This document shows, one piece after another, positions 1 through 64,000 of a stretch of 64,000 nt of DNA. Source of the DNA: an uncultured Pseudomonadales bacterium (GTDB taxonomy: Bacteria > Patescibacteriota > Microgenomatia > UBA1400). Each line of letters starts with the position of its first letter. Within the stretch, counting starts at the first letter, position 1. The notes under the pieces were generated by a model. It had not been told where the DNA came from and did not search any database. It saw nothing but the letters and a program-made list of their open reading frames with translations. The DNA lies in the NCBI GenBank assembly GCA_964589815.1, contig CAZPUR010000003.1:42554-106553 (forward strand), given 5' to 3'. The translations under genes and the position numbers were made by a program.

Positions 1-1708
1 CTTCTACGCCAGCCTCTTCATGTTCGGCTTCATAAGTTTTAAGTTTGTCAAAAAATTTGGCAATGTTGCCGGCCTGGACTTCTTCTTTTTGATTTTTAAC
101 CTCTGCTAATTTTTGGAGCAGACCGCTATCGTCAAGAAAGTAATAAAGGATTTGGCCAGCTGTTTCCTTAGGAATGAGTTTTAAATGGCGGTAGATCATT
201 TTAACAATTTTTTTTATTTTTTCCTTGCTTTTTTCTGAAATTAAAATCTTGTCAACCTGCTCTGCAGCCTCAAACAAAGAAAGATTTATTTTTTTAGCCA
301 GATTCCGCAAAGCAGCAATGTCCCGGGCAGAAATCTTAAAAATATCCAAAGACAAAATTCTGAAAAAAGCGACGTTATCTTCAAAATTATAAATGACTTT
401 AAGATAGGCGATGAGATCTTTAACTTCTTCCTGGCGAAGAAGTTTACCCGGGCCTAAAAATTGGAAAGGAATTCCTTGACGAATAAAGCTTCGGACAAAA
501 GCATCAGCATGATTATTAGCTCGAACCAAAATGGCGACATCTTTATATTGATAAGAGGCTTGCCCTGAATCGTGTTTGCTCTGGTTCAGGCTTAGTTTTT
601 TGATTTCTTGAGCGACTAAATCAGCCTCGTTTTCTACTCGGTCGGTTAAGAAAAACTTGATTTTTTCTCCCTGCCTGCCTGCCGGCAGGCTTTTAATTCT
701 TCTAACAGAGATGAGTTTTTTATCAATATTTTCTTTGATTTCCAAACGGTCAGGGTTATTATGCTGAATTAAATCATAAGCCCGATTTAAAATTTCCTGA
801 GTGGAACGGTAATTTTGGGTTAAAGTAATAATTTTGGCTTGAGGATAGGCTTTTTTGAATTGGAGAACATTGGAAATAGCCGCTCCCCGCCATTTATAAA
901 TAGATTGATCATCGTCGCAAACAACGGTGAGGTTGGCTTTTTTACCTGCCAAGAGTTTTACCAATTGATTCTGGGCAATATTAGTATCTTGGTATTCATC
1001 AACTAGGATATATTTAAATCTTTGACCGTATTGGCGCAAAACATTTTTTCTAGTTCTAAAAAGCTTTAAAGTGTTACTAATTAAATCCCCAAAATCCATC
1101 ACTCCTTCTTTAATTTTCAATTCTTCATATTTTTGATAAGCCTTAGCCAATTCCAAATTTTTCTTCATCTCTTCATTTTGCTCTTTTCGTTTTGCTCTTT
1201 GCTCTTGAGCCCAATGAAGGTAATCATTGGGCGATACGTCCTCGTCTTTCAACCGGCTAAAATGGTTTAATAAACCATTTAAAAATTTGGTGGGATTACC
1301 AGCCGGTCGAAAATAATCTAATTTAAAGTCAAACAAATGTTTTTTTAAAAAAAGCAAAGTTTCTGCCTCGGTCATTAAAACATAATGGGGATCAAGACCG
1401 ATGTGTAGAGCTTCATCTCTGAGAATTCGATCGCAAAAAGAATGAAAAGTAGAAATCCACATTTGGAAAAAGCCGTAGGGCATAATTTGATCAACTCTTT
1501 CTTCCATTTCCAGAGCCGCTTTTTCGGTAAAAGTTAAAGCCAGAATTTCTTGAGGTTTAGCCTGTTTAGAAGAGATAAGATACTTTATTCTTTCGGTGAC
1601 GACGGTCGTTTTTCCTGTTCCCGCGCCGGCAATAATTAAAAGCGGATCTTGACCAAATTTAATTGCCTGAAGTTGTTCTTTGTTTAATTTCTTTTTTTCC
1701 TTGTCCAT
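1..1708 (-). CDS. UvrD/PcrA-family ATP-dependent DNA helicase, N-terminal ~569 codons (C-terminus beyond window start)
   Basis: Absent from the ORF track because it is open to the window edge. Own minus-strand translation from ATG at 1708 gives MDKEKKKLNKEQLQAIKFGQDPLLIIAGAGTGKTTVVTERIKYL (Walker A). ILVDEYQDTN motif lies near 985-1012. Confidence 0.85.
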   Translation of the reverse strand, partial: MDKEKKKLNKEQLQAIKFGQDPLLIIAGAGTGKTTVVTERIKYLISSKQAKPQEILALTFTEKAALEMEERVDQIMPYGFFQMWISTFHSFCDRILRDEALHIGLDPHYVLMTEAETLLFLKKHLFDFKLDYFRPAGNPTKFLNGLLNHFSRLKDEDVSPNDYLHWAQEQRAKRKEQNEEMKKNLELAKAYQKYEELKIKEGVMDFGDLISNTLKLFRTRKNVLRQYGQRFKYILVDEYQDTNIAQNQLVKLLAGKKANLTVVCDDDQSIYKWRGAAISNVLQFKKAYPQAKIITLTQNYRSTQEILNRAYDLIQHNNPDRLEIKENIDKKLISVRRIKSLPAGRQGEKIKFFLTDRVENEADLVAQEIKKLSLNQSKHDSGQASYQYKDVAILVRANNHADAFVRSFIRQGIPFQFLGPGKLLRQEEVKDLIAYLKVIYNFEDNVAFFRILSLDIFKISARDIAALRNLAKKINLSLFEAAEQVDKILISEKSKEKIKKIVKMIYRHLKLIPKETAGQILYYFLDDSGLLQKLAEVKNQKEEVQAGNIAKFFDKLKTYEAEHEEAGVE

Positions 1709-1716
1709 TATAAATG

Positions 1717-2757
1717 CTAAACTTCTTTTTTAAGTTGTTTGGGTTTTTCTGTAGTTTCCTCAATGGTTTCTGAGAGAGCTTGAGTTGAAGAGAGTTTCTG
1801 GCCCAAAAGGGAAAAGCTTTGCAGGGCATTGGAAAACTGGTTATAAGCATTATTAATATGTCTACCTAGCACTTGAAGGACACCTTCTGTTTTTTCATAA
1901 TCTTTGTTAATGGCCCTTAACATTGTAAAGACTTGGCGGGAGCGGGCCTCAATTTTCTTACCCTCAAAAGATAAAAGTATCATTTGTAAATGAGCATAAA
2001 GGGTGGTCGGCGAGACCGGATAAACCCGATTTTGGCGGGCAAAATCAGTCAGATCAGGAATATTGGCAATTTCATAATAAACTGGTTCTGAAGGCACATA
2101 CATTAAAGCAAAATCCATCGTACCTTCTTCAGGTAAAATATATTTTTTAGAAATATCCCTAATATGTTTTTTAACATCAGCCGTAAAAGTCCTTTTTATT
2201 TTTATTCTTTCTGTTTTTGTTTCTGCTTTCACCATTCTTTGGAAATTCTCCATAGGAAATTTAGAGTCTATGGGTAAAAGGCCGGCATCGGTTTTTAAAG
2301 CCGCATCCACTTTTTCTCCTGATTTAAAAGAATATTGGAGATGAAAGCTATTCTTAGGAAACATTTGGGAGATCAGGTCCTTTAGCACTTCTTCACCAAT
2401 ATTGCCTCTAAGTTTGGGACTTTTTAGAAATTCTTGCAGGTCTTTCATCGAACGGCCAATTTCGCTCATTTGACCGACTTCTTTACTAACTTGGGCAATA
2501 AAGCGAGCGGCATTATCTAACCTTTCGTTTAAAGTTTTAGTAGATTGATGGAGGGTGTTAGAAATAGTTTTTGATTGATTCTGCAACCCTTTTTGTAGGT
2601 CTGAAGTGCCTTTTTGCAGGGTTTCAATGACTTTTAACAAATTTTCGTCAGATTTAACACTTTCACTTAAACGGCTTAATTTATGATTAATCAACCAGGC
2701 AATCAAACCTAAGCCGGCAATAATTAAAGCAGCGATCAGATATATTTCATTTGTCAT
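1717..2757 (-). CDS. rmuC: DNA recombination protein RmuC
   Basis: ORF-track protein has an N-terminal TM helix, a coiled-coil and a RmuC-like C-terminal nuclease-type domain (MYVPSEPVYYE, YPVSPTTLYAHLQ). ATG at 2757 preferred over the TTG at 2763. Confidence 0.8.
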   Translation of the reverse strand: MTNEIYLIAALIIAGLGLIAWLINHKLSRLSESVKSDENLLKVIETLQKGTSDLQKGLQNQSKTISNTLHQSTKTLNERLDNAARFIAQVSKEVGQMSEIGRSMKDLQEFLKSPKLRGNIGEEVLKDLISQMFPKNSFHLQYSFKSGEKVDAALKTDAGLLPIDSKFPMENFQRMVKAETKTERIKIKRTFTADVKKHIRDISKKYILPEEGTMDFALMYVPSEPVYYEIANIPDLTDFARQNRVYPVSPTTLYAHLQMILLSFEGKKIEARSRQVFTMLRAINKDYEKTEGVLQVLGRHINNAYNQFSNALQSFSLLGQKLSSTQALSETIEETTEKPKQLKKEV

Positions 2758-2783
2758 TAACAATATTATACAATGAGATTAAG

Positions 2784-3122
2784 ATGGTTAAAAGACGACG
2801 TAAAAATTTTTTCCCAGCCTTAATTCTGATATTTTTCTTTTGGACGACCCTAATTCTAATGATTTTTTTTGTTGAACCAAGTTTAGTAAAAGACATCTTA
2901 ATTCCCGGTTTTTATTTACCTTTTTTTCTTAACCTGTTTTTGGCTTTATTTTTTACTTTAGCCATAATTTTTGGTCATTCCAAAAAAGGTTTTTTATGGT
3001 CTTTGGGAGTAATAATTTTTCTAATTCTACGTTTGTTTGATTTGGGAAATATTTTAAATATTATCTTAATAGCCGGTTTAATTTTTGCCCTTGATTATCA
3101 CTTTACCCAACGCCATAGTTAG
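2784..3122 (+). CDS. small integral membrane protein, unknown function
   Basis: ORF 2751..3122 trimmed to the ATG at 2784 (MVKRRRKNFFPAL). Three to four hydrophobic segments. Confidence 0.5.
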   Translation: MVKRRRKNFFPALILIFFFWTTLILMIFFVEPSLVKDILIPGFYLPFFLNLFLALFFTLAIIFGHSKKGFLWSLGVIIFLILRLFDLGNILNIILIAGLIFALDYHFTQRHS

Positions 3123-3214
3123 GAATTGGGTTTTCATGGCTCCTTGATATATTAAGAATAATGTGATACTAATTTAATTGATTAAACCAACTTCTGCCCA
3201 GGAAAGGAATTTTA

Positions 3215-3577
3215 ATGCAAATCTCCAAAAATAGACTTAATCACCAGGTTAAGATACAAATTAGGAATATTTTTTGTCAGACTTTGGCAGATTTAAAAAG
3301 AAGAGGAGATGTAGAGATTTTTATCCGCGATTTTCTTAGTCCCACAGAACAGTCGGTGCTGACCAAACGGTTGGCCATTGCCATGTATTTAGAGAAGGGT
3401 CGTTCCTATGAGCAAATAAAGTCAACTTTGAAAGTTTCTTCAGCCACGATTGCCAATGTAGATAAGATGATGAATGAGAAAAGTGAAGGTTTTGTTTTAG
3501 CTTTACGCCGGATCGAAGCCGAAGAATGGGCCGACAAACTGACGAAAAGGATTACAGGTTTTCTTAAAAAGCCTTAA
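3215..3577 (+). CDS. TrpR-like YerC/YecD-family DNA-binding protein
   Basis: LSPTEQSVLTKRLAIAMYLEKGRSYEQIKSTLKVSSATIANV matches the YerC/YecD HTH pattern. Confidence 0.7.
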   Translation: MQISKNRLNHQVKIQIRNIFCQTLADLKRRGDVEIFIRDFLSPTEQSVLTKRLAIAMYLEKGRSYEQIKSTLKVSSATIANVDKMMNEKSEGFVLALRRIEAEEWADKLTKRITGFLKKP

Positions 3578-3604
3578 TTAGTTAAACTTCTTTTTTTTCT
3601 CCTC

Positions 3605-3631
3605 GTCATTCCGGATTTGGTCCGGAATGAC
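3605..3631. repeat. GTCATTCC-type hairpin repeat (GTCATTCCGGA-TTTGG-TCCGGAATGAC)
   Basis: Perfect 11-bp stem read directly. Related GTCATYC hairpins at 26893, 38718, 39795 and 45578. Confidence 0.8.
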
Positions 3632-3655
3632 AAAAGGTTTCTGTCTTGATAAAAT
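3627..3655 (+). promoter_or_regulatory. putative metG promoter (-35 ATGACA, 17 nt, extended -10 TGaTAAAAT)
   Basis: -35 lies in the 3' arm of the hairpin. -10 at 3650-3655, only 9 nt before the ATG at 3665 (very short leader). Confidence 0.5.
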
Positions 3656-3664
3656 ATCCTTACG

Positions 3665-5128
3665 ATGACTAAAAAATTTTATATTACTGCTGCTATTCCT
3701 TATGTTAATGCCGCGCCCCATATTGGACATACCTTAGAGTTTGTTCAGGCTGATGTGATGGCACGCTATCATGAATTATTGGGAGAAGAGGTAATTTTTT
3801 TATCTGGAGCTGATGAAAATGCTCAAAAGAATGTCCAAGCCGCTAAAGAAAACAATACTACTCCTAAAAAATGGTGTGATATTAATTCACAAAAATTTTT
3901 CAATCTTAAAGAGCTTCTTAATTTAACTAATAATTTTGTCTTTCAAAGAGCAACTGATAAGAAACATCACCACGCCTCACAAAAATTATGGCAACTTTGT
4001 AAAAAAGAAGATATCGAGCCTAGAAAATATAAAGGTCTATATTGTGTTGGTTGTGAAGAATTCAAAACAAACAAAGATTTAATTAAAGGCAGGTGTCCAG
4101 AACACCCGAATGAAAATCTTGAAAAAGTTGAAGAAGAAAACTATTTTTTTAAACTTACTCATTACCAAACTTTTTTAAAAGACTTAATCTGTAATGATAA
4201 ACTAGAGATTATTCCTGAGCAAAGAAAAAATGAGGTCTTGTCTTTTATAGAGCTTGGTTTAAAAGATTTTAGCATTTCCAGGTCAGCTAAGCGTATGGGT
4301 GGTTGGGGAATTCCTGTCCCTGGCGACCCCTCTCAAGTAATGTATGTTTGGTTTGACGCTCTCAATGTTTATCAATCTGGTGTTGGTTTTGGTTGGGATG
4401 AAAAGAAATACCAAAAATGGTGGCCAGCAGACGTTCACTGTATTGGTAAAGGGATTCTTCGCTTTCATGCTATCTATTGGCCAGCGATTTTAAAATCAGC
4501 CGGTCTAAAATTGCCAAAAAAGATTTTTGTCCATGGTTACTTAACCATTGAAGGCCAAAAAATTTCTAAAAGCCTAGGGAATGTGATTAATCCTGAAGAC
4601 GTAGTGGAAAAATATGGTACAGATGCTTTACGCTACTTTTTATTAAAAACAATTCATCCTTATCAGGATGGAGATTTTAGTTGGAAGCTTTTTAAAGAAG
4701 TTTACAATGCTGATTTGGCTAATGGGATTGGGAATTTAATACAACGAGTTGCTAAATTAGCAGAAAAAGTTGATTTAAGGAATTTTAAAAGAATAGCTTG
4801 GAAGGATTCTAGTTTAGGATTAGGGGTGCGTACTGTTATTAATCTTTTTGAGTTCCATACTGCCCTTGGTCTTATCTGGGAACAGATTACTAAATTAGAT
4901 AAATATATAGATACTACTAAACCGTGGGGAAAAGAAGGTAATGAATTGAAAAAGCTTTTACAAAAACCAATTGAGCAACTTTTGGAGATTGCTTATTTAT
5001 TAAAACCCTTTTTACCAGCCACAGCAGAGAAAATTGAAAAGATCTTTATCCCGCACCAAAAAGGTACGGGACAAGCTGCTAGCGAGATTAAAGCCCCTCA
5101 AAAACCCCTCTTTCCCCGTTTAAAATAA
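3665..5128 (+). CDS. metG: methionine--tRNA ligase
   Basis: N-terminus YITAAIPYVNAAPHIGH (HIGH motif) and KISKSLGN (KMSKS motif). Confidence 0.95.
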   Translation: MTKKFYITAAIPYVNAAPHIGHTLEFVQADVMARYHELLGEEVIFLSGADENAQKNVQAAKENNTTPKKWCDINSQKFFNLKELLNLTNNFVFQRATDKKHHHASQKLWQLCKKEDIEPRKYKGLYCVGCEEFKTNKDLIKGRCPEHPNENLEKVEEENYFFKLTHYQTFLKDLICNDKLEIIPEQRKNEVLSFIELGLKDFSISRSAKRMGGWGIPVPGDPSQVMYVWFDALNVYQSGVGFGWDEKKYQKWWPADVHCIGKGILRFHAIYWPAILKSAGLKLPKKIFVHGYLTIEGQKISKSLGNVINPEDVVEKYGTDALRYFLLKTIHPYQDGDFSWKLFKEVYNADLANGIGNLIQRVAKLAEKVDLRNFKRIAWKDSSLGLGVRTVINLFEFHTALGLIWEQITKLDKYIDTTKPWGKEGNELKKLLQKPIEQLLEIAYLLKPFLPATAEKIEKIFIPHQKGTGQAASEIKAPQKPLFPRLK

Positions 5129-5147
5129 AGTGAAATAATAAAAATTA

Positions 5148-5984
5148 ATGCTAGTTGATACTCATTGCCATCTTAATTTTCAGATTTTTAAGGGTAGAGT
5201 TAGAGAAGTTATTGAGGGGGCGAAAAAAGCGGGTGTGGAGAAAATGATTGTGCCAGGAACAGACTTGGAGACTAGTAAAAAAGCAGTAGAACTGGCTGAA
5301 AAATATCAAGAGGTTTATGCGGCCGTAGGCATTCATCCCCACCATGCTAGAATTAAGAATTTAGAATTAAGAATTAAGAATAAGTTAAAAGCATTAGCTA
5401 GAAATAAGTCTGTGGTGGCCATTGGAGAATGTGGTCTGGATTATTATCAATATCAGAAAACAAAATACAAAGATTATAAAATTAATGATCAGTTCAAACA
5501 AAAGCAAAAAGAAGTCTTCAAAATACAGATAGATTTAGCTAGGGAGCTAAAACTTCCTTTAATTATTCATAATCGTAAAGCTTCTGAGGACATTTTAGAA
5601 ATAATTGGAAATTGGAAACCTGCCCGTCCGGCAGGCGGGTTGGAAATTGGAAATTTTAATGGCGTTTTCCATTGTTTTGAAGGTGACGAGAAATTATTAA
5701 CCTGGGGACTAAAACACAATTTTTATTTTGGTATTACCGGGAATGTAACTTATAATGAAAAGATCAAGCAATCAATTAGAAAAATTCCTTTAAAGAATCT
5801 ATTAACCGAAACTGATACTCCTTATTTAGTTCCGGAACCTTTACATTCTCAAAAAATCTTTCCAAATGAACCTAAAAATGTTAAAATACTGGCCAAACGA
5901 ATCGCTGAGATAAAAGGCGATTCTTTTTTAAGAATAGAAGAACAAACAACCAAGAATGCAGTTCAATTATTTAAATTAGAATAA
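5148..5984 (+). CDS. tatD: TatD-family metal-dependent hydrolase/DNase
   Basis: MLVDTHCHLNF start, GECGLDYY and LIIHNR motifs. Confidence 0.9.
   Translation: MLVDTHCHLNFQIFKGRVREVIEGAKKAGVEKMIVPGTDLETSKKAVELAEKYQEVYAAVGIHPHHARIKNLELRIKNKLKALARNKSVVAIGECGLDYYQYQKTKYKDYKINDQFKQKQKEVFKIQIDLARELKLPLIIHNRKASEDILEIIGNWKPARPAGGLEIGNFNGVFHCFEGDEKLLTWGLKHNFYFGITGNVTYNEKIKQSIRKIPLKNLLTETDTPYLVPEPLHSQKIFPNEPKNVKILAKRIAEIKGDSFLRIEEQTTKNAVQLFKLE
5605..5653 (+). repeat. 21-nt GC palindrome (CCTGCCCGTCCGGCAGGCGGG) flanked by 14-nt perfect direct repeats TTGGAAATTGGAAA, inside tatD
   Basis: Read directly: left repeat 5605-5618, core 5619-5639, right repeat 5640-5653. The ORF stays open (KPARPAGGLEIGN). Confidence 0.85.
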
Positions 5985-5987
5985 ATT

Positions 5988-7475
5988 ATGATTAGAGCAT
6001 TTATTGAAAAGCACGAAAAAAAGGTTCATCGTCTTTTAGAAATTTTACCCGGAGTTTTCTCTTGGTCTTTAATTTTATTTCCTTTTTGGGGTTCTTTTGT
6101 GATCCCAGTAGTAGTCGCTTATTATATTATTGCCTTTGATGTTTATTGGTTTTACCGTTCGGCTTCGGTAATGTTTTTAGCCTTAGGATCATATTTTAAA
6201 ATTAGGGCTGCTCAAAGATATAATTGGATGAGCGATGTTAGAGATTTTGGTGACTGGGGTCGTGTTCATCATATCGTGGTGATTCCTACTTATCAAGAAC
6301 CCTTATACATTCTACGTCGGACTTTAACGGCTTTGAAAAATCAAACTTTTCCTACTAAAAAGATTTCTATTGTTTTGGGCTTTGAAAAAAGAGAAGGTCA
6401 GCCAGCAAGGAAAAAATCAAGAATTTTATCCCAAGAGTATAAAAATTTTTTTGCTAACCTTTTAACTACTTTTCATCCTGATATGCCAGGAGAAGTGAAA
6501 GGTAAATCTTCAAATATTGCCTATGCCGCCAAAATTGCCCAAAAAGAAATTGTTAATAGACAAAAGAAAAAGCTTGACTATATTTTAGTCACCTCAGCTG
6601 ATGCTGATGCTCGGTTCCACCAATCATATTTTGCCTGCTTGAGTTATAAGTTTTTAGATAATCCCCAACGTTATCATCTCATTTTTCAACCAGCAATTAT
6701 GTATTACAACAATATCTGGCGAGCACCTGCTCCGGTAAGGGTTTTTTCTAGTGCTTCAAGCCTGGTACAAACAGGTCTTTTAAATAGGAAAGATAGACTG
6801 ATTAATTTTTCTACTTACTCAACCAGTCTTAGGTTGGTTGAGGCGGTTGGTTATTGGGACGTCGACGTTATTCCTGAAGATTACCGCTTCTTTTTTAAAG
6901 CCTATTTTGCTTTAAAAGGCAAAGTAGAAGTAGAGCCAATATTCTTACCTGTTTATGCTGACGCGGTCCTTTCCACTTCTTTCTTAAAGACAATGAAGAA
7001 TCAATATGAACAAGTTAAACGTTGGGCCTGGGGAGTTTCTGATGACGCTTATATTATTAAAAAATGGTTAACTGTTCCCGGTTTGCCTTTCTGGGATAAA
7101 ACCTTAAGGGTTTTAAAAGTACTTGAGGATCATTTTTTGTGGCCGGTCAACTGGTTTGCCATCACCTTGGGAGCAACTTTGCCCCCCTTGTTAAACGAAG
7201 ATTTTGCCAGAACTATTATAGGTAAAAGATTACCTCAGACTGCTTCTTTAATCCTCAGTTTTTCTTTAATCGCTTTAATTATTGCTATTTATATTGATTT
7301 AAAACAACGACCCAAGATAGAAACATTGCCTTTCTGGCGTCGAATAGTGACACCCTTTGAATTTATTCTTTTACCAATAGTAGGGTTCTTTTTTACTGCT
7401 TTACCAGGATTAGATGCTCACACGAGGTTAATGTTGGGTAAGTATATTGAATATCGGGTGACAGAAAAAGTTTAG
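5988..7475 (+). CDS. membrane-bound family-2 glycosyltransferase, processive synthase type
   Basis: Multi-TM protein with GT2 core (VVIPTYQE, TSADADA) and Q-x-x-R-W-like motif QVKRWAWG. Confidence 0.75.
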   Translation: MIRAFIEKHEKKVHRLLEILPGVFSWSLILFPFWGSFVIPVVVAYYIIAFDVYWFYRSASVMFLALGSYFKIRAAQRYNWMSDVRDFGDWGRVHHIVVIPTYQEPLYILRRTLTALKNQTFPTKKISIVLGFEKREGQPARKKSRILSQEYKNFFANLLTTFHPDMPGEVKGKSSNIAYAAKIAQKEIVNRQKKKLDYILVTSADADARFHQSYFACLSYKFLDNPQRYHLIFQPAIMYYNNIWRAPAPVRVFSSASSLVQTGLLNRKDRLINFSTYSTSLRLVEAVGYWDVDVIPEDYRFFFKAYFALKGKVEVEPIFLPVYADAVLSTSFLKTMKNQYEQVKRWAWGVSDDAYIIKKWLTVPGLPFWDKTLRVLKVLEDHFLWPVNWFAITLGATLPPLLNEDFARTIIGKRLPQTASLILSFSLIALIIAIYIDLKQRPKIETLPFWRRIVTPFEFILLPIVGFFFTALPGLDAHTRLMLGKYIEYRVTEKV

Positions 7476-7492
7476 TTGGTTATAATGAGTTT

Positions 7493-8812
7493 ATGAACCA
7501 ACTGACCACTTCACTTTGGGGAGATGAAAGTTTTACCGCCGTCGCCGTGCAAGAAAACTTCTTCCGGATGCTGGAAATTGTCATCAAAGATACGGCCCCG
7601 CCTCTTTACTATATCCTTCTTTTCATTTGGACCAGGATTTTTGGCCATTCAGAAGTAGCCATCCGGAGTCTATCAGTTTTACTTTATTTAGGGACGGTTT
7701 TTTTAGTTTACTTAATTGCCAAACATATTTGGCATAAAAAAGCGGGTTTATTAGCGGTTTTACTTTGTTTGGCCAATCCTTTTTTATTTCCTTTTGCTTT
7801 TGAAGCTAGAATGTACGCTATTTTGGTTTTTACCGTCACCTTGTCTTTTTACTTTTTTATTAAAAATAATTTTTGGGGCTATGTGTTAGGTTCAACCGCG
7901 GCCATTTATTCACACCACTATGCTGTTTTACCTTTAATTTTTCAGTTTGGCTGGAGATTATTTACTACTAAAAAAATAAAGAAAAATTGGTTTAGGTTTT
8001 TAAAACCATATTTATTTATTGGCCTTTTTTATCTTCCCTGGCTTTATCCTCTATATAAACAGGTAACCATGGTATCTGGAGGCTTTTGGCTGGGCAAACC
8101 AAAATTAATAGATCTCTTTGGGCTTTTTGTTAAATATTTAATTGGAGGGAATATTGTTTTTCAATGGCAGAAATATCTGTTGGTTTTGGCTGTTTTAATT
8201 CTAGTTTTGAAAAAATGGAAATTTAAACTTAAAGAAAATTCAATTTTAATTGGCTGGGTATTGGCTCCTGTTTTATTAGCCTTTCTTTTATCTCAGGGGA
8301 AAACCTCGCTTTTTTATGATCGCTATTTGATTTTTATCATTCCCGGATTAATGTTGCTTTTAACTGGGGGCTTAAGAAAAATCTCTCTAGTTTTAATTTT
8401 ATTATTTTGCCTGCCCTTATTTTATGTTAATTTTTATTATTTTAATCACCCCACTAAAAGACCTTTTCGTCAGTTGGTGGCCTATATAAAAAAAGAAATT
8501 AAAAAGGATGATTTTTTAATTAATTTTAATGGTGGAGCTCATCACTTGTGGGAAACAAAATATTATGGTCTTGAGGCTCCTTTATACGTTCCCGAAGGCG
8601 ATTTGCCCTTTTATGTAGGTACGGCTCAAATGAGTGATGAGGATATAATTCGTCAGCTGCCTGATAAGGAAAGAATAGGAGTGATTAGCAGCGAAGAACC
8701 TGAATCTATGCAAATTAATGGTTTTGCGTTAAAATCTTATCAAGAATTCGGAGAGCTTTCTTTTTCTTGGTTTTCGCGCCAAATGAGACTTGAAAAAAAT
8801 GGACAAGAATAA
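7493..8812 (+). CDS. GT-C fold glycosyltransferase (family 39 / ArnT-PMT-like)
   Basis: Polytopic membrane protein with an N-terminal loop DE motif (LWGDESFTAV), as in ArnT/PMT enzymes. Confidence 0.65.
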   Translation: MNQLTTSLWGDESFTAVAVQENFFRMLEIVIKDTAPPLYYILLFIWTRIFGHSEVAIRSLSVLLYLGTVFLVYLIAKHIWHKKAGLLAVLLCLANPFLFPFAFEARMYAILVFTVTLSFYFFIKNNFWGYVLGSTAAIYSHHYAVLPLIFQFGWRLFTTKKIKKNWFRFLKPYLFIGLFYLPWLYPLYKQVTMVSGGFWLGKPKLIDLFGLFVKYLIGGNIVFQWQKYLLVLAVLILVLKKWKFKLKENSILIGWVLAPVLLAFLLSQGKTSLFYDRYLIFIIPGLMLLLTGGLRKISLVLILLFCLPLFYVNFYYFNHPTKRPFRQLVAYIKKEIKKDDFLINFNGGAHHLWETKYYGLEAPLYVPEGDLPFYVGTAQMSDEDIIRQLPDKERIGVISSEEPESMQINGFALKSYQEFGELSFSWFSRQMRLEKNGQE

Positions 8813-10274
8813 AAGAATAAATAAAACAAAATTTTTGCTGATTTTAGTCCTTATTTTAAATATTTTACTGCGTTTTCCTTCTCTTTTTGACCCTGTTTCT
8901 TATGGCGATGAGTGTATTTATTTAACCTTAGGTAATGCTTTAAAAAAAGGTTTAGTTTTTTATCGGGATATCCATGATAATAAACCACCTTTGCTTTATT
9001 TAATGGCGGCTTTAGCCGGAGGAAAACAATTTTGGCTGCGCTTGTTTATGACTTTATGGAATACAGTTAATGTCTGGTTGATCTATCAGGTAGTTAAGAA
9101 ATTACTGAAAGACGAACAATCAGGAGTTTTGGCAGCCTTTTTATTTGTTATTTTTGCTCTATTGCCTGAGGGTCGAATTGCTAATGGTGAGGTTTTTATG
9201 ATTATGCCCGCCACTTTAGGTTTACTTCTAACTTTGGTGGTTTTAGGAAGAGAGAGAAGAAAAAAACAAAAGGTCTTTTTATGGTTTTTGGCTGGTCTGA
9301 GTTTTAGCCTAGCCTTTTTATTTAAGGTGCCGGTGGTCTTTGACTTTTTAGGTTTGATTTTAGCTATTTTTGTTTTTGGGAAAAAGAAACTAAAAGAATC
9401 TTATCTAGTTTTAAAGGATAAGAGGTTTTATTTAACGATGCTTGGTTTTATTCTGCCTATTGGTTTAAGTATAATTTATTATGCTTCAAAAGGAACTTTT
9501 ACGCCCTACTTTCGTTCAGCTCTACTGCAAAATGTAGGCTATCTTTCTTCTTGGGGAAGGTCAGACCTCGGCCTTTATTATCGAGCTCTAATTTTATTCT
9601 TAGTTGCCGCTTTAATTTTCATTTGGCGGCAGAGACTTAAACCAGCTTTCTTTTTTCCTGCCTTACTAACTGCTTTTGGTCTATATGGTGTTTTTTTATC
9701 CCAAAGGCCTTATCCTCATTATTTGATAGAGATTACCCCTTGGGCGGCCATTTTAATCACAGTTTTCCTAAAACAAAGAAAAAAACTGCAGTTAGTTATT
9801 ATTCTCTTGTTGGTTTTTCTAGGATTGATTGGAGTGAATAAATATCAATATTGGTGGTATCCGCATTTGCCGTATTATAAAAATTTTTTGAGCTTTGCTT
9901 TCAAACAAATCAGTAAAAAAAGATTTTTTTCCTATTTTGGAAGCAAGGTTTTAAACGACTACGAGGTAGCTAAGTTCTTAAAAACCCATACCAAGGATGA
10001 TGAACGGGTTTTCATTTGGGGAGACGGAGCTTGTATTTATGCTTTATCAGAGAGGTTGCCGCCAGGCAGATATACAGTTAATTATCATATTTATGATTTT
10101 GATGGTTTTGAGGAAACATTGACAGCCATTGAAGAAAAACAACCGCCAATTATTGTGATGTTGGAGCCTGCTAAAAAAGACTTTCCTCAATTAGAAAGTT
10201 TACTCTCAACAGTTTTTATTAAAACTACTCAAATCGGAGAAGCGGAAATTTACCAGCGACTTAATATCAAATGA
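8799..10274 (+). CDS. GT-C fold glycosyltransferase (ArnT-like), second paralogue
   Basis: Polytopic membrane protein with YGDECIYLTLG loop motif. ATG at 8799 preferred over TTG at 8790. Confidence 0.6.
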   Translation: MDKNKRINKTKFLLILVLILNILLRFPSLFDPVSYGDECIYLTLGNALKKGLVFYRDIHDNKPPLLYLMAALAGGKQFWLRLFMTLWNTVNVWLIYQVVKKLLKDEQSGVLAAFLFVIFALLPEGRIANGEVFMIMPATLGLLLTLVVLGRERRKKQKVFLWFLAGLSFSLAFLFKVPVVFDFLGLILAIFVFGKKKLKESYLVLKDKRFYLTMLGFILPIGLSIIYYASKGTFTPYFRSALLQNVGYLSSWGRSDLGLYYRALILFLVAALIFIWRQRLKPAFFFPALLTAFGLYGVFLSQRPYPHYLIEITPWAAILITVFLKQRKKLQLVIILLLVFLGLIGVNKYQYWWYPHLPYYKNFLSFAFKQISKKRFFSYFGSKVLNDYEVAKFLKTHTKDDERVFIWGDGACIYALSERLPPGRYTVNYHIYDFDGFEETLTAIEEKQPPIIVMLEPAKKDFPQLESLLSTVFIKTTQIGEAEIYQRLNIK

Positions 10275-10630
10275 AAGAGATAGAACAATTTAAGATTCTT
10301 TTTAGCGATAAATATGTTCAAGGGGTAGTTTATTTAAGTTCTGCTTTTTTTATTTTGGTTTTAATTATGGTTTTGTTGAGTTGGACTAAATTGCCCCCTC
10401 AAGTGCCTTTTTTCTATTCCCGACCTTGGGGAGAAGAGCAGTTAGCTACTAAAACTTGGTTTTTATATCTGCTTTTAATCGGCTTTGGTTTAACGGTTTT
10501 TAATTTGAGGGTTAGTAGTATAATTTTTAAAAAAGAACCTTTTTTGGCAAAGATTTTGGTTTGGACTTCAGCCTTAGGCATATTTTTAGCCGGGACAACG
10601 ATTATAAAAGTTTTATGGCTTATAATTTAA
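10271..10630 (+). CDS. small membrane protein, unknown function
   Basis: Three predicted TM segments. ATGA overlap with the upstream gene. Confidence 0.5.
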   Translation: MKEIEQFKILFSDKYVQGVVYLSSAFFILVLIMVLLSWTKLPPQVPFFYSRPWGEEQLATKTWFLYLLLIGFGLTVFNLRVSSIIFKKEPFLAKILVWTSALGIFLAGTTIIKVLWLII

Positions 10631-10631
10631 G

Positions 10632-11729
10632 ATGGCATTTTTTCCTTTATTGAAAATTTTTCTTTTTACCGCCTTAGTTTCTTTTTTTACCACCCCTTTA
10701 GTTATTCGGCTTTATAGTCGTTTTCATTGGTTAGACGACCCTAAAATCACCAAGAGAAGAAAAAATACTCATACTTATCCTGTCCCTCGCGGAGGAGGAA
10801 TTTCTCTTTTTTTAGCTGTTTTTTTAGCCTCTTTGATTTTTCTAAATCTAGACAAGCATTTATTGGGTATTCTGGCGGGAGCTTTAGTGATTCTCGCCAT
10901 GGGAGTTTTAGATGATATTTTTGACCTTAATCCTTATTTAAGATTAATCGGTGGTTTTTTAGCCGCCTTATGTGTTGTGGGTGCAGGTATTGGTATTCCT
11001 TTTATTACCAACCCTTTTAACGGTATTGTCAAACTGAATCAACCGCAGATACCTATTTTTATATTAGGAAAATGGCGGACGATTTGGGTTTTAGCTGATT
11101 TATTTGCTCTTTTTTGGATTAACTGGTGTATGAATTTTGTTAATTGGTCTAAGGGGTTAGATGGCCAACTGCCGGGCATTGTCGTGGTGGCGGCTTTAAC
11201 TATTAGTATTTTAAGTTTGCGTTTTAGTGCTGATATTACTCAATGGCCGGTAATTATCCTGGCTTTAATCACGGCTGGAGCCTATTTTGGTTTTTTGCCT
11301 TGGAATTTTTATCCCCAAAAAATTATGCCTGGTTATGGTGGCGGCGCCTTAGCAGGATATTTATTAGCAGTTTTAACTATTCTTTCGACCACCAAGGTGG
11401 GCACGGCCATGATGGTTTTAGGCGTGCCTTTAATTGATGCCGTTTATGCCTTGCTCCGTCGGCTTAAAAAAGGTAAGTCGCCGGTCTGGGGAGACAGAGG
11501 TCATCTGCATCATAAATTACTTGATTTAGGCTGGGGTAAAAGAAGAGTGGCTGTTTTTTATTGGCTAATTACTGCTTTTCTGGGACTACTGGCTTTAAAA
11601 TTGAATGCTCAGGCCAAATTTTATACAATAATTCTACTGGCTGTTTGTTTTGCTGGAGTAGTTTTATGGCTCAATTACCTTTCCTTATTTTTAAATCCGC
11701 CCGGCCGACGCAGTGGATTAAAAACTTAA
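10632..11729 (+). CDS. MraY/WecA-family polyprenyl-phosphate sugar-1-phosphate transferase (GT4)
   Basis: GVLDDIFDLNP and NFVNWSKGLDGQ motifs in a polytopic protein. Confidence 0.8.
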   Translation: MAFFPLLKIFLFTALVSFFTTPLVIRLYSRFHWLDDPKITKRRKNTHTYPVPRGGGISLFLAVFLASLIFLNLDKHLLGILAGALVILAMGVLDDIFDLNPYLRLIGGFLAALCVVGAGIGIPFITNPFNGIVKLNQPQIPIFILGKWRTIWVLADLFALFWINWCMNFVNWSKGLDGQLPGIVVVAALTISILSLRFSADITQWPVIILALITAGAYFGFLPWNFYPQKIMPGYGGGALAGYLLAVLTILSTTKVGTAMMVLGVPLIDAVYALLRRLKKGKSPVWGDRGHLHHKLLDLGWGKRRVAVFYWLITAFLGLLALKLNAQAKFYTIILLAVCFAGVVLWLNYLSLFLNPPGRRSGLKT

Positions 11730-12598
11730 GTTTATTTACCGGCCTGGTTTTTACCGGTTGGGTTTTTTATCCTGGAAAATTTTTACGTGTGGTTTTAGCT
11801 TTTTTGGCCTTTTCTATTTTAAGTTCTGCCGTTTATATTTTTAATGATATCCTAGATGCCTCTTCTGATAGGATACATCCTTTAAAGAAAAAAAGACCTA
11901 TTGCTTCAGGGGCATTACCGATTCCCATCGCCCTATTTGTGGCCGTGACGGGCTTTGTGACGAGTTTGTTTTTTGCCATCAATCTTTCCTTCTTCTTTTT
12001 TTTACTTTGCCTTCTTTATTTATTGATTCATATTGTCTATACAGTTATCTTAAAGAAGATTCCTCTTTTAGATGTATTAACAATTGCTTCTGGTTTTATT
12101 ATCAGGGTCTGGGCCGGAGCGGTAGTGATTGACACCCATATTAATATTTGGCTTTTATTGTGTGTTATTTCTTTTTCTTTATTTTTGGCAGTGGGAAAGA
12201 GAAGGAGCGAATTAACTTTGCTCAAAGGTCTTTTAACTGATAAAAGCAGAGTGGTGCTTTTTTCTTACCCGGAAAAACTTTTGGATTTATATATTTCTAT
12301 GTTTGCCAACACTACTTGGTTGACCTATGCTTGGTTCACCTTTGTTCAACCAGTAGGTGAGTTAAGAGGAGTATTTTTAACTGTTATTACGGATTTACCT
12401 TTGGCCTTCAGAAGTAGGAAATGGTTGATGTTGACCATCCCCTTGGTAATTTATGGAGTGATGAGATATTTATGGTTGATTTATGAGAAAAACGAAGGTG
12501 AATCTCCAGCCAAAGTAATTATTTCTGACAAACCTCTTTTAATCGCCATTGTTTTATGGGGCTTAATGGTTATGGGAATTATTTATGGGTTAGGATAG
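11666..12598 (+). CDS. UbiA-family prenyltransferase, decaprenyl-phosphate phosphoribosyltransferase-like
   Basis: KSARPTQWIKN and NDILDASSDRIHPLKKKRPIASG match the DPPRT-type UbiA signature. ATG at 11666 chosen inside ORF 11561..12598. Confidence 0.7.
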   Translation: MAQLPFLIFKSARPTQWIKNLSLFTGLVFTGWVFYPGKFLRVVLAFLAFSILSSAVYIFNDILDASSDRIHPLKKKRPIASGALPIPIALFVAVTGFVTSLFFAINLSFFFFLLCLLYLLIHIVYTVILKKIPLLDVLTIASGFIIRVWAGAVVIDTHINIWLLLCVISFSLFLAVGKRRSELTLLKGLLTDKSRVVLFSYPEKLLDLYISMFANTTWLTYAWFTFVQPVGELRGVFLTVITDLPLAFRSRKWLMLTIPLVIYGVMRYLWLIYEKNEGESPAKVIISDKPLLIAIVLWGLMVMGIIYGLG

Positions 12599-12624
12599 AG
12601 AAGTAGTTTAGTAAAAAATAAAAA

Positions 12625-13575
12625 TTACTGATAGACGGTAGTATATTTGCCAGAGACCCAGCCTTGCTTGCCTTCTTCATATTCAATTTTATTCCAGCCA
12701 TTTTCATCTTGTTCTATAAATTTATAAACTTCGCCCGGATGAACTTCTGTAAGCACTGTTTTTTTGTCGCCGCTAGGAGAAGGTTCAGAGCGGACATTTA
12801 ACCATCCCCATTGGTTGTTATCTATTTTGACATAAGGCCTTTCCATTTCATCAGCGGCTTCAGTCGCTTCTTCATCTTCTTCTAATTCGGGAGAAGGAGA
12901 GGGTTTGGGAGAAGGTTTAGGAGAAGCTTTTGTTTCTTCTTCCTTGACTTCCTCTTTTTCTTCCTCTGTCTCTCCACCAGCTGGCGGATTTTCTTCTAAC
13001 TCTTTAGCCAGCTGGACATTGATCATTAACTTATGACCCTTAATAGTTTTAGCTTTAATAGTTTCTTCCTTAAACCCAGGAGAAGAGATAATCAGTAGAT
13101 GTTCGCCTTCTTCAATGCCTTCTAAGGTGAGTGGAGTAAAACCTTTAGGTTCGCCATTTAAAGAAACGACCACACTATCAGGGTTGCTAATAATAGAAAT
13201 TTTGGCTTCGTCTTTTTCAGTAATTGGTTCTAAACTAAGAACATAGCCGCTTGATTCTTCTTCCGTTGCTCCTAGGTTGCGGTTGACCACGGTTAAAATT
13301 CCTGAACTGAGCTTAACTATGCCTTGCCAAGAAATTATTTGGGATTCAGAAGAATCAGGGACGATTTTTAAAGTATATTCTCCTTCTTTTAAGTTTTCGT
13401 CAAAATAAGGGGTTTGACCAATATGGTCTTCGTTTAAAAAAACAGTGGCCTTAGGATTAGAAGTAACCTGCAAAGCCGCCTTCTTTCTACTGGAAATAAA
13501 AGGAAGGTTGCAAGCCGTAAGAATTAAAGCGGCAACCACGAGGCAGGAAAATGAAACAATTCTGAAGAGCTTCAT
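12625..13575 (-). CDS. lipoprotein with PEGA repeats and C-terminal SH3b-like domain
   Basis: Signal peptide plus Cys (LILTAC), two PEGA-like segments, acidic/Pro-rich linker, C-terminal WLNVRSEPS...GWVSGKY. Confidence 0.65.
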   Translation of the reverse strand: MKLFRIVSFSCLVVAALILTACNLPFISSRKKAALQVTSNPKATVFLNEDHIGQTPYFDENLKEGEYTLKIVPDSSESQIISWQGIVKLSSGILTVVNRNLGATEEESSGYVLSLEPITEKDEAKISIISNPDSVVVSLNGEPKGFTPLTLEGIEEGEHLLIISSPGFKEETIKAKTIKGHKLMINVQLAKELEENPPAGGETEEEKEEVKEEETKASPKPSPKPSPSPELEEDEEATEAADEMERPYVKIDNNQWGWLNVRSEPSPSGDKKTVLTEVHPGEVYKFIEQDENGWNKIEYEEGKQGWVSGKYTTVYQ

Positions 13576-13582
13576 TAAATTT

Positions 13583-13611
13583 AATATACCATATTAGAGG
13601 AAAATTAACAA
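13583..13611 (-). promoter_or_regulatory. putative promoter (-35 TTGTTA, 17 nt, TGgTATATT) giving a leaderless or near-leaderless mRNA
   Basis: The -10 ends 7 nt before the ATG at 13575. No SD. Confidence 0.5.
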
Positions 13612-13642
13612 GGAGACACTAATTTGATTTATTAAAGTAATT

Positions 13643-13651
13643 TGTTAAAAT
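13643..13651 (+). promoter_or_regulatory. extended -10 element TGTTAAAAT upstream of the GIY-YIG/tRNA-Cys unit
   Basis: Read directly. Ends 12 nt before the upstream copy of the tRNA 5' segment. Confidence 0.45.
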
Positions 13652-13733
13652 AAGGCTATTAAGTGGCCTAGTGGTCTGGCAAAGCCAGATCTGGCTCTTG
13701 CCAGACGAAGTGATCCTGTTAGAATTAATTTTA

Positions 13734-13985
13734 ATGTTTTATGTTTATGTTTTGAAAAGTCGCACTAATGGAGATATTTACGTTGGTTACTCAAGAGATT
13801 TAAGGACAAGGATTGATGCACACAACAAAGGTAAAGTAAAATCAACTAAAGCTTATAAACCCTGGATACTGGTTTATTATGAAGCTTATAAAGGTAAAAA
13901 AGACGCTACCAAACGAGAGAAAGAGTTAAAATTACACGCGGCGAAGAAATTGTTAATCGAACATCTAAAAGAAAGTCTTAAGTAA
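13734..13985 (+). CDS. small GIY-YIG nuclease-family protein (URI domain only)
   Basis: MFYVYVLKSRTNGDIYVGYSRDLRTRIDAHN has GIY..YIG-type motifs plus a conserved R and KREKELK. The caller's GTG at 13671 lies inside hairpins. Confidence 0.8.
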   Translation: MFYVYVLKSRTNGDIYVGYSRDLRTRIDAHNKGKVKSTKAYKPWILVYYEAYKGKKDATKREKELKLHAAKKLLIEHLKESLK

Positions 13986-13988
13986 CAT

Positions 13989-14061
13989 GGCCTAGTGGCG
14001 AAGAAGCTAACGCAGCTGTCTGCAAAACAGCTATACGCCGGTGCAACTCCGGCCTAGGCCT
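13989..14061 (+). tRNA. tRNA-Cys (anticodon GCA), atypical D- and T-loops
   Basis: Manual cloverleaf: acceptor GGCCTAG/CTAGGCC, anticodon stem GCTGT/ACAGC with loop CTGCAAA, T stem GCCGG/CCGGC. T-loop is TGCAACT (G where U55 is expected) and the D-loop lacks GG. Confidence 0.7.
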
Positions 14062-14104
14062 CTTTTTTATAACCTAAGATAGTGGATAGGATTGTGAATA
14101 GGAC

Positions 14105-14133
14105 TTGACAAAAAATTTTCAAAATGTTATAAA
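14105..14133 (+). promoter_or_regulatory. putative rpoBC promoter (TTGACA, 17 nt, TATAAA)
   Basis: Consensus -35 at 14105-14110 and -10 at 14128-14133. Confidence 0.6.
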
Positions 14134-14238
14134 GTCTTCAAGTCTAAAGAAAGTAGGCATACTTTTTGTATGTCTATTTTTGCAATCTTGAAAACTACCT
14201 TGATCAAGCAATTAATTAACCACTTAAAAAAATAAAAA

Positions 14239-14266
14239 TTCAGGCAAGAACCAGCCTGAATTTTTT
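14239..14266 (+). terminator. terminator-like hairpin in the rpoB leader (TTCAGGC-N8-GCCTGAA + T6)
   Basis: 7-bp stem followed by TTTTTT, 17 nt upstream of the rpoB ATG. A-run on the 5' side. Confidence 0.55.
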
Positions 14267-14283
14267 GTTAGATAAATTTTAAA

Positions 14284-17200
14284 ATGAGCCCTTATTTATC
14301 TGGTGCAAAAAGAACTTTCTTGGGTAAAAAATACAAAAAATTACCCGAACTTGATCTTTTGGAAGTTCAAAAAGAATCTTACCAACAGTTTTTGACTCAA
14401 GATATTAATAAATGCTTAGAAGAGATTTTCCCCATAGAAGATTTTACAGGTAAAAACTGGCTTTTAGAGTTTAAAGAATATTTTTTTGGCACCCCAAAAT
14501 ATAATCCCGAAGAGGCCAGAGAAAAAGGGCTTAACTTTGAGATTCCCCTCAAGATTAAAGTTACTCTTTTTAACAAACAGACCAAGGAAAAAGTCACAGA
14601 AGAAGTGTTTTTAGGCGATTTGCCGCAAATGACAGAAAATGGCACTTTTATTATTAATGGCATTGAAAGGGCAGTGGTTAATCAATTAGTGCGTAGTCCA
14701 GGAATTTTTTATTCGGGTGAACTTGACCCTTCTAGTAGCAGAATGTTTTATCGAGGTGAACTCCGTCCCCTTAATGGTTCTTGGTTAGAATTTGTGGTTT
14801 CTCATAATAACGTTTTGGTGGTGAAGATTGATCGCCGTAGAAAATTTGCCGCTACTACTTTTTTAAGAGCAGCAGGGATTTCAGAAGATGAAGAAATAAT
14901 TAATCTTTTCAAAGATGTAGATACCGATTCTAAGTATCAATATATTAAAACTACTTTGAGCAAAGATCCTTCCAAAAATACAGCAGAAGCTTTAGTAGAA
15001 ATTCACAAAAAAATGCGACCTTCGGAGCCAGCGGTGTTAGAGAATGCGCGGCAACTTTTTCGCAGTATGTTTTTCGACCCTCGCCGTTATAACTTAGGGA
15101 CAGTCGGACGTTTTAAACTCAATAAACGCTTGGATTTAAATATTGATGAAGATATAACTGTTTTAACTCAAGAAGACTTGGTGGCGGCTATTAAATATTT
15201 AATTAAGATTCAAAACAAAGAAGGCAGAGTTGATGATATCGACCATCTTTCAAACAGAAGAGTAAGAAGAGTAGGCGAGTTGGTTTTAGGCAATGCTTTT
15301 AGGATTGGATTAGTAAGGTTGGAGCGCTCTATCAGAGAAAAAATGAGCTTAGCTAAAATTGATTCTTTAGTAACCCCTTCAAGTCTTATTAATCCCCGAC
15401 CAATGATTGCCGTAATAAATGATTTTTTTAGAAGAAATAGACTTTCCACGATTTTAGACCAAACAAATTTACTTTCTGAATTAGACAATTTAAGGAGGTT
15501 TTCAGTAATGGGTCGAGGAGGAGTAACTAAAGAAAGAGCCTCCTTTTCTATGAGGGATATAAATTCTTCCCAGTATGCTCGGATTTGTCCAGTTAGGTCA
15601 CCGGAGGGGCCCAATATTGGTTTAGTTACTTATATGGCCCTTTATACCAGAGTAAATAAATATGGATTTTTAGAAGCTCCTTATCGTAAAGTAGAAAAAA
15701 ATAGTCGTAATGGCAAGACGAAAATGAAGGTGCTTAATGAAATTGTTTACCTTACAGCTGATGATGAGGAAAACTACTATATTACCCATGCAGAAGTAGA
15801 AATTGATAAAAATGGCTATATTATCGATGAATGGGTGCCAGTGAGATACAAAGGAGAATTTAAGGAGGCCCCCGTAACCCAGGTACAATTAATTGACTGT
15901 GTTTCTCGTCAAGTAGTGGGTACTTCTGCTTCTTTAATTCCTTTTTTAGCTCATGATGAAGCTAATCGTGCCTTAATGGGCACCCACATGCAATGTCAGG
16001 CAGTGCCATTAGTGAAGCCTGACTCTCCCATTATTGGTACTGGTATGGAAGAGGTTATTCCTCAAGCAATGAAGCGAGTAGTGAACTCTGATTTTGCGGG
16101 AAGAGTAGTTTATGTTGATGCTTCCAAAGTAATAATTAAGATTGACAAATCAGAGACAAAACGACTTAAGGAAAAACAAAATCAATTATCAAAATCAGTC
16201 AGTATTTATACTGATAAAGTAACATATAAAATTGAGAAATTTAGGCGCACTTCGCAAAGCACTTGTTATTCTCAAAGACCTATTGTTAGCGTAGGGCAAA
16301 GGATAAAAAGAAATCAAGTGATTATCGATGGACCTGCTTGTAAAGATGGTGAGCTAGCTTTAGGTCAAAATCTCTTGATTACCTATTCTTTTTTTGAAGG
16401 ATTAGGTTATGAAGACGCCATTATTATCTCGGACAGATTAGTCAAAGATGATAGCCTAACTTCTATTCATATTAATGAATACGAGGCAGCAGTTATGGAT
16501 ACTAAATTGGGCCCAGAAGAATTGACTCGTGATATTCCTAATATTGGTGAGGCAGATTTAGCTAACTTAGCTGAAGACGGAATTGTAGTTACTGGAAGTG
16601 AGGTCGGGCCTAATGATGTTTTAGTGGGGAAAATTGCCCCCAAAGGAGAAACGGAATTAAGTGCCGAAGAGAGACTCCTACGGGCTATTTTTGGGGAGAA
16701 AGCAAGAGAAGTAAGGGATACTTCTTTAAGAATGCCTCATGGAGAAAGAGGAATTGTTATTGACGTTCAAATTCTAGATAGAGAAAAAGATGATGAACTA
16801 GACCCAGGAGTTAATAAGTTAGTTAAAGTAAAAGTGGCTCAAATGAGAAAAGTAGTTGTGGGTGATAAGCTAGCTGGCAGACACGGGAATAAGGGAGTAA
16901 TTTCTAAGATTGTGCCCATGTCAGACATGCCCTATTTAAAAGATGGCACTCCAGTAGATATTATTATTTCTCCTCTTTCTGTTTTGGCCAGAATGAATCT
17001 AGGTCAGCTTTTAGAGGCTCACCTTGGTTGGGCAGCAGAAAGATTGGGTGAAAAACTAGCCCTACCAGTCTTTGAAAAATTTTCTGAAACAGAGATTAAG
17101 AAATATCTTAAAAAAGCTGGTTTGCCGACAGAAGGGAAGGTTCAACTTTATGATGGAAAGACAGGTGAGCCTTTCAAAGAAAAAACCGTGGTGGGGATTG

Positions 17201-17622
17201 GTTATATTCTAAAGCTTGTTCATATGGTTGAGGATAAGACTCATGCTCGTTCCACCGGGCCATACTCCCTTGTGACGCAACAACCATTAGGAGGTAAAGC
17301 CCAGCGCGGTGGTCAGAGATTAGGAGAAATGGAAGTTTGGGCCCTAGAAGCGCATAAGGCAGCTCATACTTTACAGGAAATGTTGACTATTAAGAGTGAT
17401 GATGTAGTGGGACGGGGAAAGGCCTTTGAAGCCATTGTTAAAGGCGTCGATATCCCCCATGCTACTGTTCCTGAATCATTTAAAGTCTTAGTTAAGGAGT
17501 TAAACAGTTTATGTTTGAATGTTATTCCTGGGGGAGTTGAAGAATTAAAAGCAAAAACAGAAAGTCCAACTTCAGAAGAAAAACAAAAGGATAAAAAAAC
17601 TATTAAAAAAACCAAAAAATGA
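14284..17622 (+). CDS. rpoB: DNA-directed RNA polymerase subunit beta
   Basis: 1112-aa ORF with beta-subunit motifs ([34 protein letters not shown]). Confidence 0.98.
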
Positions 17623-20600
17623 AGAACATTATGGATTTTAAAAGCCTAACTATTAAATTAGCTTCGCCAGAAGAAATTAAGAGCTGGTCCCATGGCGAAG
17701 TAACTAAGCCAGAAACGATTAATTATAGGACACTGAAACCTGAAAAAGATGGTCTTTTTTGCGAACGGACTTTTGGTCCTACTAAAGATTATGAATGTTA
17801 TTGTGGTAAATATAAAAGAATAAGATACAGAGGTATTATTTGCGATAAATGTGGTGTTGAAGTAACTCAATCTCGGGTAAGGAGAGAGAGGATGGGTCAT
17901 ATTACTCTTGCTTCTCCCGTGGCCCATGTTTGGTTTTTCAAAGGAGCGCCTTCAAAACTTTCATTATTATTAGATATTAGTCCTCGTAATTTAGGCGGCA
18001 TCATCTATTTCGCTCGCTATCTGGTTTTAGAAGTTGACGAAAATAAAAGAAAAGAAGTTCTAAAAAAGCTTAAACTTGATCTTAAGAAAACTAAAGACAA
18101 ATTAGAATTAGAGGCAAAAAAAGAAACAGATCAGATAGAAAAAGAAGGGGAGAAGGATATTAAGGAGATCAAACAAAAAATTAAAACCAAAGAACAACAA
18201 GATTTAGCCCTAGAAGAAGCCAGAATCAGAACGAAACAAAAAATAAACAATATTAGAGATAATCTTTTTTCAGAAAAGGAAACGGCAGAAGAAATTTATA
18301 AAACCATTATTGATATGGTAAGAAGGGTTAAAATAAAAAGTGTTTTATCAGAAGAGGAATATTTAAGGCTTTCTGATTATAAAGCCATTTCTTTTATTAA
18401 AACTGGCATGGGAGCAGAAAGCCTTTTGGATTTAATTAAAAGTCTTGATTTAGCTAAATTAACCGCTAGTTTAAGAAAAACAATTCACAAATCCAGTGGT
18501 CAAAAGAAGGTTAAAGCCATTAAAAGATTAAGAGTAGTTGAGGGGATGAATAAGGTTTCTATTAGCCCCAACTGGATGATTTTAAGGGTTTTACCCGTAA
18601 TTCCACCCGACCTGAGACCGATGGTGCAGCTTTCCGGCGGCCGCTTTGCCACTTCTGACCTTAATGATCTTTATCGTCGAGTAATTAATCGTAATAATCG
18701 TTTAAAACACCTGATTAATCTCGGCGCTCCGGAGATTATTTTACATAATGAAAAAAGAATGCTTCAGGAAGCGGTAGATACTTTAATTGATGCCTCTCAA
18801 TCTCGTCAATCAAGAAGAAGAGGAACTAAAGAACTTAAGTCTCTTTCTGATATGTTGAGGGGAAAACAAGGTCGTTTTCGACAGAATTTATTAGGAAAAA
18901 GAGTTGACTACTCAGGCAGAAGCGTTATCATCGTCGGGCCCGAGTTAAAACTTGATCAATGCGGTTTACCTAAGGAAATGGCTTTAGAGATGTTTAAACC
19001 TTATATTCTCCATGAAATTATTGCTACTGGTTTGGCTCCTAATGTTAAAAGTGCCAAACATGTTTTAGAACGGCGGCCAGAAGAAGTATTTGATATTTTA
19101 GAGAAAATTACCCGCGACCATCCGGTGTTGTTAAACCGAGCGCCGACCTTACACAAGCTCGGAATTCAGGCCTTTAAACCCGTGCTTATTGAAGGTGATG
19201 CGATTCAAATTCATCCTTGTGTCTGCGCTGGTTATAATGCTGATTTTGATGGCGACCAAATGGCCGTTCATGTGCCTTTAACTAAGGATGCTATCAAAGA
19301 ATGCTATGAGTTGATGACTCCGGTTCATAATTTACTTAAGCCTGCCGATGGTTCACCGATCACTTTGCCCAATAAGGAAATGGCTTTAGGTTGTTATTAT
19401 CTTACTAGCATTGATAGTCGTTTACAATTTAATGAAGAAAAAGTTTACGCTTCAGAAGAGGCAATTTTAGCTTTACAGCAGGGCAAAATTGAATTACGCC
19501 AAGCAATAAAAGTAAGAATTGATAAAAAGATTATTAAAACCACTTCTGGTAGAATTTTGTTCAACCAGGCCCTACCTGAAGAGTTTGGTTTTTTCAATAG
19601 GGCCATTGATGCCGGTGTTTTAAAAGAGATTATTAAGGAGGGTTTTGAAGAACTAGATCAAGAGAAAATTAGTAAAATAATTGACGACCTTAAGGACTTA
19701 GGTTTTAAAGCGGCCACGGTGGCGGGAATTTCTATTTCTACGACTGACTGTAAAATTATTCCGGAAAAAGAACAGATCATTAAGCAAGCCAATAAAAAGG
19801 CGGCTGAAATAGAAGAAAATTATTCTCAAGGCCTTTTGACTTCAGAAGAAAAGCAGCGGCTTTCTAATGAGTTATGGATGGATACCACGGAGATAATTGC
19901 TGAGAAAACTTGGGAAGCTTTTGGTTCGCAAAACGCAGTTAAACTTGTCATTAATTCTGGTGGCACCCGAGCTTCTAAAGATCAAGTGAAGCAACTTTCG
20001 GCTATGCGAGGCTTAGTGGTTGATCCCCTGGGAAAAATAGTAGAACTACCTACCAAATCCAATTTTAAGGAAGGTTTGTCAGTTTTTGAATATGTTTCTT
20101 CCAGTCGGGGCTCAAGAAAGGGTTTAACCGATTCAGCCATTAAGACTGCTGATGCAGGTTATTTGACTCGCCGTTTGGTGGATGTAGCCCATGAAGTGAT
20201 TATTAGAGAGAAAGATTGCGGTACTGACGAAGGCATTATGATTAAAAAAGAAGGTCTTAGAGCCAAATCCTTTTTCAGTCGCATTTTAGGTCGGGTTTTA
20301 CTTCAGGACATTAAAGATCCTAAAACCAAAAAGATAATTCTAAAAAAAGGAGAATTGGTTAAAGAAAAACATTTGGAATCTTTAAATAAGGCTAAAATTA
20401 CTCAAGTTAAAATTAGGTCGCCTTTAACCTGCAATACTAAACATGGTCTTTGCCAACAGTGTTATGGTTGGAATTTAGCCTACAAAAAATTGGTTGAACT
20501 AGGTGACCCAATAGGAGTAATGGCCGCCCAAAGTATTGGCGAGCCCGGGACACAATTAACCATGAGGGTGAAACATACAGGCGGGATTGTGGGTTTAGAC

Positions 20601-21383
20601 GTCACTCAAGGTTTACCAAGAGTGGAAGAACTATTTGAGGCCCGGATTCCTAAATTTTTATCACCTATCTCAGAAATTAATGGGAAAGTGAGCATTAAAC
20701 AAACACCTCAGGGTTATGAAGTCACGGTCAAAAGCGTGGCCATTAAACCCCAAGAAGAAAGAAGTTATTTAGTGCCTTTAACTAGTACCCTAAAAGTAAA
20801 AAATAATCAGCTAATTAATATTGGTACTCAACTTGCTTCTGGCAGTTTGGACCTTAAGGAGATTTTGAAAGTTAAAGGCTTAAGAGAAGTTCAATGTTAT
20901 CTAATTGAGGAAATCCAAAAAGTATATGAATCTCAGGGAATTCCGATTAATGATCGTCATTTTGAAGTTATTGTCAGAAAAATGTGTGATAAAGTAAAAC
21001 TTGACCATCCCGGCGATACCTCTTTGCTTCCGGGAGAATTGGTTCCCAGATACCATTTTGAGGAAGAAAACGCAGCTTGTCTGGCTAAAGGCGGGAGTCC
21101 GGCCACGGCCAAACTAGTGATTTTAGGCATTACTCGGGCCTCGCTCTATACTGAGTCTTGGCTATCCGCCGCTTCCTTCCAAGAAACATCGAATGTTTTA
21201 ACTGAGGCCTCGATACAAGCCCAAGAAGACCACCTTTTAGGTCTAAAGGAAAACGTGATTATTGGTAGATTGATTCCCACTATGGTAAAATCGGAGAAAC
21301 CTAAGGAGAAAAAAAAGGAGAAAGATGCCAACCATCAATCAACTAGTAAAAAAAGGCAGGAAAAAAAGAAAAAAGAGAATTAA
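17619..21383 (+). CDS. rpoC: DNA-directed RNA polymerase subunit beta'
   Basis: Zn-finger [20 protein letters not shown] and catalytic [16 protein letters not shown] overlap with rpoB. Confidence 0.98.
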
Positions 21384-21813
21384 AGCGACTGCCTTGCACC
21401 GTTCTTTTAACAGTATCAGGAGACAACACATTAAAACTGTTAATCCCCAAAAACGGGGGGTCTGTACTGTGGTCAAGACAGCGACACCTAAAAAACCCAA
21501 CTCGGCCTTAAGAAAAGTAGCCAGAGTTAGGCTTTCCAATAAACAGGAAGTGACTGCCTATATTCCGGGTGAAGGCCATAATTTAGCCGAACACTCCATT
21601 GTTTTAGTCCGGAGTGGTCGGGTTAAAGACCTACCCGGAGTTAAATATCATATTATTAGAGGAAAATATGATTGTTTAGGGGTGGAAGGTCGATTGAAAG
21701 GTCGATCTAAATATGGCACTAGGGCCGGCGGCAAAGTAGGCGTAGTGACGGGCACGGCTACTGTTGCTGCCAGTGACCAAGCAGCACCAACACCAGCCCA
21801 GAAAAGTGAATAA
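21325..21813 (+). CDS. rpsL: 30S ribosomal protein S12 (uS12), with C-terminal extension
   Basis: [14 protein letters not shown]-terminus and [10 protein letters not shown] motif. SD AAGGAGAAAG upstream. Confidence 0.95.
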
Positions 21814-21815
21814 TT

Positions 21816-22298
21816 ATGCCAAGATCAGGAAGAATTAGGAAACAATTATTGATTCCAGATCCGATTTACGGTAATCGCCAAATAATGCGTTTGGTTAATC
21901 GAGTGATGCAAGATGGCAAAAAACAAATTGCCTTTAAAGAGGTGTATCAGGCTTTAAAGATTGTTAAACAAAAGACTAAAACTGATGAGCCAGTAGAAGT
22001 TTTTCATCAAGCTTTGGAAAATATTAAACCCAATTTAGAGGTCAGGTCGCGAAGAGTTGGCGGGGCTGCCTATCAAGTCCCCATGCCTGTTAAAGGTGAT
22101 CGCCGAGAGGCTTTGGCCATCAGGTGGTTAATTTTTGCCGCTCGCAAAAGACCTAACAAGGAATATCATAGCTTTAGCGAAAAATTGGCAGCGGAAATGA
22201 TCGATGCTTCTAAAAATGAAGGTGGGGCGATTCAGAAAAAACAAGAAACCCAACGTATGGCCGATGCCAACAAAGCCTTCAGTCATTTCCGATGGTAA
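21816..22298 (+). CDS. rpsG: 30S ribosomal protein S7 (uS7)
   Basis: MPRSGRIRKQLLIPDPIYGN ... RVGGAAYQVP family pattern; str-operon position. Confidence 0.95.
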   Translation: MPRSGRIRKQLLIPDPIYGNRQIMRLVNRVMQDGKKQIAFKEVYQALKIVKQKTKTDEPVEVFHQALENIKPNLEVRSRRVGGAAYQVPMPVKGDRREALAIRWLIFAARKRPNKEYHSFSEKLAAEMIDASKNEGGAIQKKQETQRMADANKAFSHFRW

Positions 22299-22750
22299 AA
22301 ATAATCAAATTAATTTTTTCTATTTTTCTTTGCCAACTGGTAGGCTTAATTGGTTCTGTCTTTACCACCCCGGCCATTTCCAGTTGGTATGCTTATCTGA
22401 ATAAACCCAGTTTTAGTCCACCTAATTGGCTTTTCGGGCCAGTTTGGCTGAGTCTTTATACTTTAATGGGCATGAGTTTTTATTTAGTTTGGCAAAAGAA
22501 AAATAATCAAGTTGCCATTAAAGTTTTTCTTGCCCAGCTGGTCTTAAACAGTCTTTGGTCAATTATTTTCTTTGGCTTGCGTCAGCCCTTTTGGGCCTTG
22601 GTGGAAATTATTTTCCTTTGGTTTTTGATTTTACTCACGATTTTAAAATTTAAAAAAATTTCTCGATTAGCCAGCCTACTTCTGATTCCCTATCTTTTAT
22701 GGGTCAGTTTCGCCAGCCTTCTTAATTTTTATATTTTTAAGTTAAATTAA
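22292..22750 (+). CDS. tspO: TspO/MBR-family tryptophan-rich sensory membrane protein
   Basis: WYAYLNKPSFSPPNWLFGPVWLSLYTLMGMSFYLVW is the canonical TspO signature. Five TM segments. Confidence 0.85.
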   Translation: MVKIIKLIFSIFLCQLVGLIGSVFTTPAISSWYAYLNKPSFSPPNWLFGPVWLSLYTLMGMSFYLVWQKKNNQVAIKVFLAQLVLNSLWSIIFFGLRQPFWALVEIIFLWFLILLTILKFKKISRLASLLLIPYLLWVSFASLLNFYIFKLN

Positions 22751-22939
22751 TGAGAGTTTGGGATTTAAATCCAAGTCTGTATGGATTACGATCGGTGATT
22801 TATGCCAAACCTTCAGGAACTAGATGTGCAGAGGTTGGAGGGAAAGTAGAAAAAGATGCTTCTCGGGAGATGATGGTAAACAACTAGTTCTAACTTCCTC
22901 TCCACCAAAGGCGGACAGGTACTGCGGGGAGCAAAATCC

Positions 22940-22968
22940 TTGCCTTCTCAAGAGTTTTTTGTTACAAT
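22940..22968 (+). promoter_or_regulatory. putative fusA-tuf promoter (TTGCCT, 17 nt, extended -10 TGtTACAAT)
   Basis: Read directly in the 336-nt tspO-fusA gap. Confidence 0.45.
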
Positions 22969-23006
22969 ATCTTTTAGTTGTAATTCACTAAGTTAGAAGC
23001 CTATTG

Positions 23007-23059
23007 ATGCTTCCTTTAGGGGTCTTTGACCTTGAGCTTAGACCGAAAGGAAGCATTTT
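23007..23059 (+). terminator. long hairpin plus U-tract in the fusA leader (attenuator-like)
   Basis: ATGCTTCCTTT pairs with AAAGGAAGCAT (11 bp), inner GGTCT/AGACC, followed by TTTTGGTTG. Ends 27 nt before the fusA ATG. Confidence 0.5.
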
Positions 23060-23086
23060 GGTTGAAAAAAGGTTAAAATAAAAAAG

Positions 23087-25246
23087 ATGCCAGTACAACA
23101 AGACGACTATACCAAAACCAAAGACATCATCCCGATCGATCGGGTGCGTAACATTGGCATTATTGCCCATATTGATGCGGGTAAAACCACCACCACCGAA
23201 CGGATTCTGTATTACACTGGTAAAACATACAAGATAGGCGATATTGACGAGGGCACGACTCAGATGGACTGGATGGAACAGGAAAAGGAAAGAGGCATTA
23301 CTATTCAATCGGCCGCTACCACTTGCTTCTGGCCACCCGCAGACAAAGTGAAAGATAAAAACAAAATTCACCGGATTAACATTATTGATACTCCTGGCCA
23401 CGTTGATTTTACTGCTGAAGTAGAAAGGTCCTTGCGTGTTTTAGATGGTGGGATTGTGGTTTTTGATGCTGAAGAAGGAGTTCAATCCCAATCAGAAACA
23501 GTCTGGCGCCAGGCAGATAAATACAATGTTCCTCGAATTTGTTTTGTTAATAAAATGGACAAGCTGGGGGCGGATTTTATGATGACCATCGGCATGATTA
23601 AAGACAGATTGGGAGCCAATCCAGCCATTATGTCCTTGCCTATTGGGGCAGAGAAAGATTTTAAAGGGATGGTGTTACTTTTAGAAAAAAAAGCCCTTAT
23701 TTGGTTGGGCGATGAGACCGGAGCCAAATATCAAGAAAAAGAGATTCCTCAAGCAATGGAAAAAGAAGTAGAAAAATACCGCAGTTTATTAATCGAACAG
23801 ATTTGTGAACAGGCATCAGATGATAAACTTTTAGAACAATTTCTCGAAGGCAAGGAGCCCTCTTTAACAGAACTTAAAAAAGGTTTACGTCAGGCAACCA
23901 TTGTTTATAAATTGGTGCCTACTTTTTGCGGTTCTTCTTTGCGCAATAAAGGCGTTCAACCTTTACTTGATGCGGTGATAGATTATTTGCCTTCGCCGCT
24001 TGACATCCCGCCTGTTGCTGGCTATAATTCAAAACAGAAAGCGGAAGAAAAACGAGAAGCTAGAGCTGACCAGCCGCTGGCCGCTTTAGCGTTCAAAGTT
24101 CAAACCGACCCCCACGTGGGCCGTTTGACTTATATTCGGATTTATTCTGGCACTTTAACATCTGGCAGTTATGTTTATAATGCCACTAAAGAGAAACAAG
24201 AAAGAGTCGGCCGCCTCTTATTAATGCATGCTAACAAACGGGAAGAAATCAAAAAAGCGGAGGCTGGAGAAATTGTCGCCATTGTAGGCTTAAAAGATAC
24301 GGCTACAGGCGATACTCTGGCTCATGAGGCTAAACCAATTATTTTAGAGTCAATTAGTTTTCCCGAACCAGTGATTTCTTTAGCGATTGAACCCAAAACT
24401 AGGGCTGACCAAGAAAAATTAAGCTATTCTTTAAGAAAACTAGCTGAAGAAGACCCGACTTTTCGAATCAAAAGCGACCGGGAGACTGGTCAAACCGTGA
24501 TTTCCGGCATGGGAGAGCTTCACTTAGAAATTTTAGTTGACCGGATGAAGCGAGAATTTAAAGTTAGCGCCAATACCGGCCAACCCCAAGTAGCCTATAA
24601 AGAGACAATTACTAAGATAGCCGAAGGGGAAGGTAAATACATTCGTCAATCCGGCGGTCGGGGTCAATACGGTCACTGTCTCTTAAGAGTTGAACCTCAA
24701 GAGCGAGGGCAAGGTTATGAATTTATCAATGAGATTAAGGGGGCGGCTATTCCTAGAGAATTTATCCCCGCTATAGGAAAAGGGGTTAAAGAATCGATGG
24801 AAAATGGTGTTTTAGCTGGTTATCCTTTGGTGGACATGAAAGTAGCCGTTTATGACGGTAGTTATCATGAAGTTGATTCTTCAGAGATAGCCTTTAAAAT
24901 TGCTGGTTCTATCGCCCTACAAACAGCAGTAAAACTGGCTAACCTGGTTTTGTTAGAACCAATTATGAAGTTGGAGGTAACCACTCCTGAAGAACACCTG
25001 GGCGAAGTCATCGGCGATTTATCTAGTAAGAGGGCTAAAATTTTAGGCACAGAAACCAAGCATAAAACTAAAATTATTAGTGCTTTAGTCCCCCTAGCCG
25101 AAATGGCTCAATATGCCACCAGATTAAGGACTTTGACTGCCGGTAGAGCCTCATTTTATATGGAACCAAGCCATTATGAGGAAGTTCCGGCTAACATAAC
25201 TGAACAGATAATCAATAAAAATAAAGCTAAAGAAGAAAGTAAATAA
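23087..25246 (+). CDS. fusA: elongation factor G
   Basis: [19 protein letters not shown] and DTPGHVDF G-domain motifs; 719 aa. Confidence 0.97.
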
Positions 25247-25280
25247 AAATTAAATTATTTAGACATTTAGGAGGTCTATT

Positions 25281-26459
25281 ATGGCGACATTTCAACGCAC
25301 TAAGCCACATGTGAATATTGGTACCATTGGTCATGTTGACCATGGCAAAACTACCCTTTCGGCCGCTATTACTCAATTTTTAGCCAAGAAAGGCCAGGCA
25401 GAAGCTTTAAAGTTCGAAGACATTGATAAAGCTCCTGAAGAAAAGGAAAGGGGAATTACTATTTCCATTACTCATTTAGAGTACGAGACTGATAAAAGAC
25501 ACTACGCCCATATCGACTGTCCCGGCCACAAAGATTATATTAAAAATATGATTACGGGCGCCGCCCAGATGGATGGCGCCATTTTAGTCGTGGCCGCCAC
25601 TGATGGCCCTATGCCTCAAACTAGAGAGCATATTCTTTTAGCCCGCCAGGTTAATGTGCCGGCAGTGGTGGTTTTTCTTAATAAAGTTGATGCGGTTGAG
25701 GACAAAGAACTACTGGATTTGGTAGAGATGGAGATTAGAGAGCTTTTGAAAAAATATAAATTCCCCGGAGACAAGATTCCTATCATTAAAGGCTCGGCCC
25801 TAAAGGCCTTACAAGGAGATGAGGAAGCTCAAAAATCAATAGAAGAACTGCTTAAAGCCATAGACGATTATATTCCTACTCCCGAAAGGCCGATTGACAA
25901 ACCATTCTTAATGCCCATTGAAGACGTTTTCTCTATTAAAGGAAGAGGAACAGTAGTCACTGGCAGGATTGCCCGAGGAAAAGTCAAGGTAGGCGAGGAA
26001 GTAGAGATTGTGGGTATTAAAGATACCAAAAAAACTACCGTCACCGGCGTGGAAATGTTTAGAAAACAACTTGATGAAGGTCAGGCTGGTGATAATGTAG
26101 GGATTTTATTAAGAGGGGTTGATAAAAAGGACGTAGAAAGAGGTCAAGTTTTAGCCAAACCTGGAACGACCAAGCCTCATACTGAGTTTGAGTCAGAGGT
26201 TTACATTCTCACTAAGGAAGAGGGCGGTCGTCATACACCTTTCTTTACTGGTTACAAACCTCAATTCTATGTTGGCACTACTGATGTTACCGGCGAAGTG
26301 CAGCTACCTAAGGGAGTGGAGATGGTAATGCCTGGTGATAATGCCAAAATGACAGTTAAGTTAATTGTTCCTGTGGCCATGGAGGAAAGCCTGAGATTTG
26401 CTATCCGTGAGGGGGGCAAGACTGTGGGCGCTGGAGTTATCTCAAAAATTTTAAAATAA
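25281..26459 (+). CDS. tuf: elongation factor Tu
   Basis: [18 protein letters not shown] and NKVD motifs. SD AGGAGG upstream. Confidence 0.98.
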
Positions 26460-26470
26460 AATATCTAAAT

Positions 26471-26493
26471 CCCCCCGACGTAACATCGGGGGG
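26471..26493 (+). repeat. GC hairpin CCCCCCGA-CGTAACA-TCGGGGGG overlapping the rpsJ SD
   Basis: 8-bp stem. The 3' arm runs into GGAG, 9 nt before the ATG at 26505. Inverted relative at 32112-32129. Confidence 0.75.
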
Positions 26494-26504
26494 AGCACTT
26501 TCAA

Positions 26505-26813
26505 ATGGCAAAACAGAGGATTAGGGTCAAATTAAAAGCTTTTGATCACCGGATTATCGATGAATGTTGTCAGAAAATATTACAGACGGCTTTATCTACC
26601 GGAGCTAAAGTTATTGGGCCAGTGCCTTTACCCACAAGGAGAAAGACGATTACAGTGACCACTAGTCCACACACTGATAAAGATGCCCGAGAGCATTTTC
26701 AGATTCTAACTCATAAACGGTTGATTGATATTATCCAGCCGACGGATAAAACAATTGATAGTTTAATGCATTTGGAATTGCCGGCGGGAGTCGGGATTGA
26801 AATTAAGATGTGA
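26505..26813 (+). CDS. rpsJ: 30S ribosomal protein S10 (uS10)
   Basis: [17 protein letters not shown] ... [16 protein letters not shown] family pattern. Confidence 0.95.
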
Positions 26814-26833
26814 TAAATTAAACACTCAAAATT

Positions 26834-26859
26834 TGGCCCGGTTTAAGGGCCATTTTTTT
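26834..26859 (+). terminator. intrinsic-terminator-like hairpin between rpsJ and rplC (TGGCCC-N7-GGGCCA + T7)
   Basis: 6-bp GC stem followed directly by seven T. Confidence 0.55.
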
Positions 26860-26892
26860 AGAGAGTTTATAGTGTCGTTACGGAGCGAATTT

Positions 26893-26950
26893 GTCATTCT
26901 GGAGCGAAGCGATAGAATCCCTTGGGATCCTTTGCTGTGCTCAGGATGAT
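26893..26950 (+). repeat. head-to-head pair of GTCATYCTG-type repeats forming one long hairpin
   Basis: GTCATTCTGGAGCGAAGCGATAGAATCCC / GGGATCCTTTGCTGTGCTCAGGATGAT. Arm differences are mostly T-versus-C (G.U in the sense RNA). The 3' arm covers the ATG at 26946. Confidence 0.75.
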
Positions 26951-26960
26951 TAATCATTCC

Positions 26961-27521
26961 ATGATTAATCAATTTTATGGATTTAAGATAGACCAACAAC
27001 AAACCTTTAATAATGAGGACAAGCGGTTAGTGGTGACCAAAATTAAAGTAGAGCCTTTAGAAGTCAAGCGGGTGAAAAATGAGGCTAAAGATGGCTATTG
27101 GGCTTTACAAGTTAAGGTGGGTAAGTTTCTCAGAGAGTTAAGATTAAATGAAGAACTTAAAATCAAGCCAGGAGAAAAAATCAATCCTGGCTCGGTTTTT
27201 AAAAAAGCTGATCGAGTTCAAGTAAAAGGCATAACTAAAGGCAGAGGTTTTGCAGGCGTGGTTAAACGCTGGGGTTTTCATGGAGGACCTAAAACCCATG
27301 GACAGTCTGATAGAGCGAGAGCTCCGGGTTCAATTGGTCAAGGAACTAGCCCGGGTCGGGTTTGGAAAGGCAAAAAAATGCCCGGCCATATGGGGAATAA
27401 ACCTAAAACTATTAAAGGCCTTAAGGTTTTTAAAATAGATGAAGATAAAGGCGAACTTTGGTTGGCTGGAGTAGTTCCAGGCAATAAAGGAGGACTACTC
27501 AAAATTAGCAAAATAGGCTAA
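26961..27521 (+). CDS. rplC: 50S ribosomal protein L3 (uL3)
   Basis: KGRGFAGVVKRWGFHGGPKTHGQSDRARAPGSIG motif. Start set at ATG 26961 by alignment logic to L3 N-termini; 26946 is possible. The caller's TTG at 26922 lies in the hairpin. Confidence 0.9.
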   Translation: MINQFYGFKIDQQQTFNNEDKRLVVTKIKVEPLEVKRVKNEAKDGYWALQVKVGKFLRELRLNEELKIKPGEKINPGSVFKKADRVQVKGITKGRGFAGVVKRWGFHGGPKTHGQSDRARAPGSIGQGTSPGRVWKGKKMPGHMGNKPKTIKGLKVFKIDEDKGELWLAGVVPGNKGGLLKISKIG

Positions 27522-27626
27522 TTTTGAGTAATAGCCAAATAATCCAATAAACGAATACTCAAATACTCAAAAAAATAATTTGTTTATTGGAAATATTGGA
27601 AATATTAGTTTATTTGAGTATTAATT
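27522..27626 (+). repeat. rplC-rplD spacer module with reciprocal TTTGAGTA / TACTCAAA and CCAATAAAC / GTTTATTGG complements
   Basis: TTTGAGTA at 27523 and 27613; TACTCAAA at 27555 and 27564; 9-bp complement 27544-52 / 27581-89. TATTGGAAA x2. Confidence 0.65.
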
Positions 27627-28262
27627 ATGCAAATTGATGTTATTAGTATCAGCGGCAGAAAATTAAGCCAGATGACCATTCCGGCAGAGATTTTTAATGC
27701 CAAAATTAATAATGTCTTAATGGTTCAGGCGGCTCGTGTTTTTTCAAGCAATCAACGCCAAAGTCCAGCCAAGACCAAAAGACGGGGAGAAATTAATCTT
27801 TCTGGTAGAAAAATTTACCGCCAGAAAGGTACAGGTCGGGCCAGACACGGAGACAAAAAGCCCGGCATTTTTGTTAAAGGTGCTAAAGCCCATGGTCCGA
27901 CCGGCGAGCAGAATTTTAAACTCAAAATAAGCAAAAAAATGAGAAGATTAGCCTTATACAGCGCCTTAAGTTATAAATTTAAAGAGAAAGAAGTAATGGT
28001 GATGAGCGGATTAGATAAAATTGAACCTAAAACCAAACAAATGACTAAAGTTATTAATCATCTAATCAATAAATCCCGCAAATTCACTTTTGTATTGCCA
28101 TCTAAATTGGAAAATGTAATTCGGGCAGGAAGAAATATAGCCGGAGTAAATTTAATCCAGGCAAGACAGCTAAACGCTTATCAGGTTTTAAATGCTGGCC
28201 AATTAGTTTTTATGAAAGAAAGTATTGAAGTTTTAAAAGACACGTTTATTAAGAAAAGATGA
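27627..28262 (+). CDS. rplD: 50S ribosomal protein L4 (uL4)
   Basis: RQKGTGRARHG motif; operon position. Confidence 0.95.
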   Translation: MQIDVISISGRKLSQMTIPAEIFNAKINNVLMVQAARVFSSNQRQSPAKTKRRGEINLSGRKIYRQKGTGRARHGDKKPGIFVKGAKAHGPTGEQNFKLKISKKMRRLALYSALSYKFKEKEVMVMSGLDKIEPKTKQMTKVINHLINKSRKFTFVLPSKLENVIRAGRNIAGVNLIQARQLNAYQVLNAGQLVFMKESIEVLKDTFIKKR

Positions 28263-28609
28263 ATATCAATCAAGTTATTAAAAAACCACTAATTACAGAA
28301 AAAGCGATGGCGTTAGCTAAGGAGGGTAAGTATACTTTTATAGTTGATATCAAGGCTGATAAAAAAAAGGTTAAACAAGCCCTAGGAGTTTTATTTGGCG
28401 TTCAGGCAATTAAGGTTAATCTTTTAAAATATAAGGGAAAGAAAAAAAGAGCTTTTCGAATGCGCAAATTGATTAAAAAATCAGATTATAAAAAAGCAAT
28501 AGTGCAACTGAAAGAGGGTCAAAAAATAGAATTTTTTGAAGAAATTTCTGGAAAGAAGAAGGATAAATCCCGGCGCAAAGGCCGAGGATCGTCCTCTGGA
28601 CGAAAATGA
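28259..28609 (+). CDS. rplW: 50S ribosomal protein L23 (uL23)
   Basis: [11 protein letters not shown] start. ATGA overlaps on both sides. Confidence 0.93.
28587..28605 (+). repeat. GATCGTCCTCTGGACGAAA hairpin element forming the rplW tail and abutting the rplB ATG
   Basis: TCGTCC-TCT-GGACGA stem. Same core as 44211-44230 and 55047-55066. Confidence 0.7.
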
Positions 28610-29442
28610 AGGATTTTAAAATTTACAAACCAGTGACTGCCGGCAGAAGAAACCGGCTGGATCTTGTCAGTCGAGCCTTAAAAGTGAAGCCAGAGAAAAA
28701 ATTACTGGAAATTTTACCTAAAAGGTCAGGTCGAAACAATGCCGGTAAAATAACCGTTAGACATCAAGGTGGTCGGCAAAAAAGATTTTTGAGAAAAATT
28801 GATTTTAAACGCGAAAAACGTGGAATTTCCGCTAAAGTGTTCAGTATTGAATACGATCCTAACCGCTCAGCTAACATTGCCTTGATAGTTTATGAAGATG
28901 GAGAAAAAAGCTATATTCTGGCGCCTAAAGGACTAAAAATTGGAGCGAAAATTGAGACTGGTAAAAATGCTGATTTAAAGATAGGCAATGCCCTGCCTTT
29001 GAGAAAAATCCCTTTAGGAATGCCGATTCATAATTTGGAATTAAGCCCGGGTAAAGGGGCTCAGATAGTCAGAGGAGCCGGCACCGCCGCCCTGATCCAG
29101 TCAAAAGAAAAAAATTATGCCAGCGTCAAGCTACCTTCAGGAGAATTAAGGAAAATAAGCCTTGATTGTATGGCTACTTTGGGACAGATAGGCAATATTC
29201 ATGTTAAAGATGTATCTTTAGGTAAAGCTGGTAGAAAAAGACATCGAGGTATTAGACCATCAGTTCGGGGAGTAGCCATGCATCCTGGAGCTCATCCTCA
29301 TGGAGGCGGTGAAGGTCGGTCTGGTATAGGTATGCCCTCACCTAAGTCGCCTTGGGGTAAAAGGACTTTGGGAAAGAAAACCAGGAAAAAGAAGAAATAC
29401 TCTGATAAATATATTCTTAGAGACAGGAGAAAAAAATTATGA
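28606..29442 (+). CDS. rplB: 50S ribosomal protein L2 (uL2)
   Basis: [17 protein letters not shown] motif. Confidence 0.97.
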
Positions 29443-29723
29443 GCCGTTCATCTAAAAAAGGACCATATATTGACCAAAAACTTTTGAAAAAAGTTATGGC
29501 CCAGAAAAACTTAGCTAAAAAAGAACCGATTAAAACTTGGGCGAGAGCTTCTCAGATCCCACCTGAATTTGTTGGTCATAGTTTTAAAGTCCATAATGGC
29601 AGGACTTTTATCGAAGTTTTTATTAATGAAGCTATGGTTGGCCATCGTTTAGGAGAATTTGCTCCTACTCGAACCTTTAGGGGTCATGGTAAAGTGGTCA
29701 AAAGGGTAATAACTAAAACATAA
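29439..29723 (+). CDS. rpsS: 30S ribosomal protein S19 (uS19)
   Basis: [11 protein letters not shown] ... HNGRTF ... [11 protein letters not shown]. Confidence 0.96.
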
Positions 29724-29730
29724 AGGAGAA

Positions 29731-29834
29731 TTGTTACATTGTTACATTGTTACATTGTTGATAGTTTTTTGTAATACAAATCGGAAGGCTACTGTTAGCA
29801 ATGAAGCAATGAAGCAATGAAGCAATGAAGCAAT
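29731..29834 (+). repeat. foldback spacer: (TTGTTACA)x3 + TTGTTGAT on the 5' arm, (GCAATGAA)x4 on the 3' arm
   Basis: Units pair in register (per 8 nt: 6 Watson-Crick, 1 G.U, 1 A.A). Helix base at 29731/29833. Confidence 0.8.
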
Positions 29835-30221
29835 TTGTTAATTAAGGCGGAACAAAAATACGTTAGAATAAGCCCTCAAAAAATGAGGTTGGTGGCGACT
29901 GCGGTTAAAAACCTTGTTCCTGAAGAAGCTTTAGACAAATTAAAATTTTTAAATAAAAGAGCCGCCCAGCCTTTGGCTAAAGTTATTAAGCAGGCCTTGG
30001 CCAATGCAACCAATAATTTTAAATTAAAAAAAGAAAGCTTAAAATTTAAAAGTATTCAAATAAGAAAAGGATCAACTTATAAACGATGGAGATCAGTTTC
30101 TCGGGGTAGAGCCCATTCAATATTTAAAAGAACGAGTCATATCAGGGTGATATTGGAGAGCAAAGAGCGAAACGAAAAGAGCAAAGATGCAGATCAAATA
30201 TCAAAAAGAAAAGGCAAATAA
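29835..30221 (+). CDS. rplV: 50S ribosomal protein L22 (uL22), TTG start
   Basis: (M)LIKAEQKYVRISPQKMRLVA matches the L22 N-terminus. The TTG is the end of the last degenerate repeat unit. Confidence 0.92.
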   Translation: MLIKAEQKYVRISPQKMRLVATAVKNLVPEEALDKLKFLNKRAAQPLAKVIKQALANATNNFKLKKESLKFKSIQIRKGSTYKRWRSVSRGRAHSIFKRTSHIRVILESKERNEKSKDADQISKRKGK

Positions 30222-30222
30222 T

Positions 30223-30354
30223 GGAATTACAAATCACAAGCACCAAATATCAAATAAATTCAAAGCACCAAATTAAAAATTCTAAACGTTTTGAATTTAA
30301 AAATTTTAATTTGAATATTGTTTGGAGTTTGGAGTTTGGAGTTTGGAGTTTTCC
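30223..30354 (+). repeat. foldback spacer, ACCAAAT/ATTTGGT family copy C1, with (TTTGGAG)x4
   Basis: GGAATT..(A)GTTTTCC closing pairs, AAATTCAAA/TTTGAATTT core. Shares AATTACAAATCACAA (15 nt) with 33910-33924. Confidence 0.7.
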
Positions 30355-30371
30355 GACAGAAGGGAGGCAAT

Positions 30372-31028
30372 TTGGGTCAAAAAATTCACCCTTTCGGTTT
30401 TCGGTTGGGTAAACTTTACTCTTGGAAATCAAGATGGTTTGCCCAAAAACAGAATTACCAAAAGTTTTTATTAGAGGATTTTAATTTAAGAAAGTTTCTG
30501 GAAGACAAGCTCCAATTGGCGGGTTTGGTTAGAGCAGAAATTGAGCGTTCAATTAATACTATTAAGATTATTCTTTATGTTTCTCGTCCGGGAGTGGTTA
30601 TTGGTCGAGGCGGTTCCGGTCTGGAAACCTTGAAAAAAGAAATTAATAAAAAATTAAAAATTGATCCCAAAGACCCCAAGCAACTAAAAGTTGATTTGGA
30701 AGTCAGAGAGGTAAAAAATCCCGAGCTTTCAGCCCGATTAATAGCTCAAAGGATAGCCTTTCAGCTTAAAAAAAGGTATCCTCATCGTCGAGCGGTGGCT
30801 CAGGCAATGGAAAGAGTTATGGCCGCTGGTGCTAAAGGAGTAAAAATTGTTCTCGCTGGCCGAATCGCTGGCGCGGAAATTTCTAGAACAGAAAAGTATT
30901 CTAAAGGAAGGGTGCCTTTGCAAACCTTAAGAGCAGACATTGATTATGCTCAAATGCCAAGCCTGACCAAATCTGGCTATATTGGCATAAAAATTTGGAT
31001 TTATAAAGGAGAAGAAGAAGTTAAGTAA
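30372..31028 (+). CDS. rpsC: 30S ribosomal protein S3 (uS3), TTG start
   Basis: (M)GQKIHPFGFRLG is the canonical S3 N-terminus. SD GGGAGG sits 5 nt upstream. The caller's upstream extension is repeat-encoded. Confidence 0.93.
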   Translation: MGQKIHPFGFRLGKLYSWKSRWFAQKQNYQKFLLEDFNLRKFLEDKLQLAGLVRAEIERSINTIKIILYVSRPGVVIGRGGSGLETLKKEINKKLKIDPKDPKQLKVDLEVREVKNPELSARLIAQRIAFQLKKRYPHRRAVAQAMERVMAAGAKGVKIVLAGRIAGAEISRTEKYSKGRVPLQTLRADIDYAQMPSLTKSGYIGIKIWIYKGEEEVK

Positions 31029-31068
31029 AAGTTGACTATCAATAAACAACTTAATCAACTAAAAAACA
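31029..31068 (+). repeat. short copy (3' part) of the TTAAGTAGTTGATTA...CTATCAATAAACAACTTAATCAACTAAAAAACA family
   Basis: 31035-31068 is identical over 34 nt to 33058-33091 and ends at the rplP ATG. Confidence 0.8.
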
Positions 31069-31479
31069 ATGTTACAGCCAAAAAAATTAAAATACCGAAA
31101 GCATTTTCGTGGCACTAGAGCAGGAATAGCCACGGCCGGTAACGCTTTAGAGTTTGGTGAATATGGACTTAAAAGCTTAGGTAGGGGCTGGTTGAAAAGT
31201 GCTCAAATTGAGGCGGCTAGGAAAACAATAGCTCATTATACCAAAAGACAGGCTAAGCTTTGGATTAGAGTTTTTCCTGACAAAACTTATACCCAGAAAT
31301 CAGCTGGGAGCAGAATGGGGCAAGGAAAAGGCGATTTGCAGGGTTATGTAGCCGTAGTCAAACCAGGCCGGATTATTTTTGAGTTGGCAGGGGTAGAAAA
31401 AGAAATTGCCCAGGAAGCCATTAGACGGGCTGGTGCCAAATTACCTTTTAAAACGCGGTTTATAGAAAGAGAGCAGTAG
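31069..31479 (+). CDS. rplP: 50S ribosomal protein L16 (uL16)
   Basis: [15 protein letters not shown] start. Confidence 0.96.
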
Positions 31480-31502
31480 ACAAACGTTATTGAATATAAA
31501 AT

Positions 31503-31718
31503 ATGGCTAAAAAATCAAAAGCAGATAACAAGCTTGAATTACAAAAGCTCTCAATTCCCGAGCTTAACAAGTTGTTAAGACAAAGTCAGACAGAATGGCT
31601 AAAGCTAAAATTGGAACTGAAAACAGGTAAATTAAAAAACCTTCATCAGTCCAGACAAAAAAGAAAAGAGATTGCTCGGATTAAAACAATTATTAGAGAA
31701 AAGGAATTAGTAAAATAG
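31503..31718 (+). CDS. rpmC: 50S ribosomal protein L29 (uL29)
   Basis: Size, position and the [20 protein letters not shown] pattern. Confidence 0.88.
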
Positions 31719-31797
31719 AAATAAGTTCAAAAGTTCATTAAGTTCATAGAGTTAATAGTAAAAAATTACTCATAACTTGTTGAGCTCATAACTAATT
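31719..31797 (+). repeat. foldback spacer, GTTCATTAAGTTCAT family copy A1
   Basis: Alignable to 34454-34547 and 41368-41463. Ends ...ATAACTAATT directly at the rpsQ GTG. Confidence 0.75.
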
Positions 31798-32025
31798 GTG
31801 AAACAATTAACCGGTACAGTTGTCAGCATTAAGATGCAAAAAAGTGCGGTGGTCAAAGTTGACAGAACCTACCGTCATCCTTTATATAAAAAAACCATTA
31901 AAAAAAGTAAAAAATATTTAGTTGATAATCAACTTAAGGTTAAAAAAGGAGATAAAGTGATTATTCAAGAGTGCCGGCCAATAAGTAAGAGTAAGAGGTT
32001 TAGAATCATTAGAGTTATTAAGTAG
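31798..32025 (+). CDS. rpsQ: 30S ribosomal protein S17 (uS17), GTG start
   Basis: LTGTVVSIKMQKSAVVKVDRTYRHPLYKK pattern. Confidence 0.93.
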   Translation: MKQLTGTVVSIKMQKSAVVKVDRTYRHPLYKKTIKKSKKYLVDNQLKVKKGDKVIIQECRPISKSKRFRIIRVIK

Positions 32026-32173
32026 TGTATTAAGTAGTTGATTAGGTCCGACGCGATGGTCGGACCGTTAACTGATAGTTAACTGATAGTTTCTACCCAG
32101 TCAACGCGAGTCCTGACGTTACGTCGGGGCGAGCTAGTTAACCATAAATTAACTACTTAATTGACTATAAACG
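32026..32173 (+). repeat. foldback spacer, TTAAGTAGTTGATTA family copy with nested GC hairpins
   Basis: ATTAAGTAGTT (32030-40) is complementary to AACTACTTAAT near 32147-57. Nested GGTCCGAC-N6-GTCGGACC (32045-66) and CCTGACGTTACGTCGGGG (32112-29). (TTAACTGATAG)x2. Confidence 0.7.
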
Positions 32174-32548
32174 ATGATCCAATTACACACCATTTTAAAA
32201 CCAGCAGATAATTCTGGCGCCAAACGTTTAAGGGTGATTCATATCCATGGCGGCTCAACCCGCCCTTTTGGTTCTATTGGTGATATTACTACTTGTGCGG
32301 TTGACCAGGCTGATCCGCAGGGAATAGTTAAAGACTCACAATTGGTTAAAGTGGTTATCGTTAGAACCAAAAAAGAGATTAGAAGACCAGATGGTTCTTA
32401 TATTCGTTTTGATGATAATGCGGGTGTGGTGATCGAGAGTTTAAAAAATAAAGTGCCGGTGGGAACAAGAATTTTTGGTCCTATTGCCAGAGAGATAAAA
32501 GATTTAGGTTATAGCAAGATTGTTTCTATGGCATCGGAGGTGTTGTGA
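32174..32548 (+). CDS. rplN: 50S ribosomal protein L14 (uL14)
   Basis: [19 protein letters not shown] start. Confidence 0.96.
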
Positions 32549-32567
32549 TTCAAAGAATCACAACACC
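32539..32567 (+). repeat. perfect 13-bp hairpin (GGTGTTGTGATTC-AAA-GAATCACAACACC) containing the rplN stop codon
   Basis: Read directly. TGA at 32546-48 lies in the 5' arm. Confidence 0.8.
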
Positions 32568-32601
32568 CTGACCCCGTATTTATGCGGGAGAAGGATCTCA
32601 A

Positions 32602-32940
32602 ATGAAAAAGAATAAGCCAATTAGATTGAAAATGAAAATCCGCAAAGGAAATACTGTTAAAGTTATGGCTGGAAAAGATAAAGGTAAAACCGGCAAGGTG
32701 GAAAAAGTTTTACCTAAAGTTGCTGCAGTCTTAGTAGAAGGAGTTAATAAGTATAAAAAACATCTTAAACCCCAGGGTGAAGGTAAACCTGGTGGTATTG
32801 TAGAGATAAGTAAACCTTTACCTGTGGCTAATGTGGTTTTGCTCTGTCCCAAGTGCCAAAAACCAACCCGTGTGGGTTACCAAACAGACAGGAGTAATAA
32901 AAAATATAGAATTTGTAAAAAATGCAAGGAGGCAATATAA
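32602..32940 (+). CDS. rplX: 50S ribosomal protein L24 (uL24), with C-terminal CxxC..CxxC zinc-ribbon-like tail
   Basis: KGNTVKVMAGKDKGKTGKV KOW motif. Tail CPKCQKPTRVGYQTDRSNKKYRICKKC. Confidence 0.92.
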   Translation: MKKNKPIRLKMKIRKGNTVKVMAGKDKGKTGKVEKVLPKVAAVLVEGVNKYKKHLKPQGEGKPGGIVEISKPLPVANVVLLCPKCQKPTRVGYQTDRSNKKYRICKKCKEAI

Positions 32941-33091
32941 GTGTTAATTAAGTAGTTGATTAACTCGTTAACGCTCGTGTTAATTAGGTAGTTAATTAAC
33001 TAGTTTAATATAGTCCTATCAATCAACATGATCCGCCAGCTGGCGGAGAATAAATTAACTATCAATAAACAACTTAATCAACTAAAAAACA
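32941..33091 (+). repeat. foldback spacer, TTAAGTAGTTGATTA family, full copy
   Basis: 33015-33089 is identical over 75 nt to 41177-41251. TAGTTGATTA (32952-61) pairs with TAATCAACTA (33075-84). Carries palindrome TCCGCCAGCTGGCGGA (33032-47). Confidence 0.85.
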
Positions 33092-33646
33092 ATGAGTCGT
33101 TTACAACAAAAATACCAAAAAGAAATTGTTCCGGAGTTAAAAAAGGAATTTAAGATTAAAAATGATCTGGCTGTGCCTAAGGTAGCAAAAGTGGTACTTA
33201 ATGTGGGGATTGGCGAAATCGCTCATGATAAACAGGCTTTGGAAAAAGCCAAAAATACTTTAGCGGCCATTACCGGTCAGAAACCTTTAATTCGTCCGGC
33301 CAAAAAAGCAATTGCTGATTTTAAGATTAGAAAAGGCAATTCAGTCGGTCTTAAAGTAACTTTAAGAAGGAAAAGAATGTATGATTTTTTAGATAAACTA
33401 TTCTCTTTGGTTTTACCCTTGGTGCGTGATTTTCAGGGAGCTAAGCAGAATGCCTTTGATCAAGATGCCAATTATACCTTAGGCTTAAAAGAGCAGGTTA
33501 TTTTTCCTGAGGTGGACTATGATAAAATTGACAAGGTTCGAGGGATGGAGATTAGTATTGTTATCTCGACTAAAGACAAGAAAAAAGCAGCTAGATTGTT
33601 AGAATTAATGGGAATGCCGTTTACTAAGGAGGAATTAGGAAATTAG
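33092..33646 (+). CDS. rplE: 50S ribosomal protein L5 (uL5)
   Basis: SRLQQKYQKEIVPELKKEF start and the NVGIGE region. Confidence 0.95.
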   Translation: MSRLQQKYQKEIVPELKKEFKIKNDLAVPKVAKVVLNVGIGEIAHDKQALEKAKNTLAAITGQKPLIRPAKKAIADFKIRKGNSVGLKVTLRRKRMYDFLDKLFSLVLPLVRDFQGAKQNAFDQDANYTLGLKEQVIFPEVDYDKIDKVRGMEISIVISTKDKKKAARLLELMGMPFTKEELGN

Positions 33647-33653
33647 GATAAAA

Positions 33654-33705
33654 GTGATTAGTCAAAAAAAGACTAATCACTAATCACTAATCACTAATCA
33701 CTAAA
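33654..33705 (+). repeat. 10-bp perfect hairpin (GTGATTAGTC-A7-GACTAATCAC) followed by (TAATCAC)x4
   Basis: The heptamer array 33674-33701 places TAA in all three frames just before the S14 start position. Confidence 0.8.
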
Positions 33706-33891
33706 ATCGCTAAAGTTTCTAAATTTGCTAAACAGCAAAAAAAACCAAAATTTTCTAGCCGGAAGCACAACCGCTGTAAAATTTGCGGTCGACCCAGGGC
33801 CTATATTAGGCTTTTTGGCCTTTGCCGTTTATGTTTTCGTCAAATGGCCCATAAAGGAGAATTACCAGGGGTAACTAAAGCCAGCTGGTAA
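33706..33891 (+). CDS. rpsZ: 30S ribosomal protein S14 type Z (uS14), apparent ATC start
   Basis: Absent from the ORF track. Own translation: (I)[60 protein letters not shown]. 61 codons, CxxC..CxxC, collinear with Zn-type S14. No ATG/GTG/TTG in frame after the stop at 33688-90. Confidence 0.85.
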
Positions 33892-34034
33892 GCTTTAAAG
33901 AAATGACCAAATTACAAATCACAAATTCCAAACAATATCAAAACACCAAATTCAAAATCCAAAACTGTTTTGAATTTGAATATTTGAATTTAGGATTTAT
34001 TTGTCATTTGGTATTTGGTGCTTGGAATTTAAGC
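33892..34034 (+). repeat. foldback spacer, ACCAAAT/ATTTGGT family copy C2
   Basis: Base pairs GCTT/AAGC (33892-95 / 34031-34), ACCAAAT/ATTTGGT (33906-12 / 34013-19), and further pairing along the arms by manual tracing. Confidence 0.75.
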
Positions 34035-34054
34035 ATTAGTGAACGGAGTGAACA

Positions 34055-34453
34055 ATGCTGACAGATCCTATTGCTGATATGTTAATCAGAATCAAAAATG
34101 CCTGCTTGGCTAAGAAAAACCAGGCAGTACTGCCTTATTCTAAAATCAAAGAAAAAATCGCTAAAATTTTTCTTAGTCAAGGCTATCTTAATCAGGTTAA
34201 AAAAGAAAGCTTAAAGAATAAACAAGGAGAGGTTTTGATTTGTGACTTAAAGTATGAAAAAAACAGTTCAGTTATAAGAAACATACAAAGGGTTTCCAAA
34301 CCAGGGATGAGGGTTTATTTATCTTGGAAAAAATTACCCAGGCCTAGTTTTGGTATGGGGATAAGTATTATTTCTACCTCTAAAGGGTTAATGACCAATG
34401 CTGAGGCAATTAAGAAGAGACTAGGAGGAGAAGTAGTCTGTAAAATTTGGTAA
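34055..34453 (+). CDS. rpsH: 30S ribosomal protein S8 (uS8)
   Basis: MLTDPIADMLIRIKNA start. Confidence 0.96.
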   Translation: MLTDPIADMLIRIKNACLAKKNQAVLPYSKIKEKIAKIFLSQGYLNQVKKESLKNKQGEVLICDLKYEKNSSVIRNIQRVSKPGMRVYLSWKKLPRPSFGMGISIISTSKGLMTNAEAIKKRLGGEVVCKIW

Positions 34454-34547
34454 ATAAAGAGAAATAAGAAAAGAGTTCATTAAGTTCATGGAGTTAATAG
34501 TAAAAAAAATTACTCATAACTCATAACTTGTTGAACTAATAACTAAT
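34454..34547 (+). repeat. foldback spacer, GTTCATTAAGTTCAT family copy A2
   Basis: GAGTTAAT/ATTACTC top stem and GTTCAT units opposite ATAAC units. Ends ...ATAACTAATT at the rplF TTG. Confidence 0.75.
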
Positions 34548-35102
34548 TTGTCTAAAGTTGGAAAGCAACCTATTAAAATACCCGAAGGAGTAACGGTTGA
34601 GATTAAACCTAGTCAAGTGATCGTTAGTGGTCCCAGGGGAAGTTTGACTCAGGAAATCAGGTCGGAGATAAAAGTTGAAAAAAAGGAAAACCAGATTTTA
34701 GTTCAACCAAACTCGCAAAGTAAACTGGTTAAGTCTTTACACGGTTTACTAAGAAGCCTGATTGCCAACATGATTCAGGGAGTGACTAAAGGTTTTGAAA
34801 AAACTTTAGAACTACAGGGAGTCGGCTACCGCGTCAATTTAGAACAGGAAAATTTAACCTTAGCTTTAGGTTTTTCTCATCCGGTAGTAGTTAAACCACC
34901 TGAAGGAATTAAATTTCAGGTAGAAGGCAATAATTTGATTAGAGTTTTAGGTATTGATAAACAATTAGTTGGTCAGATAGCCGCTGGAATTAGAAGGATT
35001 AGACCGCCGGACAGCTACAAAGGCAAAGGCATAAGATACGAGGGTGAAGTGATTAAGTTAAAGCCTGGCAAGGCGGCCAAGACAGAAGCAGCCGCAACAT
35101 AA
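34548..35102 (+). CDS. rplF: 50S ribosomal protein L6 (uL6), TTG start
   Basis: (M)SKVGKQPIKIPEGV is the canonical L6 N-terminus. Confidence 0.95.
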   Translation: MSKVGKQPIKIPEGVTVEIKPSQVIVSGPRGSLTQEIRSEIKVEKKENQILVQPNSQSKLVKSLHGLLRSLIANMIQGVTKGFEKTLELQGVGYRVNLEQENLTLALGFSHPVVVKPPEGIKFQVEGNNLIRVLGIDKQLVGQIAAGIRRIRPPDSYKGKGIRYEGEVIKLKPGKAAKTEAAAT

Positions 35103-35114
35103 GGAGTCTAAATA

Positions 35115-35528
35115 ATGATTAAACGTTACAAGCATAAAACGCTTAAAAGAAAAATCAAGATCAGGGCCAAACTTTTGAAAATAGGTCGAAGACCCAGGTT
35201 ATCTGTTTTTCGTTCTAATAAATATATTTATGCCCAGATTATTGATGACCAAAAAGGAAAAACACTGGCGGCGGCTAGTGAAAAAGACATAAAAGAAAAC
35301 TCCAATCCGCCAGCTGGCGGACCAAAACTCCCCCGACCTCGCCTCGGCTCGGCCGAGGGCGGGCAAAACTCCAAGATTAACAGAGCGTTTCAGGTGGGTC
35401 AAATCTTGGCCAAGAAAGCCTTAAAAATAAAGATTAAAAAAGTATATTTTGACCGCGGCGGCTATAAATATCATGGCCTGATTAAAGCCTTAGCTGAGGG
35501 TGCCAGAAAAGGAGGACTGGAGTTCTAA
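35115..35528 (+). CDS. rplR: 50S ribosomal protein L18 (uL18) with a 23-codon GC-rich insertion
   Basis: RLSVFRSNKYIYAQIIDD and GGYKYHG motifs. Insertion NPPAGGPKLPRPRLGSAEGGQNS. Confidence 0.93.
   Translation: MIKRYKHKTLKRKIKIRAKLLKIGRRPRLSVFRSNKYIYAQIIDDQKGKTLAAASEKDIKENSNPPAGGPKLPRPRLGSAEGGQNSKINRAFQVGQILAKKALKIKIKKVYFDRGGYKYHGLIKALAEGARKGGLEF
35295..35371 (+). repeat. two adjacent GC palindromes, each bounded by the 8-nt direct repeat AAAACTCC (three copies)
   Basis: AAAACTCC at 35295, 35323 and 35364. Cores TCCGCCAGCTGGCGGA (35305-20) and CCCGACCTCGCCTCGGCTCGGCCGAGGGCGGG. Periods 28 + 41 = 69 nt. Confidence 0.85.
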
Positions 35529-35582
35529 TCCGCCAGCCTCGCTGAGCGGGGCCAGCTGGCAGACTAATTCCTAATTTCTAAA

Positions 35583-36071
35583 ATGCAAAGACAGAGACAG
35601 AGAGAATTTGATAATAAGCAATTCTGGGGCAAGAAGGAATTTGAAGAAAAGGTAGTTCAAGTTAAAAGAGTTTCAAAGAAAACTAAAGGCGGTAATCAAA
35701 TTAGATTTACAGCTTTGGTAGTAGCAGGGAATAAAAAGGGGAAGGTAGGCGTGGGCTTAGGTAAAGCCCCAGATGTTCTATCAGCCATTCAAAAAGGCAC
35801 CCGTTTAGCCAAAAAAAATCTGATTAATGTTCCTATACAAGCAGGAACCATCAGCCATGATGTTTATGTTAAAAGGGGGGCGGCTAAAGTTTTATTAAGG
35901 TCTGCGCCCGAGGGTACGGGTGTGATTGCTGGCGGGCCGGTAAGATATGTAGTTGAGGCAGCTGGAGTGAGGAATATTGTTTCTAAAATTTTAGGCACCA
36001 AAAATAAAGCTAGCAATATTTATGCCACTATAGAGGCATTGAAGCAGTTAAAGAGGAGAAAGGATAAATGA
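35583..36071 (+). CDS. rpsE: 30S ribosomal protein S5 (uS5)
   Basis: VVQVKRVSKKTKGGNQIRFTALVVAGN pattern. Confidence 0.95.
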   Translation: MQRQRQREFDNKQFWGKKEFEEKVVQVKRVSKKTKGGNQIRFTALVVAGNKKGKVGVGLGKAPDVLSAIQKGTRLAKKNLINVPIQAGTISHDVYVKRGAAKVLLRSAPEGTGVIAGGPVRYVVEAAGVRNIVSKILGTKNKASNIYATIEALKQLKRRKDK

Positions 36072-36700
36072 AACTCAACAAACTATCCCAAACAACCAAA
36101 ACAACCAAAAAAAGAGTTGGCCGCGGTTATGGTTCAGGCAAGGGCGGTCATACAGCTGGTCGAGGCCAGAAAGGCCAAAAATCACGAAGTAAAGTAGGCT
36201 TGCTTTTTGAAGGCACGAAAATGCGCAAGTCTTTAATCAGGCGTCTACCAATGCAGAGAGGCAAAGGTAAATTTAAGTCTTTTAAAAGCAAACCAATTAT
36301 TTTGAATGTTAAATATTTGAATCTTTTGAAAAGTGGGACTAAAGTAGATGTGGAAGTTTTAATTAAAGAAGGTTTGGTGGCCAAAGAAGCCTTAACCTTA
36401 GGAATGAAAATTCTAGGTGATGGGGTTTTAGAGAAGAAACTGACAGTAGTTTTGCCAGTTTCTCAGGGAGCCAAGAAAAAAATCGAAAAAGCTGGAGGCA
36501 AGGTGATAAACGCGAAAGACGCTAAAAAAAGAGAGGCGAAAAAACCTAAAATTCGTAAGCAGATTAAAAAATCACAAAAATCCTCAAAGACCAAAGAAAC
36601 CAGAACTACCCGAAAAAAACCAACCACAAAAACTAAAATAAAAAGAGGCAGTCCCGCCTTGACTCAGACTCGGCGAGGCAGGCAAAAAAAAACTAAATGA
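36068..36700 (+). CDS. rplO: 50S ribosomal protein L15 (uL15) with a long Lys-rich C-terminal extension
   Basis: [28 protein letters not shown] motif. Overlaps rpsE by 4 nt, so no rpmD between them. Confidence 0.93.
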
Positions 36701-37986
36701 ATCGCATTCTTCAGCCCATTATCAACGCCTTTAAGGTTTCCGAACTGAGAAAGAAAATTGTTTTTACCTTGCTAATGTTCATTGTTTTCAGGTTGACAGC
36801 CCATATTCCCGTTCCTGGAGTTGACCTGGAAGCTTTAAAAATGCTTTTTTCCCGTAATCAATTTTTAGGCCTTTTAGATATTTTCTCTGGCGGTACTTTA
36901 ACCAATTTTTCCATTATTGCCATCGGCCTTTCTCCCTATATTAACGCTTCCATTATTTTACAGCTTTTAACTATGGTTTTCCCCAAATTAGAAGAATTAA
37001 GTAAAGAGGGTGAATTAGGAAGAGAAAGAATTAATCAATACACTCGTTTTTTAACCATTCCTTTAGCTATTTTTCAGTCCGTGGGAATGATGGCGATTTT
37101 AAAAAAGCAGCAGATTTTTACCAGCTTAAATTTTCTCAATCTGGGTTTAATTGTGGTAACCATGACCAGCGGTTGTTTATTTTTAATGTGGTTAGGAGAA
37201 CTGATTACCCGTTATGGAATTGGTAACGGTATTTCTTTATTGATTTTTGGTGGGATTGTGGGTCGTCTACCGGTTTCTTTAGCGCAAACAGTTTCTTTAG
37301 TGGAAACAGTTAGTTTTTTTAATCTCTTGGTTTTTGTGGTTATGGCGATTGGGGTTATCGCCGCCATTTGTTTTGTCAATGAAGCCCAAAGGCAAATTAC
37401 AGTTTCTTATGCCCGCAGGGTTCAGGGCCGAAAGATGTATGGCGGTTCCAGTACTCATCTGCCTTTAAGAGTAAATCAAGCAGGAGTTATTCCTATTATT
37501 TTTGCTGTTTCTTTGGTCTTGATTCCCAATATGCTGGCCACTTGGTTGCAGACCTTGCCTAATCAAAAACTGGCCAATTTGGCCGTTTTTATGGCTCGGC
37601 TTTTTGATCCTCAAAGCCTTTTTTATAATCTTTTTTACTTTCTACTGGTAATTGCTTTTACTTATTTTTATACCGCCGTCACTTTTAATCCTGAAAAAAT
37701 CGCCGAAGAAATTAAAAAACATGGCGGTTTTATTCCAGGCATTAGACCCGGCAAACCTACGGCCGAGTACCTGAATTATATTTTAACCCGGATCACTTTG
37801 GCTGGCGCAGTTTTTTTAGGTCTGGTGGCGATTTTACCTTCTCTAGCCCGAGTTTTAACCGGCGTCACCACCATGATGATTGGCGGCACTGGTATTTTAA
37901 TCGTGGTTTCAGTCATTTTAGAAACCAGCAAATCTTTGGAAGCTCAACTTTTAATGAGAAATTATGATGGATTTTTAAAGGAGTAA
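36697..37986 (+). CDS. secY: preprotein translocase subunit SecY
   Basis: 429-aa polytopic protein with SecY motifs ([23 protein letters not shown]). Confidence 0.96.
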
Positions 37987-38136
37987 ATTTTCAATTTTCA
38001 AATCCCAATTTTCATTGAATTTTCAAATCCCAATTTTCAAACTGCATTTAAAAAGATCAAAAAAGTTTGAGAATTAAAAAATTGTAAATTAATTATTCAT
38101 TGTAAATTGAAAATTGTTAAATTGAAAATTAAAATT
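37986..38136 (+). repeat. foldback spacer between secY and adk with (ATTTTCAAATCCCAATTTTCA)x2
   Basis: 37986-38001 pairs with 38122-38136 (15 bp, one bulged C at 37992) by manual pairing. The helix base joins the last nt of the secY TAA to nt -1 of the adk ATG. Confidence 0.75.
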
Positions 38137-38727
38137 ATGTACATAATTTTCTACGGTCCTGAAGGTTCAGGTAAAACCACCCAGGCCAAATTGCTGGCCG
38201 AAAAATTAAACCTGCCTTATTTAGGTTCAGGCGATTTAGTCCGCCATTATGCTGCCCGGGATAAAGGCATTATGGGTGATGTTTGCCGCGAAGCCTTATC
38301 CATCGGCCATTATGTGCCTGATTCAGAAATGTTTGTTTTATGGAAACAGCGTTTAAAAGAGTCGGATGTCCAAAGTGGTTGGATTTTAGATGGTTTCCCG
38401 CGCAACGACACTCAAGCAGATTTTTTAGATGATAAATTAGATAAATATGGAAAAAAAGTAGATGCGGTTTTTTATATCAAAGTTAAGGAGAGTACTTCGA
38501 TTAAACGTCTGACCAAACGCGGCCGCCGCAATCCGGATGGCAGTTTACATGATGATCCTAAAAAAGTCCGGGAGAGACTGCGGATTTATAAAAAGGGCGA
38601 AAAGGGTGTTTTAGATTTATATAAGAAAAGAGGCGTCTTGTATGCTATTGATGGCGAGCCCAGCATTGAGCAGATTCACAAAGAGGTTTTACAGAGGGTA
38701 GAAAAACTGACTCTGGCGTCATCCTGA
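38137..38727 (+). CDS. adk: adenylate kinase
   Basis: MYIIFYGPEGSGKTTQAKLLAEKL P-loop start. The caller's TTG at 38107 lies in the repeat arm. Confidence 0.92.
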   Translation: MYIIFYGPEGSGKTTQAKLLAEKLNLPYLGSGDLVRHYAARDKGIMGDVCREALSIGHYVPDSEMFVLWKQRLKESDVQSGWILDGFPRNDTQADFLDDKLDKYGKKVDAVFYIKVKESTSIKRLTKRGRRNPDGSLHDDPKKVRERLRIYKKGEKGVLDLYKKRGVLYAIDGEPSIEQIHKEVLQRVEKLTLASS

Positions 38728-38743
38728 GCGCAGCGTAGGATCT
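38718..38743. repeat. GTCATCCTGAGCGCAGCGTAGGATCT repeat overlapping the adk stop codon
   Basis: The adk TGA (38725-27) is the TGA inside the GTCATCCTGA motif. Confidence 0.75.
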
Positions 38744-38745
38744 AT

Positions 38746-39444
38746 ATGAAAATTCTTAAAAAAAACTTACAAATCGCTATTGATGGATTAGTTGGCGCCG
38801 GCAAAAGTGTCGGCGCTCATCGTTTGGCCCAACGTTTAGGGATTTTGTATGTTTATACTGGCGCCATGTATCGGGCGACTGCTCTTTTAGGCATTCAAAA
38901 CAACACTGATCTTAAAGACGAAGCCAAACTTATAGCTTTGTTAAAAAAAAGCACCATTAAACTAATGCCTGCTTCCAAAAAAAGCCGGGTTTGCGATGTT
39001 TTTATTGACGCTAAGGACGTGACCGATGAACTCTTTTCTTCTCAAGTGAATTGGGGATCTTCAGTCGTAGGTCTTTTGCCCAGGGTAAGAAAATATTTGG
39101 TTAAACTTCAGCAGGAAATTGCTAAAGGTCAGGCAGTGGTCATGGAGGGCAGAGATATTACCACCGTAGTTTTGCCCCAAGCTGACCTCAAAATTTTTCT
39201 GACAGCTGAGCTTAAAATTAGAGCCAAAAGAAGACTTAAAGACTTGCGCCAAAGAGGAGAAAAAAAGACCTTAGAACAAGTGATTGAGGAAACAGTTAAA
39301 AGAGATTACCAAGATTCGCACCGTCAAGCTGATCCCCTAAGAATTGTCAAAGGCGCTTGGGTTTTAGACACTAGCAACCTTACCATTGATCAAGAAGTAG
39401 ATCTGATGATCAAACGCCTAAAAGCCAAGAAACTAGTTAGTTAG
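38746..39444 (+). CDS. cmk: cytidylate kinase
   Basis: IAIDGLVGAGKSVGAHRLAQRLG and GRDITTVV motifs. Confidence 0.9.
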   Translation: MKILKKNLQIAIDGLVGAGKSVGAHRLAQRLGILYVYTGAMYRATALLGIQNNTDLKDEAKLIALLKKSTIKLMPASKKSRVCDVFIDAKDVTDELFSSQVNWGSSVVGLLPRVRKYLVKLQQEIAKGQAVVMEGRDITTVVLPQADLKIFLTAELKIRAKRRLKDLRQRGEKKTLEQVIEETVKRDYQDSHRQADPLRIVKGAWVLDTSNLTIDQEVDLMIKRLKAKKLVS

Positions 39445-39445
39445 C

Positions 39446-40246
39446 ATGAAAATTCCTATAAAAACTCCTCAGCAAATTCAAATTATGAAGCAAGGTGGCT
39501 ATAAGCTGGGTCGGATTTTAGGTCAGCTAGTTAAAATGGCCCAGCCTGGAGTTAACCTTTTAGATATTGAAAAAAAAGCGATGGTTTTAATTAAAAAAAC
39601 TGGAGGAGAAGCTGGATTTGCCCGGGTACCTAATTATCATTGGGCCACTTGCCTTAATATTAATGAGGAAATTGTTCATGGTGTTCCTAAAGATTATTTA
39701 CTTAAAAGCGGTGATGTTTTAAATATAGACATTGGTTTATATTACCGAGGCTTTAATACAGATATGAGCAGTACCATTTATATAAAAAATCCTCGTCATC
39801 CTGAACTCGTTTCAAGATCTATAAAAAAATTCCTTTCTACTGGTAAAAAAGCTCTCCAAGAAGCTATCAAACAAGCTCAACCTGGCAATCGGGTCGGTCA
39901 TATTTCCCAAAAAATTCAAGAGATTATAGAAGGAGCTGGTTATTCTTGCGCCCGTACTCTTACTGGCCATGGAATTGGCAAACAATTGCATCAGCCGCCT
40001 TCGATTCCCTGTTTTCTTAGGGATTCAATAGAAGAAACGCCCATTTTAAAAGAAAAAATGGCTCTGGCAATTGAGGTGATTTATTGTCTGGGAAAACCAG
40101 AGTTAGTGATTGATCCTCAAGATAGATGGACAATTAGAACCAAAGATGGTCGGTTAACGGCAGTTTTTGAAAAAACTATCGCTGTAACTGAAAAAGGGCC
40201 AGTAATTATCACTCCGTTTGAGGGAAAAGAGTCCCATAATATTTAA
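39446..40246 (+). CDS. map: type I methionine aminopeptidase with a 13-codon repeat-derived insertion
   Basis: VHGVP, DIGLYYRGFNTDMS, GHGIG and AIEV metal-site motifs. Confidence 0.94.
   Translation: MKIPIKTPQQIQIMKQGGYKLGRILGQLVKMAQPGVNLLDIEKKAMVLIKKTGGEAGFARVPNYHWATCLNINEEIVHGVPKDYLLKSGDVLNIDIGLYYRGFNTDMSSTIYIKNPRHPELVSRSIKKFLSTGKKALQEAIKQAQPGNRVGHISQKIQEIIEGAGYSCARTLTGHGIGKQLHQPPSIPCFLRDSIEETPILKEKMALAIEVIYCLGKPELVIDPQDRWTIRTKDGRLTAVFEKTIAVTEKGPVIITPFEGKESHNI
39781..39830 (+). repeat. GTCATCCTGAACTCGTTTCAAGATC element flanked by the direct repeat TATAAAAAA, in-frame in map
   Basis: Direct repeats at 39781-89 and 39820-28, period 39 nt. Encodes NPRHPELVSRSIK. Confidence 0.85.
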
Positions 40247-40283
40247 CAGAAGGTAGAGTTGGGATATAATATATTTTATTATT

Positions 40284-40454
40284 ATGGAAGAAAAGATAAA
40301 AATAAGGAGTTCCCTTACTCTTCATGCTCCAGAAGGTAACGTAAAAACAGTTCCTATAAGAGAAGGGGGTTTAAAATGGTTGGCCCAAGCAGCTGATAAG
40401 AGGATGCAAAGATTGCGTGATGAGGGGGCAACTCCTGAAAGCAATCCTTTTTAG
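40284..40454 (+). CDS. hypothetical 56-aa protein (possibly the 5' part of a frameshifted gene)
   Basis: Own translation MEEKIKIRSSLTLHAPEGNVKTVPIREGGLKWLAQAADKRMQRLRDEGATPESNPF. TATAAT at 40265-70 upstream. Below the ORF-track size cutoff. Confidence 0.4.
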   Translation: MEEKIKIRSSLTLHAPEGNVKTVPIREGGLKWLAQAADKRMQRLRDEGATPESNPF

Positions 40455-40498
40455 AAGATTTAAATAGCCTTATACATGTAAGTGGGCAGCCGTTTCCT

Positions 40499-40753
40499 TT
40501 GGAACCACTTGAACCCTCAGGGGAAGAGATATTTGTAGAGAAAGCAGTAAATATTGTTGGTGAAGTAATGGCAGTAATAGAATCAGTTGATGATTCAACT
40601 CTTCCTAAATGGCAAAGAGCGCTTTTAAAAACACCAGAAGGAGAAGAGCAACTTCGAGACTTAAAAATTCAGGCTTTTGACCAGATGGCTAGTTTAATTA
40701 GAGAGGGTCTTGGGCTTAGTGAAGGAGAGAGTATTTTGGAGCTGTTGGATTAA
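40499..40753 (+). CDS. hypothetical acidic 84-aa protein (frame is open upstream to 40443)
   Basis: ORF-track entry with a TTG start and no SD. Its frame is the -1 frame of ORF 40284..40454 and opens 12 nt before that ORF's stop. Confidence 0.4.
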   Translation: MEPLEPSGEEIFVEKAVNIVGEVMAVIESVDDSTLPKWQRALLKTPEGEEQLRDLKIQAFDQMASLIREGLGLSEGESILELLD

Positions 40754-40860
40754 GACTAATTATATTCAAGCTATCAGGCTAGACAATTAGAGCCACTTCT
40801 GATAAAATAACCCTGTTATTATAAACCATCGCTATTATGGTGATGGTTGTTTAGTTTTGC

Positions 40861-40889
40861 TTGTTAACAGGCTAATTTTTTGCTAAAAT
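40861..40889 (+). promoter_or_regulatory. putative infA promoter (TTGTTA, 17 nt, extended -10 TGcTAAAAT)
   Basis: The -10 ends 11 nt before the ATG at 40901. Confidence 0.5.
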
Positions 40890-40900
40890 AGTTTCAATTT

Positions 40901-41119
40901 ATGTCACAACCCAAAGGAGAAGTAGTTGAAGGCGAAGTTTTAGAAGCTTTGCCTAATGCTATGTTTCGGGTTAAAACGACCGAAGGACAATTGTTGCTTT
41001 GTACTTTATCAGGCAAAATGAGAATTAATCGGATTCGGGTTTTGCCTGGAGATCAAGTCAAGCTGGAAACTACTCCTTATGATGAAACTAGGGGTAGAAT
41101 TGTTTATAGAACCAAGTAA
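40901..41119 (+). CDS. infA: translation initiation factor IF-1
   Basis: [33 protein letters not shown]...[12 protein letters not shown] (S1-like IF-1 pattern). Confidence 0.96.
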
Positions 41120-41253
41120 ATATAGTTATTAAGTGGTTGATTAGCTCGCAACGCTCGCGTTAATTAGGTAGTTAATCCTATCAATCAACATGATCCGCCA
41201 GCTGGCGGAGAATAAATTAACTATCAATAAACAACTTAATCAACTAAAAAATC
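41120..41253 (+). repeat. foldback spacer, TTAAGTAGTTGATTA family, second full copy
   Basis: 41177-41251 is identical to 33015-33089. Lacks ~18 nt present in the other copy. Ends at the rpmJ ATG. Confidence 0.85.
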
Positions 41254-41367
41254 ATGAAAGTCAAAGCCTCAGTTAAAAAACGATGTAAAAAATGTAAGGT
41301 AGTAAAGCGCCGCGGCCGCATTTATATTGTTTGTAGTAATAAGCGCCATAAGCAAAGACAAGGATAA
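41254..41367 (+). CDS. rpmJ: 50S ribosomal protein L36 (bL36)
   Basis: Absent from the ORF track (37 aa). Own translation [37 protein letters not shown]. Confidence 0.95.
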
Positions 41368-41463
41368 AAAAGAGAAATAAGAAATAAGTTCATTAAGTTA
41401 TTAAGTTAATAGTAAAAGAAAAAAATTACTAATAACCAATAACCTGTTGAACCAATAACTAAT
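41368..41463 (+). repeat. foldback spacer, GTTCATTAAGTTCAT family copy A3
   Basis: GTTATTA pairs perfectly with TAATAAC where copy A2 has GTTCAT/ATAAC with a bulged C. Ends ...ATAACTAATT at the rpsM TTG. Confidence 0.75.
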
Positions 41464-41883
41464 TTGCCTAGAATATCCGGGGTTAACTTACCAGAACAGA
41501 AAAAAATAAAAATTGCTTTACAAAGCATTTATGGTATTGGTAAAAAAAATAGTTTTTTAGTTCTTAATCAAGCCCAAATAGACCCGGAGAAAAGAACTGA
41601 AGATTTAAATGATCAAGATATGGTGAGATTGCAAAAAGCGGTCGAAGCCATTCCTATGGAGGGAGCTTTAAGGAAAGTGGTCATGGAGAATATTAAACGG
41701 CTTAAACAAATAAATACTTATCGAGGTTTAAGACATGTGGCCAACCTGCCGGTTCGAGGACAAAGGACTCGTGTTAACGCTAGAACCAAAAGGGGCAAAA
41801 GAGTTACTGTGGGAGCGATGAAAAAAGAATTAGCCCAAAAACTAGAAGGAGCCCGGAAAATTAAAGGCCAGGAGGAGAAATAA
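41464..41883 (+). CDS. rpsM: 30S ribosomal protein S13 (uS13), TTG start
   Basis: (M)[25 protein letters not shown] is the canonical N-terminus. Confidence 0.95.
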
Positions 41884-42245
41884 TGGAAAGAAAAGCTAGA
41901 ATTGAGAAAGGCAGAATTTATATCAATGCTACTTTTAACAACACTTTAATCACGGTGACTGATGATAAAGGGAATACCATTGTTTGGGGTTCAGCAGGAA
42001 CGGCTGGTTTTAAAGGAGCGAGAAAATCAACTCCTTTTGCCGCCATTAGTGCCATAGAAAAAGTTATCAAAAAAGCCACCAGCGCTGGTCTAAATCAAGC
42101 CCAGTGCTTTATTAAAGGGCCAGGTTCGGGAAGAGATGCAGCCTTAAGGGTTTTAAGAGGCAGCGGTATCAGAATTTCTATGATTGCCGATGTTACTCCT
42201 ATTCCTCATAATGGCTGCCGACCTAAGAAAAGGAGAAGGGTCTAA
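41883..42245 (+). CDS. rpsK: 30S ribosomal protein S11 (uS11)
   Basis: [18 protein letters not shown] and [13 protein letters not shown] motifs. Confidence 0.96.
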
Positions 42246-42865
42246 TGGCTAAATATACAGACGCAAAATGTAGACTTTGTCGCCGCGAAGGCGAAAAATT
42301 GTTCTTAAAAGGCGAACGTTGTTATTCTACCAAGTGCCCGATTGAAAAAAAAGGAGCGGTATCCCCAGGAGTTCACGGTCCTAGAAGAAGGGGTAAAGTT
42401 TCAGAATACGGTCTTCAATTAAGAGAAAAACAGAAGGCCAAAAGAACTTATGGGATTTTAGAAAGACAATTTAAAAATTATTTTAAAAAATCCTCTACTC
42501 AGAAAAAAGATACTGGTTTGAGATTACTACAGCTGTTGGAGACTAGGTTGGATAATGTGGTGTTTCGGGGCGGGTTGCTTTTTTCTCGCTCTTCGGCTCG
42601 GCAGGTAATCCGTCATGGTTTTTGTTTGGTAGATGGTAAAAAAGTAGATATACCTAGTTTCTCAGCTAAGCCAAGCCAGATAGTTAGCTTGAACTCCAAA
42701 GGATTAAAAATTAAAGAGGTCAAAAGCGCTTTGGCCGCTAAAATTGATATTCCTAAATGGTTAAAAAGAAAAGCCGCTCTGGTTAAAGTTGAGCGCCTGC
42801 CAGAAAGAGAAGAAATGGAAAAAAATATTAATGAACAATTAATTATTGAGTTTTATTCTCGATAA
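42245..42865 (+). CDS. rpsD: 30S ribosomal protein S4 (uS4)
   Basis: AKYTDAKCRLCRREGEKLFLKGERC start. S4 RNA-binding domain. Confidence 0.96.
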   Translation: MAKYTDAKCRLCRREGEKLFLKGERCYSTKCPIEKKGAVSPGVHGPRRRGKVSEYGLQLREKQKAKRTYGILERQFKNYFKKSSTQKKDTGLRLLQLLETRLDNVVFRGGLLFSRSSARQVIRHGFCLVDGKKVDIPSFSAKPSQIVSLNSKGLKIKEVKSALAAKIDIPKWLKRKAALVKVERLPEREEMEKNINEQLIIEFYSR

Positions 42866-42881
42866 AAAGAAGGAGGTTTAA

Positions 42882-43799
42882 ATGTTAAAACCCACTTTTA
42901 AAATTACTGCTCTCAAAAAAAAGAAAGATTACGGCAAGTTTGTTTTGGAACCCTTGCCTCAAGGTTATGGTGATACCCTCGGCAATTCTTTACGTCGTTG
43001 TCTTTTAGGTAGTTTGCCCGGAGCCGCCATTACTCGAGTTAAAATCGATGGTATCCGTCACCAGTTTTCCACCTTGCCTGGTTTGAAAGAAGACATGGTG
43101 GAGTTGATTTTAAACTTAAAACAGGTGAAGGTAATTTATCAAGGCAAGAAAGAAGTTAAAGCCATCCTCGAAACCAAAGGTTCAAAGGTAATTAAGGCTG
43201 GCGATATTAAAGCTCCGCCTGAGGTAGAAATTATCAATAAAGACCTATATTTAGCTACTTTAACAGACAGCAAGTCAAAATTAAAAATAAGCCTATGGGT
43301 TAGTTCTGGATTTGGTTATTCACCGGCGGAGGAAAGAAAATCAAGCACTTTAGGGATTATTCCGGTTGATGCCAGTTTTTCCCCGGTTTTGAGGGTTAAT
43401 TACAATGTTAAACCGACTCGTCTTGGCCGCCGGACTGACCTTGATAAGCTAATTTTTGAAATCTGGACTGACAGCAGCGCTAAACCAAAAGAAATTTTAG
43501 AATACGGCGCTAAAGTTTTGGTTAAGTTCTTTAGGCAGATTTACAAACCAGTATTTGCCGCCAAAGAGAAAAAGAAAGAAGTTAAAGATGAAAATAATGA
43601 ACTGATGAATTTGACGGTGGAAGAATTAGATTTGCCTACCAGAATTGCCAACGCTTTGCGTCGGGGTGGTTTTGGCACAGTTAAGGGTTTAGTCAAAGTG
43701 AAAAAGGATGACATTGCCAAAGTTAAAAACTTAGGTAAAAAATCCATTGATATCATTTATCAGAAGTTGGCTAAAAAAGGAGTAGGGGTTAAATTATGA
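42882..43799 (+). CDS. rpoA: DNA-directed RNA polymerase subunit alpha
   Basis: GKFVLEPLPQGYGDTLGNSLRRCLL and C-terminal LDLPTRIANALRR. Confidence 0.95.
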   Translation: MLKPTFKITALKKKKDYGKFVLEPLPQGYGDTLGNSLRRCLLGSLPGAAITRVKIDGIRHQFSTLPGLKEDMVELILNLKQVKVIYQGKKEVKAILETKGSKVIKAGDIKAPPEVEIINKDLYLATLTDSKSKLKISLWVSSGFGYSPAEERKSSTLGIIPVDASFSPVLRVNYNVKPTRLGRRTDLDKLIFEIWTDSSAKPKEILEYGAKVLVKFFRQIYKPVFAAKEKKKEVKDENNELMNLTVEELDLPTRIANALRRGGFGTVKGLVKVKKDDIAKVKNLGKKSIDIIYQKLAKKGVGVKL

Positions 43800-44197
43800 G
43801 ACATCGGAAAAAGATGAAAAAATTAAATCGTAATACTAAGCAAAGAAAAGCCTTATTCAAAAACTTAATTAGGGCTTTAGTTATCCATGAAGAAATCAAG
43901 ACCACTTTACCTAAAGCTAAAGCAGTTAAAAGGCTAGTTGATAAGCTGGTCACTAGGGCCAAAGCAGGTAGCTTGCATGCCAGAAGGCAAATTATGGCTT
44001 TTTTACCGGATAAAAAAGCAGTTAATAAATTATTTGATGAAATCACCTTGCGTTTTAAAAAAAGAAGCAGCGGTTTTACCCGTTTTGTTCGTTTGGGCAA
44101 AAGACGAGGTGATGATGCCATGATGGTGAAATTGTCCTGGGTGGAAAAAAATAAAGTAGGAGAGATAGAGAAGGTAGAGAAAAGTAGAAAAGGGTAG
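43796..44197 (+). CDS. rplQ: 50S ribosomal protein L17 (bL17)
   Basis: MRHRKKMKKLNRNTKQRKALFKNL start. Confidence 0.95.
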   Translation: MRHRKKMKKLNRNTKQRKALFKNLIRALVIHEEIKTTLPKAKAVKRLVDKLVTRAKAGSLHARRQIMAFLPDKKAVNKLFDEITLRFKKRSSGFTRFVRLGKRRGDDAMMVKLSWVEKNKVGEIEKVEKSRKG

Positions 44198-44200
44198 AAT

Positions 44201-44230
44201 CAGCCAGAGGCTGATCGTCCTTTGGACGAA
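44201..44230 (+). repeat. double-hairpin element CAGCCAGAGGCTGATCGTCCTTTGGACGAA abutting the rplM ATG
   Basis: CAGCC-AGAG-GCTG and TCGTCC-TTTG-GACGA. Near-identical copy at 55036-55066. Confidence 0.8.
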
Positions 44231-44644
44231 ATGAAAACAAAAATTACCAGAGCCAAAGACATCAAAAGAAGTTGGCACTTAGTTGATCTTGAAGGTCAAA
44301 TTTTAGGCAGGCAGGCCAGTAAAATAGCTCAACTTTTGATGGGTAAAAACAAAGTTTATTATACGGCTGCTTTGGATTGCGGTGACTATGTGGTAGCTAT
44401 TAACGCCGCCAAGATCCAAGTCACTGGTAGAAAAAACCAGCAGAAAATGTATTTCCGCCATTCAGGTTATCCTGGGGGTTTGAAAAAATTGACTTTTAGC
44501 CAGCTTTTAAAGAAAGATCCCAGAAAAATTATTGAATTGGCGGTCAAAAATATGCTGTCCAAAAATAAACTGCGGGACCCGCGTTTAGCTCGGCTCAAAG
44601 TTTTTCCTGGCCCAGAACATGATTATAAGGATAAATTTAAATAA
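44231..44644 (+). CDS. rplM: 50S ribosomal protein L13 (uL13)
   Basis: MKTKITRAKDIKRSWHLVD start. The caller's TTG at 44222 lies in the repeat. Confidence 0.94.
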   Translation: MKTKITRAKDIKRSWHLVDLEGQILGRQASKIAQLLMGKNKVYYTAALDCGDYVVAINAAKIQVTGRKNQQKMYFRHSGYPGGLKKLTFSQLLKKDPRKIIELAVKNMLSKNKLRDPRLARLKVFPGPEHDYKDKFK

Positions 44645-44647
44645 ATT

Positions 44648-45148
44648 ATGCCAACTAAATCAAAAAAAACCACTAAAAAAACTGCAAAGACCACCAAAAA
44701 GACTAAGTTAAAAAAGTCAACCAAAAAATCTCAATTGAAAAAAACTTTAAAAGCCAAGTTCATCCGGGCCATTGGCCGCCGCCGCACCGCCGTTGCTCGG
44801 GTTCGGCTTTATCCTCATAAAAAAGGCGACCTCGAAGTTAATGGTCAAAGCATTGAAAAATATTTTCCCGGAAAGGTCTATGAACAAATATATTTAGCTC
44901 CCTTAAAAACCTGCAATGTTCTTGGCAACTATTTAATTACCATTAAAGTCCAAGGTTCAGGATTAAAGGGGCAATTGGATGCAGTGGTCCATGGCCTAGC
45001 TCGAGTTTTAGAAAAACTCAATCAGGAAAAATTCAGACCAATTTTGAAAAAAAGAGGTTTTTTAACCCGTGATTCTCGTAAAAGAGAACCTCGCAAAGCC
45101 GGCATGGGCGGTAAAGCAAGACGAAAGAGACAATCGCCTCGGCGATAG
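44648..45148 (+). CDS. rpsI: 30S ribosomal protein S9 (uS9) with a Lys-rich N-terminal extension
   Basis: GRRRTAVARVRLYP ... GGKARRKRQSPRR. Confidence 0.94.
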   Translation: MPTKSKKTTKKTAKTTKKTKLKKSTKKSQLKKTLKAKFIRAIGRRRTAVARVRLYPHKKGDLEVNGQSIEKYFPGKVYEQIYLAPLKTCNVLGNYLITIKVQGSGLKGQLDAVVHGLARVLEKLNQEKFRPILKKRGFLTRDSRKREPRKAGMGGKARRKRQSPRR

Positions 45149-45304
45149 TTTCTTGAGCTGCAGTCCTGAACTTGACATGTCTGTAAGTAGAGGCTGTAAG
45201 CCCTTTTACAGGCAGGAATAGTTTAGGGCAAAACAAATAAGGCAGGCTCCAAGGAGATAAAGATTAGCTTTTTCCGACGCAGTCCCTCTTAAATTCCCAT
45301 TTTT

Positions 45305-45565
45305 TTATCTTCCAATATTCTGGAGTAAATCATTAAACATATCTTCTTGCTGTTTACTGGTTTCCGAAACCGAAGAAACATTTTCCAAAATTTGCTGCGT
45401 ATTTTCCAGTTGTTTTTTCAAAGCCGGCAACACTTGGACATAAAAACCCCAAACACTGATGATAATGCTCAGAAAAATTAAAATTTTAAAAACCACGGCC
45501 AAGCGATACTGCCAGATTTGAATCTTCAACCACTTTTGCAGTAATTCCTCAGTTTCCAGCTCCAT
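45305..45565 (-). CDS. small membrane-anchored hypothetical protein
   Basis: ATG at 45565 is preceded by GAGGAGG. One TM segment plus a coiled region. The caller's extra 8 codons are repeat-encoded. Confidence 0.5.
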   Translation of the reverse strand: MELETEELLQKWLKIQIWQYRLAVVFKILIFLSIIISVWGFYVQVLPALKKQLENTQQILENVSSVSETSKQQEDMFNDLLQNIGR

Positions 45566-45577
45566 TTTTCCTCCTCT

Positions 45578-45602
45578 GTCATTCCGCACCTGATGCGGAA
45601 TC
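45578..45602. repeat. GTCATTCCGCA-CCTGA-TGCGGAATC hairpin repeat
   Basis: 8-bp stem; GTCATTCC family. Confidence 0.75.
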
Positions 45603-45648
45603 TATACAAATAAAATCCTCTAATAATAAAATAACCACTACCATTATT

Positions 45649-45657
45649 TGATATAAT
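45649..45657 (+). promoter_or_regulatory. extended -10 element TGATATAAT upstream of the GIY-YIG/tRNA-Pro unit
   Basis: Read directly. Confidence 0.45.
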
Positions 45658-45719
45658 AGAAGTATTGTCAATATTTTCGGGCGCCGCCCAGAGGGCTCTG
45701 CCCGGCGGGGCGTGCAAAT

Positions 45720-46001
45720 ATGGCATTTGTTTATTTATCAAAAAGCTTAAAAGATAATAAGAAATATATTGGTTCAACAAATAATTTACAAAGACGTATA
45801 AAAGAACATCAAAATGGTTTAGTAAGGTCAACAAAATATAGACGGCCGTTAATTTTACTAGGTTATCAGATTTGCAACGATGTTAAAGAAGCAGCTTTTT
45901 TGGAAAGAAAATATAAAAGAAGCCATAATGTTCTTGGGAGAGCAATACAAAGAGGGAGTTTTAGATTAGTTCATTCGGGGCGTGGTGCAGTGGTAGCATA
46001 G
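45720..46001 (+). CDS. small GIY-YIG nuclease-family protein; 3' end of the ORF runs into tRNA-Pro
   Basis: MAFVYLSKSLKDNKKYIGSTNNLQRRIKEHQNG... GIY-YIG-like core. The last ~9 codons overlap the tRNA, so the true stop and length are uncertain. Confidence 0.7.
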   Translation: MAFVYLSKSLKDNKKYIGSTNNLQRRIKEHQNGLVRSTKYRRPLILLGYQICNDVKEAAFLERKYKRSHNVLGRAIQRGSFRLVHSGRGAVVA

Positions 46002-46046
46002 GCGCATGGGGTGCGTCTGGCCCCGGTTCAATCCCGGGCGCCCCGA
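45976..46046 (+). tRNA. tRNA-Pro (anticodon GGG)
   Basis: Manual cloverleaf: acceptor CGGGGCG/CGCCCCG, D-loop AGTGGTA, anticodon stem GGCGC/GCGTC with loop ATGGGGT, T arm CCCGG-TTCAATC-CCGGG, discriminator A. Confidence 0.85.
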
Positions 46047-46052
46047 CAAAGA

Positions 46053-46529
46053 TTATATTATACCTAGAATAGGTAATTTAAACTTCTTCTTTTTCCACCT
46101 CAAATAAAGTTGAATCGTTTCCCAATGGTCAAAGGCCACTTTTTCTTTAGAAGGAATTTTATCCAAGTCAAACCACTTCACTTCACTTACTTCTTTATCT
46201 GGTTGACCTATCTTTTTAATAGCCTTGACTAAGTAGACGAAATCCACATTTTGCCAATCTTCTCCTTCTCTATAAGGCGTGTCCACGATTCTAAATAATT
46301 TGATTATTTTACCGCTATAACCGCTTTCTTCTAGGAACTCCCTCAAAACCCCTTCTTTTATTGTTTCATTTTGTTCTAAAAAACCACCGGGAAAAGCGTA
46401 TTTTCCGCCTTCTCTTAAATGATTAGCTCTTTTAATTAACAGCAGCTTATTATTGTTGACACAAAGAGCGTCAAAAACCACATGTCTTAGATGTGCCTTT
46501 GTTCCTGATTCAAACTGACAAGTAATCAT
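46053..46529 (-). CDS. NUDIX-family hydrolase
   Basis: Nudix box GGFLEQNETIKEGVLREFLEESGY. Confidence 0.85.
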   Translation of the reverse strand: MITCQFESGTKAHLRHVVFDALCVNNNKLLLIKRANHLREGGKYAFPGGFLEQNETIKEGVLREFLEESGYSGKIIKLFRIVDTPYREGEDWQNVDFVYLVKAIKKIGQPDKEVSEVKWFDLDKIPSKEKVAFDHWETIQLYLRWKKKKFKLPILGII

Positions 46530-46852
46530 ATTTTCCCAACCAAAGGATAAATATCAATCGCTGGTTCTTCGTAAGCATGGACTTTCTTAATCGCTTTGAT
46601 TACCTTTTTCAAATCCTTTCTAAAACAAACTGCTTCGATTCTTTCTTCTTTAACTTTTTCCAATCTGTTGATTTGGCCAATGGCCGGTTTGGCTCCTTGA
46701 AGCGGTCTGAATCTGCCCATACCTTTAACCGAAAAACTGCAAAAATCATAATGACCCATTTTACCTGCCCCTGCTTCTCCCAAGGCTTGCCGGATTTTAT
46801 CCGCCTCTTTTTCCGGGGTAAAAACAACTATTTTGACCAATTCGTTTTTCAT
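46526..46852 (-). CDS. Nif3-associated PII-like small protein (YqfO C-terminal-domain-like)
   Basis: VKIVVFTPEKEADKIRQALGEAGAGKMGHYDFCSF... pattern recalled from COG3323-type proteins. Confidence 0.55.
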   Translation of the reverse strand: MKNELVKIVVFTPEKEADKIRQALGEAGAGKMGHYDFCSFSVKGMGRFRPLQGAKPAIGQINRLEKVKEERIEAVCFRKDLKKVIKAIKKVHAYEEPAIDIYPLVGKI

Positions 46853-46951
46853 TTATAACTGTTATTATATAATGAACCTATGAAGAAATTCCTGCTCAAA
46901 AAATTCATTTTACCTGGTTTTGTACCGAGGCCGAAGCTCAGGAGGCTGGTT

Positions 46952-47149
46952 TTACTCGGGCCAAGAATTGTCCAAAACCATAGTTTCTTTTAATTGCTCT
47001 AAAACGGTTTTTCTTCCACCGGTTAATTCTTCTAGCCTTTCCATTACCGTTTTTTTTCCTATAATTGCCTCTAAAATCTCCAGAGTTGTTTCTCCTGGTT
47101 GGCGCGGCAGATAGAGAACTGGATTAGGAGTAGTATGTTTTTTTTCCAT
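46952..47149 (-). CDS. hypothetical 65-aa protein
   Basis: ORF only; no recognisable motif. Confidence 0.35.
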   Translation of the reverse strand: MEKKHTTPNPVLYLPRQPGETTLEILEAIIGKKTVMERLEELTGGRKTVLEQLKETMVLDNSWPE

Positions 47150-47261
47150 CGTGGCTTTTGTTTATGTACACCCCCTGTAGAATTATTTTATCAAATTTTT
47201 TTATAATTTTATGATATTTATAATTTTTCGCCCTAAATTTCGCGTTTTTAGTGTCAACCAT

Positions 47262-47290
47262 TTGCCTTTATTTTTTATTTTCAGTAGAAT
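47262..47290 (+). promoter_or_regulatory. putative promoter (TTGCCT, 17 nt, TAGAAT)
   Basis: Read directly upstream of ORF 47341/47365. Confidence 0.45.
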
Positions 47291-47364
47291 TGAGGTAGTA
47301 AAATTTAGAAGCCACACTTCTCCCGCCAAATTGGCGGGATATGGCGAGGCAAAGGAAGGAAAAT

Positions 47365-47964
47365 ATGCCCAATAATCAACCAGCAACCACCCAAACTACC
47401 CCAGTTTCTCCAAATTCAACCAAAGCAAAAAGCAGTGGGGTTAATAAATTTTTAGTTATCGTTCTTTTTATGATGACGGCTTTACTGTTTTTTGTAGTAG
47501 GCGCTTTTGCTTTATGGTTTTTCCAGGATAAGTTGCCTGACAAACTTAGATTTTCACCCAGCCCCAGTCCTTTAGTCCAGGCTAGCGCCGAACCAGAAGT
47601 TTCTCCAGAAGAGATGGTCCCTTCTCCCCAGGTTTCCGCTGCGCCCCAAGCCTCACCCGAGATTCCGGCCAAATCAGATCTTGAATTACTCAGAGAAGCT
47701 TTTGCCACAAAATATAGTCATACTCTGGCCGAAACCGAGGTCAATATTGGCAAACAAGCAGGTCCTTATGTTTCTGGTGGCATTCATTTTAGCGGAGAAA
47801 TGGGGGGCGGCTGGTTTTTGGCTTATAAAGGAGCTGATGGCTGGATTATTGTGGCTGACGGCAATGGTACTGTTCCTTGTGAGGCGATTGAACCCTATGA
47901 TTTTCCGGTTGATATGGTGCCGGAATGCTGGGATGACAGCACCAGCACCTTAATTACCAGATAG
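47365..47964 (+). CDS. membrane-anchored hypothetical protein with a Pro/Ser-rich linker
   Basis: ATG at 47365 has an AAGGAAGGA SD; 47341 is an alternative. One TM segment, then SPSPSPLVQASAEPEVSPEE. Confidence 0.55.
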   Translation: MPNNQPATTQTTPVSPNSTKAKSSGVNKFLVIVLFMMTALLFFVVGAFALWFFQDKLPDKLRFSPSPSPLVQASAEPEVSPEEMVPSPQVSAAPQASPEIPAKSDLELLREAFATKYSHTLAETEVNIGKQAGPYVSGGIHFSGEMGGGWFLAYKGADGWIIVADGNGTVPCEAIEPYDFPVDMVPECWDDSTSTLITR

Positions 47965-47995
47965 AAAATAATAAAAGAAAGAGAGGTGATGGGAA

Positions 47996-48040
47996 ATGGA
48001 TTGTGGCAGTTGTGGTGGCGGTGATGATGACGATAAGTAA
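47996..48040 (+). CDS. 14-aa micro-ORF MDCGSCGGGDDDDK
   Basis: SD GAGAGGTGA sits 7 nt upstream. Lies 27 nt before the arsR-like gene. Confidence 0.35.
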   Translation: MDCGSCGGGDDDDK

Positions 48041-48067
48041 TCACCAAGATTAACTATTTAATGAAAA

Positions 48068-48331
48068 ATGAAAACTACTTATTTAAAATGTAATTGTTGT
48101 GGTTGTTTTCGAACCATGGCTTGTCCTTCCAGATTTAAGATTTTTAATCATCTTAAAAAAAAGGGCAGAGTTACAGTTTCTTCTTTGGTGAAATTTTTAG
48201 GTCTGCGTCAACCGACCGTGAGTTTCCATATTAATAAACTAAGGAAACAAGGCTTACTGAAAAAAGTGAAGATCGGTCGGGAAGTCTATTGTCAGCTTCA
48301 TAAAAAATGCGACCCCTGCCCCTTGTTTTAA
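48068..48331 (+). CDS. ArsR/SmtB-family metalloregulator, Cys-rich termini
   Basis: ACPSRFKIFNHL...VSSLVKFLGLRQPTVSFHINKLRKQGLLKKVKIGREVYCQL (wHTH). N-terminal CNCCGC and C-terminal CQLHKKCDPCP. Confidence 0.8.
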   Translation: MKTTYLKCNCCGCFRTMACPSRFKIFNHLKKKGRVTVSSLVKFLGLRQPTVSFHINKLRKQGLLKKVKIGREVYCQLHKKCDPCPLF

Positions 48332-48524
48332 TCCGCCTTCGCGAAAATCCGAGGGCTAATAGGCCTCGGCTGGATAGCATTTATAAAGTTTTATGATTTT
48401 CGCTTCGGCAGGATTTCAGCTATAATTCAAGATTAAGGTTGACAAATCAGAGGAAGAATCCGAGGCTTTTTAAGCCTCGGAGCTTCAATTTCCTTTTTGT
48501 CCTTGAAAATTTTCTCTTTGGGGC

Positions 48525-48553
48525 TTGACATAAATACTCTTACATAGTATTAT
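48525..48553 (+). promoter_or_regulatory. near-consensus promoter (TTGACA, 17 nt, TATTAT) for the Cys-rich peptide gene
   Basis: Read directly. Confidence 0.65.
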
Positions 48554-48559
48554 ATAGAC

Positions 48560-48591
48560 AGTTATCTATACAATAACCAGTATAGATAACT
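48560..48591 (+). promoter_or_regulatory. perfect 12-8-12 inverted repeat AGTTATCTATAC-N8-GTATAGATAACT (candidate ArsR operator)
   Basis: Starts 7 nt after the -10, so it overlaps the predicted transcription start. Confidence 0.6.
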
Positions 48592-48634
48592 ATAAAAATT
48601 CAATTAAGGTAAAACAAGCAAGGAGGTGAGCAAA

Positions 48635-48697
48635 ATGTGCGGATGCGGCAGTAAAGACAAAGACAGCTGTAGCTGTTTACATTGCGGTTGTCAATAA
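48635..48697 (+). CDS. 20-aa Cys-rich peptide MCGCGSKDKDSCSCLHCGCQ (metallothionein-like candidate)
   Basis: SD AGGAGGTGA sits 5 nt upstream. 7 Cys plus 1 His in 20 residues. Own promoter and operator upstream, hairpin downstream. Confidence 0.6.
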   Translation: MCGCGSKDKDSCSCLHCGCQ

Positions 48698-48709
48698 TCA
48701 GCTTTAAAA

Positions 48710-48748
48710 AAAGACTTGCTCAGCTGAGTCCCAGCTCGGCAAGTCTTT
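48710..48748 (+). terminator. terminator-like hairpin (AAAGACTTGC ... GCAAGTCTTT)
   Basis: 10-bp outer stem, inner palindrome CTCAGCTGAG, weak U-tail TTTATT. Confidence 0.45.
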
Positions 48749-48775
48749 ATTGGAAAAAATGATAAAATAAGGAAA

Positions 48776-49654
48776 ATGACTAAGGTTAGTTTAGTGAGAC
48801 ACCAACAATCATATGAGGGGACTTTAAAAGTTTTAAAACCTTTAGAAAATGATTTGAAGAAAAAAATTATCTCTCTGGATAAGTTAGTAATTAAGATTAA
48901 TTTTGTCACCACTTTAAACCGGTTGGCCACCACCCCTCTAACTAGCGTTAAAGGCTTTATTGATTTTATTAAGCCTTTTTATCAAGGCAAAATTATTATT
49001 GCTGAAGAAGCCAGTATGGGCAGTACTGACAAAGGCTTTAAACGTTATGGATTCAAAAAATTGGCAGATCAAGACCCTCAAACAGAGATTTTTGATTCCA
49101 GTGAAGATAGACCTCAATTGGTCAAAATTAAATATCCTGGTGGTAGAATTTACCTACCTTTGGCCAAAATTTATACCGGATCCGACTTTATCGTTTCCAT
49201 TACTCGAGCCAAAACCCATGATGCGGTCGTGGTCACCCTAGGTATTAAAAATCTTTTAATTGGTGCCATTCAAGGTGGTTTAAATGAACGAATGAAAATC
49301 CCTCATGACAAAAATCTTCATTGGATTATGACAGGGATCGCCCAAAATGCTTATCCTGATTTTGTTTTAATTGATGCCACCGAAGCAATGGAAGGTAGAG
49401 GTCCAGACAAAGGCGTCGCCATTAAAGCCAATTTTTTGGCCGCCGGCTTTGATGCTTTGGCCGTTGATTCTCTGGTTACTTATTTGATGGGTTTTGATAT
49501 TAAAGACGTCGGTTACCTGAATTTATTGCGCCAAAAAAAATTTGGTCGGCTTTATCCTCAAGATAAAATCCAAATTATTGGCTCTGATCCAAAAAGATTA
49601 GTTATTCCTTTTAAACCTCATCCTACTTTTGAATATCAGCGTCAGTGGCATTAA
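48776..49654 (+). CDS. DUF362-like protein
   Basis: Overall pattern (KINFVT..., SITRAKTHD, GIKNLLIG, IDATEAMEGRGP) recalled from DUF362 proteins; not verified by search. Confidence 0.5.
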   Translation: MTKVSLVRHQQSYEGTLKVLKPLENDLKKKIISLDKLVIKINFVTTLNRLATTPLTSVKGFIDFIKPFYQGKIIIAEEASMGSTDKGFKRYGFKKLADQDPQTEIFDSSEDRPQLVKIKYPGGRIYLPLAKIYTGSDFIVSITRAKTHDAVVVTLGIKNLLIGAIQGGLNERMKIPHDKNLHWIMTGIAQNAYPDFVLIDATEAMEGRGPDKGVAIKANFLAAGFDALAVDSLVTYLMGFDIKDVGYLNLLRQKKFGRLYPQDKIQIIGSDPKRLVIPFKPHPTFEYQRQWH

Positions 49655-50040
49655 TGATGATGTTCTTCTTTCTCAGCCTTCATTGCTTCAGCTAAAGTTT
49701 TATGAATGGTGCCATCCGGATGGTTGGGGGGAGAATAAATGGTATAGAGTTTCAAATCTTCAGTTTGGGAGCTGTTAATCACATTATGTTGGGCTCCGGC
49801 CGGGACAATCACCGCATCGCCGTCTTTAGCCATAAACTCTTGACCGTCAATCACAAATTTGGCTTCACCCTGATCCAAGCGGAAAAACTGGTCTACGGTT
49901 TTATGGACTTCTGTACCGATTTCTTCACCCGACTTTAGACTCATCAAGACTAGTTGGCAGTATTTACCGGTCCAAAGCACCTGGCGAAAATATGAATTTT
50001 TCAGAGTTAATTCTTCAATATGACCAAAATATGGTTTCAT
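49651..50040 (-). CDS. cupin-domain protein
   Basis: GEEIGTEVHKTVDQFF...GDAVIVPAGAQHNV cupin motifs. His-rich C-terminus. Confidence 0.75.
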   Translation of the reverse strand: MKPYFGHIEELTLKNSYFRQVLWTGKYCQLVLMSLKSGEEIGTEVHKTVDQFFRLDQGEAKFVIDGQEFMAKDGDAVIVPAGAQHNVINSSQTEDLKLYTIYSPPNHPDGTIHKTLAEAMKAEKEEHHH

Positions 50041-50058
50041 TTTTTATCACCTCCTTTA

Positions 50059-50538
50059 TTAAGTCAACATTTTTTCTTCTTTTTTTATCCAATCCTTGTA
50101 TTTTTCTTCGATTATCTCTTTTTCTTTTTCAATTCTTTGATGCTTTTCTTGCAAATCTTCAGGGATTTTTCTTTTGTTTTTGCTTAAATAATCATAAATG
50201 GCTTCTGCTAAAGCATCACTGGCCAAAACAGAACAATGGATTTTAACCGGCGGTAAACCGCCCAAACTTTTGACCACTTTATCCTTGTTTATATTTAAAG
50301 CCTTAGTTAGTGTTTTTCCTTTGGCTAAATCAGTGATAATACTGCTGGTCGCCAGAGCGGCGACACAACCAAAAGTTTGGAATTTTATATCCTTGATTTT
50401 GTCTTTTTCTACTTTAATATAAAGATGCATCACGTCACCGCAGACAATATTGCCCGCTTTGCCTACGCCGTCCGGGTTTTTCATTTTGCCAAAATTATGC
50501 GGCTTTTGAAAATGTTTTAAAACTTTTTGATTATACAT
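50059..50538 (-). CDS. nifU: Fe-S cluster scaffold protein, NifU/IscU N-terminal type
   Basis: GKAGNIVCGDVMHLYI, FQTFGCVAALATSS and KIHCSVLA (three conserved Cys). Confidence 0.9.
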   Translation of the reverse strand: MYNQKVLKHFQKPHNFGKMKNPDGVGKAGNIVCGDVMHLYIKVEKDKIKDIKFQTFGCVAALATSSIITDLAKGKTLTKALNINKDKVVKSLGGLPPVKIHCSVLASDALAEAIYDYLSKNKRKIPEDLQEKHQRIEKEKEIIEEKYKDWIKKEEKMLT

Positions 50539-51685
50539 AGGGTGAAATCCTCCTCAAATCTTTAATCACTTTGGGTAAAACCTTCAAGACATAGTCTATT
50601 TCTTCTTCTTTAGTCCATCTGCCCAAACTAAACCTGATTGAACCCTGAATTTCTTCTGGTCTAAGACCCATAGCCAAAAGGACATGGGATGGCTCTAAAC
50701 TTTGTGAAGAGCAAGCAGAACCAGTCGAAACCGCGATTCCCAGTTGATTTAATTTTAGCATGATGGCTTCGCCCTCAATATAAGAGAATCTAAGATTGGC
50801 ATTATTAGCCAATCTTTTTTCAGGATGACCATTTAAATATGAATCCGGAATTTTATCTAAAATTCCTTTAATTAACTTATTTCTTAGTTTAGTTAATCGG
50901 ATTGTTTCTTGGGACATTTCTTTTTGGCAAATTTCCACTGCCTTAGCCAAGCCAGCAATAACAGGAACATTAACAGTTGAAGACCGAAAACCGGATTCAT
51001 GGCCGCCGCCGTGAAGCAGGGGCTCAATTTTTACTCCTTTTCTGAGGTATAAAAGAGCCACCCCTTTTGGTCCGTAGATTTTATGAGAAGAGGCGGTTAG
51101 AAAATCAATTTTCATTTTTTTAACATTAATCGGGATTTTACCAAAGGATTGAGAAGCATCAGTATGGAAAGGGACATTTTTCTGTTTGCAGATGCGAGCT
51201 AATTCTTCAATTGGCTGAATGGTGCCGACTTCATTATTAGCCTGCATCATGGAAACTAAAATAGTTTTTTTACTGACGGCTTTTTTTAGATTTTGAGGGC
51301 TAATCAATCCATATTTATCCACCGCAAGTTTGATGATCTCAAAACCTTGCTTTTCCAGCCATTGGCTGCTTTTAAGAACACAATCATGCTCAATTGAAGA
51401 GACGATGATTTGGTTGCCTTTATGTTTATTAGCCCAAGCCACTCCTTTTAAAACCGTGTTATTACTTTCTGTAGCTGAAGAAGTAAAAATAATTTCTTCG
51501 GGATTGGCCTTTAAAGCTTGAGCCACGATTTGCCTGCTTTTTTCCACCACCGCCTGAGCCTCTTGACCAAAAGAGTGCAGAGAGGAAGAATTGGCAAAAG
51601 TAGTTTTTAAATGTTGGTTAACTACTTTTAAAACCCGAGGGTCGATTGGGGTAGAAGCAGCATAGTCTAAATATACTTTTTTCAT
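50531..51685 (-). CDS. nifS: cysteine desulfurase (NifS/IscS type)
   Basis: YLDYAASTP, SSHKIYGPKG (PLP Lys) and STGSACSS active-site loop. Confidence 0.92.
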   Translation of the reverse strand: MKKVYLDYAASTPIDPRVLKVVNQHLKTTFANSSSLHSFGQEAQAVVEKSRQIVAQALKANPEEIIFTSSATESNNTVLKGVAWANKHKGNQIIVSSIEHDCVLKSSQWLEKQGFEIIKLAVDKYGLISPQNLKKAVSKKTILVSMMQANNEVGTIQPIEELARICKQKNVPFHTDASQSFGKIPINVKKMKIDFLTASSHKIYGPKGVALLYLRKGVKIEPLLHGGGHESGFRSSTVNVPVIAGLAKAVEICQKEMSQETIRLTKLRNKLIKGILDKIPDSYLNGHPEKRLANNANLRFSYIEGEAIMLKLNQLGIAVSTGSACSSQSLEPSHVLLAMGLRPEEIQGSIRFSLGRWTKEEEIDYVLKVLPKVIKDLRRISPYV

Positions 51686-52074
51686 AGCAAGCCACTTAAC
51701 TTAATTTTTTCCAATTCTTGATTTAAGATCTTTTGTAATTTGAGCCAGATTTTTTTATGAAAACATTTTTTTTCCATTGGGCATTGGCCGCTGATGCAGG
51801 AAACCAGACCTTTTTCTCCCTCCACCGCCTTAATAATCATGCATAAACTAATTTCTTTTGGCTTTTTCTTGAGCTGATAGCCGCCGCCAACCCCTTCTTT
51901 GCTTTTAACAATACCGGCCTTTTTTAAATCCAAAACAATTCGGGAAAGAAATTTATAGGGCAGGCCGGTTTTACCGGTAATATTTTTTAATTTAACCGGT
52001 TGATCTTCCTGGTTCTTGGCTAAATGGGCTAAGAACAAGATACCATACTCGCTTGCCTTAGAAATCTTAAACAT
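51682..52074 (-). CDS. Rrf2-family transcriptional regulator (IscR-like)
   Basis: SKASEYGILFLAHLA... wHTH and a Cys cluster CISGQCPMEKKC. Confidence 0.85.
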   Translation of the reverse strand: MFKISKASEYGILFLAHLAKNQEDQPVKLKNITGKTGLPYKFLSRIVLDLKKAGIVKSKEGVGGGYQLKKKPKEISLCMIIKAVEGEKGLVSCISGQCPMEKKCFHKKIWLKLQKILNQELEKIKLSGLL

Positions 52075-52081
52075 AGTTTAC

Positions 52082-52137
52082 AGTGAATCCTGCGTGGTTC
52101 ACTAAGAAATTCTACCTTTTATGTAGAAGTTTGTCAA
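52082..52137 (-). promoter_or_regulatory. promoter (TTGACA, 17 nt, TAGAAT) plus inverted repeat AGTGAA-N10-TTCACT in the leader of the rrf2-nifS-nifU operon
   Basis: -35 at 52132-37, -10 at 52109-14, inverted repeat 52082-87 / 52098-103 (plus-strand coordinates). Confidence 0.55.
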
Positions 52138-53216
52138 GAAGCTGAAATTTTTCCTCCCCCCAAACATAGCTTACCATCATAAAAAACGGCAAATTGGCCT
52201 GGAGTAATAGCTCTTTGAGGTTGATTAAAAACAAGCTTGAGTTGTTTATTTTGGGGAGGGTAAAGAACAGCTGGTTGTTCTTGGTGACCATACCTGATTT
52301 TTGCCCTTACTTTAATTGTTTTTATGGGTGTTTTTCCAGAGATAAAATTAAAAGGCGAAAGCTCTATTTCTTTTTGAAGCAAATCTTTTTCATTTTGAGT
52401 CACAATAACTTGGTTGTTTCGAGAATCCAGTTGTTTAACAAAATATGGTCCTCCGGAAAGACCAATTCTTTTTCTTTGACCAATAGTATAAAAATGTAAA
52501 CCCTGATGTTTACCCAAAACATTACCTTGAGTATTAATGATTTTTCCTGGTTTTTGACCCAGCCTTGTTTTCAAAAACTCAGTAATTTTTTTGCTCGGAC
52601 AATAACAAAAATCCTGACTTGACTTTACTATAATTGAACTGCGCCTGCCTGCCGGCAAGGCAGGGCCGCTATTAAATAATAGTAATTTTCTAGCCATTTT
52701 TATTACTTGTTTTTTAGTATATTCTCCTAAAGGGAAAACAATATGTTTTAATTGTTCCCGGGTTAAAAAAGAAAGATAATAGGTTTGATCCTTGGCTCTA
52801 TCCTTGGCTTTCAAGAGTTGATAGCTTTTAGCTTTTAGCTTTAAGCTTTCAGCTATTCTCGCGTAGTGTCCTGTTGCCACATAATTTATTTTTCTTTTTT
52901 TAGCCAATTCCAAAAGCTTTTTAAATTTAAGTTGGGGATTACAGATAATACAAGGATTGGGTGTCCGGCCATTTTTATATTCATTAATAAAATAATCCAC
53001 TACCTTTTGTTTAAATTCTTTTTTAACATCCAAAATATAATGGGGAATTTTTAACATTTGGCAGACTTTTTTTGCACTTGCGAAAGATCTTTTGTTTTGC
53101 CAGGCAGGGATATCTAAAGAAACGCCAATCGGCTCCCAACCGTGTTTTTTCAAAAAAAAAGCGGCCATGGAAGAATCAACTCCGCCAGATAGTCCCACAA
53201 TAATTTTTTCCTTCAT
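52134..53216 (-). CDS. mnmA: tRNA 2-thiouridine(34) synthase MnmA, with a GC-palindrome insertion
   Basis: VGLSGGVDSS PP-loop and NPCIICN motifs. Insertion GPALPAGRRSS at 52641-52669. Confidence 0.93.
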   Translation of the reverse strand: MKEKIIVGLSGGVDSSMAAFFLKKHGWEPIGVSLDIPAWQNKRSFASAKKVCQMLKIPHYILDVKKEFKQKVVDYFINEYKNGRTPNPCIICNPQLKFKKLLELAKKRKINYVATGHYARIAESLKLKAKSYQLLKAKDRAKDQTYYLSFLTREQLKHIVFPLGEYTKKQVIKMARKLLLFNSGPALPAGRRSSIIVKSSQDFCYCPSKKITEFLKTRLGQKPGKIINTQGNVLGKHQGLHFYTIGQRKRIGLSGGPYFVKQLDSRNNQVIVTQNEKDLLQKEIELSPFNFISGKTPIKTIKVRAKIRYGHQEQPAVLYPPQNKQLKLVFNQPQRAITPGQFAVFYDGKLCLGGGKISAS

Positions 53217-53298
53217 CTTTTATATTTTACCTTATACCCTCTATAGCTCCTATACTCTCCATTATTATTTCTGCTAAAATGTTTTAAAGGAGGTTCTT

Positions 53299-53685
53299 AT
53301 GACTCAATTAAATCAAATTTATAGATGTAATGTTTGCGGCAATATTGTTGAAGTTTTACATACTGGTGTTGGTGAACTGGTTTGTTGTGGTCAGCCGATG
53401 GAATTACTGCAGGCAAAGACCGAGGATGAGGGTTTAGAAAAGCATGTGCCGGTTATAGAAAAGACCGACAAAGGTTTTAAGGTCAAAGTCGGCTCTGTGC
53501 CTCATCCCATGGAAGAAAAGCACTATATTGAATGGGTTAGTGTCGAAATAGCTGGCAGGCAGGGAAGGAAGTTTTTTAAGCCCGGAGAACCTCCTGAGGC
53601 CGAGTTTTTCTACCCTATCAATGAGATTACTGAAGTCAAAGCCAGAGAATACTGCAATGTTCATGGCTTATGGAGATCAGCATGA
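53299..53685 (+). CDS. dfx: desulfoferrodoxin (2Fe superoxide reductase)
   Basis: N-terminal [12 protein letters not shown]...VCCGQPM desulforedoxin-like site. [20 protein letters not shown] and CNVHGLW SOR site. Confidence 0.9.
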
Positions 53686-54209
53686 AAAATCAGAGCTCAC
53701 CCATAGCCTTAGATAATAAGGCGATGTTATTAACTTTTACTCTTGTTAGTTTTTTGGCCTTTACTCTTCCTTTTTCTTTAGGCCATCCTCAGTTATTAGT
53801 AGGAACAATTGTTAATGCCTGTTTGTTTTTAGGCGCCAGTTTTTTTCCCAAAAAGCTTATTTATCCTTTAATCTTCTTTCCTAGCCTAGGGGTTTTAACG
53901 AGGGGCGTTATTTTTGGGCCCCTAACCCCCTTTTTGTTTTTAATGATTCCTTTTATTTGGATGGCTAATTGGCTTTTAGTTTTTGGCTTTAGAATGATGT
54001 TTAATAAGCTCAAGAGCGGGGTTTTAAGTTTAATCGCAGCCGCGATTTTAAAAGCGGGGTTTTTATTTGGCTGTGCTTTTGTTTTAGTTAATCTAAAAAT
54101 ACTGCCCAAGGTTTTTTTAACCAGCATGGGTATAATTCAACTTTGGACTGCTCTTTTAGGCGGAAGCCTAAGTTTATTGGGAAGAAAGATTTATGCTAGA
54201 AACAACTGA
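53682..54209 (+). CDS. polytopic membrane protein, unknown function
   Basis: Five to six TM segments. ATGA overlap with dfx. Confidence 0.5.
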
Positions 54210-54993
54210 AATTAAACAACTGCTTTCACTTTTAGAGCAGAAAGTTCCTTTAACCGCCATGCTGGCTCCTTCCTTTCCCATTGATTTTTCTTATCCGGAA
54301 ATAGTAGGCCAGTTAAAAAGGGTCGGTTTTAAATATGTAGTTGAAGTGGCGCGAGGAGCAGTAGAAACCAATCGTCAGGTAGTTGAGGATTTAAAAAATA
54401 ACCCTCAAAAAAGAGTCATTACCAGCCCTTGTCCTAGTTGCGTTGGTTATATTAAAACTCAACGGCCTGCATTGACGTCTTTTTTAAGCCAAGCGGATTC
54501 GCCCATGACCGCCACCGCCAAATTGGTCAGACAAATGTTTCCTGGTAGCCAACCTCTTTTTATTGGTCCCTGTTTGACCAAAAAACTTGAAGCTAAAGAT
54601 TATCCTGAACTTAATATTTTAGCCATTACTTTTAAGGAATTAAGCCAGCTTTTTACTGCTTTAAAGATAGAAGATTCTACTGAAGACTTAAACGCTCGTT
54701 TCGATCTTTTAGGTCCGCAGACCCGGCTTTATCCTATTTCCGGAGGTTTATGTCAAACAGCTGGGATTGATGAACTTTTAACTGATGAAGAATGGCGGAT
54801 GGTTTCCGGCCTGAAAAACTTAAACGAGGCCCTGGGTGAATTTGTCCAAGATAAAAAGATCAGGCTCTTGGATATTTTGTTTTGTGATGGTGGCTGTATT
54901 AATGGTCCAGGCTTAATTTCCCAAGCAAGCATCAAAGAAAAAAGACATCAGGTGATTAAATTTTGGTCGACCCATCTACCACAGGAAAAATAA
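54193..54993 (+). CDS. [FeFe]-hydrogenase H-cluster-domain-like protein (short, no ferredoxin domain)
   Basis: ITSPCPSCV, IGPCLTKKLEA and LFCDGGCINGPG resemble H-cluster motifs L1-L3, but L1 deviates from TSCCP. Confidence 0.55.
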   Translation: MLETTEIKQLLSLLEQKVPLTAMLAPSFPIDFSYPEIVGQLKRVGFKYVVEVARGAVETNRQVVEDLKNNPQKRVITSPCPSCVGYIKTQRPALTSFLSQADSPMTATAKLVRQMFPGSQPLFIGPCLTKKLEAKDYPELNILAITFKELSQLFTALKIEDSTEDLNARFDLLGPQTRLYPISGGLCQTAGIDELLTDEEWRMVSGLKNLNEALGEFVQDKKIRLLDILFCDGGCINGPGLISQASIKEKRHQVIKFWSTHLPQEK

Positions 54994-55035
54994 CTTGTAA
55001 TTTTTCCTTCTTTATGTTTCAATTTAATTAATTAT

Positions 55036-55066
55036 CAGCCAAAGGCTGATCGTCCTTTGGACGAAA
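55036..55066 (+). repeat. double-hairpin element CAGCCAAAGGCTGATCGTCCTTTGGACGAAAT upstream of recA
   Basis: Differs from 44201-44230 at one position in the first loop. Confidence 0.8.
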
Positions 55067-55092
55067 TTCTCCTGCCCAAGGAAAGGACTTTT

Positions 55093-56130
55093 ATGAAAGT
55101 AGATTCCCAAAAAGCCCAAGCCATTAAAATTGCTATGGATCAAATTGAAAAACAATATGGTAAGGGTGCAATTATGAGGCTTGGCGAAAGCGGTCAGAGT
55201 TTAAAAGTTGATGTTATTCCCACTGGTTCCATTGCTTTGGATTTAGCTTTGGGAGTCGGTGGTCTGCCGCGCGGTCGGATTAGCGAAATTTATGGTCCTG
55301 AAGCTTCAGGCAAAACCACCATTGGTCTTCATGTCATTGCCGAAGCGCAGAAACACGGCGGCACCGCCGCTTTTATTGACGCTGAACACGCTCTCGATCC
55401 GATGAGGGCGGAATCAATTGGAGTTAATTTAGATGATTTGATTATTTCCCAGCCGGATACCGGAGAACAGGCTTTAGAGATTTGTGAGACCTTAATTCGT
55501 TCCGGAGCCATTGATGTTATTTGTGTTGATTCTGTAGCCGCTTTGGTGCCCAAGGCCGAGATCGAAGGCGAAATGGGCGACGCCATGATTGGGGTTCAGG
55601 CTCGGTTAATGAGTCAGGCGATGAGGAAGCTAGCCGGCGCCATTGCTAAATCTAAGACCGTAATGATTTTTACCAATCAGATTAGAATGAAGATCGGCGT
55701 TATGTTCGGTAATCCGGAGACAACTGCTGGCGGTCAGGCTTTAAAGTTTTATTCTTCGGTTAGATTGGATACGCGCCGGATTGGTAAAATCCAAGACGGA
55801 GAAAAAGTAATTGGTTCCCGCCACCGGGTGAAAGTAGTTAAAAATAAAATCGCTCCACCTTTTCGGGTGGCGGAGTTTGACATTATGAACGTCGGCGGCA
55901 TTTCCCGGACTGGTGGACTTTTGGACGTAGGCGTTGAATTAGATGTGATTGAGAAATCCGGTTCGTTTTTCAAATATAAGGGTGAAGTTTTAGGCCAAGG
56001 CAGAGAAGGCGTAAAAATTACCTTAGAGGAAAAAGAAAAACTGGGTAAGGAAATTGAAGCCGCCATTTGGAAAAGTGTTAAAGCCAGCAAACATCCACCT
56101 AAAGAAATGGGTGAACAAAAAGAAGAATAA
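55093..56130 (+). CDS. recA: recombinase RecA
   Basis: [14 protein letters not shown] and [12 protein letters not shown] (Walker A). ATG at 55093 with an AAGGAAAGGA SD. The caller's TTG at 55057 lies in the repeat. Confidence 0.97.
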
Positions 56131-56773
56131 GTTGCCAATTATTACTAAGCTTAAAAGTCAGAAGAATAGAAACAGGGTTAATTTATACTTAGATCATAAA
56201 TTTGCTTTTGGTCTAAGTTTAAATCAAGTAGTCAAATTAGGCCTAAAAACTGGTCAAGAATTGAACCAGGGTGAGGTAGAAAAACTTCTTTTCTCCAGTC
56301 AAGCAGAAAAGCTTTACCAGAAAACTTTAAATTTTCTTTCTTACCGCCCTCGGAGTGAAAAAGAAATAAAAGATTATTTAAGAAAAAATCTTAATAAATC
56401 GCCTCAATTATTAAGAAAAATCCAAACCAAAATCATTAAAAAACTTAAAAAACTTAACTTAGTTAATGATAAAGAATTTGCCCTCTGGTGGATAGAACAA
56501 AGGCTGAGTTTCAAACCTCGAGGCAAAAGAGGGTTAAAAGCGGAACTTTTCCAAAAAGGTGTAGACAGAGACATTATTGATTCTCAGATCAGCCAAATCA
56601 GCCAAATCAGCCAAATAAATTCTGCCAAAAAAATTATTACTAAAAAGAAGAAATTCTATCAAAATTTAGCTCCTCAAAAAATGAAACAGCGTCTTTTTGC
56701 CTTACTGGCTCGTCGGGGTTTTGACTTCGATACGATTAAAAGAGCGATTGACGAAGAAACAAAAAAAGAATAA
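56111..56773 (+). CDS. recX: recombination regulator RecX
   Basis: [20 protein letters not shown] and [12 protein letters not shown] repeat architecture. Start uncertain (GTG 56111 versus TTG 56054). Confidence 0.8.
56588..56614 (+). repeat. 3 x 9-nt perfect tandem repeat ATCAGCCAA inside recX (QISQISQIS)
   Basis: Read directly. Confidence 0.9.
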
Positions 56774-56896
56774 AATACCTTTAAGTAATAACTGAAGTTA
56801 TAAATTTAAATGGATTGTCAAATCAATTTCTTTTCTATCTTAATCAACGCCCCTAAAGGGGTTTAACTTCTTTTATCACTTCATTGGAGGTTTATC

Positions 56897-58435
56897 ATGT
56901 CCTTTTTAACTAATTTGCAAAAAATGTTTCAAGCTCCTTCTGTGGCTAAAAAGCCTAGAAGAAAGCAAGTAACAAAACCTAGTAGGCGAAAGCCTGGTAA
57001 AGTTTACTCTGCCAAACAAGTTTTATTAAACCAGCAAGAAATTGAGAAAGCTCAAACCAGAGCTAGAGAAATTATTCTGGAAGCCAGAGACGAAGCTTTT
57101 AAAATAAAATCCGATGCCTCAGAACAAGCCAGAAAAACAGAACAACAGGCACAGGTCTTAAAAGACAGAATTTCTCAGAAAGAGTTAGAAACCAGAGAAA
57201 AAAGCGCCGCCCTTCAGGAAAGAGAAAAGCTTTTAATAGAAAGAAATAAGGATTTAAATCAGAGATTAGAAGAAGTGGAGAAAATAAAAAAACAGCAGTT
57301 GGAAAAACTAGAGAGAGCCGCTAGTCTTACTCGTGAAGAAGCAAAAAAATTAATCCTGGTGGCCGTAGAGAAAAAGCTGACTCCGGAGATTGCTAGAAAA
57401 ATAAAAGAAAGCGAAGAAAAAGCCAGGGAGGAATCGGAAAAGAAAGGAAGGGAAATTTTAGTTGAAGCGATGCATCAAGGTGCCACTGATTATGTCCCGG
57501 AATATACTGTTTCCAGTGTCAAGATTACCGATGAAGATATGAAAGGTCGGGTGATTGGTCGCGAAGGTAGAAATATTAGAACTTTTGAAAAAACCACCGG
57601 CGTTGATGTGGACTTAGATGAAGAAGGGATGATTAGACTTTCTTCTTTTGATTCTGTCCGTCGGGAAATTGCCCGGGTAGCTTTGGAAAAACTAATTGCT
57701 GATGGTCGGATTCAACCTTCTAGGATCGAGGAAATAGTTGACAAGACGAAGAAAGATATTGAAAGACTGATGTATCAAGCAGGCGAGGATTTATGCCATC
57801 GGCTTAAGGTTTATAACTTGCCTCGGGAAGTAGTGGCCATGTTGGGCCGTTTTAAATACCGTTTTTCTTATGGCCAAAATATGATTGCCCATACTTTAGA
57901 GGAAACAAAAATAGGAGTTAAATTGGCCTATGAAGTAGGCGCCGATGTTAATATTGTTCGTTTGGGTTGTTTGCTCCATGATATTGGTAAAGTCATTACT
58001 GAAGAAGAAGGTACCCATGTTCAGGTAGGGGTGAACTTTTTACGTAAATATAATATGCCTCAGCCAGTTTTGGATTGTGTCGCTCAACATCATGAGGATG
58101 AAGCTTTTTCTTCCAGTGAAGCGGTTCTGGTTTATATTGCCGATGCTATTTCCGGCTCTCGACCAGGAGCCAGATACGAGGATTATGAAGAATACGTTTC
58201 CCGCATGGACAAACTGGAAAAATTAGCTAAGTCTTTTAAAGGGGTTAAGAATACTTATGCCATCCAGGCAGGCAGAGAAGTGAGAGTGATTGTTAATCCA
58301 GATAAACTAGACGATGCCGCTATAATTAAACTGGCCAGCGACCTGCGTGATAAAATTAAAAAAGAAATGACCTATCCTGGTCAGGTTAAAGTGACAGTGA
58401 TTCGGGAAAAAAGAGCAGAAAAGATAGCCAAGTAA
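56897..58435 (+). CDS. rny: ribonuclease Y
   Basis: N-terminal coiled coil, KH domain (GRVIGREGRNIRTFE) and HD domain (LHDIGK). Confidence 0.94.
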   Translation: MSFLTNLQKMFQAPSVAKKPRRKQVTKPSRRKPGKVYSAKQVLLNQQEIEKAQTRAREIILEARDEAFKIKSDASEQARKTEQQAQVLKDRISQKELETREKSAALQEREKLLIERNKDLNQRLEEVEKIKKQQLEKLERAASLTREEAKKLILVAVEKKLTPEIARKIKESEEKAREESEKKGREILVEAMHQGATDYVPEYTVSSVKITDEDMKGRVIGREGRNIRTFEKTTGVDVDLDEEGMIRLSSFDSVRREIARVALEKLIADGRIQPSRIEEIVDKTKKDIERLMYQAGEDLCHRLKVYNLPREVVAMLGRFKYRFSYGQNMIAHTLEETKIGVKLAYEVGADVNIVRLGCLLHDIGKVITEEEGTHVQVGVNFLRKYNMPQPVLDCVAQHHEDEAFSSSEAVLVYIADAISGSRPGARYEDYEEYVSRMDKLEKLAKSFKGVKNTYAIQAGREVRVIVNPDKLDDAAIIKLASDLRDKIKKEMTYPGQVKVTVIREKRAEKIAK

Positions 58436-58453
58436 CGATAAAATCGTTACCTG

Positions 58454-58491
58454 GCTATCCCGAATCCGCCTTTAGCGGAGATCGGGATAGC
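58454..58491 (+). repeat. nested hairpin GCTATCCCGA-A-TCCGC-CTTTA-GCGGA-GA-TCGGGATAGC after rny
   Basis: 10-bp outer plus 5-bp inner stem. No clear U-tract. Confidence 0.7.
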
Positions 58492-58504
58492 TAAATAATT
58501 TCTA

Positions 58505-58516
58505 CCTGCCGGCAGG
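58505..58516. repeat. intergenic copy of the palindrome CCTGCCGGCAGG
   Basis: Same core as 677-690, 5619-39 and 52641-69. Confidence 0.85.
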
Positions 58517-58619
58517 CAGGTTTCGCGTCTAAAAGTTTAGCGCTATTTAGTGTTAATTTTTAGTGTTATTTCGTGTTTAGAAATTTAGCGTATTTCGTGT
58601 CTAGGAGGTGAGATAATTA

Positions 58620-58895
58620 GTGAAAAAATCCAACTTAGTCGAAGTAGTAGCTAAAAAAGCCCATCTGACCAAAAATGCGGCCAAAGAAGCGATGGATGTT
58701 TTTTTAGATGAACTTAAGAGACTCTTACAAAAAGGAGAAAAAATAACTTTGTCCGGCTTTGGCACTTTCAAGGTTAAAAAAGTTGCCAATAAAACAGGTA
58801 GGAAAAGCCCTAAAGACCCGACGCCAATGGTGCACAAGTCTCATCGAGTAGTTCGTTTTATTGTCAGCAAAACCCTCCGCAAGTCCGTTAAATAA
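58620..58895 (+). CDS. hup: HU/IHF-family DNA-binding protein, GTG start
   Basis: KSNLVEVVAKKAHLTKNAAKEAMDVFLDELK...LSGFGTFKVKK. SD AGGAGGTGA. Confidence 0.92.
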   Translation: MKKSNLVEVVAKKAHLTKNAAKEAMDVFLDELKRLLQKGEKITLSGFGTFKVKKVANKTGRKSPKDPTPMVHKSHRVVRFIVSKTLRKSVK

Positions 58896-58961
58896 TAAAA
58901 TATTTTTCGTGTCTTTTGCGCCAGTGTGTTCGTATCTTTCGGGCTTAGAATTGAAGAAGTT

Positions 58962-59945
58962 ATGAGCGTTATTTCAGTAAAAAACTTAAAAAAATACTAC
59001 CAAGTTCATCAAAAAGAACCAGGGCTTAAGGGTTCAATCAAATCTTTATTCAAAAGAAAATATGAGGATGTTAAAGCCGTTAACAACATTTCTTTTGAGA
59101 TTGACGAAGGCGAACTGGTTGGTTTTATCGGCCCCAACGGCGCCGGTAAAACTACGACTTTAAAATGTCTTTCCGGCCTGTTATATCCCACTTCCGGCCA
59201 GATTGAGGTTTTAGGTTTTAACCCTTGGGACAGAAAACACGAATTTCTTAAACAGATATCCTTGGTTATGGGGCAGAAAAACCAGCTTTGGTGGGATTTG
59301 CCGGCCATGGAAACCTTTATTTTAAACAAAGAGATTTATGAAATTCCAGAGGCTCAATACGCGAAAACTTTAAATGACTTGGTTGATTTATTACAAGTTC
59401 AAGATATCCTTAAGATCCAAGTCCGCAAGCTTTCTTTAGGCCAAAGAATGAAATGCGAACTTATTGCCGCCTTGCTTCATTCACCCCAAATTTTATTTTT
59501 AGACGAACCGACCATAGGTTTAGACGTGGTGATGCAGAAAAAAATGAGGGATTTTATCAAAGTTTATAATCAAAAATACCAGGCTTCGATTATTTTAACC
59601 TCTCATTATATGGGTGACGTCCAACAACTTTGTCAAAGGGTGATTATTATTGATAAAGGTAAAATTTTGTTTGACGGTCAATTATCCCAGATTGTTAAAA
59701 AATACGCTGACCACAAATTGATTAAAGTTGTTTTTGATAAAGACATTGACCCCAAAAAACTGGAAAAAATTGGTAAGGTCAAAGAATATGATTTTCCCAA
59801 GGCGGTTTTAACTGTTAAAAGAGGCGTTTCCAACGCCGCCGCCGCAGAATTACTTAAAAACTTTCCCATCGGAGACCTCAACATCGAAGAACCTTCTATT
59901 GAAGATATTATCCGCGAAGTTTTTACCGGTAAAGACGTAGCCTAG
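58962..59945 (+). CDS. ABC transporter ATP-binding protein (COG4586-like)
   Basis: GPNGAGKTTT Walker A, LSLGQRMK signature and LFLDEPT Walker B. Confidence 0.9.
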   Translation: MSVISVKNLKKYYQVHQKEPGLKGSIKSLFKRKYEDVKAVNNISFEIDEGELVGFIGPNGAGKTTTLKCLSGLLYPTSGQIEVLGFNPWDRKHEFLKQISLVMGQKNQLWWDLPAMETFILNKEIYEIPEAQYAKTLNDLVDLLQVQDILKIQVRKLSLGQRMKCELIAALLHSPQILFLDEPTIGLDVVMQKKMRDFIKVYNQKYQASIILTSHYMGDVQQLCQRVIIIDKGKILFDGQLSQIVKKYADHKLIKVVFDKDIDPKKLEKIGKVKEYDFPKAVLTVKRGVSNAAAAELLKNFPIGDLNIEEPSIEDIIREVFTGKDVA

Positions 59946-59968
59946 GAAGATTTTTGAAGGGATTAAAA

Positions 59969-59997
59969 TTGACTTCTTCCTTAAATTGTATTACTAT
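59969..59997 (+). promoter_or_regulatory. internal promoter (TTGACT, 17 nt, TACTAT) 9 nt before the ATG at 60007
   Basis: Read directly. Confidence 0.5.
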
Positions 59998-60006
59998 CTT
60001 AATACA

Positions 60007-60261
60007 ATGGATTCATTAGATGGCTACTTACCCAATCTTTTAACTCCTAAAGAAGTCAAGGTTTTTCAAAAAAGATATAGAATTGTTCAATTATTAAAAA
60101 CCAATTTAACTTACCGGAAAATTGCTCGGCAAATGGGTATCAGTACTACCACTGTTGTCCGCTTAAATCAAAGATTAAAAATCAGAACCCGCCAAAAGCA
60201 CCAAGTGCATTTAGGCGGACAAGAGAAAAAAAATAAAAAACTGCCTTGGAAGTTCGGCTAA
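60007..60261 (+). CDS. second TrpR-like YerC/YecD-family protein
   Basis: LTPKEVKVFQKRYRIVQLLKTNLTYRKIARQMGISTTTVVRLNQ. Confidence 0.65.
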   Translation: MDSLDGYLPNLLTPKEVKVFQKRYRIVQLLKTNLTYRKIARQMGISTTTVVRLNQRLKIRTRQKHQVHLGGQEKKNKKLPWKFG

Positions 60262-60266
60262 AATCT

Positions 60267-61076
60267 ATGTTCAAATTAAAAAAATATCTTCAAATCAGCA
60301 AAATGTCTTGGCAGACCAATTTTATCTATCGATTAAATTTTCTGATGTGGCGCATCCGCACCGTTATTTTGCTTCTGAGCACTTATTTTTTCTGGTATGC
60401 CGTTTATCGTTTTAATTCCCAAGTCGGTCCTTATGATGAAAAAATGATGCTGACCTATATTTTACTTAGTTCTGTTTTGCATTCCTTGGTTTTAGCTTCC
60501 CAGAGTTTTCAAATTGCCCAGGATATTGCCACCGGCAAATTAAACCGTCGTTTGGTTAAACCCATCAATTATTTAAAGACAATGATGGCTTTGGATTTTG
60601 GCGATAAAGCCTCCAATTTATTTTTTCTTTTTTTTGAGCTTTTATTGATTTTTATCATTCTGAGACCGCCATTTTTTATTCAAACCAATCCTTTTTACCT
60701 CTTCAGCTTTTTGGCGGTTTCGCTTTTAAGCCTTTTTATTTATTTTTATTTAAGTCTTTTGGTAAGTTTAGTCACTTTTTGGTATCCGGAAGATTATGGC
60801 TGGCCAGCCAGATTTTTGTTTATGGTGGTTAATAATTTTTTGTCCGGTGCCTTGTTGCCTTTAGACATTTTTCCTAGCGTTATTTTCCATTTTTTACGTC
60901 TCTTGCCGCCAGCTTATTTTATTTTCTTTCCCCTTCAAGTTTATTTGGGGAAAATCAACCACGTTCAGGTTTGGCAAGGTGTTTTAGTGATGGTGTTTTG
61001 GGTTTTTATTTTAAAGATTTTAAGCCGTTTTTTTTGGCAAAAAGGGCTTAAAAATTATAATGCCGTCGGCATATGA
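60267..61076 (+). CDS. ABC-2-type transporter permease
   Basis: Six TM segments; operon with the ATPase at 58962. Confidence 0.7.
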   Translation: MFKLKKYLQISKMSWQTNFIYRLNFLMWRIRTVILLLSTYFFWYAVYRFNSQVGPYDEKMMLTYILLSSVLHSLVLASQSFQIAQDIATGKLNRRLVKPINYLKTMMALDFGDKASNLFFLFFELLLIFIILRPPFFIQTNPFYLFSFLAVSLLSLFIYFYLSLLVSLVTFWYPEDYGWPARFLFMVVNNFLSGALLPLDIFPSVIFHFLRLLPPAYFIFFPLQVYLGKINHVQVWQGVLVMVFWVFILKILSRFFWQKGLKNYNAVGI

Positions 61077-61852
61077 ATTTTAAAAAATATTTTTCCGTCT
61101 GGCGCCAGACGACCATTTTATCTTTAGAATCAAAGCTTTCCCGTCGTTTCAGCTCGCTTATTTTTATTTTGGGCAAGTTTATCCGCTTTGGTTTTTATAT
61201 TTTTTCCCTGATAGTAATTTTAGGCAAGACCGATAAAATAGCTGGTTTTAACATCACTCAAATGATCAACTTCTTTTTGATTTTTAATTTATTTGATTTG
61301 GTAGGCCAATTTTTTTTCCGCGGTATTTACTGGCTTAAAGGCAAAATTGTTAGTGGCACCTTTGATTTGACCTTGCTCAAGCCGGCCAGTCCTCTTTTTC
61401 AAACCCTGATTACTGACACTGATCTTCTGGATTTTCCCTTGCTTTTTATGGTGGTGGTGATGTTGATTAAACAAAATCTCAATATTTCCTTAATCAACTT
61501 GCTTTTATTTTTACTTCTTTTTCTGGTAGCTTTCTCCATTATTACCTCAATCCATATTTTAATTGCTTCTTTAGGCGTGATTACCACCGAAGTCGATAAC
61601 ACCATTTGGATTTACCGCGATTTAACTTTACTGGCCCGGGTACCGGTTGATATTTATATGGATTCGGTTCGGGCTTTTCTCACTTTTGTTTTGCCCATTG
61701 CCGTGGTTTTTACTTTTCCGGCCAAAGCTCTGATGGGTCTTTTATCCTGGTCGTGGATTTTTTATTCCTTAATTTTTGCCCTTTTATTTTTTATTTTTGC
61801 TCTTAAAGTCTGGCGCTTCGCTCTGACCAAATATTCCAGTGCTTCTTCTTAA
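61073..61852 (+). CDS. ABC-2-type transporter permease, second subunit
   Basis: Polytopic protein; ATGA overlap. Confidence 0.7.
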   Translation: MNFKKYFSVWRQTTILSLESKLSRRFSSLIFILGKFIRFGFYIFSLIVILGKTDKIAGFNITQMINFFLIFNLFDLVGQFFFRGIYWLKGKIVSGTFDLTLLKPASPLFQTLITDTDLLDFPLLFMVVVMLIKQNLNISLINLLLFLLLFLVAFSIITSIHILIASLGVITTEVDNTIWIYRDLTLLARVPVDIYMDSVRAFLTFVLPIAVVFTFPAKALMGLLSWSWIFYSLIFALLFFIFALKVWRFALTKYSSASS

Positions 61853-61893
61853 AAATGACCAAATCTCAAATGGTTCTTGGTGCTTGGAATTTA
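61853..61893 (+). repeat. minimal copy C3 of the ACCAAAT/ATTTGGT foldback family (termini only)
   Basis: 61853-64 is identical to 33901-12 (12 nt). 61877-93 is identical to 34015-31 (17 nt). The ~100-nt interior is absent. Confidence 0.75.
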
Positions 61894-61950
61894 TTTAGAT
61901 TAATTAGGTTAATTAGAAATTAGATTAATTTTCTTATATAATTCATTAAT

Positions 61951-62202
61951 ATGATGGTAAAAAAATCTAAATCCTCTCCAATTTGGCTTATTGTTTTGCT
62001 TTGCGCCATTATTCTGCTTTTGTATGCGATTATCACTTCAGTTAAACATCAGAGCGCGGTTGATAGCCTTAATCAACAAATTCAAACATTAAGAGAAGAA
62101 GTTGAGGAGCAAAGAAAAGTAAAAATTGCTCCTTTACCTGAACCTGAGGTTACTCCCGAAGCTACTAGTTCGGCCAGTCTGGCTCCCAAAACATCACCTT
62201 AA
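61951..62202 (+). CDS. small membrane-anchored hypothetical protein
   Basis: One TM segment, a coiled segment and a Pro/Glu-rich tail. Confidence 0.45.
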   Translation: MMVKKSKSSPIWLIVLLCAIILLLYAIITSVKHQSAVDSLNQQIQTLREEVEEQRKVKIAPLPEPEVTPEATSSASLAPKTSP

Positions 62203-62205
62203 AAT

Positions 62206-62991
62206 TTACTCCAGTCTAGCCAGCCCTTTTTCTTTACTTTTTTTAAAACACCATTTAAAAAAGAAATAAGCAAGGGCAATATAAATTAAATTAAGTAAAA
62301 AACTTGCCGTTAAATTGATATAAGAAATTTGCCCTTTTTGGACTACCTCTCTCATGCCTTCAAAAATATAAGAAGAAGGAATAATTTGGGCAATTTTTTG
62401 GGCCCAACTAGGTAGTGAGCTGACCGGATAGTAAATGGCCGAAAAAGGCGCCAGTAAAAATACTCCTGACCAGGCAATTGTCTCAATTCTCTGACCAAAC
62501 CTTAATAAAAGACCGCCCACGATTAACCCAGCCCACCAGCCTACGATTAAAAGACTGATAAAAAAGGGAATCAACAACCAGCCAAAGGTAAACAGATTGA
62601 CTGAATATAAAAGCCAAACCAGCAAGATGGAAAAACCTATGGCGCCAATCATTTTAATCACTCCCAATAAAATCAGGGCCATTATCCATTCATTTACAGT
62701 CAAAGGCGTAGAAAAAAGATTAACTAAATTTCGATTCCATAGCTCGTCCAACAAATTAACACTAATCTCATACTGCCCTCGCCATATTATTTGCCAAAAA
62801 ACCAAACCTGAAAGCAAAACTAAAATAAGATTACTGACTTCTCCGCCGGCCTTTTGGATATATTGACTGGTTAGACCCCACAAAATAATATCCATGGCCG
62901 GCCAGTAAAAACTATCCGAAAGACGGTTTAAATTATGTTTAAAAGTATAAAAATGCCTGACAATCACTGCCAGGACCCGATTAAAATTCAT
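62206..62991 (-). CDS. ABC-2-type transporter permease
   Basis: Six TM segments; overlaps the ATPase gene. Confidence 0.75.
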   Translation of the reverse strand: MNFNRVLAVIVRHFYTFKHNLNRLSDSFYWPAMDIILWGLTSQYIQKAGGEVSNLILVLLSGLVFWQIIWRGQYEISVNLLDELWNRNLVNLFSTPLTVNEWIMALILLGVIKMIGAIGFSILLVWLLYSVNLFTFGWLLIPFFISLLIVGWWAGLIVGGLLLRFGQRIETIAWSGVFLLAPFSAIYYPVSSLPSWAQKIAQIIPSSYIFEGMREVVQKGQISYINLTASFLLNLIYIALAYFFFKWCFKKSKEKGLARLE

Positions 62992-63896
62992 GTTTTTTTT
63001 ACGATTTCTAAAAAGAAATCTTCTAAAGTTGGTCTTAGAATCTCGATTTCTTCATAACGGACTTTTTGGTCAGAGAGTTGATAAAGAACTTTGGGAATAA
63101 TTTTTTCATCTAAACTAAAAAAAACTTTTCCTTTTTTCCAGCTAAATTCAATTTTTCTGTCCTTTAAATATTTTTCCAAAACCTCTTTTCCTTGGCTAAT
63201 TATCATTTCAATCTTAGCCTTTTTAAGTTTTCTAATTAAACCCAAAGGGGTATCATGGGCAATGATTTTTCCTTTATTCAAGAATATGATTCGGTCGCAG
63301 AGTCCTTGAACCTCCATTAGATTATGAGAGGTAAAAAGCATGGCTACTTCATATTCTTTTTGCTGTTTAACTAAAAACTGCCTGACTTTAACGGCAATCT
63401 CCGGGTCTAAAGAAGCTGTAGGTTCGTCCAAAATCAGCAAACGAGGATAATTGATAAAGGCTTTGGTTAACAAAACACGGGTTTTTTGTCCAGCCGATAA
63501 TTTACTCATCGCCTTTTTTCTTAAGTGCCAAACTTCAAATTCTTGCAAAAGTTTTTTTATTCTTTTGTCCCTGTTTTTCACTTCATAAAGGCGAGCATAA
63601 ATATTTAAATTCTCCTTAACGGTTAATAACCAAGGAAGGTCAATATAAGCAGAAGAAAAATTGACTTTATGCAAAATTTCTCTGTTTTTATCACTGAATT
63701 TTTCTCCAAAATAAAAAATCTCTCCCGCCGTAGGCGTCAGCGTGCCTAAAAGCATCTGCGAGGTAGTGGTTTTACCAGCGCCATTCGGACCCAACAAACC
63801 GACAATTTCTCCTTTATTAATTTCAAAAGAAATATCATCAACGGCTTTAGTTTTACCAAAATATTTTTTTAGATTTTTTACCTGCAAAACTGCCAT
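62988..63896 (-). CDS. ABC transporter ATP-binding protein (DrrA-like)
   Basis: GPNGAGKTTT, LSAGQKTRV and LILDEPT motifs. Confidence 0.9.
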   Translation of the reverse strand: MAVLQVKNLKKYFGKTKAVDDISFEINKGEIVGLLGPNGAGKTTTSQMLLGTLTPTAGEIFYFGEKFSDKNREILHKVNFSSAYIDLPWLLTVKENLNIYARLYEVKNRDKRIKKLLQEFEVWHLRKKAMSKLSAGQKTRVLLTKAFINYPRLLILDEPTASLDPEIAVKVRQFLVKQQKEYEVAMLFTSHNLMEVQGLCDRIIFLNKGKIIAHDTPLGLIRKLKKAKIEMIISQGKEVLEKYLKDRKIEFSWKKGKVFFSLDEKIIPKVLYQLSDQKVRYEEIEILRPTLEDFFLEIVKKT

Positions 63897-63902
63897 AAAT
63901 CT

Positions 63903-63911
63903 ATTCTAGCA
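63903..63911 (-). promoter_or_regulatory. extended -10 TGCTAGAAT ending 6 nt before the ATG at 63896 (leaderless candidate)
   Basis: Read on the minus strand. Confidence 0.45.
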
Positions 63912-64000
63912 GGTATTTTTTCTTTTTGAAGTCAGAAAGAAGGATTAATTCACCCTTTTTAAGGCCGCCGAAATAATTTTTACCAATAATTTGTCATAAT

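Follow-up and report, generated by a model that had tools for sequence, protein, structure and literature searches.

A tRNA-Pro gene of a CPR bacterium probably occupied by a minimal GIY-YIG nuclease cassette that leaves the tRNA intact

The phage endonuclease SegB is a protein of about 220 aa that includes a DNA-binding part. It is a GIY-YIG enzyme whose gene lies among or next to the genes of the phage T4 tRNA cluster, and it is reported to be a site-specific nuclease that, in genomes devoid of SegB, cuts the region of the tRNA genes, makes 2-nt staggered cuts, and is inherited preferentially together with flanking tRNA DNA (PMC2330249). A second precedent is given by the mitochondrial mORFs found in atp6 of Allomyces macrogynus and in atp6, atp9, cox2, and nad3 of Glomus, where an endonuclease ORF (of the GIY-YIG type in atp9), which may be stopless and in phase, inserts with a replacement copy of the displaced part of the gene, leaving the native fragment as a pseudo-copy (PMC3630166). 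In CPR bacteria, rRNA genes carry insertion sequences with homing endonucleases, and GIY-YIG proteins are among those reported to be encoded by non-intron insertions (PMC11270868). We found in the literature no published description of cassettes that combine a GIY-YIG gene, a tRNA, and a palindrome in CPR bacteria.

Dispersed short palindromes whose cognate nuclease gene is flanked by copies of them are known from the REP/REPIN and RAYT system, in which RAYTs are HUH/Y1 enzymes and REPs are intergenic and not known to be linked to tRNA. The palindromic elements of Rickettsia measure 100-150 nt and are not known to go with an enzyme. Nor, among minimal GIY-YIG proteins, do we know of a tRNA or palindrome context for the UPF0213 type. 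Mitochondria are reported to have GC clusters, double-hairpin elements, and, on the flanks of tRNA genes, GC-rich palindromes (PMC4478555; Yin 1981 and Paquin 2000 cited there). GC clusters are short (30-50 nt), GC-rich mobile palindromes of AT-rich genomes that make short target duplications, merge or nest, and are transferred horizontally (PMC4478555).

The locus described here lies in a 64,000-nt stretch of DNA (hereafter the window) from an uncultured CPR bacterium (Patescibacteriota; Microgenomatia; UBA1400; contig CAZPUR010000003.1), and all window features given below are on its forward strand. An intact tRNA-Pro(GGG) gene at 45976..46047, called by ARAGORN and matched by Rfam RF00005 at 52.4 bits, is entered from upstream by an ORF for a 93 aa GIY-YIG nuclease at 45720..46001 (Pfam PF01541, E 2.5e-14). 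The TAG stop codon of this ORF ends 26 nt inside the tRNA gene, i.e., its last 8 codons and the stop are tRNA nt 1-26, and the ORF thus has no stop codon of its own and borrows one from the tRNA sequence. The first nine nucleotides of the tRNA, CGGGGCGTG (45976-45984), are also found at 45706-45714. These observations agree with the original prediction, which had described a GIY-YIG ORF bracketed by a 9-nt repeat of the tRNA 5' end and running 26 nt into tRNA-Pro.

Upstream of the ORF, the native tRNA promoter, predicted by consensus only, is represented by an extended -10 box, TGATATAAT, at 45649..45657. After the native leader comes the first part of a left arm, CGGG (45678..45681), which is nt 1-4 of tRNA-Pro in their original position, followed by a 26-nt palindrome that we call X (CGCCGCCCAGAGGGCTCTGCCCGGCG, 45682..45707; covariance model 54.7 bits, E 1e-8), a duplicated GG with the second part of the left arm, GCGTG or tRNA nt 5-9 (45708..45714), and a linker, CAAAT (45715..45719), that leads to the start codon. 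Put differently, CGGG, X, and GGGCGTG in series are CGGGGCGTG with X placed after nt 4 and GG doubled, and the contiguous 9-mer at 45706-14 consists of the last CG of the palindrome, the duplicated GG, and tRNA nt 5-9. The sequence at 45649-57 and a hairpin with a CAGAG/CTCTG core had both been noted previously and are present, but the hairpin, which had been placed between the two 9-mers, in fact adjoins the first copy on its 5' side and shares bases with it (45682-45707). Likewise, CGGGCGCC, found at 45678-85 and 46030-37 and formerly read as a likeness to the tRNA 3' acceptor/T-stem, is at its first position made of tRNA nt 1-4 and X nt 1-4, a by-product of the insertion of X into the arm. 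No Shine-Dalgarno sequence was found upstream of the ORF start (linker region, 45715..45719), and its AUG stands at the base of a predicted hairpin (RNA fold of 45664-45722, -26.5 kcal/mol, z -2.3).

Empty versions of the site are found in two close relatives, L117 and L118, whose NUDIX neighbours are 76-78% identical to that of the window. L117 keeps the block TTATTTGATATAATAGA(A/G)GTATTGTCAATA and then runs straight into an uninterrupted tRNA-Pro, with TTATTTGATATAATAGAGGTATTGTCAATAA joined directly to the tRNA. L118 keeps the leader TATTGTCAATATTT, which is likewise joined directly to a tRNA-Pro that differs from the window's by 1 nt. Because both show the same leader followed by the CGGGG... 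of the tRNA, the CGGG at 45678..45681 can be taken as the original tRNA start. Neither has the GIY-YIG ORF (HMM search at E<=10), X, or any repeat or second tRNA copy, and since the relatives without the ORF have no second copy, the duplication comes with the ORF. Tandem tRNA-Pro genes without an ORF, the scenario that had been set against the original prediction, are not what these relatives carry, as each has one tRNA-Pro. An otherwise conserved site thus exists with an empty allele, the presence/absence polymorphism by which homing endonuclease genes are recognised.

Because L117 and L118 have the unoccupied allele, the window carries an insertion of about 298 nt within the first 9 nt of its tRNA-Pro gene. 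The added DNA consists of the 5-nt linker, the nuclease gene, a second copy of tRNA nt 1-9, and X with its GG duplication; the second copy restores a complete downstream tRNA, and X splits the displaced upstream copy. The GIY-YIG ORF is the sole gene of the insert, there is no integrase, and the repeat is at the 5' rather than the 3' end of the tRNA. A further relative, L001, is occupied at the same locus; its ORF is 73% identical to the window's, though its NUDIX neighbour is only 56% identical, and its left arm differs, running from tRNA nt 1-36 through X to nt 37-42. We also considered whether the window's 9-mer might be a mutated relic of an L001-type junction (the palindrome end plus the anticodon-stem strand GGTGCG), which the empty sites rule out. 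Across these relatives, the distribution of the ORF at the tRNA-Pro locus appears sporadic. On this comparative evidence, the tRNA-Pro gene is probably home to a small mobile nuclease cassette of the homing type, which leaves the tRNA intact, and the earlier interpretation is partly borne out.

A second cassette in the window, at 13643..14062, follows the same plan around a tRNA-Cys gene, as had been supposed. It comprises an extended -10 box, TGTTAAAAT (13643-51), a left arm, GGCCTAGTGG, equal to tRNA-Cys nt 1-10 (13665-74), a double-hairpin palindrome (13675-13705), CGAAG, equal to tRNA-Cys nt 11-15 (13706-10), a GIY-YIG ORF of 83 aa (13734-13985), and the tRNA-Cys itself (13989-14062). In the corresponding prefix test, the tRNA-Cys 10-mer was recovered in 0/2000 dinucleotide shuffles. 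In all nine related loci, from four lineages, tRNA-Cys begins 3-15 nt after the ORF and covarying double hairpins of one family lie upstream. As an exact 15-mer, the palindrome of the tRNA-Cys cassette was absent from the other loci collected; the family is visible only through homologous Cys-type loci.

The association between ORF and tRNA was examined in a census of 34 distinct homologous ORFs from loci that were not selected through the hairpin. A tRNA on the same strand starts between -60 and +80 nt from the ORF stop in 23 of them, and a same-strand tRNA lies directly before or after the ORF in 28. The commonest arrangement is one in which U8-A9-G10 of the tRNA serves as the stop codon of the ORF. 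Clades of the ORF correspond to the identity of the tRNA (Pro, Cys, and others). Most loci have an upstream partial tRNA copy with a covarying palindrome interrupting it 5-12 nt short of its junction with the ORF, and, as in the mORFs, a displaced fragment and its replacement flank the ORF while the tRNA remains intact, both in the window and in its relatives. A GC-island statistic for the regions upstream of the ORFs was uninformative because tRNAs inflate the control.

Left arms of 9, 12, 15, ~28, ~42, and ~68 nt were found, so there is no single insertion geometry, and a target-site duplication of fixed length made by the ORF element can be set aside, given arms that vary from 9 to ~68 nt. 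We rejected a staggered-cut model, with the X segment duplicated to either side of the ORF, because it accounts for L005 and fails for L101. The arms are mostly 100% identical to the local downstream tRNA, the window's included; in L054 and L005/L090, the arm is a different allele from the downstream tRNA. In L005, moreover, a remnant acceptor strand at the far right, CATCCCG, pairs with CGGGATG of the left arm, which shows that an arriving ORF with its tRNA split the tRNA already resident there. The palindrome lies in the last GG run before the junction of arm and ORF in 9/9 D-loop-type and 7/7 anticodon-type arms; random choice among GG runs would give this with a probability of ~1e-6 if the loci were independent, and the true figure is weaker, as some of the loci are related. 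The palindrome families covary and follow the ORF clades.

The protein itself is predicted to be a catalytic-domain-only nuclease of UPF0213/SLX1 type. Pfam scores for the GIY-YIG domain are 53.7 bits for the Pro-linked and 64.2 bits for the Cys-linked ORF (cut-off 22.6), and the catalytic residues (the Tyr of the GIY and YIG motifs, Arg, His, and Glu) are conserved: an alignment of 22 sequences shows no variation at Y5, Y16, G18, R26, and H30 and almost none at E62. The AF2 model (pLDDT 89.9) has the element order E-E-H-E-H-H, with the three-stranded sheet flanked by helices that defines the GIY-YIG fold, and the tRNA-encoded tail (residues 87-93) is disordered. Structurally it comes closest to Slx1, UPF0213, I-TevI, and the N-terminal domain of UvrC. 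The closest relatives by sequence and fold are UPF0213 (1zg2, E 1.8e-14), whose members BH0048 and EF2693 have the same minimal size, and Slx1 (7cq3 and 4xlg), which PDB entries annotate as a structure-specific endonuclease and which differs in having a RING domain and an SLX4 partner. The GIY-YIG domain occupies residues 2-70 of 93, and Pfam and NCBIfam searches found no other domain, and hence not the additional DNA-binding or recognition domain of a free-standing homing endonuclease. At the tRNA-Pro locus, dN/dS between the ORFs of the window and L001 is 0.25, and the ORF is under purifying selection; with its conserved residues and a modelled fold near SLX1/UPF0213, the nuclease looks intact.

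That conservation has a second possible explanation, namely that the protein is a domesticated or long-resident host factor (e.g., a structure-specific repair nuclease of the UPF0213 type) whose transcription together with tRNAs is fortuitous, and that the arms and palindromes are old scars of a system no longer mobile. Besides the low dN/dS, the 73% identity between the ORFs of the window and L001 is close to the 72-74% of their ribosomal proteins, identity between the window's two paralogues is only 36%, the Cys-type protein has 140 homologues in a family that is very widespread in CPR bacteria, and UPF0213 proteins are ordinary stand-alone bacterial genes. The paralogue divergence and the ribosomal-like conservation would also fit long vertical residence or domestication. 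Nevertheless, the ORF is absent from L117 and L118 despite the same promoter and tRNA, the left arms of the window and L001 are built differently at one and the same locus, arms have mostly stayed identical to the local tRNA where the ORFs have diverged, L054 and L005 have foreign-allele arms, and X has exact copies in different phyla. We therefore regard a host factor as unlikely, and prefer a mobile cassette.

X was first regarded as a component of the cassette, but it proved to be a 26-nt element found in many CPR phyla and in many non-tRNA contexts. It is built of two stems, of 5 bp and 4 bp, separated by a CC/CC internal loop and capped by a GGGC loop, and is 85% GC in a window of 37% GC. 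In the palindrome alignment, 93% of the cells are paired, and the hpA and hpB variants differ by compensatory changes at three pairs. Exact copies were found in 78 CPR loci across many phyla, with up to ~16 exact matches per metagenome-assembled genome and 77 distinct flanking contexts, in 71 of which GG stands on either side of X (GG|X|GG). Both orientations are found, and ~32 of 79 copies (~40%) lie inside long open reading frames. Three comparisons of an arm with its own downstream tRNA (window, L001, and L057) give a net insertion of 28 nt, i.e., 26 nt plus GG, and the insertion site is the anticodon loop in L001 and the D loop in L057. Viral contigs were scanned for both palindromes, and neither had a match. 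Having many copies and a target duplication, X is, as far as such sequence features tell, a miniature palindromic mobile element of the REP, MITE, or GC-cluster type.

The behaviour of X suggests yet another reading of the locus, in which the driving force would lie with the GC palindromes themselves, mobile and fragile hairpins that enter tRNA genes. Host enzymes would break the DNA at them, repair would duplicate part of the tRNA, and the ORF with its tRNA would be carried along as passenger or rescue, with a nuclease that does not recognise the palindrome. Consistent with this, X is found in many places without the ORF, some 32 of 79 copies being inside long open frames; L088, L091, and L103 have palindromes lying inside other palindromes, and L123 and L005 have tandem half-palindrome repeats; and mitochondrial GC clusters are autonomous-looking mobile palindromes (PMC4478555). 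However, every tRNA-associated X in the sample has a GIY-YIG ORF within ~300 nt, the palindrome family follows the ORF clade, and the palindrome always occupies the GG run nearest to the ORF. We thus give rearrangement by host enzymes slightly less credence than a host factor, and continue to favour a mobile nuclease cassette.

A fainter chance is that the arrangement reflects the decay of a tandem tRNA duplication that has nothing to do with the ORF, or a fortuitous 9-nt match. In L111, the upstream copy is an almost full tRNA, and a 9-mer shared anywhere between tRNA-Pro and the 336-nt upstream region arose in 73/2000 dinucleotide shuffles (3.7%). The relatives without the ORF, however, have a single tRNA and no upstream copy, tRNA nt 1-9 were recovered in that region in 0/2000 shuffles, and the ORF-linked arrangement recurs in dozens of loci and at least 8 tRNA species, so that the earlier argument against chance adjacency stands and we hold this account to be very improbable. 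Least credible of all is an RNA-level element, i.e., a tRNA intron (group I or bulge-helix-bulge) with a homing gene or a split or permuted tRNA, which could be suspected from palindromes between nt 36 and 37 (the anticodon loop) of the tRNA copy in relatives and from a full-length tRNA-Pro with X in its anticodon loop in L067, but which is opposed by an Rfam scan of 45500-46150 at E<=1 that returned the tRNA alone and no RNA family accounting for the hairpin, by an ORF that takes up nearly all of the insert, with no room for a ribozyme core, by a complete, uninterrupted downstream tRNA beside left copies that are cut off (at nt 9 in the window), and by the occurrence of X in both orientations and inside protein genes. 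An Rfam scan of the whole window at gathering thresholds gave zero matches and missed the tRNAs themselves.

For the occupied tRNA-Pro gene, we propose that left arm, X, ORF, and tRNA would be transcribed as one unit from the tRNA's own promoter, the sequence-based inference being that the -10 box at 45649..45657 drives all four. Only the unprocessed precursor would then allow translation of the nuclease, since RNase P, by cleaving at tRNA +1, would take away the stop codon. Spread of the cassette would be homing-like: the nuclease may break a cognate tRNA gene or its flank, and the break may be repaired from the occupied copy, with homology provided by the tRNA-derived sequence on both sides of the ORF (the partial left arm and the full right tRNA). 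Given such homology on both sides, any cognate tRNA gene could receive the ORF and keep a working tRNA. Sequence-specific homing into a tRNA gene free of X is hard to picture, because the protein has no DNA-binding domain, and the intact tRNA beside the ORF would be a target too if neither X nor a particular DNA structure were required for recognition.

A further possibility, which we put forward tentatively, is that the palindrome is the DNA structure recognised by the nuclease, that cutting occurs a few nt away, and that solo palindromes are mobilised by the same nuclease. The link between X and the GIY-YIG gene is positional, consisting of ORF proximity, clade correlation, and the 2-nt duplication, and it is circumstantial because X is single-copy in the window and many copies in other genomes have no ORF nearby. 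A somewhat more doubtful extension is that the minimal GIY-YIG protein and its cognate palindrome form an unrecognised bacterial mobile system, with SLX1-like binding of a 26-31-nt hairpin or cruciform and a 2-nt stagger. Such a system would scatter solo palindromes, including in frame inside protein genes, would insert copies of its own gene in tRNA genes and restore the tRNA in the process, and would place a REP/RAYT-like or transposon-like function on a GIY-YIG enzyme that moves horizontally across CPR phyla.

Unlike the cassette, the SegB gene is a phage rather than a bacterial chromosomal gene, lies between tRNA genes and not inside one, and is not known to involve a partial tRNA duplication or a palindrome. 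The 2-nt GG duplication of X matches the 2-nt staggered cuts reported for SegB (PMC2330249). The mORFs have protein-gene targets, duplicate the 3' end, and encode full-size enzymes in an organelle, whereas the target here is a tRNA, the 5' end is duplicated, and a minimal nuclease is encoded in a bacterium. The Cys-type element is a literal double hairpin, as in mitochondria, but the elements described here are bacterial, 26-31 nt long, and tied to a nuclease gene at its junction with the tRNA fragment. RAYTs are HUH/Y1 and not GIY-YIG enzymes, and Rickettsia palindromic elements resemble X in also being read through inside protein genes. The CPR rRNA insertions occur in the same host group and also in structural RNA genes, with rRNA there and tRNA here (PMC11270868).

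If this interpretation is true, tRNA genes of CPR bacteria are the habitat of a very small selfish element of ~300 nt, which spares its essential target by partial duplication and not by splicing, a solution known from mitochondrial protein genes that we have not found reported for bacterial tRNA genes. Annotation of CPR genomes may accordingly be confused by fragments of pseudo-tRNAs, overlaps between ORFs and tRNAs, and small inserts in protein genes. A palindrome of 26 nt that recurs unchanged across phyla and is read through in protein genes would rank among the smallest mobile DNA elements. The cassette would also offer a directly testable pair of nuclease and substrate, and a candidate biological context for the widespread minimal GIY-YIG proteins of the UPF0213 type.

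The original prediction described a GIY-YIG nuclease ORF running into tRNA-Pro and bracketed by a 9-nt repeat of the tRNA 5' end, and direct reading of the sequence bore this out: CGGGGCGTG lies at 45706-14 and again at 45976-84, as the start of tRNA-Pro(GGG) (45976-46047, per ARAGORN). The ORF (93 aa, 45720-46001; Pfam GIY-YIG, E 2.5e-14) does reach into the tRNA, its stop codon ending 26 nt in, and TGATATAAT is present at 45649-57, again by direct reading. The tRNA was recovered at 52.4 bits (Rfam tRNA) by an E-value scan of 45500-46150; a scan of the entire 64-kb window at the gathering threshold gave zero matches despite both of its tRNAs, a null that is not trustworthy. Chance adjacency had been judged unlikely, and indeed tRNA nt 1-9 appeared upstream in 0/2000 dinucleotide shuffles (any shared 9-mer, 73/2000). 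The order is ttatttgatataatagaagtattgtcaatatttt, CGGG, the 26-nt GC-rich palindrome X (45682-45707; the only copy in the window), GGGCGTG, CAAAT, the ORF from its ATG, and CGGGGCGTGGTGCAG. This tRNA-Pro has U8-G9-G10, and the ORF enters it in another frame, with its TAG stop at tRNA nt 24-26. The proposed parallel with tRNA-Cys also holds: the second cassette (ORF 13734-13985; tRNA 13989-14062) has the same layout, and the two proteins are diverged (36% identity). These two GIY-YIG ORFs and two tRNAs, each ORF with its own tRNA, are the only ones in the window.

The repeat could instead have come from a tandem tRNA-Pro duplication unrelated to the ORF, in which case ORF-less relatives might carry two tRNA-Pro genes; those found have a single tRNA and no repeat. 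Such empty sites were located by searching with the NUDIX gene that neighbors the window cassette, which retrieved loci L117 and L118 (NUDIX homologues 78% and 76% identical to the window's). In L117, which is syntenic (S9, L13, L17), ttatttgatataatagaggtattgtcaataa is joined directly to tRNA-Pro(GGG), and in L118 ctatattgtcaatattt is joined directly to a tRNA-Pro 1 nt different from the window's. Neither a GIY-YIG ORF (HMM, E<=10) nor X was found in L117 or L118. On the basis of this comparison, the window differs from the empty allele by two additions: 270 nt made up of linker, ORF, and another copy of tRNA nt 1-9, and 28 nt (X and GG) lodged after nt 4 of the upstream tRNA copy. This shows the cassette to be an insertion relative to empty alleles, and it corrects the earlier geometry: the hairpin, placed between the repeats, lies within the left repeat, and CGGGCGCC, taken for a likeness of the tRNA 3' end, consists of the first 4 nt of the arm and the first 4 nt of X.

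Filled loci L001-L004 are syntenic with the window over S4-rpoA-L17-L13-S9 ... NUDIX and have a same-locus ORF whose protein is 73% identical. Their left arm is unlike the window's, with tRNA nt 1-36 perfect, X placed in the anticodon loop, and nt 37-42 after it. The window NUDIX is nearer to those of empty L117 and L118 (76-78%) than to that of filled L001 (56%); for the ribosomal proteins, identity is 70-76% in every pair. Taken together, the NUDIX identities, the pattern of filled and empty loci, and the differing left arms require two or more events of gain or loss at the tRNA-Pro locus, and comparison of these alleles shows a sporadic distribution. Other genes also lie here: in L117 a minus-strand HNH_repeat (PF18780) ORF (2976-3710) begins 4 nt past tRNA-Pro, and large ORFs lie immediately 3' of the tRNA in L001 (3409-4782, 457 aa) and L118 (2979-4280, LytR_C). 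This site has the look of a hot spot for insertions that draws other genes.

Upstream of the cassette, a hairpin at 45573-45597 (GTCATTCCGCAcctgaTGCGGAATC) has a counterpart at L001 2915-2940 (GTCATTCTGAActtgaTTCAGAATC), with compensatory changes conserving the pairing; it lies just upstream of a small minus-strand ORF (45305-45589). A strong promoter-like site on the minus strand (45643-45671; TTGACA, 17-nt spacer, AATAAT; 11/12 matches) overlaps the conserved leader TATTGTCAA, and this leader block may be a divergent promoter region for the tRNA and the minus-strand gene.

The link between ORF and tRNA was surveyed in loci retrieved by protein pattern, independently of the hairpin, together with the Cys-type loci (34 distinct ORFs). 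A same-strand tRNA starts -60 to +80 nt from the stop in 23/34, and a tRNA lies directly before or after the ORF in 28/34. The linked tRNAs are Pro (GGG, TGG, CGG), Cys, Ala, Trp, Thr, and Leu; the set selected by hairpin adds Val and Lys tRNAs, and the frame of one ORF passes through a tRNA-Gln. ORF clades track both tRNA identity and palindrome family. In the commonest offset, U8-A9-G10 of the tRNA is the ORF's stop codon (TAG). Most relatives' ORFs have no stop of their own and end there (e.g., L030, L052, L057, L075, L087, and L114), and RNase P cleavage would strip the stop codon from their mRNA.

Most ORFs are preceded by a duplicate of the 5' portion of the tRNA, as a rule matching the downstream tRNA at 100% identity. 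A GC palindrome splits this duplicate at one of three places: the D loop (after G18/G19), the anticodon loop, or the acceptor strand. Past the palindrome, tRNA homology runs for 5-12 nt more, and a short linker rich in A and T then leads to the ATG. Of the GG runs ahead of the junction, the palindrome always occupies the last (9/9 D-loop-type and 7/7 anticodon-type arms). As aligned, these loci show that the ORF comes with a partial tRNA duplication and leaves an intact tRNA. The arm allele differs from the intact tRNA in L054 and L005/L090, and the right-hand remnant in L005 ends in CATCCCG, complementary to the left arm's CGGGATG; this complementarity shows that an incoming ORF and tRNA split the resident tRNA. 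A mirror order (full tRNA, ORF, 3' fragment) occurs in L094, L089, and L107, and in L067 the tRNA that follows the ORF has X within its anticodon loop. A near-full pseudo-tRNA-Trp (to nt 68) lies upstream of the Trp-linked ORF of L111 (1400-1497) and bears two different small hairpins, CCGCCACAGGCGG and CCGCCTGAGGCGG; the D loop holds one of them, and the other stands in place of nt 37-53. Between X copies, L005 also has Shine-Dalgarno-like AAAGGAGG followed by a half palindrome (3034-3062 and 3483-3503), an arrangement that recurs on either side of the ORF-tRNA unit, and in L123 a half palindrome plus CAAAACAA occurs three times in tandem; such repeats suggest repeated rounds of breakage and repair at one spot.

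The core of X is CGCCGCCCAGAGGGCTCTGCCCGGCG, with a 5-bp stem, a CC/CC internal loop, a 4-bp stem, and a GGGC loop. An exact-pattern scan covering one genome per species matched 78 loci, with up to about 16 copies in a single metagenome-assembled genome; by record titles, the genomes are mostly CPR/Patescibacteria of many phyla, with a minority under other labels. Several contigs bearing X and GIY-YIG/tRNA cassettes but labelled 'Gammaproteobacteria' or 'Bathyarchaeia' (L007, L008, L020, L021, L024, L027, and others) are probably mis-assigned CPR genomes; one of them, L027, is the same in sequence as the bacterial ribosomal-operon locus L001-L004. The flanks are mutually unrelated (protein-coding frames, other repeats, tRNA fragments), and X is flanked as GG|X|GG in 71/77 distinct contexts. 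When the tRNA fragment is compared with the intact copy (window, L001, L057), the net gain is 28 nt, i.e., X plus a duplicated GG. The related palindrome hpB (CTCCGCCCGTAGGGCTACGCCCGGAG) maintains the structure of X via three double compensatory changes, and paired cells reach 93% in the model-based palindrome alignment vs 24-47% with partners slid. The N-terminal extensions of homologous proteins P0002 and P0008 read GAAQRALPGG, which is translated hairpin DNA, so the hairpin is conserved elsewhere.

In the Cys-type family, tRNA-Cys lies 3-15 nt past the ORF in 9/9 loci (four lineages). Upstream are partial tRNA-Cys copies with the double hairpin TCNNGC-AGA-GCNNGA|TCTNGC-TCT-GCNAGA, then CAAAAC (tRNA nt 35-40) and ATG. 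The NN positions are complementary in 47/70 pattern matches, vs 1 in 16 by chance, with seven different dinucleotides, and the core GGCTCTGCC is common to X and the Cys-type palindromes. Across these loci, the ORF is shown to be linked to a palindrome that covaries.

About 32/79 X copies lie within long open frames (>=150 aa, >=30 aa on each side; loci L006-L083), mostly antisense and translated PAGQSPLGGA; Rickettsia palindromic elements similarly lie within protein reading frames. In L016 (3949-3974) and L055 (516-541), X sits in a zinc-ribbon-like CPKCG...FYGCSN motif with the frame open, so the net insert there would be a multiple of 3, vs 28 nt in the tRNA fragments. In genome JAUSJK01 (contigs L014, L017, L026, L033, L035, L037, L040-L042, L047, L050, L062, L063, L066, L069, and L072), X holds a fixed position inside a ~100-nt repeat family, a composite (...CCAGAATCGTAGTTAA...AACGATCCTGGC[X]GATGCGTCC...GGACTTACCAGGATGAC) with at least 16 copies. 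Palindromes nested in palindromes, e.g., hpC in the X loop (L088 1428-1485, L091 1432-1489, L103 1114-1171), recall the GC-cluster merging described in yeast mitochondria.

The 93-aa protein consists of a catalytic domain only (residues 2-70), with the catalytic Tyr, Tyr, Arg, His, and Glu conserved. Its AF2 model (pLDDT 89.9) is confident save for the tRNA-encoded tail. In both sequence and fold, the protein comes closest to the UPF0213 proteins BH0048 and EF2693 and to the SLX1 nuclease domain, with the I-TevI catalytic domain and the UvrC N-terminal domain further off. NCBIfam yielded nothing beyond a sub-threshold match, which was to the N-terminal part of group I intron endonucleases. The dN/dS against the L001 ORF is 0.25, and the nuclease gene is shown to be intact and under selection.

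The closest known systems are SegB, mitochondrial mobile ORFs, GC clusters, REP/RAYT systems, Rickettsia palindromic elements, and CPR rRNA insertions. T4 SegB is a GIY-YIG homing enzyme of a tRNA cluster, and its reported 2-nt stagger matches the 2-nt GG duplication at X (PMC2330249). Mitochondrial mobile ORFs bring a replacement gene end while the native end persists as a pseudo-copy (PMC3630166), and mitochondria also have GC clusters and double-hairpin elements (PMC4478555). CPR rRNA genes bear GIY-YIG-encoding insertions, in a report where tRNA and palindromes go unmentioned (PMC11270868). A full-text literature search found no description of the GIY-YIG/tRNA/palindrome arrangement.

The cassette is a real feature; the chance that it represents a new nuclease-plus-palindrome mobile system is substantial, though less than even. 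Against our interpretation we count a protein without a DNA-binding domain, numerous X copies without a nearby ORF, and deeply diverged paralogues. We propose that the cassette would spread in the fashion of a homing element, the arm and full tRNA supplying homology that flanks the ORF. With less confidence, given where the palindrome sits in the arm, how its families correlate with ORF clades, and the GG duplication of 2 nt, we infer that the SLX1-like nuclease recognizes the palindrome and also mobilizes solo palindromes. The tRNA promoter would transcribe the cassette, and a hairpin at the AUG, along with RNase P processing, which would take away the stop codon, would limit nuclease expression.
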